Shown here piece by piece: positions 1-45,125 of a stretch of DNA of 45,125 bases. Below the pieces are notes generated by a model. The model had not been told where the DNA came from. It made no database searches and was given only the letters and a program-made list of their open reading frames with translations. Within the stretch, counting starts at the first letter, position 1. Each line of letters starts with the position of its first letter. Made by a program: the position numbers and the translations under genes. Source of the DNA: a bacterium (GTDB lineage: Bacteria > JAMCPX01); assembly GCA_049966275.1 (NCBI GenBank), contig JBMFUY010000003.1, positions 1 to 45,125 of the forward strand, written 5' to 3'.

Positions 1-82
1 AATATTCGAAGAATACCTATATTTGACGCAGGCTTTTCACTCATTACACAAACTTCCCTCTTTCGCAAACGCATTTTTGGGT
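1..82 (+). repeat. Partial copy (long variant) of dispersed palindromic MITE-like repeat
   Basis: 7-82 is a near-identical reverse complement of 45049-45125; its 3' part (tcactcattacacaaacttccc...gcatttttgggt) matches the copies at 12753, 15396 and 40349. Confidence 0.9.
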
Positions 83-158
83 ACAATATCTCTAACATAT
101 TCTTTAACGACAGGACTGAAGATACAAACTGTTTACATACAATGGAACAATCCGCTCA

Positions 159-353
159 TCACGCATTACCAGCCCCCTTTTTTATATCAGGATCCGGGGT
201 TTGCTTTTCATCAGATGATGTGCGTTTTTTTAATCTAAGGTCAAATGTATAATCCGGGCATCTTAATCCCAGATCCTCTGTAGATGAAAACCTTTTCTGG
301 CATGTTTCTCTCCATGCACATGTAAGACAGCTTTTTTGATCCGCGTATGTCAT
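159..353 (-). CDS. Small Cys-rich hypothetical protein (CxxC...C...CPD, putative metal-binding)
   Basis: 64 aa ORF, SD-like GAGGTGG upstream, co-oriented just downstream of the FabK-like gene, four Cys. Confidence 0.7.
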   Translation of the reverse strand: MTYADQKSCLTCAWRETCQKRFSSTEDLGLRCPDYTFDLRLKKRTSSDEKQTPDPDIKKGAGNA

Positions 354-388
354 ATTATTTTAACCACCTCTAAATTAAGCGCTGTATC

Positions 389-1345
389 TCACAAAAGCAA
401 CCTTTTAGCTAATGCCTGAGCTCCCTGTATAATCTCATTTATAATATCGTTCACACTCTTTATGGATGTTATAAGTCCTGCAATCTCACCACTCATTACA
501 GAACCCATCTCAATATCTCCATCTATGGATGCTGATTTACTTCTTCCAGGGCCTATAAATGACAGGAGTTCCATTTCACTTATTCCCTTCTTTTCAAGTT
601 CAAGGATCTGTTCTGCTAATTTGTTCTTAATAACCCTGACAGGTTTTCCTATACTCATACCGGTTAAAACTGTTGAATCATCTTCTGCATCCAAAATTGC
701 TTTTTTGAATGCCTCATGCACAGGGGCTTCCACAGATGCAACAAACCTCGTTCCCATCTGAATACCATCTGCACCAAGTGCTCGTGCTGCAACAAACCCT
801 CTGTGATCAGCTATACCCCCAGCTGATATAACAGGTATATCCACTTTATCCACCACCTGAGGAATAAGAACCATTGTAGTTATCCCAAGGGGACTGTCGT
901 GGCCGCCTGCTTCTATACCCTCTGCAATGATAAAATCAACACCAGCTTTGTATGCCTTTACAGCAAGCTTTGCTGATGGAACCACGTGTCCGACCTTTAT
1001 CCCGGCATCATGCAATTTTGCTGTGAACCTTGCAGGGCTTCCAGCAGATGTTATAACAACCTTAAGTCCTGTTTCTATTGCAGCATCTACCATATCAGCG
1101 GCAAGTGGATACATAAGAGGTATGTTAAGACCAAAAGGCATGTCTGTCATACCACGCGTTTTTTCTATTTCTTTTTTTAGTTCATCCTTTGACTGAAAGG
1201 ACCCGCCTGCAAGTACACCAAGCCCGCCTGCATTGGATACAGCAGATACAAGGGGTGCATAGGATACATACACCATACCACCAAGCAGTATTGGATACTT
1301 TATACCCAGCAAATCACATATTCTCGTATGAATTAATGTATTCAT
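389..1345 (-). CDS. FabK / nitronate monooxygenase family FMN-dependent enoyl-ACP reductase-like protein
   Basis: Motifs LGIKYPI.GGM, AVSNAGGLG, EGIEAGGH, AGGIAD, GIQMGTRF. Confidence 0.85.
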   Translation of the reverse strand: MNTLIHTRICDLLGIKYPILLGGMVYVSYAPLVSAVSNAGGLGVLAGGSFQSKDELKKEIEKTRGMTDMPFGLNIPLMYPLAADMVDAAIETGLKVVITSAGSPARFTAKLHDAGIKVGHVVPSAKLAVKAYKAGVDFIIAEGIEAGGHDSPLGITTMVLIPQVVDKVDIPVISAGGIADHRGFVAARALGADGIQMGTRFVASVEAPVHEAFKKAILDAEDDSTVLTGMSIGKPVRVIKNKLAEQILELEKKGISEMELLSFIGPGRSKSASIDGDIEMGSVMSGEIAGLITSIKSVNDIINEIIQGAQALAKRLLL

Positions 1346-1451
1346 CTTTAATCCTCTTAAACGATTTTATGCTCTCAGTTAGTAGCAAAACTTTGTATCT
1401 GTGAAAAGACATACTTACACAGAGTGGCTTTTAACTTAACACCTATCTGGT

Positions 1452-2984
1452 CTATTGTCCATAATTCAACAATTTGGCTTTGTTATCCACAATGTATTGT
1501 GCATTACGCATGGCAAAAGACATGATGGTGATCTGAGGATTTACACCCAGTGATGTTGGAAAGATACTCCCATCTGATATAAACATATTCTTTAATCTAT
1601 GAACCTTACCAAACGAATTAACAACAGTATGATCCACAGGTTCACCCATACGTGCTGTGCCAAGCGGATGAAAAGCCATCATTTCAACAGACGTTACTTT
1701 AATCTTCTTCTTAAAGAGCTGGGCTATGTCATCTGGATTTGTAAATTCCTTTACTCCGTAAATAGCGGGATTTACTGTCCGTGCCCCAGCTGCAAAGAAT
1801 ATCTCAGATGCAACAGCAATGCCCTTAACAAGCTTTTTAAAATCGTATGGATCAAAATGATAGGAAATAAAAGGTCCATTATCAACCCCTACATTTACCC
1901 TGCCATAGGAATTTTTATCTGAGACCATTACACCAAATGCAGCAAAATGATCATACTGAAATGCCATCTCTTTGTGTTTTTTGCCAATAGGAGCAGCAAC
2001 AGGTAATCCTATTTCAGGCGGCACAAATATACCTTCAAGCATGATTCCTTCACTGATGTACTCATCCACATAATTCCCTTGAGGTACACCTTTATAACCC
2101 TGAATGATTTCATCAAACATGGCTGTAACCCTTACAGCTGGATGTATTGTAAGATTTTTGCCAAGTTCTGGTGATAGCTTTATATTGTTCTTTTCAAGCA
2201 AAAATGGTGTGTATATAGCACCAGCAGAAAGGACAAGTAGTTTTGGTGATACAGTAAATTTATAGAGTCTATTGTTGGTTTGTTCATTTATTATACTTCC
2301 TTCTATTCTTGTTACTCTATCAGATTCCACGATTATCTTTTCAGCCCTTGCATTTGCGTAGATCCTTGCCCCATGTTTTATAGCAGATGGAATGAAATTC
2401 AGATGAACAGCCTGTTTTGCATCATGTGGGCATCCAAATGCGCATCTTCCGCACCCATGACAGTCTTTTATATTATGCAACAACATGCCATTACTCATAC
2501 CAAGTGCATCTGCCCCTCTTTTGAAAACAAGCCCATTTTTACCAAGGATCTGAGGGGACACAGGAACAACATTTATAATCTTTTCCACCTGTTCAAAATA
2601 AGGTTCCATTTCTTTGGGTGATGCATTCTGCACACCAAAGCGTTCAGCCCAATCACGAAGAACATGTTCCGGAGTTCTAAAGCATGTACCGGAGTTTATA
2701 ACAGTTGTTCCTCCAACAGCTCTGCCAAGAGGAAGCATTATAGCAGCCTTACCAAGCACAATAGTGGATCCATAGTCCCTGTATAATATCTTAAGAGACT
2801 CTATTGGCTTATATTTACTGTATCGCTCCTTTGTGTAGTATCCACCCTCTTCCAGTACCACCACATCAAGACCAGCACCACTTAACACATCAGCCATTAC
2901 AGCGCCACCTGCTCCAGAACCTATAATGCAAACATCCACCTTTTCCACAACATCCCTGTTTATATCTTTGTATGTAAATAACAT
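1452..2984 (-). CDS. GMC family FAD-dependent oxidoreductase (long-chain alcohol oxidase-like)
   Basis: GSGAGG Rossmann motif, VGGTTVINSG, CHGCGRCAFGC, HPLGTARMG, DGSIFPTSLGVNPQ. Confidence 0.9.
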   Translation of the reverse strand: MLFTYKDINRDVVEKVDVCIIGSGAGGAVMADVLSGAGLDVVVLEEGGYYTKERYSKYKPIESLKILYRDYGSTIVLGKAAIMLPLGRAVGGTTVINSGTCFRTPEHVLRDWAERFGVQNASPKEMEPYFEQVEKIINVVPVSPQILGKNGLVFKRGADALGMSNGMLLHNIKDCHGCGRCAFGCPHDAKQAVHLNFIPSAIKHGARIYANARAEKIIVESDRVTRIEGSIINEQTNNRLYKFTVSPKLLVLSAGAIYTPFLLEKNNIKLSPELGKNLTIHPAVRVTAMFDEIIQGYKGVPQGNYVDEYISEGIMLEGIFVPPEIGLPVAAPIGKKHKEMAFQYDHFAAFGVMVSDKNSYGRVNVGVDNGPFISYHFDPYDFKKLVKGIAVASEIFFAAGARTVNPAIYGVKEFTNPDDIAQLFKKKIKVTSVEMMAFHPLGTARMGEPVDHTVVNSFGKVHRLKNMFISDGSIFPTSLGVNPQITIMSFAMRNAQYIVDNKAKLLNYGQ

Positions 2985-2988
2985 AGAC

Positions 2989-3399
2989 TTAATCCTTTAC
3001 CAGACATTCAGGATGATAATTAATAGCCTGTGCAACTGTATCATCCGAGTAATAAGACATTAAAAAAAGCATCTTTACAAGTAACAGCACACCCCTTTTT
3101 GAGAAAAATCTGCTGGTCTCCCAACCCTCAAGATACTTCAATCTCTGTTCAGGAGACATCTTTGTAAACCTTTTTAATCTTGTGAACATTGGCATATATT
3201 CTATGGTGTATAGAATTGTCTTTATTGCTTTTAACTGCAATACACTCATACTATCCAGATAATTATCAAACAGCAATGCAGGATCCACAACATTCGGATC
3301 GACATCAAACGCACCACCCGGCGGTATGATGGTCTCTGCTATAGCCTTAATTATTTTATACATTTTTTTATCAAACACCTTCAGTTCTTTTAAAGCCAT
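2989..3399 (-). CDS. Gluconate 2-dehydrogenase subunit 3-like partner of the GMC oxidoreductase
   Basis: AIAETIIP, RF..MSPEQR..YL..W, YY...V...I.Y pattern; 4 bp upstream of the GMC gene; SD GGAGG. Confidence 0.7.
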   Translation of the reverse strand: MALKELKVFDKKMYKIIKAIAETIIPPGGAFDVDPNVVDPALLFDNYLDSMSVLQLKAIKTILYTIEYMPMFTRLKRFTKMSPEQRLKYLEGWETSRFFSKRGVLLLVKMLFLMSYYSDDTVAQAINYHPECLVKD

Positions 3400-3441
3400 G
3401 GATTACCTCCTACAACATTTTCTTTTATAAAGGCACATGAC

Positions 3442-4947
3442 TCAGCTCATAAGCCATCCCATCTTTTTTGTAAGCCATACTACAACTTTTATGAATGATA
3501 GTAATTCCTTATCGTAAGGATACCACCATGGTTTGTTTTTAATCCATGCTTTATCAATGTGCAGATGTACAGGTTCTACAAATTCTAACAACCCGATCCG
3601 TGAATGCGTCCTTCCAAAACCTGTTTCTTTTGATCCGCCCCATGGTGTTTCTGGTATACCATATGTCATTGCATGTTCGTTGATCGTTACTGTTCCAGCT
3701 ACGAGCTGTTTCCCAATTGCCTCTGCCCGCTTTATATCTCTGGACCATACACTTGCAGTTAAACCATATCTTGAATCATTTGCCAGCTTTATGGCTTCTT
3801 CCTCTGTGTTGAATTCCATGATAGGTAAAACAGGACCAAATGTCTCATCTGTCATGACCTTCATTGTGTGGTTCACATCCACAAGCACTGTTGGTTTATA
3901 GAAATATCCATGTTTGTTAATAAGCCTTTCGCCTCCTGTCAGTACCTTTGCTCCTTTTAGTATAGCATCCTTAACATGTTCCTCAACTATGGCTAACTGC
4001 CTTTGATCTATCATGGCGCCAACATCAATTGTTTCATCGTACAATGTATCACCCTGACGTAATTGTTCTGTGTATTGGACAACCAGTTTTACAAATTCAT
4101 CTTTTATTGTTTTATCAACATATACCCTTTCCACTGAAGCGCATGTCTGACCGGAGTTCATAAATCCAGCCCATACCGCTCCCCTTGCAGCCATCTCCAG
4201 ATCAGCATCCTTCAATACGATCATGGGGTCCTTTCCACCAAGCTCGAGCACCACAGGTGTAAGTGTGTCTGCAGCATTTGCCATAATCCTTTTACCTGTT
4301 GCAACACTACCTGTGAATACAATCTTTGATACACCGGACCTTACAAGTTCAGCTCCTACCCTTCCATCTCCCTGTACCAGAGAAAACACGCCATCTGGAA
4401 AGCCTGCTATATCCATAAGTTCTTTTATTTTTGCTCCTATCAAAGGTGTTAGCTCTGATGGCTTTAGAATAACAGCATTACCAGCTACAAGTGCCATGAT
4501 GATCTCAGAGAAAGGTATGGCAAATGGATAGTTCCATGGGCTTATTATACCAACAACGCCAACCGGCTTATAGATGATATAACTTTTTTTGCCCATAAAG
4601 CTGAACATTCTCAATGGTATCCTTTCCTGTTTTAACATTCTTTTTGCCCGCTTTGAAAAATAATTTATGACATCTATAACAGGATAAACCTCAGCAATAA
4701 TAGCCTCAAGATAGGGCTTTCCATTCTCTCTTGATATGAATCTTGCTATCTCTTCGTAGTGATCAAGCAAATATTCAACAAGCTTTTTAAAGTATGGCTT
4801 TCTTCCATCAAAGCCCAATGCATCCCATGATTTCTGAGCTTCTTTTGCCCTTTTAACGATGCTGAATAATTCCTGTTGCCCTGTTACATTGACAGAGCCA
4901 ATGGGCTTCAGGGTTGAAGGCTCAATGGACACAATCTGTTCTGTCAT
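3442..4947 (-). CDS. Aldehyde dehydrogenase (NAD(P)-dependent)
   Basis: ISPWNYP, LKPSE, FTGS, LELGGKD, GQTC catalytic Cys, ETFGP. Confidence 0.95.
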   Translation of the reverse strand: MTEQIVSIEPSTLKPIGSVNVTGQQELFSIVKRAKEAQKSWDALGFDGRKPYFKKLVEYLLDHYEEIARFISRENGKPYLEAIIAEVYPVIDVINYFSKRAKRMLKQERIPLRMFSFMGKKSYIIYKPVGVVGIISPWNYPFAIPFSEIIMALVAGNAVILKPSELTPLIGAKIKELMDIAGFPDGVFSLVQGDGRVGAELVRSGVSKIVFTGSVATGKRIMANAADTLTPVVLELGGKDPMIVLKDADLEMAARGAVWAGFMNSGQTCASVERVYVDKTIKDEFVKLVVQYTEQLRQGDTLYDETIDVGAMIDQRQLAIVEEHVKDAILKGAKVLTGGERLINKHGYFYKPTVLVDVNHTMKVMTDETFGPVLPIMEFNTEEEAIKLANDSRYGLTASVWSRDIKRAEAIGKQLVAGTVTINEHAMTYGIPETPWGGSKETGFGRTHSRIGLLEFVEPVHLHIDKAWIKNKPWWYPYDKELLSFIKVVVWLTKKMGWLMS

Positions 4948-4979
4948 GAAACCTCCGATTATTTATTTTAATTTTTAAG

Positions 4980-5008
4980 ATTGTTATCTTTATTGAATAA
5001 AATGTCAA
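4980..5008 (-). promoter_or_regulatory. Candidate sigma70 promoter for the ALDH-GMC operon
   Basis: Minus-strand TTGACA (5008-5003), 17 bp spacer, weak -10 AACAAT. Confidence 0.4.
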
Positions 5009-5150
5009 TAAAGTGTAAAAGTCTATAATATATTTGAATAAGATGTTTTATTATCTACCAACTTTTTATCTAATTTTTACAGTACATTGAGCACAATCCT
5101 TGATATAACAAATCTACTTGATCTTTTGCGCATTATGGAGGATATAATAA

Positions 5151-5507
<357 letters not shown>

Positions 5508-5531
5508 CATTACAGTGTTTTCAACAATTCT

Positions 5532-6668
5532 ATGTATAGGTTCTGGCTGATAATAATTCTATTTTGCTTTCTTGTTCCAGCTGCTGGATATGGAAGGGCC
5601 ACAAAACATTCAACAAAGGAACCTATTAAAAGGCAATTAAATGAGATAAAAAAACAGATAAAAGAAAAGAAGGAAGAGATCAGGATCTCCCAGAAAAGAG
5701 CAAAACAGATACTCGATGATATAGATAAATTGGATAAACAAACAAATGATATCAACAACAAAATTGATGCTCTCAACAAGGAAAAAACAGCCCTCATAAA
5801 AGAGATCGACAACACACAGAAGGAAATTGCATCCCTTAACGAGGCTATAGATAAAAAAAAAGATGTTATAACAAAGCGGCTCATCGCAGATTTTAAACTG
5901 CACCAAACAGGTTATCTTCAGCTTTTGCTTGCCTCTGAATCGCCTGTTGATATGGAGAAGCGATATACACTATTGAACTATATAATTAAACATGATGAAC
6001 AGGAGCAAAGAGATTACATAAAGATGCAGAATGCTTTATTAAGAGAACAACAAAAATATACGCAGCAAAAAGCACAACTTGATACAATAACTGACAGCTT
6101 GAATAAACAGATGTCCGAGCTTGTTACAGCAAAACAACAGAAAGAAAAGATCCTTGCAAGTATAAGATTTAGCACAGAGGCAACAAGAAGGGTGTTAATG
6201 GAATTGCAGAACTCAGAGGAAAAACTACAGGACACATTAAAATCACTTGAATCTTCATCAGGCTCTCAAATTGGCTTTGCATCAATGGAAGGGAAGCTTC
6301 CTTCTCCTGTGCAGGGTGAGATGGAAAAAATATTTGGTAAAACAACAAACAACATCATTAAATCAAACGGTGTTTTGTTTAGAGCGAAATTGAACGCACC
6401 GATCAGAGCAGTGTATCCCGGGATCGTTGTCTGGTCAGAATGGTTAAAGGGATACGGTAATACAATTATACTGGATCATGGAGAAAGATATTTTACCATA
6501 TACGCTCATCTCAGCAGCATAGATGTAAAAGTTGGTGATCATGTAAAAGCTGATGAGATCATAGGGAAATTAGGCAATGCAGGTGTTGGTAGTGATACAA
6601 CACTGTATTTTGAAATACGACATGGTGAAAAACCATTAAACCCTGAAATCTGGTTGAGTAAAAAATGA
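5532..6668 (+). CDS. envC: Murein hydrolase activator EnvC-like (coiled coil + degenerate M23/LytM domain)
   Basis: Signal peptide, long coiled coil, GYGN.IILDHG..Y.T.YAHL, LYFEIR; Zn-ligand motifs degenerate as in EnvC. Confidence 0.8.
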   Translation: MYRFWLIIILFCFLVPAAGYGRATKHSTKEPIKRQLNEIKKQIKEKKEEIRISQKRAKQILDDIDKLDKQTNDINNKIDALNKEKTALIKEIDNTQKEIASLNEAIDKKKDVITKRLIADFKLHQTGYLQLLLASESPVDMEKRYTLLNYIIKHDEQEQRDYIKMQNALLREQQKYTQQKAQLDTITDSLNKQMSELVTAKQQKEKILASIRFSTEATRRVLMELQNSEEKLQDTLKSLESSSGSQIGFASMEGKLPSPVQGEMEKIFGKTTNNIIKSNGVLFRAKLNAPIRAVYPGIVVWSEWLKGYGNTIILDHGERYFTIYAHLSSIDVKVGDHVKADEIIGKLGNAGVGSDTTLYFEIRHGEKPLNPEIWLSKK

Positions 6669-7753
6669 ATAATCCGTATACCTACGCATTAATCTCATTC
6701 AGCGCACTGGCACACAATTTAAATGTAATAAAACATAAAATCCCAGCTACCACAGGGATTATGGCTATTGTAAAATCTGATGCTTACGGACACGGTTTAG
6801 TACCGATCTCAAAAGAACTTGAAAGGATGGGTGTTAATGCATTTGGTGTGGCATTCGTCCAGGAAGGTTTGGTATTACGAGAACACGGGATTACTTCACC
6901 AATATATGTACTTTCAGGTTTTCAGAGAGGTGAAGAAGAAACCATTATAAACAACGATCTAATACCTTTGGTTTACAATACGAAACAGATCGAATGGCTT
7001 GATACAGCAGCAAGAGGAAAAAGGTCTGCAGTAAACATACATATCAAGATTGATACTGGCATGGGTAGATTGGGGGTATTATACGATGATAAAAATTCCA
7101 TTCTTAAGATGTTGAACCATGCTGAGCATCTAAACATCCATGGGCTTGCCACACATATCTCTGATGCACATGATTCTGCTTCTTTTACAGGATTGCAGAT
7201 CAATAGATTTAAGCAAGTAAAGGCATTCATAGAATCAAAGCTCTCAAAGAAATTGGTTGCACATGTTGCCAATACAGATACATTTTTAAATTATCCTGAA
7301 TCAGTATTTGATATGATAAGGGTTGGGATAAGCTTATATGGCTATGGGCACAAAGATTTAAAGCCTGTTATGAACGTTTTTTCAAGGTTGATCTCTGTAA
7401 AAACCCTTAAAAAAGGCTCATACATAAGTTATGGCAGGACATATAGATTAAAAAAAGATACAAAGGTGGGCGTTATACCTGTAGGTTATGCTGATGGATA
7501 TTTTAGAACTTTGTCAAACAAGGGTTTTGTTGGCATTAAAGGTAAAAGGGTATACATTATAGGAAGGGTTACAATGAACCACACAATGCTGGATGTTGAT
7601 AGATCAAATGCACAGGTTGGTGATAAGGTATTAATAATAGGGCAGGATAAAAAAATGTGTATAGGTGCGGATCACATTGCAAGGCTTGCCTCAACGATAA
7701 GTTATGAACTGTTGTGCAGTATGGGCTCGAATATTAAACGTATTTACGAATAA
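6665..7753 (+). CDS. alr: Alanine racemase
   Basis: PLP motif AIVKSDAYGHG, KIDTGMGRLG, ISYG..Y, GYADG, TISYE. Confidence 0.95.
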   Translation: MNNPYTYALISFSALAHNLNVIKHKIPATTGIMAIVKSDAYGHGLVPISKELERMGVNAFGVAFVQEGLVLREHGITSPIYVLSGFQRGEEETIINNDLIPLVYNTKQIEWLDTAARGKRSAVNIHIKIDTGMGRLGVLYDDKNSILKMLNHAEHLNIHGLATHISDAHDSASFTGLQINRFKQVKAFIESKLSKKLVAHVANTDTFLNYPESVFDMIRVGISLYGYGHKDLKPVMNVFSRLISVKTLKKGSYISYGRTYRLKKDTKVGVIPVGYADGYFRTLSNKGFVGIKGKRVYIIGRVTMNHTMLDVDRSNAQVGDKVLIIGQDKKMCIGADHIARLASTISYELLCSMGSNIKRIYE

Positions 7754-7754
7754 T

Positions 7755-8537
7755 ATGAAACTGAATCCAATAAAGATTTTTGAATATATAGGGGAAGGCT
7801 TTACCTCTTTCCTTGAAGAGCTTGGCGGCATATTTGTAACATTTGTACAGTCAACTGTTCTGTTGTTTGTACCACCATTCAGACTCAAATTATTTTTGAA
7901 GCAGATGGAGTTTATTGGTGTAGAATCAAGTTTTATTGTATTACTTACAGGGGCATTTACAGGTATGGTGTTTGCATTGCAGACATCGTATGCGTTCAGA
8001 CTGTTTGGGGCAGAAAATTTAATAGGTCCATCCGTGGCGCTTTCTCTGGCAAGGGAACTCGGGCCTGTGCTTACAGGACTTATGGTAACAGGAAGGGTGG
8101 GGTCTGCAATGGCTGCAGAGCTTGGAACAATGAGGGTTACAGAACAAATTGACGCCCTATTCACGATGAGTATAAATCCTATTCAGTATCTGGTAACACC
8201 ACGGGTTTTTTCCTCTATACTTATGGTTCCTATGTTGACGGTATTATTTGATTTTATTGGTATAGTTGGAAGCTATTTTATGGCTGTGTTCCTTCTCGGA
8301 TTGAATGGACAAAGGTTTATAAATGATACAATATACATGGTTGATCTGAAGGATGTGTACATAGGACTTCTGAAAGCCGCGGTTTTTGGAGCAATTATTG
8401 CAGTGGTAGGATGTTATAAAGGTTATTCTGCGCAAAAGGGTGCAGAAGGGGTTGGAAAGGCAGCAACCCAGGCAGTTGTTATCTCTTCTGTTTCAATACT
8501 GGTTGCAGATTACTTCTTAACAGCATTATTATTCTGA
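7755..8537 (+). CDS. mlaE: MlaE family ABC permease
   Basis: RELGPVLTGLMVTGRVGSAMAAELGTMRVTEQIDAL, GAEGVGKA.T..VV; start ATG 7755 just after the alr stop. Confidence 0.93.
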   Translation: MKLNPIKIFEYIGEGFTSFLEELGGIFVTFVQSTVLLFVPPFRLKLFLKQMEFIGVESSFIVLLTGAFTGMVFALQTSYAFRLFGAENLIGPSVALSLARELGPVLTGLMVTGRVGSAMAAELGTMRVTEQIDALFTMSINPIQYLVTPRVFSSILMVPMLTVLFDFIGIVGSYFMAVFLLGLNGQRFINDTIYMVDLKDVYIGLLKAAVFGAIIAVVGCYKGYSAQKGAEGVGKAATQAVVISSVSILVADYFLTALLF

Positions 8538-8539
8538 TT

Positions 8540-9292
8540 ATGCAGATAACTATTAAGGGTTTAAAAAAATCATTTGGTAACAATCTGGTGCTGGATGGCG
8601 TAGATCTCAATATAGAAAGTGGAAAGACCACTGTGATCATTGGTCAAACAGGCTGTGGTAAAAGTGTACTTATCAAACATATAATAGGTTTACTTAAACC
8701 TGATGCAGGCGAAGTGCTCGTTAACGGTGTTGACATAACAAAATTAAAACGTAGAGATTTTGCCAGTATTCTAAGAAATTTTGGCGTTTTGTTTCAAAGT
8801 TCTGCTTTATTTGATTCTATGACTGTTGGTGAAAACGTTGCATTCCCATTGATAGAACATACGAATCTACCACAATCAAAGATAATGGAGATCGTTAAAG
8901 AAAAGCTCGCGATCGTTGGGCTCAAAGGTGTAGAGCATCTCTATCCAGCAGAATTGAGTGGTGGTATGAAAAAGCGTGTTGGACTTGCAAGGGCAATAGC
9001 CCTTGATCCAAAGGTCCTCATATTTGACGAACCAACCACCGGGCTTGATCCTGTTATGAGTGATACGATAGACAATCTCATAATAAACACACAGAAACAT
9101 TTAGGTGTAACAAGCATAGTGATAAGCCATGATATACCAGGCACATTTAAGATAGCCCACTGGATTGCAATGCTTTACAAAGGTAAGGTTGTTTTGTATG
9201 GTAGTCCTGATGACTTTAAAAATACCAAAGACCCGATTGTTAGACAATTTCTCGAAAGAAGGGCAGAAGGACCTTTGCAGGTAGAGGCATAA
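8540..9292 (+). CDS. mlaF: MlaF family ABC ATPase
   Basis: Walker A GQTGCGKS, LFQSSALFDS, LSGGMKKRVGLARA, DEPTTGLDP. Confidence 0.93.
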   Translation: MQITIKGLKKSFGNNLVLDGVDLNIESGKTTVIIGQTGCGKSVLIKHIIGLLKPDAGEVLVNGVDITKLKRRDFASILRNFGVLFQSSALFDSMTVGENVAFPLIEHTNLPQSKIMEIVKEKLAIVGLKGVEHLYPAELSGGMKKRVGLARAIALDPKVLIFDEPTTGLDPVMSDTIDNLIINTQKHLGVTSIVISHDIPGTFKIAHWIAMLYKGKVVLYGSPDDFKNTKDPIVRQFLERRAEGPLQVEA

Positions 9293-9293
9293 A

Positions 9294-10772
9294 ATGAATA
9301 AAGGTATCTCAACAAATGCAAAGGTTGGTATATTTATAGTAGCTGTACTTTTACTTCTGTTCTGGATCACCTTCAAAATAAGCAGTGGCACTATCTTTGG
9401 AAAGCTGAAAGGCTACAAATTAACTGCAGTGTTTGACAGTGCACAGGGGCTTAATACGAAAACAAGGGTTTACCTTGCTGGTATACAGATAGGGTATGTT
9501 GAAGATATAAAACTACAGGATGATAAAGCCCTGGTTGTTTTAAGGATCATGCCGGATGTTAAGATAGAAGAGAACGCAAAGGCTGTTATAAGAACAAAAG
9601 GACTACTCGGTGAAAAATACATTGAGATCGTACCAGGAAAACAGGAGGCTGAAGTGATCCCACCGGGTGGACAGATTACATTTACAGAATCTCCACCTGA
9701 TTTTGAAGAGCTTATGAACAAACTAAATAGCATTGCCTCTGATGTTAAATCTGTAACCCAGAGCTTAAATGAAGTTTTCGGAGGTTCACAGGGAGAAAGA
9801 AATATAAAGGATATGGTTGATAATCTCAACAGAACCATCGTTCATATGGATCGGCTTATAACAACTACAAATTCAAACCTCAATAAAACATTTGATTCAG
9901 TTGATGTGTTCGCACAGGCTCTAAGAGAAAACGGACCTGACATCCTTGCGAATTTAGCCAGGATTTCCGAGGAACTTCATGAGATCATTGCTGAGAACAA
10001 AAAATCAGTGTCTCAGACTATGGAGAATATAGATAAGGCAAGCAAAAAATTGGATGAAACACTTGCAAACCTTCAGGTAATAACAAACAATCTTAAAGAA
10101 GGTAAAGGAACCATAGGTAAACTTCTTTCAGATAAGAAGACAGAGGAACAGGTTACAAAAACAATAAGCGGTTTAAGCACAATGGTCGGTGGAACATCCA
10201 GATTCAGAACTATTATAAATTATCGTGGGGAGTACCAGTTTCTCTATCATAATGTAAAAAGCTATCTTGATCTGAGACTTCAACCTACATGGGATAAATA
10301 CTTTTTACTTGGTATTGTTGATGATCCAGGTGGATACTCTTCAACCTCCACTACGTACACAATGGTCAAGGATCTTAACACCGGGACAGTCCAGCAGACA
10401 CAAACCATCAATCACAATATATCTAACCAGCTTAAAATAAACGCTGAGATCGCAAAACGTATATCCTATTTTACATTTCGTGGAGGTATCATAGAATCAA
10501 CAGGTGGCATAGGTGTTGACATACATTCACCCAATGATCTGGCAGAGCTAAGCCTTGAGATGTTTAATTTTAATGAAAAGCCATACCCTGAGCTTAAGGC
10601 AATGCTCAGCATCTCTATATTAAGATACTTTTTACTCTCAGGTGGTATGACAGACATTGCAAATGCAAATGCAAGAACATGGTTTACAGGGCTTGGAATA
10701 AGGTTTGATGATGAGGATCTGAAGAATATTTTCGGACTTGCTGCAAGTACAACATACGTAAACACTAAATAG
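9294..10772 (+). CDS. mlaD: Long MlaD/MCE protein with helical linker and C-terminal beta-rich domain
   Basis: N-terminal TM, MCE motifs (A.GL...V.LAGI.IG.V; GLLGEKYIEI.PG), GKGTIGKLL, beta-rich tail. Confidence 0.85.
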   Translation: MNKGISTNAKVGIFIVAVLLLLFWITFKISSGTIFGKLKGYKLTAVFDSAQGLNTKTRVYLAGIQIGYVEDIKLQDDKALVVLRIMPDVKIEENAKAVIRTKGLLGEKYIEIVPGKQEAEVIPPGGQITFTESPPDFEELMNKLNSIASDVKSVTQSLNEVFGGSQGERNIKDMVDNLNRTIVHMDRLITTTNSNLNKTFDSVDVFAQALRENGPDILANLARISEELHEIIAENKKSVSQTMENIDKASKKLDETLANLQVITNNLKEGKGTIGKLLSDKKTEEQVTKTISGLSTMVGGTSRFRTIINYRGEYQFLYHNVKSYLDLRLQPTWDKYFLLGIVDDPGGYSSTSTTYTMVKDLNTGTVQQTQTINHNISNQLKINAEIAKRISYFTFRGGIIESTGGIGVDIHSPNDLAELSLEMFNFNEKPYPELKAMLSISILRYFLLSGGMTDIANANARTWFTGLGIRFDDEDLKNIFGLAASTTYVNTK

Positions 10773-10776
10773 AATA

Positions 10777-10806
10777 TTACAAAGAAACTCTGTTCAAAGA
10801 TATACT
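10777..10806 (+). promoter_or_regulatory. Candidate sigma70 promoter for eno
   Basis: TTACAA-18 bp-TATACT followed by SD AGGAGG. Confidence 0.4.
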
Positions 10807-10823
10807 ATAAAAAGGAGGTTTTT

Positions 10824-12110
10824 ATGTTAAAAATAGAAGACATACTGGCATTGGAGATACTGGATTCAAGGGGTAATCCTACAGTGGAGGTAACTGTAAA
10901 GCTTGACAATGGCACATTTGCAACAGCAAAAGTTCCATCCGGAGCTTCAACAGGAGAAAGAGAGGCAATAGAATTAAGGGATGGTGATAAAAAGCGATAT
11001 CAGGGCAAAGGCGTTTTAAAGGTAATAAATAACATCCTGAAATTGATAAAACCAGCTCTAAAGGGTATGGAGCCATTTGATCAAATGGCAATAGACAAAA
11101 GGCTTATAGAGCTTGATGGAACAGAAACAAAGTCTAAATTGGGCGCTAATGCCATACTCGCTGTTTCTCTGGCTGTGGCGCATGCAGGCGCAAAAGCACT
11201 GAATATGCCACTGTACAAATACATAGGTGGTGTTGATACACCAGTACTTCCAGTACCCATGTTAAACGTATTAAATGGTGGTAAGCACGCTGATACAAAC
11301 GTAGATTTTCAAGAATATATGATAGTGCCTGCTGGTTTAAAATCCTTTAAAGAGGCATTAAGAGCATCTGTAGAGGTTTATCACACCTTGAAATCTATTT
11401 TAAAAGAGAAATCACTTGTAAGCTCTATTGGTGATGAGGGTGGTTTTGCTCCTAACCTGAAAAACAATGAGGAACCTCTTCAATTCCTGTTCAAGGCTAT
11501 AGAGAAAGCAGGGTACAAACCCGGTAAAGACATCTACCTTGCCATGGACCCTGCTTCAAGCGAATTCTACAGCAATGGAAAATATAATCTAAAAGATGAA
11601 GGCAGAAAACTCAGTTCAGAGCAGATGGTGGATCTGTATGAGAAACTTGTAAATGCCTATCCACTTATAAGTATTGAAGATGGGCTTGCTGAAGATGATT
11701 GGGATGGATGGGTGATATTGAAGAAAAGACTTGGCTCAAAGATCCAGCTTGTTGCAGACGATCTTACTGTAACAAACACAAAGTATATAAAAAAGGCTAT
11801 TGATATGGATGCTGCAAACTCTGTGCTGATCAAACTCAATCAAATCGGTACGCTTACAGAAACTATGGAAGCTATAAGGATGGTAAAATCGCATGGTTGG
11901 ACCGCGGTTGTATCGCATCGTTCCGGAGAAACAGATGATACAACCATATCAGACCTTACTGTGGCTGCAAACACTGGTTTTATAAAAACAGGTGCCCCTG
12001 CAAGAGGGGAACGTGTGGCAAAGTACAACCGTTTGCTCGAGATTGAATATGAACTTGGTTCAAGGGCTATATACCCTGGCATGCAGGCTTTTACAAGTAT
12101 AGAGAGATGA
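10824..12110 (+). CDS. eno: Enolase
   Basis: [43 protein letters not shown]. Confidence 0.98.
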
Positions 12111-12141
12111 ACCGTTACTTCATAGGTTTTCACCACTAAAA

Positions 12142-12744
12142 ATGTACATAAGGAAGGATGGGTATTATAAGCTCGCAAAACAGCATGGATACAGATCCAG
12201 GGCTTCTTTTAAGCTCATTCAGCTGAATAACTCTTACCACCTTATCCGTAGAGGTGATACAGTGCTGGATATAGGCGCCTCGCCAGGCGGATGGATGCAG
12301 GTGGCTATTGAACTTGTTGGCAATAAGGGAAAGGTTATTGGGATTGACGTTCTTGATATACCTAATTTTAATTGTCCGAATGCTGTCCCTGTAAAGGGAG
12401 ATATAAACGAGCCATTGGTTAGAAGATACGCTTTAGAGCTCAACAAGGGTAAATTTGATACAGTAATGTCAGATGTCTCAATTAATATCACAGGGAATGT
12501 TTTTTATGATACAAGCAAAAACCTGGAGATGGCTACACTGATACTATCGTATCTGCCAGAGCTTTTAAAAGACAATGGTAATTTTCTCATCAAGTTATTT
12601 TACAGTAATGAGCTTAAATCTTTTCTTGATAAAGCCTGTGTGTGTTTTAAGAACACATATACAACCAAACCCAGGGCATCAAGGAGTTCTTCATCAGAAC
12701 TTTATATGATTGGTAAGGGATTCCTCACTTCAAAGTGCAAATGA
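12142..12744 (+). CDS. rlmE: 23S rRNA Um2552 methyltransferase RlmE/FtsJ
   Basis: GYRSRASFKL, LDIGASPGGW, KP.ASR..S.ELY. Confidence 0.92.
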   Translation: MYIRKDGYYKLAKQHGYRSRASFKLIQLNNSYHLIRRGDTVLDIGASPGGWMQVAIELVGNKGKVIGIDVLDIPNFNCPNAVPVKGDINEPLVRRYALELNKGKFDTVMSDVSINITGNVFYDTSKNLEMATLILSYLPELLKDNGNFLIKLFYSNELKSFLDKACVCFKNTYTTKPRASRSSSSELYMIGKGFLTSKCK

Positions 12745-12752
12745 TCGGGTTA

Positions 12753-12848
12753 ACCTGAAAAATGCAATAGGAAAGTTTGCTCATTCGTTCGGGGTACCCC
12801 ATCACTCATTACACAAACTTCCCTATTTTGCAAACGCGTTTTTCGGGT
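12753..12848 (+). repeat. Full copy (short variant) of ~96-bp palindromic MITE-like repeat
   Basis: acctgaaaaatgcaataggaaagtttg...ggggtacccc...caaacttccctattttgcaaacgcgtttttcgggt; terminal inverted repeats; fills the gap between convergent rlmE and GH18 genes. Confidence 0.93.
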
Positions 12849-15349
12849 TAATTGTTTGCTATGTAAAGATTCCCGTTACCATCAAACACAATCCCAACAG
12901 GTGTTACAATATTGGTTGAAGCATAACCTGACACACTGCCTGCTGGTGTAACCTTATAGATTGTATTGTTACCATAACAAGCCACATAGATGTTGCCTGA
13001 TGTATCAACTGTAACACCGTATGGATTGACAAAACCAGATGCAAGAACACTCCATGAACCTGTTGCTGGTGATAATCTATTTAATGTACCAGCAGTAGCA
13101 TCAGCAACATAAAGATAACCATCCACTGGATTATAGACTATGCCTGTTGGGTTTGTGAAACCAGTAGCAAGTGTTGTGAGTGAGCTGCTGGCTATATTTA
13201 TCTTTGATATTGTGCCTGTCCAGTTTGCCACATAAAGATAGCCATTGGCATAAGTCATACCCTGAGGATAGCTGAGCCCTGACGATAAAAATGTTGTTAT
13301 ATTACCGCTTGTGTCTATCTTTGCAATACCTCCAGGGTTTGCATTGTTAGCCACATAAAGATTGCCGGATGCATCATAAGCCATGCCAGTAGGGGTCATA
13401 AACAAACTTGACGTGTATGCAATGCTAACAGTGCCTGTAAGGCTTATCCTGTCTATAAGATTATATGCACTGTTTGATGTGTATAGATATCCACCAGGAT
13501 TGTATACAATGCCCCATGGTTTTCCTAATCCAGATGCAAGGGTTGAGGTGTTAAGAGCAGTATCCACTCTTGTTATTGTTCCATGCAGGTTTGTTGTTAT
13601 GGGTGCATTAACAACAGCATAAACTGCTACGATTGCCCAGAAATTTATACCATTGGGGTCATTAAATGTTAATGTAACAGGTCTTGACTCGTAATGAAAA
13701 TCTATATTCCCGATATTCCAGTACCAGCTTCCAGGGCCGCTTCCACCGGATGGATTTGCCACTGAAACATTACTTGAAGACATACTACCAACAACCATCT
13801 CAACACCTGTCCAGTTGTTCTGGGTATTATTGGTAAGGATTATCTGACCTGATACCACGCCAGCCGAGAAGGTTGGTGTACCATAGTTATACCCATTCAC
13901 CCACACTGTATTATCTGTTGATGCTGTACCTGAAAAATCAGCATAGATCTTATTCCACAAAAATGGATAGGGAGAACCGCTGGGTGTTGGTGCTCCATTG
14001 TCATATCCTAATGCCCACATGCCAATACCCTTTATACCATCATTAATTGCAAGCTGATACTTATCAGATAATGTTGTAGAAATGTCATACCATGCCTGAT
14101 GAGGTGTTGTTGTACAATTGTACAGAGAATACGCTGAATCCTCTGTTGTAGGCTGATAGATGCCAGAGGTATAGCTTGTATTATTGTAATCGTTGTAACA
14201 CGTTGGATAGTAGATGATAGCTGTCCCATTGCTTGATTTAGCAGCACCAAAACTGCATGAAGCAGATGGCCAATCATAACCATAATACGGAACACCAAGT
14301 ATCAATCTTCTTGGATCAGCACCGCTGTTTAAATATGTATTAAGCGTGTTTGTTACATTGTAGTTTGGGTCAAGAGAACCACCTGCAAGCGGTGCAACAG
14401 GTCCAGGATTACCACCTGAGTAATGATAGTCATAACCCATGATGAATTCATCCGCATATTGTGAGATCGCCCTGTAATCAAATGTATTTACCCAATCAAC
14501 TGCAGGTGTGGCAATGGCAACAATAGAGCCAGGAAGATTTTTTGAAAATGTGTTGTAGAGTATCTGCATAAGTGTTGTTAGATTTGCTTTCTGGGTATTA
14601 TCAGGCCACCCTTCAAAATCAATGGCTACTCCATCACCGCCCATTTGTTGAACAAGGTTTAAGGCGTTGTTTGCAAGTGCTGTTTTGTAGCTCTGAAGAA
14701 CACTGTAAAATGTTGAAGAGTTGAAGCTTGTTATGGTCATTATTACCTTGACTCCATGCTGATGTGCTGTTGCTATCCAGTTTGCTGTTGTTGGTGAGTT
14801 CCATGCAGGGTTGTTAGTATCTGACAATGTCCCATCTGAATTCAGTCCAACTGAAAAATATGCAACTGTTGTCAGGAGCTCCCAGTGCATATCTGCAAGC
14901 GTGGTGGAGTTTTCCTCCCAGTATGGTAGAAATCCAAAAATCTCTTTGTTAACAAGTGGTGTGCTCTGTGGTACGGTTAGGGCAAGTGGTTTTAATAATG
15001 ATCTGCTGGGCCACAAAGGCGCAGTCTCTGTTGGCGTATAACCGATATGTTGTTCATACTGTAACTGGTGTATGGACACCGCGGGTAAAGGTCCGATACT
15101 CTCACTCAAAAGTTGCATGTTGGGCCTGGGAATAATAGCCTGTTCATTCAACGGAATGGGCCCATTGGGTTCTATCTTGAAAATACCTTTTGATGGGTCT
15201 GCATAAAGTCTTAAACTTCCCAGATAAACCCTGTTACCTTTATTATAGGTTGGGGTAACATCTTTTTTGCTACATGCTTCAAGGAATACAATAAAGAGGA
15301 TAAGGAATAATAACAGCATCCTGTTGTGTTTTATTTTAGGACCATTCAT
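12848..15349 (-). CDS. Secreted lipoprotein: GH18 (chitobiase/SleL-like) domain plus C-terminal NHL/Vgb-like beta-propeller
   Basis: Lipobox LEAC; DGVAIDFE, MGYDYH, LILGVPYYGYDW, GIGMWALGYD; six P.G..(D..GN)LYV repeats; SD GGAGGG. Confidence 0.85.
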   Translation of the reverse strand: MNGPKIKHNRMLLLFLILFIVFLEACSKKDVTPTYNKGNRVYLGSLRLYADPSKGIFKIEPNGPIPLNEQAIIPRPNMQLLSESIGPLPAVSIHQLQYEQHIGYTPTETAPLWPSRSLLKPLALTVPQSTPLVNKEIFGFLPYWEENSTTLADMHWELLTTVAYFSVGLNSDGTLSDTNNPAWNSPTTANWIATAHQHGVKVIMTITSFNSSTFYSVLQSYKTALANNALNLVQQMGGDGVAIDFEGWPDNTQKANLTTLMQILYNTFSKNLPGSIVAIATPAVDWVNTFDYRAISQYADEFIMGYDYHYSGGNPGPVAPLAGGSLDPNYNVTNTLNTYLNSGADPRRLILGVPYYGYDWPSASCSFGAAKSSNGTAIIYYPTCYNDYNNTSYTSGIYQPTTEDSAYSLYNCTTTPHQAWYDISTTLSDKYQLAINDGIKGIGMWALGYDNGAPTPSGSPYPFLWNKIYADFSGTASTDNTVWVNGYNYGTPTFSAGVVSGQIILTNNTQNNWTGVEMVVGSMSSSNVSVANPSGGSGPGSWYWNIGNIDFHYESRPVTLTFNDPNGINFWAIVAVYAVVNAPITTNLHGTITRVDTALNTSTLASGLGKPWGIVYNPGGYLYTSNSAYNLIDRISLTGTVSIAYTSSLFMTPTGMAYDASGNLYVANNANPGGIAKIDTSGNITTFLSSGLSYPQGMTYANGYLYVANWTGTISKINIASSSLTTLATGFTNPTGIVYNPVDGYLYVADATAGTLNRLSPATGSWSVLASGFVNPYGVTVDTSGNIYVACYGNNTIYKVTPAGSVSGYASTNIVTPVGIVFDGNGNLYIANN

Positions 15350-15395
15350 TGTTTGTTTTCCCTCCTTCCCGGTTTAAAAGGATTTTATCACTGTC

Positions 15396-15490
15396 AACCA
15401 AAAATGCAATGGGAAAGTTTGCTCATTCGTTCGGGGTACCCCATCACTCATTACACAAACTTCCCTATTTCGCAAACGCATTTTTCGGGT
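15396..15490 (+). repeat. Full copy (short variant) of palindromic MITE-like repeat
   Basis: Near-identical direct repeat of 12753-12848, between the divergent GH18 and TolB-like genes. Confidence 0.93.
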
Positions 15491-15543
15491 TAATGTTTGT
15501 TGTAAATAGTACATGTTTAAGATATAAAAGTAATGGTTGGAGT

Positions 15544-16401
15544 ATGCGAAATTTGCTAATAGCATTGGGTTTTGTAATGATATTGTCTTGCGCAAGGCTT
15601 GTACCTTATAAACAGGTGGATATTGTTTTTATAGCCTATAGCAATGGAACAGGTGGTATTTATGGCGCGAACCTGTCCACCGGTAAAATATTTCCGCTTT
15701 ATAAAGGTTCTCAAAAGGTTATTCCAATGTCGCCTTCACTCAACGCATTGCATAACATGCTTTTATTCATATCAAATCAGGGGACATATTATAATATTTA
15801 TATGTTGAATCTAAATTCAGAAAGTCTTAATAGATTAACACCTGATGATACAAACTATGGCGCACCCACATTTTGTTTTAACAAAAAGATTGTTTATGTT
15901 ACATACAGATCAGGTAACCTGCCGCAGATATATCAGATGAACATGGATGGCACATCCCCAGGGCTCATAATATCCGAACCAGATGGTGCTACGGATCCGG
16001 TATGCAATGATAATGAAATAGCTTATATATCGGATCCACTCGGCAGTGCAGAATTGAAGATTTACAATATTGTAACAGGTGTTAGTGTAACAACAGGGGT
16101 GCAGGGGGTTAGTTCAAGACCTGCTTTTTCACCTGATGGTACAGGGATTGTTTATTCCAGGTTAAACCACAATGGTTATCAGGCTCTTTATATACTCAAC
16201 CTCTCTACCATGAGCTCAACATCCTTATTATCCGCTGATTATGATGCCTATGAGCCATCCTGGGGAATGAATAATAAAATTGCATTTACAACAACAAAGG
16301 ATGGACAATTAACACCGGATATTTATCAGATAAACCCTGATGGAACAGGGTTGAAAAGGCTGATCAATTATGGTGATGCTGATGGTAATCCTTCATGGTA
16401 A
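15544..16401 (+). CDS. TolB-like PD40 beta-propeller lipoprotein
   Basis: Signal MRNLLIALGFVMILSC; PAFSPDG, PSW, IY..N.DG repeats; upstream ORF-track extension is only repeat read-through. Confidence 0.8.
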   Translation: MRNLLIALGFVMILSCARLVPYKQVDIVFIAYSNGTGGIYGANLSTGKIFPLYKGSQKVIPMSPSLNALHNMLLFISNQGTYYNIYMLNLNSESLNRLTPDDTNYGAPTFCFNKKIVYVTYRSGNLPQIYQMNMDGTSPGLIISEPDGATDPVCNDNEIAYISDPLGSAELKIYNIVTGVSVTTGVQGVSSRPAFSPDGTGIVYSRLNHNGYQALYILNLSTMSSTSLLSADYDAYEPSWGMNNKIAFTTTKDGQLTPDIYQINPDGTGLKRLINYGDADGNPSW

Positions 16402-16421
16402 TGGCCATGTAAAGCGTTTTG

Positions 16422-19061
16422 TTATCTTACTATAAAGTGATACCAGTTATGCGCAATATTATTACCGTTTGCATCTGTTACATCCATATAAAGGGTGTAA
16501 TGCTGATCAGATGTACATGTACCTGATGGCGTAAAAGTGATCGTTGTTATAAGATTCGCGCTATCATCGGGTATGGTAACAGGTATCTGGTTTTGTACGA
16601 GCGTTGAGAGCGTAACCTGAGTACCAATGGTCACTGTTGTAAGCACAGGCATGTTTTGTTGAAGTTGTTGCAAAGTATCCTTGCTGATATAACCATCATT
16701 CAGCCCACTGGCATCCCCGGTTATATAGGTTGAATCTGTCTGCTGAGCAAGATGGTATGAAAGTGTTCCATCTATATTTTTATAGAGATCGTTTACAATG
16801 AATACTGGCAGAGTGATGGTCTCACCACATGTGTATATATTGTATCCGTGTTTAACTGCAACCATGATGGGTTGATCAACCATGGAGATCCAGTTGTATG
16901 CAATAAGCGGTGTTCTATTCCAGTCTACAATACCCCATGCCATTGAGGGCCACCAATCATTAAGCATGAAATTGAATTCAGAGTATGTTGGATTATACTT
17001 ATGGATCCTTGTACTCTCGATAATCTCTTTACTGACGACGGCCTGGTAAAGCTGACTTGCATAAGCCCAGGCAGTAAAATCAGGGTAAGAGGACGGTTTA
17101 CCAATGTAAAGGCTTTCAACAGGCAACTGCAGATCATGGTACTGCCATCTGTATGTTGTTTGACTGGTTTGATCAGCAGGCCAGTAGTTTGAACCAAGCT
17201 CCTGTTCCATGATAGGCTGGATAGCATAAGGCACTGCCTCTGCACCAAATTCTATAGGGAACGGTATTGGATGTGTATCTATGTCAAAGGCGTTGGATGT
17301 GTACCAGCCATAGTATGTAGTTGAATTATCTCCAATATTTCCACTCTCATGTATAACAATATTATGGGTTATACCAGTGGCTACTGGATAGATGGAATCG
17401 TCAAGAACCTTATTAAAACTATGATCAAGGAAATTCTGTTCAGGGGCTGATCCAAAGGGTATAGGTGTTGGAGGACAGCTATTGGTACTGTTTATGGAAC
17501 CTACAAAGCTATAGAAGGGTTCGTCGTGCAATGTCCACATAAGCACTGATGGATGATTGTAGGTAAGATAAAGGGCTGATGCAAGCATCCTTTTAATAAC
17601 CTCAATATTATTCGTTAAATTCGGATCACCATCAGGTCTTTCAAAATCACACACACTGTACTCCCAGATAAGACTGAAGTTGTAAAAAACACCCATACCA
17701 TCTTTATCTGCCGTATCAAGCAGTAATGCAGGTTCAATATGATCGTGTATATCAAATGCATCCATACCAGCGTCTTTCATAAGCGATATATCCTGCTCAT
17801 ACATGCCCTGCGTAATATGAGACATCCACTCTGTAGGGATATATGTTGTGCCTCTTAAAAAGATCCTCCTGCCATTCAGTGAGAAATACTGATTACCATT
17901 GGTATCTGTATTTAAGGTGAATACCCTTATACCAAACGTTTCATCCTTTATGTCCTGAATTTGATCGTTTGTTGATACCACAAAACTTGCTCTATAAACA
18001 TTGGGCTTTCCGAGTTCAGGATGATCATATAACCACCAGAGTGCTGGTTTATTTATCGTAAACATTAACGTGAAGTGATTGGTACCAGGCTCCAGCCATA
18101 CCACACTATCAAATGATGTGTTGTAGCTTGTTCCAGGCAGGTCAACGTATGTTTGAACAGTGGTTTTTAATACCCGTCCACTTGAGTTTGTGAGAAAATA
18201 ATCTATGTAGATATCAGCGGATGAGTAATCCCTGTTTGGCACAGGTGTTATAAAAACATCATCCCATCTTACATCGTTGTATTCGTATACATAAACAGGT
18301 AGATATATTCCACCTGTACCCATTGATTGTGAGTCCTGTGGTGTTAAGGAATCCCCGGGTCTTGTATCATGGAAATCAAGTATCCCTTTGATCCAGATTT
18401 TCTCTGCAAACTGGGTAATACCCGTGTTGTTGTAAGCCACCTGAAAGGATGGATCGTCTGGATTTAAAACTCTTACAACAAGAACATTGTCTCCTGGTTT
18501 TACAATATTGGAAACATCAAACATAATAGGATCAAAATAGCCCTCATGCTCACCAAGAAGTGTTCCATTAAGCCATACCTTTGCAAAATAGTCTACACCA
18601 TCAAATATTAGAATATTGTGTTGCTGTGCCTGGGTTGTAGTTAATGTAAAATGTGTTCTGTACCACACGGGTCCAAAATAATTCTCAAGTCCTGGAACAT
18701 CCACCTGATAATTATCCGGCACATTAACTGTTAGCCATTGTGTATCATTGTATGCTGGTGAATAAAATGGTGTTGCCTGTGACTCGCCAGTATCATTGGT
18801 ATCTATGGTGAATTTATACAGCCCGGTCAGCATGATCTTCTGACTGGTATTTTCTGAAACATATGAGCCATTGCTGTTTATACTTATTGAGTCTACGCTG
18901 ATAGTTTTAGCATCAATAAGCGGAGCGAATTTAGAATTGGGCATAACCGGAAAAGATGTGTTTATAGCAGGAGGGACACTTTTGATAGAAGGATTTTTAC
19001 TGCACGTCAAAATAAAAAATGGTAATAAAAACAAAACATACAACAGTTTTTTATAAGACAT
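16422..19061 (-). CDS. GH2 family glycoside hydrolase lipoprotein (beta-mannosidase-like)
   Basis: Lipobox FILTC; WYR, FDGVDY..VWLNG..LGEHEGYF, GGI..PV, FGIR, LNG..IFLRG, NHPSV..W..HDEP, IEFG. Confidence 0.85.
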   Translation of the reverse strand: MSYKKLLYVLFLLPFFILTCSKNPSIKSVPPAINTSFPVMPNSKFAPLIDAKTISVDSISINSNGSYVSENTSQKIMLTGLYKFTIDTNDTGESQATPFYSPAYNDTQWLTVNVPDNYQVDVPGLENYFGPVWYRTHFTLTTTQAQQHNILIFDGVDYFAKVWLNGTLLGEHEGYFDPIMFDVSNIVKPGDNVLVVRVLNPDDPSFQVAYNNTGITQFAEKIWIKGILDFHDTRPGDSLTPQDSQSMGTGGIYLPVYVYEYNDVRWDDVFITPVPNRDYSSADIYIDYFLTNSSGRVLKTTVQTYVDLPGTSYNTSFDSVVWLEPGTNHFTLMFTINKPALWWLYDHPELGKPNVYRASFVVSTNDQIQDIKDETFGIRVFTLNTDTNGNQYFSLNGRRIFLRGTTYIPTEWMSHITQGMYEQDISLMKDAGMDAFDIHDHIEPALLLDTADKDGMGVFYNFSLIWEYSVCDFERPDGDPNLTNNIEVIKRMLASALYLTYNHPSVLMWTLHDEPFYSFVGSINSTNSCPPTPIPFGSAPEQNFLDHSFNKVLDDSIYPVATGITHNIVIHESGNIGDNSTTYYGWYTSNAFDIDTHPIPFPIEFGAEAVPYAIQPIMEQELGSNYWPADQTSQTTYRWQYHDLQLPVESLYIGKPSSYPDFTAWAYASQLYQAVVSKEIIESTRIHKYNPTYSEFNFMLNDWWPSMAWGIVDWNRTPLIAYNWISMVDQPIMVAVKHGYNIYTCGETITLPVFIVNDLYKNIDGTLSYHLAQQTDSTYITGDASGLNDGYISKDTLQQLQQNMPVLTTVTIGTQVTLSTLVQNQIPVTIPDDSANLITTITFTPSGTCTSDQHYTLYMDVTDANGNNIAHNWYHFIVR

Positions 19062-19148
19062 AAAATACAGGTAGATCGGTTAAAAAAATATTGCAAGAAA
19101 ATTATTGGCACATTCCCGGGTCAGTACCCTTATGCTCTTAACAATTTG

Positions 19149-19177
19149 TTGACTGATTAAAAAATAGGATATAAGTT
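19149..19177 (+). promoter_or_regulatory. Candidate sigma70 promoter for the DUF4845-like gene and pyr operon
   Basis: TTGACT-17 bp-TAAGTT, 6 nt before ATG 19184. Confidence 0.55.
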
Positions 19178-19183
19178 TTACAT

Positions 19184-19564
19184 ATGCAAAGATATAATGT
19201 TCACAGTGTGGATCAAACAGGTAGTTCAAAGATAACAACATTGATATGGCTGCTTATACTCGCAGGTATTGTTTATATGGGAGTTAAAATTGTGCCGGTT
19301 TATATACGCAATTATCAAATACAGAATCTGTTTGAGGTCAATGCCAATAGAATACAGACAACACCATTGAGTGATATAAAAGCAGATATATCTTCAAAAC
19401 TTACAAATATGCATGCACCCATTACAATGGATGATGTTAATATTACTGATAATGGTTCACATGGAATAATCATATCAGCACAGTATTCTGTAGTTGTTAA
19501 AATTGTTGACGATTGGAAAATAACGTTTAATTTTAATCCAAAAGCAGAAACAAATGTACAATAA
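19184..19564 (+). CDS. DUF4845-like small membrane-anchored (pilin-like N-terminus) protein
   Basis: QTG followed by hydrophobic helix, K.VP.Y..N, C-terminal Y...V......F.F pattern. Confidence 0.6.
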   Translation: MQRYNVHSVDQTGSSKITTLIWLLILAGIVYMGVKIVPVYIRNYQIQNLFEVNANRIQTTPLSDIKADISSKLTNMHAPITMDDVNITDNGSHGIIISAQYSVVVKIVDDWKITFNFNPKAETNVQ

Positions 19565-19571
19565 TGATGCT

Positions 19572-19604
19572 TCCTTTAAGTTAATCCTGAGAGGTTAACA
19601 AGGA
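19572..19604 (+). promoter_or_regulatory. PyrR binding loop (anti-antiterminator RNA)
   Basis: tccttTAAgttAATCCTGAGAGGTTaacaagga matches UUUAA + ARUCCNGNGAGGYU consensus with paired stems. Confidence 0.9.
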
Positions 19605-19632
19605 TGAGCTGGAAAGTGGTTAAGCAGTTTTT

Positions 19633-19668
19633 AAACAGCCTTCCTTAGTAAAGGAAGGCTGTTTTTTT
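19633..19668 (+). terminator. Intrinsic attenuator terminator of the pyr leader
   Basis: aaacagccttcctt-agta-aaggaaggctgttt hairpin with T7 run; 19600-19611 can pair with its 5' arm as antiterminator. Confidence 0.9.
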
Positions 19669-19690
19669 ATTAGGTATAGGAGAGGCTAAC

Positions 19691-20227
19691 ATGAAGAATA
19701 AAATCATGGATGCTGTGGGTATAGAAAGGGCTTTGAAGCGCATTGCCCATGAAATTATAGAAAGGCATGTTTCTGTTCCTGTAAGGCTTGTTGGTATAAG
19801 GACAGCTGGTGTGTTTATAGCCTCACGCCTTGCAGGTTACATAAAAGAGTATGGTAAACTGCCAGTAGAAACAGGAGCACTGGATATAACCCTTTACAGG
19901 GATGATGTTGCCATGAAGATAGGGAAGGCTATTGTTAGATCAACAGAGATAGACTTCCCTGTAGAAGGAGCATACATAATCCTTGTTGACGATGTCCTCT
20001 TCACGGGTCGCACGATCAGGGCTGCAATGGATGCAATAATAGACCTTGGTAGACCGAAGGTTATTCAGCTTGCAGTACTTGTGGATAGAGGGCATAGAGA
20101 ATTTCCTATAAAGGCAGACTTTATAGGTAAAAATGTGCCAACAGCAGAGGATGATCAGATAAAGGTTGTGTTAAAAGAAGGTGATAGTAATGAGGACGCA
20201 GTGTTTTTAATAAAGAAAGGAGGTTAG
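19691..20227 (+). CDS. pyrR: Pyrimidine operon attenuation protein / UPRTase PyrR
   Basis: RIAHEI.E, LDITLYRDD, LVDDVLFTGRTIRAA, VDRGHRE.PI. Confidence 0.95.
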   Translation: MKNKIMDAVGIERALKRIAHEIIERHVSVPVRLVGIRTAGVFIASRLAGYIKEYGKLPVETGALDITLYRDDVAMKIGKAIVRSTEIDFPVEGAYIILVDDVLFTGRTIRAAMDAIIDLGRPKVIQLAVLVDRGHREFPIKADFIGKNVPTAEDDQIKVVLKEGDSNEDAVFLIKKGG

Positions 20228-20229
20228 AC

Positions 20230-21168
20230 ATGGAATTTGAAAAGGGTATCATAGGATTAAAATATCTGAGTAAAAGTCAGATAGAACGGATTGTTGAAAC
20301 AGCCTTTTCCATGAGGGATATATCAAAAAGACCTATTAAAAAGGTCCCGACTTTGAGAGGTAAGACGGTTGTAAATCTGTTTTTTGAATCAAGCACAAGA
20401 ACGAAAACATCCTTTGAGATAGCAGCAAAAAGGCTATCTGCTGATGTGGTAAATTTCTCGTATACATCAAGCAGCATTTCCAAGGGAGAGACAACCATAG
20501 ACACAGCAAAAAATATTGAGGCTATGAACCCGGACGTATTTGTTATAAGGCATTCTTCTTCAGGTGTTATGGAATTATTATCAAGGCACCTTAAAACACC
20601 CATAATCAATGCAGGTGATGGCACAAATGAGCATCCAACTCAGGGCTTGCTGGACATTATGACTATCATGGAAGAGAAGAAACATATAGATGGGTTAAAG
20701 ATTGTTATTGCTGGTGATATTTATCATTCAAGGGTTGCACGTTCAGATATCTATGGCATGGGTAAGCTTGGGGCAAAGATTTATTTTTTCTCGCCGCCAA
20801 CACTGATCACACAGGATTATGCAAGCCTTGGTGCAAGTGTTACGTATGATTTTAAAGAGGCATTTACTGATGCTGATGTGATCATCATGCTCAGGATCCA
20901 GCTTGAAAGACAGACCACAGGGCTTTTCCCATCAACAAGAGAATACTCACGTATATTTGGGTTGAATGAACAGAAATTAAGGCTTGCAAAGCCTGATGTC
21001 ATTGTTATGCACCCGGGTCCTATAAACAGGGGGCTTGAGCTTTCAAGCAGTGTTGCAAATAGTGAAGAACATTCAAGGATATTAAAACAGGTTGAAAATG
21101 GCGTTGCCATTAGAATGTCTGCAATATTTCATACAATAGGAGAGGGACATGAATATACTGATAATTAA
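20230..21168 (+). CDS. pyrB: Aspartate carbamoyltransferase catalytic subunit
   Basis: FFESSTRT, NAGDG.NEHPTQ, LRIQLER, MHPGP. Confidence 0.97.
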   Translation: MEFEKGIIGLKYLSKSQIERIVETAFSMRDISKRPIKKVPTLRGKTVVNLFFESSTRTKTSFEIAAKRLSADVVNFSYTSSSISKGETTIDTAKNIEAMNPDVFVIRHSSSGVMELLSRHLKTPIINAGDGTNEHPTQGLLDIMTIMEEKKHIDGLKIVIAGDIYHSRVARSDIYGMGKLGAKIYFFSPPTLITQDYASLGASVTYDFKEAFTDADVIIMLRIQLERQTTGLFPSTREYSRIFGLNEQKLRLAKPDVIVMHPGPINRGLELSSSVANSEEHSRILKQVENGVAIRMSAIFHTIGEGHEYTDN

Positions 21169-22462
21169 CGGATTAATAATTGATCCATCTCAGGATATTG
21201 AACGGATTGGTTCTTTAGTAATAGAGGATGGAATTGTAAAGGGTTTTGCAGAGCCAGGCTCTTATACTGTAAATGGTAATACAGCAACGATAAAGGATAG
21301 GACATACACAGTGATAGATGCAAAAGACAGGTGGGTTGTGCCAGGGCTGATCGATATGCATGTTCACCTTAGGGATCCGGGGTATGAGTACAAGGAGGAT
21401 ATTATAACAGGTACAAGGGCAGCCATGATTGGCGGATTTACATCTGTATGTGCCATGCCAAATACCAGACCTGTAAATGACAATAAGGCAATAACACACT
21501 ACATGATCTCAAAGGCAAAAGAAAATGGATATGCAAACCTGTTCCCCATTGGTGCTGTTTCAAAAGGAAGTGAAGGTGTAGAACTTGCTGAGATCTACGA
21601 TCTTGTGGAAGCAGGTGCTGTTGCCATCTCGGATGATGGTATGCCGGTTGCAACAGCAGGGCTGTTAAGAAAGGCGCTGTTGTATGTGAAGCCCATAGGT
21701 ATACCTGTTATAGATCATCCTGAGGAATTATCATTGAGTAAAACCGGTTATATGAACGAAGGTATTACATCAGTAAAGCTTGGTATCAATGGAATTCCAC
21801 AGAGTGCAGAGAGTGTTGCGGTTGCAAGGGATATCATAATTGCCGGTGAAACAGGCTCAAGGCTCCATCTTGCTCATATAAGTACAGGGTATTCTGTGGA
21901 GCTCGTAAGATGGGCAAAAAGGATGGGCATACCAATAACATGTGAGGTTACAACCCATCACTTCTCTTTAAATGAGGAGGCTGTTAATGGTTATAATACG
22001 GATGCAAAATTGAACCCTCCACTTAGATCTGAAAAGGATAGGCAGGCAATACTTGAGGCTATTGCAGACGGGACAGTGGATTGTATTGTTACTGATCACG
22101 CACCACACAGCTATGATGAAAAAGAGATAGAGTTTGATAAAGCGTTAAATGGGATTTCCGGGCTTGAAACATCTTTAGGACTTTCATTGAAGCTTGTTCA
22201 TGATAAGGTGATTGATAAAAAACAACTTGTTAATCTTATGTCATGTAATCCAGCCAGGATATTAAACCTTAAAAATAAAGGGACGTTAAAGCCAGGTACA
22301 GATGCAGACATTACGATCATTGATCCAGAGGTGAAATGGGTTGTTGATAAAAACAGTTTCGTTTCAAAGGGTAAAAACACTCCATACCACGGAAAAGAAC
22401 TAAGGGGTAGGGCAGTGATGACAATTTTAGGAGGAAAAATACATGGCAACACTCGTGCTTGA
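21149..22462 (+). CDS. pyrC: Dihydroorotase
   Basis: DMHVHLRDPG, MPNT, K.NPPLR, TDHAPH, SKGKNTP. Confidence 0.95.
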   Translation: MNILIINGLIIDPSQDIERIGSLVIEDGIVKGFAEPGSYTVNGNTATIKDRTYTVIDAKDRWVVPGLIDMHVHLRDPGYEYKEDIITGTRAAMIGGFTSVCAMPNTRPVNDNKAITHYMISKAKENGYANLFPIGAVSKGSEGVELAEIYDLVEAGAVAISDDGMPVATAGLLRKALLYVKPIGIPVIDHPEELSLSKTGYMNEGITSVKLGINGIPQSAESVAVARDIIIAGETGSRLHLAHISTGYSVELVRWAKRMGIPITCEVTTHHFSLNEEAVNGYNTDAKLNPPLRSEKDRQAILEAIADGTVDCIVTDHAPHSYDEKEIEFDKALNGISGLETSLGLSLKLVHDKVIDKKQLVNLMSCNPARILNLKNKGTLKPGTDADITIIDPEVKWVVDKNSFVSKGKNTPYHGKELRGRAVMTILGGKIHGNTRA

Positions 22463-23561
22463 AGATGGTACAGTATTCAGGGGTAGATCATTTGGATATA
22501 GAGGGGTTGCAGTTGGTGAGGTTGTGTTTAATACATCCATGACAGGTTATCAGGAAGAGCTAACAGATCCCTCTTATTATGGACAGATACTTGTCTCCAC
22601 ATATACACAGATTGGCAATGTTGGCGCAAATCCACAGGATTACGAATCTGATAAAACCTATGTTGGTGGTTTTATTGTAAAAGAATACATGGATCGCCCA
22701 TCAAATTTCAGATCCACAGAAACGCTGGATAGCTTTATGATCAGACACCAGCTGGTTGGTATGTATGATATTGATACAAGGATGCTTGTTAGAAAGATAA
22801 GAATAAAAGGCGCTATGATGGGTATATTATCCTCTTTTGACGAACCTGTTGATCAGCTTAAAGAGCAACTCAGGAAGCACCCGGGACTTGTTGGCAGAGA
22901 CCTTGTTACAGAGATTACAGCGAAAGAACCTTATGATTTTAGAGAATCACTCTGGTCATTAAAAAATGGTTATGTGGAACTGTACGATAAGAACTTTCCA
23001 ATGGTGGCTGTGTATGATTTTGGAGTAAAGAAGAATATCCTGCGTTCACTTGTTTCAGCAGGATTAAGGGTAAGGGTATTTCCATGCACAACACCTGTGG
23101 ATGAATTACTGAAAGACGAGTATAAGGGGGTTGTACTGTCAAATGGACCCGGTGATCCATCTGCATTGACTTATATTGTAGAGAACGCAAAAGAGCTTAT
23201 AAAAAGTAATAAGCCTGTACTTGGTATATGCCTTGGCCATCAAATATTAGGGCTTGCATTGGGAGGGAAGGCTATCAAGTTAAAGTTTGGTCATCATGGT
23301 GCGAATCAATCTGTTCTGAATATGAAAACAAAGGGAGTGGAGATAACGGTTCAGAATCATGGTTTTGCCATTGAACCAGACTCCATCAGTGATAAGGCTT
23401 ATATTACTCACATAAATCTGAACGATAGAACACTTGAAGGTTTTGTTCACAGGGATAAACCCATTATCTCAACCCAGCATCATCCAGAAGCTTCGCCAGG
23501 TCCAAGAGAATCCGGTTATATATTCAAAGAGTTTTCGAGGCTTGTGTATGGAAATAACTGA
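22443..23561 (+). CDS. carA: Carbamoyl-phosphate synthase small subunit
   Basis: GEVVFNTSMTGYQE, SNGPGDP, GICLGHQ, HPEASPGP. Confidence 0.97.
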   Translation: MATLVLEDGTVFRGRSFGYRGVAVGEVVFNTSMTGYQEELTDPSYYGQILVSTYTQIGNVGANPQDYESDKTYVGGFIVKEYMDRPSNFRSTETLDSFMIRHQLVGMYDIDTRMLVRKIRIKGAMMGILSSFDEPVDQLKEQLRKHPGLVGRDLVTEITAKEPYDFRESLWSLKNGYVELYDKNFPMVAVYDFGVKKNILRSLVSAGLRVRVFPCTTPVDELLKDEYKGVVLSNGPGDPSALTYIVENAKELIKSNKPVLGICLGHQILGLALGGKAIKLKFGHHGANQSVLNMKTKGVEITVQNHGFAIEPDSISDKAYITHINLNDRTLEGFVHRDKPIISTQHHPEASPGPRESGYIFKEFSRLVYGNN

Positions 23562-24192
23562 TCAATTAATCAGACAGAGTTTGTTAAGGCTTTCTCAATT
23601 TGCATCAGAGAGGTTTAATCATGCAATGATAGAGGCAAGAAGGTCTTTTGATACACTTATTCCCATACCTCCTGCAGATGATACAGAGATGCGCACAAGG
23701 CTTATAATGTTTACCCATTGGTTTCTTATGGACAATAATGTTGAGTCAGGAGCCACTCCAGCGGATATCTTTTTTAAAGAGAACCTTTTGAAACTATCCT
23801 ATCAGGAAGAGGCAATATACAGGGCTTTGCGCATAAGTAGAGTAAGTATATACTCTGTTTCAAAAAAGCAAAACCAATATACAGCAATAGATCTATCTGA
23901 TGGCGAACACTTTAGATTTAAAATGGATGAGGAATTTAGGTTGCCATCAGAGAATGAGGTTATGACAATGCGATTCATAAATGTAGGGCAGGAGGCATTT
24001 TTATCAGGAATTTATGCAACACATCATTACAGTACAAGGTCATTTATACAAACCCAGCTTATCAGGGTTAACCCCTTTGATAGGATAGCATTTTCCAGAA
24101 AGGTGTTTGAGTTAACTGCACTCAGTATAAAGAGTAAGAAATACAACTGGGTAGAACCAATAAAGATTTATGAGGGTGTAACAAAATTATGA
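23548..24192 (+). CDS. Hypothetical protein
   Basis: ATG 23548 overlaps the carA end, ATGA-coupled to the next gene; WF..D...G.TP pattern, no family confidently assigned. Confidence 0.7.
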   Translation: MEITDQLIRQSLLRLSQFASERFNHAMIEARRSFDTLIPIPPADDTEMRTRLIMFTHWFLMDNNVESGATPADIFFKENLLKLSYQEEAIYRALRISRVSIYSVSKKQNQYTAIDLSDGEHFRFKMDEEFRLPSENEVMTMRFINVGQEAFLSGIYATHHYSTRSFIQTQLIRVNPFDRIAFSRKVFELTALSIKSKKYNWVEPIKIYEGVTKL

Positions 24193-25142
24193 TAATGGAA
24201 TGGCAGCAAAGCATTGAACGCCCTACAACATACCCTTCATATATAAGGTTACTCCATAATGGCGAGTTGTTGAGGCGTATTGAGGCATCCAGAAAATACC
24301 TGTCTCCATGCACTGTTTGTCCAAGGAATTGCAGAGCCAACAGACTTGAAGGTCAAAAAGGTATATGCCTTGCAGGTAGGGATGTAAGGGTTTCAAGCTA
24401 TAATCTTCACTTTGGTGAGGAGCCACCAATATCCGGAATAAATGGTTCTGGCACCATATTTTTTACAGGATGCAGTCTGAAGTGCAGATTCTGTCAGAAT
24501 TATCCCATCAGCCAGCTTAATCATGGTAATAGTTACACAACAGCACAGCTCGCTGGAATGATGCTGGAGCTACAAACACAGGGGGCTCATAATATCAACC
24601 TTGTTACACCAACCCACTTTGTTCCACATATCATAGAGGCTGTTTATATAGCAGCTCAAAAAGGACTTAACATACCACTGGTTTACAATACTGGAGGCTA
24701 TGATTCAATCGACATGTTAAAGCTACTGGATGGTATTATTGATATCTATATGCCGGATATAAAGTATGCTTCCAATGAACATGCATTTAAATACTCTACT
24801 GTAAGAAATTATGTAGAGATAAACAGGCAGGCTCTTTTAGAGATGCACAGGCAGGTTGGAGAGCTTACGTTTGATAACAATGGTATTGCGATCAGGGGGC
24901 TTATTGTGAGACATCTTATACTTCCACACGATATAGCTCAGACCTGTGAAGCAATGTCGTTTATAGCTAAAGATTTGTCATCAAAAACTTATATAAGTCT
25001 GATGAGTCAATACTTTCCCGCACATAATGCGTATAAATTCAAGGAGTTATCCAGGCGAATAACAAAGGCAGAGTACAACAGAGCAATAGAGTGTCTTAAG
25101 ATAAACGGATTGGAGAATGGATGGATACAGGAATGGGACTGA
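24189..25142 (+). CDS. Radical SAM protein, PflX-like
   Basis: C.VCPR.C, HFGEEP.ISG..GSGTIFF, CSLKCRFCQN (CxxxCxxC), NLVTPTH, M.QY.P. Confidence 0.88.
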   Translation: MIMEWQQSIERPTTYPSYIRLLHNGELLRRIEASRKYLSPCTVCPRNCRANRLEGQKGICLAGRDVRVSSYNLHFGEEPPISGINGSGTIFFTGCSLKCRFCQNYPISQLNHGNSYTTAQLAGMMLELQTQGAHNINLVTPTHFVPHIIEAVYIAAQKGLNIPLVYNTGGYDSIDMLKLLDGIIDIYMPDIKYASNEHAFKYSTVRNYVEINRQALLEMHRQVGELTFDNNGIAIRGLIVRHLILPHDIAQTCEAMSFIAKDLSSKTYISLMSQYFPAHNAYKFKELSRRITKAEYNRAIECLKINGLENGWIQEWD

Positions 25143-25172
25143 AGGTAAACTTGAAAGATTTTAACAACTAAC

Positions 25173-26201
25173 ATGAACACGAACAAAAAAAATTTTAATA
25201 TAAAAGAGTATATCGAGAGCTTAATAAACCATATTATTCAAGGCGATTCTATAGAAGTAATGAAAAAGATTCCAGATAACAGTGTTGATGTAACCTTTGC
25301 TGATCCTCCGTTTAATTTAAAGAAAAAATATAACAGTTACAAAGATAAATACGCAGTAGAAGATTATCTCTTGTGGTGTAAACAGTGGCTGCATGAAATG
25401 GTTCGTATCACAAAGCCTACAGGAGCAATCTTTGTTCACAATATTCCTAAATGGCTTATCCATTTTGGTTCTTATTTAAATGAGGTGGCAATCTTTCGTC
25501 ATTGGATTGCATGGGATGCAATGGGATCGCCGCCTGGTAAAACGCTTCTACCAAATCATTACGGGATCCTATACTATGTGAAATCTGATAAGTTCAAGTT
25601 TTATGACATCAGAATGATGCATAAACGCTGTAGAAAGTGTCATTACATCTTACAGGACTATGGTGGCAAGAAGAACCAGTTACACCCGTTTGGACCACTT
25701 ATATCAGATGTCTGGACAGATATTCATAGAATAAGGCACAAAAAGAGGAGAGATGAGCATCCGTGTCAATTGCCCATACATTTACTTGAGAGGTTATTGC
25801 TTATGACGACTGATGAGGGGGATATTGTGCTTGATCCCTTTATTGGTACAGGAACCACAGCAATTGCAGCAAAAAGACTTGGGAGAAAATTTATAGGTAT
25901 TGATATTGATCCAAAGTATGTTGAAATAACACAAAAAAAATTAGAAACAGAAGAACCAACCATTATAAATGGATGCTATGTTAGCATGTTTCTTGATAAT
26001 GTTATCACTATACGGGATAAAGACTGGGAACAAATAAAGGGTGCTTACTTTATACCTGAAGAGCCAAAAGAATTGGAAAGGGAAGGAATTGTTTTGTTAC
26101 AAAAAAAGAAAAAAACAAACAATTACACATCTTACAATAGTGTTCAACACGACTTATTCATGCTTTTTGATAAGAAAAAAGGATACAGAATGGGGGGATA
26201 A
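25173..26201 (+). CDS. Orphan beta-class amino (N4-C/N6-A) DNA methyltransferase, M.BamHI-like
   Basis: Motif IV DPPF N-terminal, motif [10 protein letters not shown]-terminal; NIPKW, FRHWI, CxxC...DYGG, SDVW.DI. Confidence 0.88.
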
Positions 26202-29200
26202 TGCCCAGAAGAAAAGATATTAAAAAGGTAATGTTAATAGGCTCAGGTCCTATTATTATAGGCCAGGCATCGGAATTTGATTATTCTGGTACACAATCGT
26301 GCAAGGCTTTAAAAGCAGAAGGTATTGAGGTTGTGCTGGTGAACAGTAATCCTGCTACAATCATGACAGACCCTGAATTTGCAGACAAAACATACATAGA
26401 GCCTATCAATCCGGACATATTGGAAAAGATCATCAAAATAGAGATGCCTGACGCACTTCTGCCTACAATGGGTGGACAGACAGCTTTGAACATGGCTGTG
26501 GCTCTCTCTGATAGTGGTGTGTTAAAACGATATGGCGTTGAACTTATAGGTGCAAGGCTTGATACAATAAAGAAGGCTGAAGATAGAGAATTATTCAAAG
26601 CCTCAATGCTAAAGATTGGTCTGGATGTTCCTTTCAGCAAGTATACCCATTCAAAAGAAGAGGCTATGAAATTTGTCAGAGAGATAGGCTTTCCTGTTAT
26701 CATAAGACCATCTTTTACATTGGGTGGTACTGGTGCAAGTGTTGCATACAACATAGAAGAGTTTGAAAACAAGGTGGAGTATGGACTCAACATAAGCCCT
26801 TCACACGAAGTGTTACTTGAAGAATCTGTACTTGGCTGGAAAGAGTTTGAGCTTGAAATGATGAGGGATAAAAATGATAACTGCATTGTAGTTTGTTCAA
26901 TAGAAAATTTGGATCCAATGGGTATACATACAGGTGATAGCATTACTGTTGCACCAGCGCAAACACTCACAGATAAAGAATACCAGAACATGCGGGATGC
27001 AGCCATAAAGATCATGAGGGAGATCGGTATAGAAAGTGGAGGCTCAAACATCCAGTTTGCTGTAAATCCGGTCAATGGAGAAATGGTTGTAATAGAGATG
27101 AATCCAAGGGTCTCAAGGAGTTCAGCACTTGCATCCAAGGCAACCGGGTATCCGATCGCAAAGGTTGCAACAAAACTTGCCATTGGCTACACACTTGATG
27201 AGATTACAAATGATATAACCAAAAACACAAAAGCCTCTTTTGAACCAACAATAGATTATGTTGTAACAAAGATACCGAAATTCGCATTTGAGAAATTCCC
27301 TCAGGCAGATGATACCCTGACAACACAGATGAAATCCGTAGGCGAGGTTATGGCAATAGGTAGAACATTCAAAGAATCATTTCAGAAGGCAATCCGTTCC
27401 CTTGAATCCGGTGTTTATGGATTGGTTCAAAGGATCAAAGATGAGGATCTGTACACTGATAAAGCAAAAGAGAAGGTCATAAATGAATTGAAAAGGCCAT
27501 CACCGGATCGGATCTTTTATATTGGTGATGCATTGAGGATGGGCTTTACTGTTGATGAGATACACAGGTATACATCCATTGATCCATGGTTTTTAAACAA
27601 TATAAAAGAGATTATAGAATTTGAAAAAAGGATAAAATCATTAAAAGGTTATGCCCTGTCAACGGATGAGGCAAAGGGTATTATAATTTATGCAAAGAAG
27701 ATGGGATTTTCAGACAGGTATATGGCAGAGCTGCTTGGGGTTACAGAATCTATAATAAGAAAGATAAGAACGGATGATGATTTGAAACCAGTGTATAAGG
27801 TTGTTGATACATGTGGTGCTGAGTTTGAAGCATATACCCCATACCTCTATTCTACGTATGAACAGGAGAATGAATCATCTGTTTCAGGGAGAAAAAAGGT
27901 TGTTATTCTTGGTAGCGGACCTAACAGAATAGGTCAGGGTATTGAGTTTGATTACTGCTGTGTGCATGCAAGCTTTGCTTTGAGGGAGGAAGGTTATGAG
28001 TCTATAATGATCAATTCTAATCCAGAAACAGTGAGCACTGATTACGATACATCAGACAAACTTTATTTTGAACCAGTAACCTATGAGGATGTTATGAACG
28101 TAATTGAGCAGGAGAAACCCGATGGCGTGATTGTTCAGTTCGGTGGGCAAACACCTCTGAAACTTGCAAAGAGGCTTGAAGCAGCCGGGGTACGCGTACT
28201 TGGAACTTCACCAGAGAGTATAGATATAGCAGAGGACAGGAAGCGATTCAGAGAACTTTTAGAACAGCTTGGATTAAAACAACCAACAAGCCTCACAGCA
28301 ACCTCTGTGGAAGAGGCTATAAGGATCGGCAATACTATTGGTTTTCCCCTGATTCTAAGGCCATCCTACGTTCTTGGCGGCAGGGCAATGGAGATAGTGT
28401 ATGATAATGAGAGCCTGGTGGAGTATATGACTAAAGCAGTGAATGTGAGTGAGGATAAACCAGTACTGGTTGATAAATTCTTAGAAAATGCAACAGAGAT
28501 CGATGTTGATGCAATATCTGATGGGGATACCGTAGTTATAGGTGGCATAATGGAGCACATCGAGGAGGCTGGTATACATTCAGGGGATAGTGCATGTTCC
28601 CTTCCTCCATTTTCACTTTCCAGGGATCTTATAAATGAGATAGAGAGGCAGACAAAGCTTCTTGCAAGGGCACTTGAGGTTGTAGGGCTCATCAATATCC
28701 AGTATGCTGTAAAGGACAATGAGATATATATAATAGAGGCAAATCCAAGGGCGAGCAGAACAATACCATTTGTATCCAAATCTATAGGGGTACCACTAGC
28801 TAAATTGGCTACAAAGTTAATGGTTGGTAAAAAATTAAAGGATGTGGGCTTTACAAAAGAGGTATGGACTGATTATATTACTGTAAAAGAAGCAGTGCTT
28901 CCTTTTATGAAATTACCCGGTGTGGATACAATACTGGGCCCTGAGATGAAATCCACAGGTGAGGTTATGGGAATAGATAAGACCTTTGCACTTGCATTTG
29001 CAAAATCGCAGATAGCTTCAAATACAGTATTACCGTTGAGTGGTAATGTGTTTATCAGTGTAAAGGATAGCGATAAGATGCTTATAGTACCTATTGCTAA
29101 AAAGTTGAAAGAACTGGGATTCAATATAATAGCTACACGTGGAACCGCTCAGGTTCTGAAGGCGAGTGGTATAGACGTAAAGGTTGTAAATAAGGTGCAG

Positions 29201-29446
29201 GAAGGCAGACCGCATATTGTTGATCTCATAAAAAATGGAGAGATTGCCCTGCTTATAAACACAACATTCGGGAAAAAATCAATCAATGATTCTTATTCCA
29301 TAAGAAGGTCAGCCATTGTGTACAATGTGCCTTACTATACAACTATAGAAGGTGCAGAGGCTGCTTATAAGGCGATAGTGGCTTTGAAGAATGGTAATAT
29401 TTCTGTTACACCTTTACAGCAATTATATAAATCTTATATATCTTAA
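26201..29446 (+). CDS. carB: Carbamoyl-phosphate synthase large subunit
   Basis: MPRRKDI, GSGPI.IGQA.EFDYSG, duplicated ATP-grasp, GPEMKSTGE. Confidence 0.98.
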
Positions 29447-29455
29447 GGAGTTTAT

Positions 29456-29941
29456 ATGCGAAAGTTTCCAATGACAAAATCAGGCTATGAAGCTTTAAAA
29501 GAGAAATTAAGAATATTACAGCAGGTGGAAAGACCAAAGGTCTTATCCGCACTTGCAGAGGCAAGGAGCCACGGTGATCTTAGTGAGAACGCGGAGTATG
29601 AAAGTGCCAAGGAAAAACAGGCATATATAGACGCAAAAATAAGAGAGATAGAAGAAAAACTTGCTAACGCAGAGATAATAGAAATAGACAAGAGCAAGAT
29701 AAATACAGAGCAGGTAGCTTTTGGTGCCTTTGTATCATTAAAGGATATAAATACGGATCAGGTTGTAAGTTACTTAATCGTCGGAGAAGATGAAGCTGAT
29801 TATAAGAATGGGAGTATTTCTATAAATTCACCACTTGCAAGGGAACTCATTGGTTGTAGAAAAGGTGATGTGATAGAGATTCAGACATCAAAGGCAATAA
29901 AGGAGTACGAGGTAATAGAGATATCGTATGATAAAATATAA
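29456..29941 (+). CDS. greA: Transcription elongation factor GreA
   Basis: ARSHGDLSENAEY, ISINSPLAR.L. Confidence 0.95.
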   Translation: MRKFPMTKSGYEALKEKLRILQQVERPKVLSALAEARSHGDLSENAEYESAKEKQAYIDAKIREIEEKLANAEIIEIDKSKINTEQVAFGAFVSLKDINTDQVVSYLIVGEDEADYKNGSISINSPLARELIGCRKGDVIEIQTSKAIKEYEVIEISYDKI

Positions 29942-29998
29942 GCGTTTATTTAGCAGATTGTTACAGAGTGAACACATGTTAAAAATTCTTACAAATTA

Positions 29999-30026
29999 TT
30001 GACTAATAACTTATTGGGTATATAAT
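29999..30026 (+). promoter_or_regulatory. Sigma70 promoter of rpsU-dnaG-rpoD
   Basis: TTGACT-16 bp-TATAAT. Confidence 0.75.
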
Positions 30027-30066
30027 ATTTTTTTAATTCTATAAAGGAAGGGAGGGAAGGATATTA

Positions 30067-30267
30067 ATGACGAGCGTAATAGTAAGAGAAGGCGAGAATT
30101 TTGAGCAGGCATTGAGAAGATTTAAAAAACTCGTTGAGAGAGCAGGTATTCAAACAGAGCTCAGGAAGAGAGAATACTATGAGAAGCCCAGTGTTGAAAG
30201 AAAAAGAAAAGAGATAGCAGCAAAGAAACGCGTGTACAAGAAGTTGAAAAAATTATCTTATCTGTAG
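30067..30267 (+). CDS. rpsU: 30S ribosomal protein S21
   Basis: [17 protein letters not shown]. Confidence 0.96.
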
Positions 30268-30292
30268 ATTTTGTATTGATAGGATATAATTA

Positions 30293-32038
30293 ATGGGCAG
30301 CTGGGAAAATCAAATTAAAGAGATAAAAGAGCGAGTAAACATAGTTGACATAATATCAAACTATGTAAATTTAAAAAAGAGTGGTGAGAATTTTGTTGGC
30401 TTGTGCCCGTTTCACAATGAAAAAACACCTTCTTTTACAGTGAGTGAAAAGAAAGGTGTTTTTCATTGTTTTGGGTGCGGAGTCGGTGGAGATGTAATAA
30501 GCTTTTTGACACGTATCAGAAATGAAAGCTTTAATGATACAATAAGGTACCTTGCTAATATCGCTGGTGTTCAGCTTGATGAAACAACATCTGATAAGAA
30601 GAAAGCTAATTATTATTCTATAAACGAATTACTTGCCAATCACTATCACAGTCTCCTGTTTTCCGATCCTGCAGGAAAGAAAGCATTCAATTATCTTACA
30701 GTGGAAAGAGGATTGAGTACAAAAACAATAAACGATTATATGATAGGATATGCACCCAACAAATGGGATCAAGTTGAGACGTTCTTACGGGCGCATAATA
30801 TCCCTTTGAGCATGGCATCAGATATAGGTTTGATCGTAAAAAAACAGAACAGCAATGAGTACTTTGATAGGTTTAGAGGCAGAATAATGTTTCCTATTAA
30901 AGATTACAGGGGTAAGGTCATTGCTTTTGGTGGAAGACAATTTGATGGTGAACAACCCAAGTATATGAACTCACCGGATTCTGATATTTACAAAAAAGGG
31001 ATGACCCTTTATGGAATTGATGTGGCAAAACAGAATATGGATAAAAAGGGCTTTGCCATATTCGTGGAGGGGTATATGGATGTGCTGTTGTTGCATCAGC
31101 ATGGATTTAAAAACGCTGTTGCAACAACAGGTACAGCAGTTAGCCTTTATCATGTTAATACAGTTTCAAGGTATACTGATAGTGTTGTATTCATATTCGA
31201 TGGGGATGAGGCAGGAGAAAAGGCTGCATTGAGGACGCTTGAGGTTATAATAGAAGCTGATATAGATGCAAGGTTTGCTTTACTGCCGCGTGGTTATGAC
31301 CCGGATACATTTATCATCAAATATGGTGTTGATGCTTTGAACAAGCTTATAGCTGATGCCCAGCCCTTGTTTGACTATTATGTAAAAAGCCTTATAAAGG
31401 ATAAAGAAAATAGTGTTACAGGCAGATTAAAGGCAATAAACAATATTATCTTATTGTTAAAAAAGATACAGAGTTCACCGATAAAACAAGAATTATACAT
31501 AAAAAGGCTATCAGAACTAACAGGCATCTCAAACCTATCAATAAAAAAGGCATTGAACAGTAGGAATACATCACAGTATAAGTCCATTACACACACCAGC
31601 TCCTTTAATAAAGGGGATCAGGATAAGACAGAACTGATTGTTTTAACAATAATTATTGACCATCCTGAAAAAATGCATATTCTATTAGATGAACATGGAT
31701 TAGATTGGTTTGAAAACAAGGATATAGTTGCAATTATAAAACGTATTAAAGAGTTAAACGAAGCAGGTATAAGGGACGTTAAAGATGTGATATTTCAACA
31801 TATAAGTGATGAGAGGGAAAAAGCAATTCTCTCTGCAGCTATGCTTAATGACCTTTCAGGCGAAAATATTGACATGTTGTATGATTATACAATTAATAAG
31901 TTAAAGAAGTCGTACTACGTTAAGGAACAAAGAAGATTATCAGCGGAGATTGAGGAACTTAAAACAAGTGGAGAGGAAGAAAAGGCATATACTTTATTAA
32001 AAAAGAAAAAGGAGATCGCTGTTTTTCATAAGCAATAA
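30293..32038 (+). CDS. dnaG: DNA primase
   Basis: CPFH.EKTPSF...CFGCG Zn finger, KYMNSP, EGYMD, FDGD.AG. Confidence 0.97.
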
Positions 32039-32042
32039 ATAT

Positions 32043-33839
32043 ATGACAAGAAAAAAACGAACATCAAGTATGCGAAACAAACGCAATCCATCAACAAAGA
32101 AACGAGAAATAAAACCTCTAAATGAAAATTTAAACGACAGTGTGGAAAAACTGATCAACCTTGGCAAGGACAAGGGTTTCTTAACCTTTGAGGAGGTTAA
32201 CAACCTCTTACCTGCTGATATTGTCTCTCCGGATCAGATAAACGAGGTTATGAACATGTTTGGAGAGCTTGATATAGAGGTTGTTGATTCAAATAAGAAC
32301 ATAAAGGTTCAACAAAGTTATAAGGTACAGGAAGAAGAGGAAGAGGAAGAAGCCAAATCTTATGAAAGGCTTAATGACCCTATAAAGCTCTATCTAAGAG
32401 AGATGGGCAATATGCCTCTTCTAACACGAGAGTGGGAGGTTGGTATAGCTAAAGCCATTGAAGAGGGAAGAAAAAAGGTTTTTAATGCATTGCTTTCCTC
32501 CCCGGTAACCATGAAGGAGATTAAAGAGGTACAGGATAAACTACTTAACAATGCAATAAAGATAAAAGACGTCATAAGGGAAATAGATGAGGACTTCACA
32601 CCTGAGGAAGAGGAAGAGACCATTCAGAAAACATTGTCCATTATCAAAAAGATGATAGCCCTTGAAGAGGAGAGGAAAACCTATAGAGAAATTCTTAGGA
32701 AGAATAAGAATTCCAGGCATGCTAAAGAAGAGATGGATAAACTGAACGAGAAGATCGCCAATCTCCTTATAGGGCTTTCTCCAAACGAAAAGTTTATAAT
32801 GCAGATAACAGAAAAACTTAGAACACTTGTTGATAGGATTGACTCAGCAGAAGCAGAACTAAGGAACTGTTCCAGAGAGACAAACATTCCCATAGAGACA
32901 TTTAAAACCTATCTACCTGCAATTAACAGATCAGCAAAAGAGGCAAGAAGTATAGCCAATAAGTACAAAATAGAATATGACAAATTCAAAGAGATCGTCA
33001 GAAGGATTAAAAACGCATTAAATCAAATCAAATCAGTTGAGAGTGAAGCAGAGTCAGACAGTGCAACACTCAGAAAAACCTTAAATGAGGTTTTAATAGG
33101 TGAGGAAGAAACAAAAAAGGCAAAAGAAAAGCTGATATTAGCCAATTTGAGGCTCGTGGTTAGTATAGCCAAAAAATACACGAACAGAGGACTCAGCCTT
33201 GCTGATCTGATTCAGGAGGGTAATATAGGATTGATGAAAGCCGTTGATAAATTTGAGTATCAGCGCGGTTATAAGTTCAGTACATATGCTACATGGTGGG
33301 TAAGACAGGCTATAACACGCGCTATTGCAGATCAGGCGAGAACCATAAGAATACCTGTCCATATGATAGAGACAATTAATAAGTTGATAAGAACATCAAG
33401 GTACCTTGTTCAGGAGATAGGCAGGGAGCCCCTTCCTGAAGAGATTGCAGAAAAGATGGAACTTCCTGTTGACAAAGTAAGAAAAGTATTGAAAATAGCT
33501 AAAGAACCTATTTCTCTTGAAACCCCTATCGGGGAAGAGGAAGATAGCCATTTGATAGATTTTATAGAGGATAAATCTTTTGCAGGACCTCATGAAGTTA
33601 TTACGAATGAGAATTTACAATATTTTACAAGGAGTGCTTTGAGTACCCTTACACCTCGAGAAGAAAAGGTGTTGAGATTGAGGTTTGGCATAGGAGAGAA
33701 GTCAGACCACACGCTTGAAGAGGTTGGAAAGGACTTTGAAGTTACAAGAGAAAGAATAAGACAGATAGAGGCAAAGGCATTAAGGAAGTTAAGACACCCA
33801 AGCCGTAGCAAATATTTGAAGACGTTCATAAGTGATTAG
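32043..33839 (+). CDS. rpoD: RNA polymerase primary sigma factor sigma70
   Basis: Region 1.1, [40 protein letters not shown]. Confidence 0.98.
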
Positions 33840-33911
33840 GGCCCATAGCTCAGCTGGTAGAGCTACCGGCTCATAACCGGTTGGTCCCTGGTTCGAGTCC
33901 AGGTGGGCCCA
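33839..33911 (+). tRNA. tRNA with CAT anticodon, most likely tRNA-Ile2 (lysidine); CCA not encoded
   Basis: Cloverleaf: GGGCCCA/TGGGCCC acceptor, GCTC/GAGC D-stem, ACCGG-CTCATAA-CCGGT, CCTGG-TTCGAGT-CCAGG; G1-C72 pair argues against initiator. Confidence 0.93.
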
Positions 33912-33951
33912 TTTTAAAATAAAAGAAACAATAGAAAGGAGGCACCAGAAG

Positions 33952-34707
33952 TTGGATATAGAACAGCTTAAGCTACTTCAAAGTGTAGATATACAGATTT
34001 CTGATATTTATCATGAAAAGAATGAATTGGAAGAAACCTTAAGGAAAGACGAAGAAGAATATAAAGATAGGGAAAATCGGATAGCGGAACTTAACAAGCA
34101 GTACGAACAACTTGAGTCAGAGAAGAAAACAAAGGAGGCGGAGATTCAGCAAACTAACGAGATGATCAAGAGATGGGATGCACGGCTTAAAGAGGCAAAA
34201 TCAGGAAGAGAATATCAGGCTTTCATGCGTGAAATAAGTAGTGCAAAAAGGGATATAGATGAAATGGAAAATGTTGTGCTCAAAATAATGGAAGACCTTG
34301 AGAAGATTGATAAGTCGAGAGAAGAAGAAAAAACCAGGATTACAGAGATAGAAAAAAGGTTAAACGAAACATCACAGCAAAAAAAAGATAGGATTTCCAC
34401 TTTAGAGGATAAACTCAAAGAACTTGAATTACAGAAACAGGATATTGCAAAGCACATAACACCATCAGTATTAAGCCTGTATGAGCAAATAAAAAAACAC
34501 AGAGATGTAGCAATTGTAGAAGTAAAAAAGGGTATCTGTCAGGGCTGTCATATGAATATACCACCACAACTTTTTAATGAAGTTATAATGAATAATAGAA
34601 TTATTCTTTGTCCACATTGCCAGAGGATACTCTACTATAATAGTGTGGAAGAGAATCAACTTGAGGAACACAAAGCCAAAAGAAGTAAAAAATCCTTGAG
34701 CCTTTGA
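33952..34707 (+). CDS. Coiled-coil C4-type zinc ribbon protein (DUF164-like)
   Basis: LQ..D start, coiled coil, CQGCHM...CPHCQRIL; TTG start with SD AGGAGG. Confidence 0.88.
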   Translation: MDIEQLKLLQSVDIQISDIYHEKNELEETLRKDEEEYKDRENRIAELNKQYEQLESEKKTKEAEIQQTNEMIKRWDARLKEAKSGREYQAFMREISSAKRDIDEMENVVLKIMEDLEKIDKSREEEKTRITEIEKRLNETSQQKKDRISTLEDKLKELELQKQDIAKHITPSVLSLYEQIKKHRDVAIVEVKKGICQGCHMNIPPQLFNEVIMNNRIILCPHCQRILYYNSVEENQLEEHKAKRSKKSLSL

Positions 34708-35549
34708 ACTTAGAAAATTATATAACATACCATACAAAACAGTTGAACGACATCCTTGATGAGGTTTTACCAAAAGAAAATGTTCCACCTGAGACTATCC
34801 ATAGGGCTATGCGATATAGTGTTTTCAATGGTGGCAAAAGATTAAGACCTATCATAACAATAGCGACTGCTGATTACATTGGTATTAAAATAGACAGGCT
34901 CGTCTACTATATTGGGGCTATGATAGAACTTGTACATGCATATTCCCTTGTTCACGATGATCTTCCTTCAATGGATAACGATGATCTCCGAAGAGGGAAA
35001 CCAACTGTTCATAAGATGTTTAACGAGGCAATTGCCATTCTAACCGGGGATGCCCTATTGACACAAGCCTTTGAGGTTATGGGTATGATGGGGGTCTACA
35101 AAAAAAACGGGGATGTAGTATCATTACTCACAGAATTTACTGCAGCAATAGGTTCGAAGGGGCTGGTTGGGGGACAGGTTATGGATCTTGAGAAAAAAAA
35201 CAAACCTCTGAGTAAAGAAGAATTAAATTTCATACATAAGAATAAAACTTCGGCTTTGATAACATTTTCATCCATAGCTGTGCCGGTTTTTTTTAAGAAA
35301 CAGGCTTATATATCTGATATGAGAAATTATGGGACATCACTTGGAATGGCATTTCAGATAGGAGATGATATAGTGGATTATAAAAAGGATAGCCAGGAAC
35401 CATCCATTCTGAAGGTAATGGAGGTTGATGAGGCGAAAAAGCTGTTTTATGAGTACATTGACAAAGCTAAAAATGTAATAAAGTATAAAAAAGAGGGCAG
35501 GTATCTTATCGCTATCTGTGATTGGATAAAAGGAGCATTCAATTTATGA
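34704..35549 (+). CDS. ispA: Farnesyl/geranylgeranyl diphosphate synthase
   Basis: GGKRLRP, HDDLPSMDNDDLRRG, GQ..DL, FQI.DDI.D. Confidence 0.88.
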   Translation: MNLENYITYHTKQLNDILDEVLPKENVPPETIHRAMRYSVFNGGKRLRPIITIATADYIGIKIDRLVYYIGAMIELVHAYSLVHDDLPSMDNDDLRRGKPTVHKMFNEAIAILTGDALLTQAFEVMGMMGVYKKNGDVVSLLTEFTAAIGSKGLVGGQVMDLEKKNKPLSKEELNFIHKNKTSALITFSSIAVPVFFKKQAYISDMRNYGTSLGMAFQIGDDIVDYKKDSQEPSILKVMEVDEAKKLFYEYIDKAKNVIKYKKEGRYLIAICDWIKGAFNL

Positions 35550-37426
35550 TTCTGGAAAGGATAAATTATCCATCAGATATAAAAAATCTCACAATAAAAG
35601 AGCTTTATACACTTGCAGATGAAATAAGAGAGACAATAATAGATGCAGTATCCGTTAATGGGGGGCATTTAGCCTCAAGTCTTGGAGTTGTAGAACTAAC
35701 AATAGCATTACATTATGTTTTTGATGCTCCAAAGGATAAAATTGTCTGGGATGTTGGACATCAGGCGTATGCTCATAAAATACTCACAGGAAGAAAAGAG
35801 CGGATCAATACATTAAGACAGCTGGACGGAATAAGTGGTTTTCTGAGAAGGGATGAGAGTGAATACGATGTGTTTGGTGCAGGTCATTCAAGTACTTCCA
35901 TCTCTGCAGCTCTTGGTATAGAGGAAGCCCTGAGAATACACGGTGATAACAACTCAAAGGTTATAGCAGTCATAGGGGATGGTTCTCTTACAGCGGGTTT
36001 AGCCTTTGAAGGGCTTGATCAGGCAGGTCATCTGCGCAGGAATCTGATCGTTGTTGTTAATGATAATGGAATGAGTATCTATCCAAATGTAGGGGCAATT
36101 TCTAACTTCCTGAGCAGGAAACTGACAAGTTCAAGATTTGCAAGGATGAGGAAAAGAATAAAGGATTTCATCCTATCTTTACCAAAAAGGTTCAGCGATC
36201 CATTGTATAAGGTGGCTCAGCGTACAGAGGTCTCATTCAAAAGCTTTGTAACGCCTGGTGTTCTATTTGAAGGGCTTGGTTTTCAATACATAGGGCCCAT
36301 AAAGGGGCATAATCTTGAAGAGCTCATAGAAACATTCAACAATATAAAAAATTGGGATGGAGCTGTTCTTGTTCATGTAAAGACCCAGAAGGGCAGGGGT
36401 TATGAATATGCAGAGAAAAACCCGGTTTTCTGGCACGGTGTGAGTCCGTTTGATAAGAAAACAGGCAAGATACTCAACAGTAATAATACTGCACCAACTT
36501 ACACAAAGGTTTTTAGCAATGCTGTGATCGAACTTGCAGAGATGGATGAACGTATTGTAGCGATAACAGCTGCAATGCCTGATGGCACAGGGCTGGAGGA
36601 ATTCGCTAAAAGATTTCCTGACAGATTTTATGATGTTGGTATAGCAGAACAGCATGGGATCACCTTTGCTGCTGGTCTTGCAACACAGGGGTTAAAACCT
36701 ATAGCAGCAATATACTCCACCTTTTTGCAACGGGCTTTTGATCAGGTTATACACGATGTTTGTTTACAGAACCTTGGTGTAACAATTGCAATGGATAGAG
36801 CTGGTATTGTGGGACAGGATGGGCCAACCCATCATGGTGTTTTTGATATATCATATTTAAGATTGATACCGAATATAACCTTAATGGCTCCAAAGGACGA
36901 AGATGAGTTAAGACATATGTTATTTACAGCAGTGAATTTAGGCACACCATGTGCAATCAGATATCCAAGAGGGGCAAGCGTGGGCGTGAAACTATCAGAT
37001 ACGTTTAATGCTTTATCTGTTGGCAGAGCAGAGATCCTTGAGTATGGCAATGATATTCTTATTATCGCTATTGGTGATATGGTTGTACCGTCTTTGAAGG
37101 CAAGGGATATATTACTGTCAAATGGAATTGGAGCTACAGTGGTCAATGCCAGATTTATAAAACCACTTGATGAACGATTGATAACTGAACTGGCTTCAAG
37201 ATTTGAGATAATTGTAACAGTGGAGAACAACGTTATTGCAGGAGGATTTGGAAGCGCGATAATGGAACTGTTGAATAGCAAGCAATCAAATAAGAATAGA
37301 TTTATAACAATAGGCATACCTGATACATTTGTATCACACGGAGATCAAAACAGATTAAAAGAACTTTATGACCTTTATCCAGAAGGCATAGCAAAAAGAG
37401 TACTGATGAATATACACAAAGTATGA
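35546..37426 (+). CDS. dxs: 1-deoxy-D-xylulose-5-phosphate synthase
   Basis: GGHLASSLG, WDVGHQ, GDGS, DVGIAEQH, DGPTHHG; ATGA overlap with ispA. Confidence 0.97.
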   Translation: MILERINYPSDIKNLTIKELYTLADEIRETIIDAVSVNGGHLASSLGVVELTIALHYVFDAPKDKIVWDVGHQAYAHKILTGRKERINTLRQLDGISGFLRRDESEYDVFGAGHSSTSISAALGIEEALRIHGDNNSKVIAVIGDGSLTAGLAFEGLDQAGHLRRNLIVVVNDNGMSIYPNVGAISNFLSRKLTSSRFARMRKRIKDFILSLPKRFSDPLYKVAQRTEVSFKSFVTPGVLFEGLGFQYIGPIKGHNLEELIETFNNIKNWDGAVLVHVKTQKGRGYEYAEKNPVFWHGVSPFDKKTGKILNSNNTAPTYTKVFSNAVIELAEMDERIVAITAAMPDGTGLEEFAKRFPDRFYDVGIAEQHGITFAAGLATQGLKPIAAIYSTFLQRAFDQVIHDVCLQNLGVTIAMDRAGIVGQDGPTHHGVFDISYLRLIPNITLMAPKDEDELRHMLFTAVNLGTPCAIRYPRGASVGVKLSDTFNALSVGRAEILEYGNDILIIAIGDMVVPSLKARDILLSNGIGATVVNARFIKPLDERLITELASRFEIIVTVENNVIAGGFGSAIMELLNSKQSNKNRFITIGIPDTFVSHGDQNRLKELYDLYPEGIAKRVLMNIHKV

Positions 37427-37482
37427 GAATTATAATGTTTTAATCAGAGCATGCATATCAGTAATTTTAAAAAGGAGGTAAT

Positions 37483-38238
37483 ATGTCAGGACATTCAAAA
37501 TGGGCAACAATAAAACATAAGAAGGGCAAGGAAGATGCAAGGAGGGGTAAGATATTTACCAAACTGATAAGAGAAATTATAACTGCTGCAAGAATAGGTG
37601 GTGGTAATATAGAAACCAATCCAAGACTTAGAGCAGCTGTGATGGCTGCAAAACAGGAGAACATGCCCAAGACCAACATAGAGAATGCCATTAAAAAAGG
37701 AACAGGCGAGATAGAGGGTGAGGTCTACGAAGAGCTTATGTATGAAGGGTATGGACCCGGGGGAGTTGCTGTGCTTGTGAAGGTAATGACTGATAACAAG
37801 AATCGTTCTGCTGCAGAGATCAGGCATATCTTCTCAAGGTATGGAGGAAATCTTGGCGAGGCAGGATGTGTTAGCTGGATGTTTAAGCAAAAGGGGCAGT
37901 TTTTGATACCTGACAATGTGATCACAGAGGATAAACTGCTTGAGCTTTCAATGAATTTTGATGTTGAAGATATAAACCATGATGAAGAGGGCAAGATGTT
38001 TGAGGTAATTGTTCCTCCATCTGCCTTTGAAGGGGTAAAGGCAGCATATGATAAAGAGGGTATAAAATACACATTTGCAGAGGTTACCCTTGTACCACAA
38101 ACGTATGTTCCACTTGCTGGTAAAGATGCAGAACAGATGCTCAGGTTGATGGAGGCGCTTGATGATCATGATGATGTTCAGAAGGTTTATGCAAACTTTG
38201 ATATCTCAGAGAAAGATATGGAGGCAATTGAACAATGA
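37483..38238 (+). CDS. yebC: YebC/PmpR family protein
   Basis: MSGHSKWATIKHKK, YEGYGPGG, DDVQ.VY.N. Confidence 0.96.
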   Translation: MSGHSKWATIKHKKGKEDARRGKIFTKLIREIITAARIGGGNIETNPRLRAAVMAAKQENMPKTNIENAIKKGTGEIEGEVYEELMYEGYGPGGVAVLVKVMTDNKNRSAAEIRHIFSRYGGNLGEAGCVSWMFKQKGQFLIPDNVITEDKLLELSMNFDVEDINHDEEGKMFEVIVPPSAFEGVKAAYDKEGIKYTFAEVTLVPQTYVPLAGKDAEQMLRLMEALDDHDDVQKVYANFDISEKDMEAIEQ

Positions 38239-38738
38239 GGATACTGGGTATAGACCCAGGATCCCATACAATGGGATGGGCTGTTGTTGAGTCTGAGCAA
38301 AACAAGTATAAACACATTGGTTCAGGTGTTATTAATACACAGGGCATATCAGATATTGCCAGACGATTAAGGCTTATCTTTGACGAAGTAACAAAGATCA
38401 TAGATACGTATGAACCAGATGCCTTAGCCATAGAAACGGTATTCTTTTCAAAGAACCAGAAGAGTTCATTTGTTCTGGTTCAAAGTGCCACTTCAGCCAT
38501 GCTTGCTGCTGTTAATCATGGTTTATCAGTAAATGAGTACCAACCAATGATGATAAAAAAGGCATTAACAGGTTATGGCAGGGCTGATAAGGAGCAGGTT
38601 CAATTCATGGTAAAGAAGCTTTTAAATATTAATACCAGGATGATAATGGATAGGTCTGACGCAATAGCTGTTGCACTATGTCATATTAATTCCATCCAGC
38701 TAAAGAACAGGGTTCTGAATCATGCTTTATCATATTAA
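38235..38738 (+). CDS. ruvC: Holliday junction resolvase RuvC
   Basis: ILGIDPG, TGYGRA.KEQV, D..DA.AVA.CH. Confidence 0.95.
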   Translation: MRILGIDPGSHTMGWAVVESEQNKYKHIGSGVINTQGISDIARRLRLIFDEVTKIIDTYEPDALAIETVFFSKNQKSSFVLVQSATSAMLAAVNHGLSVNEYQPMMIKKALTGYGRADKEQVQFMVKKLLNINTRMIMDRSDAIAVALCHINSIQLKNRVLNHALSY

Positions 38739-39312
38739 AGGTACACTGGTTGAAAAGAAGCAGGACAGCGTTGTTATAGACGTTGATGGTATAGGGTTTG
38801 AGGTTTATGTATCATCAACAACATACCTTGCCCTTCCGGAGGAAGGGAATGAGGTTATGCTTTATATCCATACTTATATAAGAGAAGACAGTATCACCCT
38901 TTACGGATTTTATACAATAACTGAAAGATTGCTATTTAAATTACTTATATCAGTGCAGGGTATTGGACCAAAGGTTGCAAGAAATATACTTTCAAATATC
39001 CATATGGATGATTTCGTAGCAGCCATTGTTACAAAGGATCTGGCGAGGTTGTCCACTGTGCCAGGGCTTGGTAAAAAAACTGCTGAAAAGCTTGTTCTTG
39101 AGTTAAGGGAAAAAATGGGTAATATTCAATTCTCAACAAATGCATCAACCAGCAAGCATGTGCTTTTATCAGATGCTGTTTCAGCACTGGTTAACTTAGG
39201 ATACAAACAACAACAATCAAAAGATATAGTGGAACAGGTTCTGAAAGACAATCCAGCTCTTAACAGCATAGAGGATGTTATAAAGCTATCCCTGAGACGG
39301 TTAATTAAATGA
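38722..39312 (+). CDS. ruvA: Holliday junction branch migration protein RuvA
   Basis: REDS..LYGF, V.GIGPK, VPG.GKKTAE. Confidence 0.95.
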
Positions 39313-40349
39313 GCAGGCAAAAGAACATAGAACAATTTGATCCAAGAAAGCTGAAAGAAGATGAACTATACGAACAAAAGATAAGACCCAACAGGTTTTC
39401 AGAATACATCGGTCAGGAGAAGATCGTTTCCAATCTAAAGGTTTTCATTCAGGCAGCAAAGGAGAGAGGCGAGGCACTTGATCATATCCTGCTGTATGGT
39501 CCACCCGGACTTGGCAAGACAACACTTGCGTATATAGTTTCATCTGAGCTGGGTGTTGGGCTTAAAACAACATCAGGTCCTATACTTGAGAAAACCGGAG
39601 ATATAGCAGCCATACTGACAAACCTGAATGAAAGGGATGTGCTTTTTATTGATGAGATCCACAGGATCAATGCCTCTGTTGGTGAGGTGCTTTATCCTGC
39701 AATGGAAGATTTCAAGCTTGATATTATTATTGGACAGGGACCTTCTGCAAAGGCTATAAGACTTGATCTTCCAAAATTTACTCTGGTTGGTGCAACAACA
39801 AGAACAGGATTGCTATCAGCACCTCTGCGGGATAGGTTTGGTTTTGTAGCAGGGCTTGAGTACTACTCTGTAGACGAGTTAAAAAGGATCATAGAGCGTT
39901 CAGCAAAGATTATGGGTATACCCGTTACAGAGGAAGGAAGTTATGAGATAGCAAAGCGTGCGCGTGGCACACCCAGGGTTGCCATACGGCTTATAAGGCG
40001 CATAAGGGACTACGCACAGGTAGAAGGTAATGGGGCAATAGATGTAGATATAACTAAAAAGGCTTTATCAATGCTTGATATAGATCATCTCGGCTTTGAC
40101 AGAATGGATATAAAGATCCTTAAAACAATAATAGAGAAGTTTAATGGTGGGCCTGTTGGTATTGATACAATAGCCGTGGCTATTGGAGAGGAAAGCGACA
40201 CCATAGAAGAGGTATATGAACCTTATCTGATTCAATGTGGGATGATTGAAAGAACATCAAGGGGAAGGGTTGCCACTGAGTTAGCATACAGGCATCTTGG
40301 TTTACAGGATAGAAGGATCAAGCAGGTTGATCTTTTTAGAGACAGGTAA
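39309..40349 (+). CDS. ruvB: Holliday junction helicase RuvB
   Basis: [27 protein letters not shown]. Confidence 0.97.
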
Positions 40350-40444
40350 CCCGAAAAATGCGTTTATGAAATAGGGAAGTTTGTATAATGAGTGATGGGG
40401 TACCCCGAACGAAAGAGCAAACTTTCCTATTGCAATTTTTGGGT
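40349..40444 (-). repeat. Full copy (short variant, inverted) of palindromic MITE-like repeat
   Basis: acccgaaaaatgc...ggggtacccc...gcaatttttgggt, reverse complement of the 12753/15396 copies with a few substitutions. Confidence 0.92.
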
Positions 40445-40493
40445 CAAGCGAATTTTATTTTCCAAACAAGGGTTTTTATGTATAATGCGTCAC

Positions 40494-41864
40494 ATGAGAG
40501 GTTTTAAATCTACACTTATAAAAACATTTGCCTTACCGCTGGTTATTATAACTTTATTTTTTACAAACAATATTGTTTACGCAGATAGTTGTAAGTTTAC
40601 AAGAACATTTGATCCTGTTATAATTGAAGGAGCAAAACTCTCTCCATTTTTAGGAGAGGATATAAACAATCTCAGGCTTTACAGTGTTAATAAAAAAGGC
40701 AAAAGCATAGAGGTTCACCCCATACCTTTTCAAATTGATGAGCTAGATGAAAAAGGAGATTGGATTTTTAATTTTGATAAACACGGTAACCCTTTACCAT
40801 TAAAGAGAACCTCATTAGCACCACAGGATCAGCTTGTGTTCATGGCAAAGGATGCTGGTATAAAAACAGAAATAGATCAGCATGGGTTTAAGGGGGCAAA
40901 AGCCATAGAAATAGAGCTTACAGATCCTTTGAATAATACCCATGCTTATGTATATCTCTTGTACTTTAAGAGTGATCCTCCACCTCTTTCGCCGGTGCAC
41001 TATGTTAAGTACGATCCCACAAAAGATATGGTAACTGCAGGATTATACGTGATGGGTTTCTCAAAAACATCACCTATATCTTATGACTACTATGCTGTTC
41101 CTAAATCTGCAGGTGGTGAAGGAATAAACATATTTGATAGATTTAAAATGAGGCTTGATATAGACACCTCATTGCTTAATATACACAGAGACGAAAGCCA
41201 GTTCAAGTCAAGGCTCGTTGGATACATTCAGGGACCTGTACGCGTTATAAGGAGGGTTGCAAATTCCATGTACATTGCTCTGGGTTTTCAATCACCGGCA
41301 GTTCTATCAGATAGTCTGTATTATTATGATTTTTTTCAGTTTCCAACAGTCGTTGATATTCCAATTGATCTCCAGAAACTATACATAATAAAAAAGGCTC
41401 GTCTTATTACTTCAACTGATTTCAATCATAATGCAATTGGTATGTATTTTTATAATTCAACCAATCCAGGAGGACTTAAAATTACAGGTACAATGAGTAA
41501 AGCACAGGAAGGATTGGATAGATCACCTTATGATTGGGCTGTTGTTTCTGGCCCACAAGGGGCATGGATGAACAGGGTTGTTATGGGTAAAGAAGTGCCA
41601 TTTACAAAAAGGCTTTATTTTGTTGATGATAAAAACAAACTTGATCCACCGGAGAACGAACCAGGTCAGATAGCTAATACCGGTTATGATTTTGGTAATC
41701 TTATGAGAGCAAAAAAGGGCGTATACACCTTTACATCGTATATATATGTTCCTGTAGGTTACAAACCAGGTGATGAAAAACCATGGCTGAATATTATTGA
41801 CCATCCTGTTAATTATGTGATTTATTATAATGGTAAACAGGTTAGAACTGGCGAATTACAATAA
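40494..41864 (+). CDS. Secreted hypothetical protein (beta-rich)
   Basis: Signal peptide from ATG 40494 (MRGFK...VYA|D); TATAAT at 40481-40486; ORF-track start lies within the repeat. Confidence 0.75.
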   Translation: MRGFKSTLIKTFALPLVIITLFFTNNIVYADSCKFTRTFDPVIIEGAKLSPFLGEDINNLRLYSVNKKGKSIEVHPIPFQIDELDEKGDWIFNFDKHGNPLPLKRTSLAPQDQLVFMAKDAGIKTEIDQHGFKGAKAIEIELTDPLNNTHAYVYLLYFKSDPPPLSPVHYVKYDPTKDMVTAGLYVMGFSKTSPISYDYYAVPKSAGGEGINIFDRFKMRLDIDTSLLNIHRDESQFKSRLVGYIQGPVRVIRRVANSMYIALGFQSPAVLSDSLYYYDFFQFPTVVDIPIDLQKLYIIKKARLITSTDFNHNAIGMYFYNSTNPGGLKITGTMSKAQEGLDRSPYDWAVVSGPQGAWMNRVVMGKEVPFTKRLYFVDDKNKLDPPENEPGQIANTGYDFGNLMRAKKGVYTFTSYIYVPVGYKPGDEKPWLNIIDHPVNYVIYYNGKQVRTGELQ

Positions 41865-41887
41865 AAATATTTAATTTGGGAGGATGT

Positions 41888-43438
41888 ATGAAAAGAGGTA
41901 TAACAGGTTTAATTGTTTTATTGTTTGGTATAAGTGCTGTGGTGTCGTGTTCAAGTAGTAAGAGTAGTACAAAGACATTTCCAAAAGGCTTTTTATGGGG
42001 CGTCTCAACCGCAGCAGAGCAGAGTGAAGGCGGCATCACAAATAATGACTGGTACATCTGGGAACAGATGGGTAAGACACCACCTGTTGGGCTTGCTGAT
42101 AATTTTTATAATCTTTATGCAAAGGATTTTGACAATGCCCAGGCAATGCACCTCAATGCATTCAGGCTTACATTTGAGTGGTCAAGGATCGTACCGAACA
42201 AGCCTGCGAATATATATGCACCGTTAACGCCCAACGATGTGGATATGACAGAGGTTCAGCACTATAAGGATGTAATAGCCTCGCTGGAGAGTCATGGATT
42301 AACACCTGTTGTTACATTGATCCATTATACAATGCCGATATGGGCTGATAATCCAGCTGCTGCTTATGATCAAACCTCACAAACCTTTACAGATGGTTCA
42401 CTCGGAGGGTGGACAAACACAGCTACTGCTTATGCATTTGCAAATTACGCAGGCTTTATGGCTCAACAATTTTCCACAACAGTTAAATACTGGCTTACTG
42501 AAAACGAGCCTATTCCAGACACCCTGAGTGGATATGTGGTAGGAGTGTTCCCTCCTGGCTTTTCAAATCTTGGCTACCTTACTGCGACAACAATGCCGTT
42601 CTCTGCAAGTGTTGTTAGTGTTATAAAAAACATGATTATGGCTCATGCCCTTGCTTATCATGCTATACATGCGGCTGATCCGGATGCAATGGTGAGTATT
42701 GCCAAAAATTCCATTTTTTCAACCCCAATACCAGGAAATGCACGCTCTGAACAGGCTGCAAAAGCCTTTGATCATGCATATAATCTAACATTCCTTGATG
42801 CTATTACAAGTGGTATGTTTGACAATGGTCTTACAGGCACAACAAACACGCAGTATTATCCTGAATGGGCACATACACTTGATTATATAGGTGTGAATTA
42901 TTATAGCAATGATTATATCGTTCCTGCCCCTCCAGGTATATTGGTACCAATAAATGCGATACCATGTGATCCAACAATTGGTGCCTTTATCCTCTTAAGT
43001 GCACTTGGCTGCCCTGCACAAAACCCCTCTGAAACACAGGGCTTGACGAATATACTGGTTGAGTATGCACAGAGATATCATCTGCCCATGCTCATAACAG
43101 AAAACGGCTATGGCGGTGCAGACCCCATTGAAAAAACAAAATACATTGTGCAGAATATCCTTGCGGTAAAAAACGCCATCAACCAGGGTGCGGATATGCT
43201 GGGCTATATGTACTGGACAATGGACTATGATTATGAGTGGACATCTGGCTATGCTCAGAATTTCGGGTTGTTTTATGTAGACCATTTTACAAGTTGTACA
43301 AAACCATCCTGTGGTTTGACCCCGACCACTACAACAGATTTCACGCGCACTCCTGTACAACCAGCTGTTGAAGTTTATTCAGCAATAGCAGCTGCCAATG
43401 ATGTGACCCAGACAATCATTGATCAATATGGACATTAA
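41888..43438 (+). CDS. GH1 family beta-glycosidase, lipoprotein
   Basis: Lipobox VVSC; FPKGFLWG, EWSRI, NEP acid/base, ITENG nucleophile; SD GGAGG. Confidence 0.9.
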   Translation: MKRGITGLIVLLFGISAVVSCSSSKSSTKTFPKGFLWGVSTAAEQSEGGITNNDWYIWEQMGKTPPVGLADNFYNLYAKDFDNAQAMHLNAFRLTFEWSRIVPNKPANIYAPLTPNDVDMTEVQHYKDVIASLESHGLTPVVTLIHYTMPIWADNPAAAYDQTSQTFTDGSLGGWTNTATAYAFANYAGFMAQQFSTTVKYWLTENEPIPDTLSGYVVGVFPPGFSNLGYLTATTMPFSASVVSVIKNMIMAHALAYHAIHAADPDAMVSIAKNSIFSTPIPGNARSEQAAKAFDHAYNLTFLDAITSGMFDNGLTGTTNTQYYPEWAHTLDYIGVNYYSNDYIVPAPPGILVPINAIPCDPTIGAFILLSALGCPAQNPSETQGLTNILVEYAQRYHLPMLITENGYGGADPIEKTKYIVQNILAVKNAINQGADMLGYMYWTMDYDYEWTSGYAQNFGLFYVDHFTSCTKPSCGLTPTTTTDFTRTPVQPAVEVYSAIAAANDVTQTIIDQYGH

Positions 43439-43439
43439 T

Positions 43440-44171
43440 ATGAAGTTAAAATTAAGTATAAACAGGTTAATGATAACTATTCGTAACCAGTTCAATGTAA
43501 AAAAGGCAGTCTATTTTTTGATGATGCTTATTACAATTACACTATGTTTGCCGATTAATACCTTTGCAGTACCAATAGGATCAATGTCTGTTGGTCAGAA
43601 AACCGGAGATTTTTCTTTGGGATTTGGTGTTGATTATAGGATGCGCAGGGTAACGTCCTCAGATAACCCAGACACAGATATGTCTTCGAAGGGCTTTTCC
43701 ATCGTAGCAAGGTACAATATTGTGAGTTTCTTAAGCATATATCTTGATGGTGGTTTTGATGATATATGGCTTGCAACTCCTGATTTTAAGGGGTACCTTG
43801 GGGGGTCTTATGGTGGTGGAGTCAGGTTTTCACTTCCAGATCCTCACAGAAGCAGGTTTACAATTAATATTGCCGGAGACTTTAATAACACACAGAGTGG
43901 TAATGGAATAAGAGATGCAAGGGATTTTGAATACACAGGTGCTTTATACGTGGCTTTCAAAAATCTGAACACTATTACTTATGGAGGTATTGAGGCTTCA
44001 AATATTGATCTTTCCTTTACAAATCCAAATGTCAACTATAGTTCCAGGTACAACATAGGTGCAGTTTTTGGATTGGATCAGGTTATTATACCATCTCTAT
44101 TTTTTAATTTTGAGATCCATGTGTTTGATGTACAATCAGTGGAAGGTGGGATTGGATATACATTCTTTTAA
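43440..44171 (+). CDS. Putative outer-membrane beta-barrel protein (start uncertain)
   Basis: Signal-like hydrophobic segment, alternating amphipathic strands, C-terminal GIGYTFF. Confidence 0.65.
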
Positions 44172-44182
44172 AGGAGAAGCAA

Positions 44183-44842
44183 ATGAAGATCTTTCTTGAT
44201 ACTGCAAACATACAGGAAATAAAAAGGGCTGTTGAACTTGGCTTAATAGATGGGGTTACCACAAATCCAACTTTGTTATCAAAAGAGGGTAAAGAACCCA
44301 TCTCTCAATTAAAAGAGATCGTTAAGCTTGTGCATGGTCCAATAAGTGCTGAGGTTGTTTCTCAGGATGCTGAAGGCATGATTAAAGAAGCCAAATCTCT
44401 ATCAAGGTTGGGTAAAAATATAGTAATAAAGATCCCCATGTGTGAGCAGGGGTTGATAGCTGTGAGGAGACTTGCACAGCAGGGGATAAAAACGAATGTA
44501 ACTCTGGTATTTTCTCCGTCACAGGCATTGCTTGCTGCAAAGGCTGGAGCAAGTTATGTAAGTCCATTTGTGGGCAGGATAGATGATATATCAGGCAATG
44601 GTATGGAACTTATTGAACAGATTGTTACGATCTTTGATAACTACCTTTTTAAAACAGAGATCATTGTGGCAAGCATAAGGCACCCGGTCCATTTCGTTCA
44701 ATCTGCATTGATTGGAGCTCACGTTGCCACAGTGCCATTCAATGTGCTTGAACGACTGCTAAAACATCCGTTAACAGATAAGGGTATTGATGCCTTTAAA
44801 AAGGATTGGGAAAAGCTAAAAAGTGTAATAAAGAAGACATAA
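44183..44842 (+). CDS. tal: Transaldolase (short TalC/FSA family)
   Basis: DTAN, GVTTNP, SAEV, VIKIP, SPFVGR (Phe and Glu as in true transaldolases). Confidence 0.92.
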
Positions 44843-45048
44843 AGAATAAGTGTTAGCTAAAATTTTAAGGTGCATCCGACTTCTTAATGGGTATATACAA
44901 GATATAGTGGTTTATGTGTAATATAAAATTATGGGTGAGAAAACTTTTTGGCTCTTCGGGCTTTTATGTGGATAGGTTAAAATGTGGCAAGATACTTTTC
45001 CCCTTTGAAAAAGGATGTCTGACAATTGCTTTTTATATTCCTCCCTTG

Positions 45049-45125
45049 ACCCGAAAAATGCATTTGCGAAATAGGGAAGTTTGTGTAATGAGTGATAACC
45101 CCGCGTCAAATATAGGTATTCTTCG
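45049..45125 (-). repeat. Partial copy (long variant, inverted) of the palindromic repeat
   Basis: Reverse complement of 7-82; truncated by the window end. Confidence 0.9.

Follow-up and report, generated by a model that had tools for sequence, protein, structure and literature searches.

A TTAA-flanked MITE family in a bacterial genome and its probable IS1380-family mobiliser

A palindromic repeat of ~96 bp, scattered along a single bacterial contig with no apparent enzyme beside it, raises two questions: what kind of element it is, and what moves it. The contig, C3 of the G000 assembly (2,488,872 bases in 388 contigs), is the window of this study, i.e., the whole analysed stretch of 45,125 nucleotides, in which a sequence-only reading had reported five copies of the repeat. 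All five were indeed present. When the window was searched for the arm motif AATAGGAAAGTTTG with at most 2 mismatches, 8 occurrences were found against 0.85 expected, a number reached in 0 of 100 shuffles. The hairpin described for the copy at 12753-12848 was likewise reproduced, with its one-sided 8-nt bulge and inner GGGGTACCCC; folded as single-stranded DNA, this copy reached -15.4 kcal/mol (z -3.18), equalled by 2 of 200 shuffles. The ends, on the other hand, had been misplaced: the supposed ACCC...GGGT termini are in truth CCCG...CGGG, the outer A and T being part of a flanking TTAA. In addition, while three of the five copies are complete (92-94 bp), those at 1-81 and 45050-45125 turned out to be longer forms clipped at the contig ends. 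Past the long arm, these two copies continue into a common interior (...GCGTCAAATATAGGTATTCTTCG) instead of the GGGGTACCCC centre, and this interior occurs 46 times genome-wide, within longer elements (216-260-bp forms). The features of the window are listed below, labelled according to the reading argued for in this work.

1..81, plus strand: long-form element clipped by the contig start, with conserved interior at 1-36, long arm with 8-nt insert at 37-81 and terminus ...GCATTTTTGGG
82-85: TACA, flank of the 1..81 copy
12750..12753: TTAA, target-site duplication, left copy
12754..12847, plus strand: complete 94-bp short-form MITE, with short arm, GGGGTACCCC deletion junction and long arm
12848..12851: TTAA, target-site duplication, right copy
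15394-15397: TCAA, left flank of the next copy
15398..15489, plus strand: 92-bp short-form MITE, 97% identical to the 12754 copy
15490-15493: TTAA, right flank of the 15398..15489 copy
40350..40443, minus strand: complete 94-bp short-form MITE, inverted relative to the preceding copies and beginning immediately past the ruvB stop codon; flanks GTAA on the ruvB stop side and TCAA on the right
45046-45049: TTGA, flank of the next copy
45050..45125, minus strand: long-form element clipped by the contig end, with long arm, then conserved interior

The 12754..12847 copy sits between the 3' ends of an ftsJ-like gene (12142-12744) and a GH18 gene (12848-15349, minus), and the 15398..15489 copy is missing 2 nt of its left terminus (CC-AAAAATGC). 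The GH18 gene, which also encodes NHL repeats, thus has a short-form element on either side, the two oriented alike and each with TTAA on its outer side. The gene may have been carried between them, a point on which the TTAA flanks are uninformative. Downstream of the 40350-40443 element lies a 490-aa frame (40392-41864) with no Pfam match; as its listed GTG start falls within the element, the true start is probably further downstream.

We examined the abundance of the repeat in its own genome. With the 96-bp copy as query, BLAST returned 528 matches in G000, mostly less than ~100 nt from contig ends. A fuzzy search of the same 2.49 Mb for termini yielded 527, comprising 258 of the short-arm type, 267 of the long-arm type (these bearing the 8-nt insert) and 2 whose length deviates slightly, which translates into roughly 260 elements, or ~1 per 9.5 kb. 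The element runs into 376 of the 776 contig ends, and, the contig overlaps being 77 nt long, it is the long forms that fragment the G000 assembly; that about half of all contig ends fall in the element thus explains why this genome assembled poorly. Depth over the element in a public metagenome run (X1, which contains 77% of the words sampled from a 6-kb stretch of the window) was 9,600-12,400, a value summed across all organisms and not a copy number.

Fifty copies are fully assembled, 28 of them short (93-97 bp) and 22 long (166-280 bp, their lengths peaking at 218 and 239). The canonical long form (~216-260 bp) consists of a short arm, a ~130-bp conserved core and a long arm carrying the 8-nt insert. 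Long forms are modular. The short arm, to which some copies add a GGGGTACCC-hairpin, leads into ...CGATCCACC... and a variable stem; then come, in turn, GTTTATATGC, TTCGAAGAATACC and TTGACGC. Last is the long arm, preceded in some copies by another hairpin that ends in GGGTACCCC. The arms pair over ~26 nt, with the 8-nt insert on one side, and so form terminal inverted repeats; at full extent they measure 26-34 nt and more, with AATAGGRAAGTTTG as their inner part. In the short form (~92-97 bp), all sequence between two GGGTACCC direct repeats is missing. The short form is thus a derivative of the long form, its core deleted between these repeats, and the "inner palindrome" is the deletion junction. 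The element is non-coding: the sole frame open in some copies varies by non-synonymous, arm-compensating substitutions, as read from the alignment.

The two forms also differ in age. Short forms have a median pairwise identity of 0.894 and intact flank repeats in 13 of 28 copies, versus 0.928 and 18 of 22 for long forms, and are older on average. The suggestion that the family had spread recently therefore fits the long forms, where a burst is seen (the long query copy has six others at 98% identity), and not the short ones, which are only ~89% alike and keep intact duplications in fewer than half of the cases. Two arm pairs lying 1334 bp (C54:3548-4881) and 1581 bp (C75:6535-8115) apart had the look of full-length elements; this was rejected, each being a solo short arm (with up to ~70 nt of core) followed by an ordinary-looking ORF and a complete long-form element. 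These arrangements may represent truncated elements or gene capture. We also observed at least one other dispersed repeat family on many contigs of G000, with ...CCCCTTTTGCCAAAGGGG... hairpins in it (e.g., C9:25400-25600, C33:16800-16930 and C209:3000-3130), within which several copies of our element are inserted.

Evidence of mobility came from the insertion sites. TTAA adjoins 381 of 526 termini (72%), against a background of 0.75% of genome positions, and 31 of the 50 complete copies have identical 4-bp flanks: 29 TTAA, 1 TGAA and 1 TATA. As two of the duplicated flanks are not TTAA, the tetranucleotide is duplicated target rather than part of the element. Moreover, three empty sites were found. 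The element at C31:8603-8864 has TGAA on both sides, and its paralogue on C35 is continuous with a single CGAA. On C127, an IS3-family orfB is interrupted exactly at TTAA|CCCG, and the same IS3 remnants on C28 and C159 run uninterrupted across a single TTAA. Lastly, an IS1380 transposase ORF on C276 is cut at TTAA and runs on across that site both in contigs from run X1 and in insertion sequences (ISs) of two relatives, G005 and G006.

Orthologous sites offered less. The GH18 gene had no orthologue at E 1e-30 or better in 11 relatives, and the ftsJ surroundings showed no synteny with relatives. Downstream of ruvB, a strand-independent BLAST gave element-like matches in 2 of 11 relatives' loci, and among the six relatives whose downstream regions were inspected by eye, G007, G009, G010 and G004 had nothing there. 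Of note, G005 (C67, L092) carries a ~40-bp mini-element, CCAAAAAATGC...GCATTTTTCTGG, just past the ruvB stop, between TAA and TTAA. The mini-element occupies the position of the window copy at 40350-40443, and reflects either an old insertion common to both genomes or a separate event at the same place.

Insertions are strongly intergenic: when the element was removed in silico, an open frame of at least 150 aa spanned 7 of the 50 sites, versus 87% of 1000 random TTAA sites. Orientation with respect to neighbouring genes was unbiased (131/98 vs 115/103, Fisher p 0.39), and neither a promoter-like nor a terminator-like site was found in the canonical form. Taken together, the duplicated targets, the empty sites and the inverted repeats identify the element, almost certainly, as a MITE, a non-autonomous inverted-repeat transposon.

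We then turned to the enzyme. The sequence-only reading had noted the absence of a cognate enzyme nearby, which is correct for the contig itself, where no PF01609, PF13701 or PF01797 match was found; a cognate IS does exist elsewhere. Members of the IS1380 family generate 4-5-bp target repeats and have CC ends. Because the TTAA duplications and CC ends of the element fit this family, we searched the PF13701 profile across the family genomes. Nine PF13701 loci were found, 3 of them with CCCGAAAAATGCATTT beside TTAA. Two of these are full-length ISs (G005:C24, 1616 bp, and G006:C29, 1620 bp) and the third is a right-end remnant (G004:C11), so that an IS with these termini occurs in 3 of the 11 element-bearing relatives. 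A metagenome scan added two further full-length ISs, L125 and L126, whose transposases are 91% and 62% identical, respectively. The IS is ~1.62 kb long with one ORF, and CCCGAAAAATGC stands at both ends of all four full-length copies; the termini read CCCGAAAAATGCATTT, and in L126 CCCGAAAAATGCAGTT. The flanks of the four copies are TTAA/TAAA, TTAA/TTAA, GTCA/TTAA and TTAA/TTAA, i.e., a perfect duplication in 2 of 4.

The transposase of the G005 copy (a 465-aa frame) scored 215.7 bits on the NCBIfam model NF033539, 'IS1380 family transposase' (cut-off 180), and matched PF13701 at 1.3e-33. The G006 copy scored 167.4 bits on NF033539, below the cut-off because its frame is without the N-terminus. 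The G005 protein has 581 database relatives, mostly of ~460 aa on ~1.6-kb contigs, several of which are named IS1380 family transposase at the source. By the curated protein model, then, the partner transposase is an IS1380 family member.

No transposase of this IS was found in the G000 assembly by tblastn, and PF13701 gave only 19.6 bits there, on an unrelated contig. IS ends, in turn, are present: a left end with the ORF start (C276:1638-1780), a right end followed by TTAA (C12:1-89) and a decayed left end (C129). The IS ORF on C276 is cut after ~11 codons by an element, at a TTAA that is conserved in the G005 and G006 ISs. In run X1, the unique flank of C276 had a depth of 4.39, and a second, ~95% identical version of the IS left end had a depth of 14.6. 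Two X1 contigs continue beyond the C276 TTAA with AAAGTAAAAATCAGATTTACCAAT, extending the frame as ...EVNKVKIRFTN, compared with ...GINKVKIRFTG in G005. Since these contigs carry the IS frame past the TTAA, an uninterrupted IS is present in that sample; as X1 is a metagenome, they may derive from other organisms, and an intact IS copy in the same genome is not thereby proven. With no IS transposase in the assembly, the case for activity in G000 is drawn from the IS end remnants and the metagenome-run contigs.

The element and the IS share their outer 12-16 nt, and similarity then drops to 16-19 of the first 22 nt. We entertained the idea that the short arm resembles the left end of the IS and the long arm its right end, and rejected it, both comparisons giving 18/22. 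None of nine conserved core motifs was found in any of the 4 full-length ISs. Given the limited shared ends and the absence of the core from the ISs, the element is not a simple deletion derivative of the IS; its termini point instead to cross-mobilisation by the IS. Thus the notion of a MITE mobilised in trans gained support from target-site duplications, empty sites and full-length ISs with the same termini, and the enzyme that moves the element is probably the IS1380-family transposase.

According to this model, an IS1380-family IS with the same CCCGAAAAATGC start as the element would supply, in trans, the DDE transposase that moves this non-coding sequence. The transposase would bind the outer 12-16 bp common to both arms, make a 4-nt staggered cut at TTAA and join the element ends. 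Copy number would grow as repair or replication restores the donor sites, and selection would remove insertions inside genes, leaving an intergenic population.

A different enzyme could in principle lie behind the same pattern. The MITE might be mobilised by an unsampled transposase, encoded by an autonomous element that has the full 26-34-nt arms and perhaps the core, in which case the termini of the IS1380 member would match merely through relatedness. Such an enzyme would account for the short stretch shared with the IS, for the lack of core motifs in 4 of 4 ISs and for the presence of the IS in just 3 of 11 element-carrying relatives. However, no other element with these termini was found in 12 genomes, and searches with PF01609, PF13358, PF13612, PF01797 and PF07282 gave nothing flanked by the arms. 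Moreover, even where protein identity is down to 62%, the IS begins with CCCGAAAAATGC at each end and targets TTAA, as the element does. We therefore regard an unsampled transposase as improbable. In G000 itself, PF01609 had seven matches, none bounded by the arms (one of them, IS4-like and located on C301, has an element after it), and PF13358 (IS630) and PF07282 (TnpB) had no match. The piggyBac profile PF13843 (DDE_Tnp_1_7) also had no match in G000; its control was silent in all 14 genomes as well, hence this result is uninformative.

The core deserves separate consideration, being the one feature that the MITE reading cannot explain: ~130 bp conserved over genera and yet absent from the IS. 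All 12 family genomes (G000 and 11 relatives, from 5 genera) contain the long form (~224 bp), 70-85% identical to the copy in G000, and none of 29 genomes beyond the family does; plasmid and phage sequences gave no match to the MITE family. When 22 copies from 11 genomes were aligned, mean column identity was 85%, with long invariant core blocks, of which CCTGCGATCC, GTTTATATGC, TTCGAAGAATAC and TTGACGC are nearly invariant over the five genera. The consensus fold of these copies contains 38 pairs, 11 of them with compensatory changes. One of the 11 (columns 45-169) lies far from the element ends and is UA in 11 copies, CG in 10.

This conservation, the long hairpin, the compensatory changes and the intergenic location speak for another alternative, in which the repeat is mainly a structured RNA or a host element of the REP/BIME sort. 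It could then be a terminator, a hairpin that stabilises RNA or a site bound by protein, maintained under selection and multiplied through recombination instead of transposition. The RNA version had been raised from the outset, and the alternative fared poorly. It leaves the 4-bp duplications and clean empty sites unaccounted for, and is at odds with the unbiased orientation relative to neighbouring genes and the want of any promoter- or terminator-like site. Rfam, at gathering score, returned only two hits in the whole window, a tRNA gene (the only one, 33839-33911) and a PyrR-binding leader (19569-19669) upstream of a pyrR-like ORF (19691-20227); when five long-form loci were searched with E values of up to 1 allowed, SmY (E 0.13) was the sole hit, taken as chance. 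As for covariation, it is expected if one protein, such as a single transposase, reads both repeat ends, or from correction between inverted repeats, and does not by itself show an RNA. We thus consider a structured RNA or host element very unlikely.

Somewhat better, and still speculative, is the idea that the core is a functional module within the MITE, either a protein-binding or a structured nucleic-acid unit, and that the element and a TTAA-specific, piggyBac-like bacterial transposase have co-persisted since the family ancestor. This we put forward as a long shot. Were it true, the core would make the element a better substrate, or the host would have come to use it, and the co-persistence of element and transposase would parallel that of REPINs with RAYTs.

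The REPINs themselves offer a further comparison, since palindromic doublets that persist through a whole lineage are a feature they share with our element. Mobilisation of a REPIN-like palindrome by a RAYT (Y1/HUH) transposase would be in keeping with this family-wide persistence, and PF01797 does detect two genes in G000, one of which adjoins an element: a Y1_Tnp-like gene on C127, ~190 bp away. Against this, the C127 gene is itself broken by IS3, and among relatives an element lay within ~1.5 kb of 0 of 28 Y1_Tnp loci. The element also has target duplications, which HUH enzymes are not known to make. With duplications, no RAYT linkage and a DDE partner, the element differs from REPIN-RAYT systems, and we give a RAYT origin hardly any credence. 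The C127 locus (L058, 1010-3116) is a set of nested insertions, in which an IS3-family element (orfA, orfB) sits in the Y1_Tnp-like gene and truncates it, a MITE in turn interrupts orfB, and a second, diverged long-form element lies ~190 bp upstream of the Y1 gene.

An IS982-derived MITE, suggested by the apparent ACCC...GGGT ends, is just as implausible, for the A and T are target bases outside CCCG/CGGG termini and no real PF13612 match exists in 12 of 12 family genomes (21.1 bits in G000, below the cut-off, and one marginal match in the family, 26.7 bits vs 27, with no element beside it). The element is accordingly placed outside the IS982 and REPIN systems, whose defining features were tested for and not found.

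How, then, does the MITE with its probable IS1380-family partner compare with known systems? Like IS1380 family members (e.g., ISEcp1, IS1247 and ISPme1), the partner IS has one ORF, short terminal repeats starting with CC and a 4-bp duplication. The window element is unlike these ISs in being non-autonomous (92-280 bp), in having arms of 26-34 nt and more, versus 16 nt in the IS, in carrying an unrelated conserved core and in its strict preference for TTAA (72% of termini). For IS1247, a 5-bp repeat is given in a table of PMC3281130. In the literature searched, with IS catalogues and supplementary tables outside its scope, we found neither an IS1380-derived MITE nor TTAA specificity in IS1380 described.

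Correia elements of Neisseria (and also RUP, ERIC and BOX) are, by description, similarly small, palindromic and intergenic, with hundreds of copies per ~2-Mb genome, and Correia elements likewise have length variants arising via internal deletion. Correia and RUP duplicate TA. Unlike them, the window element has a cognate IS identified for it. In kind the element is a MITE, with a density similar to that of classical families in small genomes. Elements of this type are familiar, and we found no description of this particular family in the literature searched. In short, it is genuine bacterial mobile DNA of a rather common type, for which the ends have now been corrected and the likely enzyme named.

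A more distant likeness is to eukaryotic piggyBac, which according to PMC10140906 duplicates a TTAA target and has terminal repeats whose first three bases are CCC/GGG. The element and the IS pair the same TTAA duplication with CCC/GGG termini, and differ in having a bacterial host and a partner that matches IS1380 models. In passages of PMC10140906 and PMC10813416, IS1380 transposases serve as the distant prokaryotic relatives of piggyBac. An IS1380 transposase together with a high-copy MITE could therefore make this distant relationship testable at the level of mechanism.

Lastly, one of the PF01609 frames of G000, 570 aa long, lies on C256 (2094 bp). With inverted ends of ~25 nt (TTGCTTAAATCCTAATGCTTTTAC), this contig has the appearance of another, complete IS, one that bears no relation to the element.
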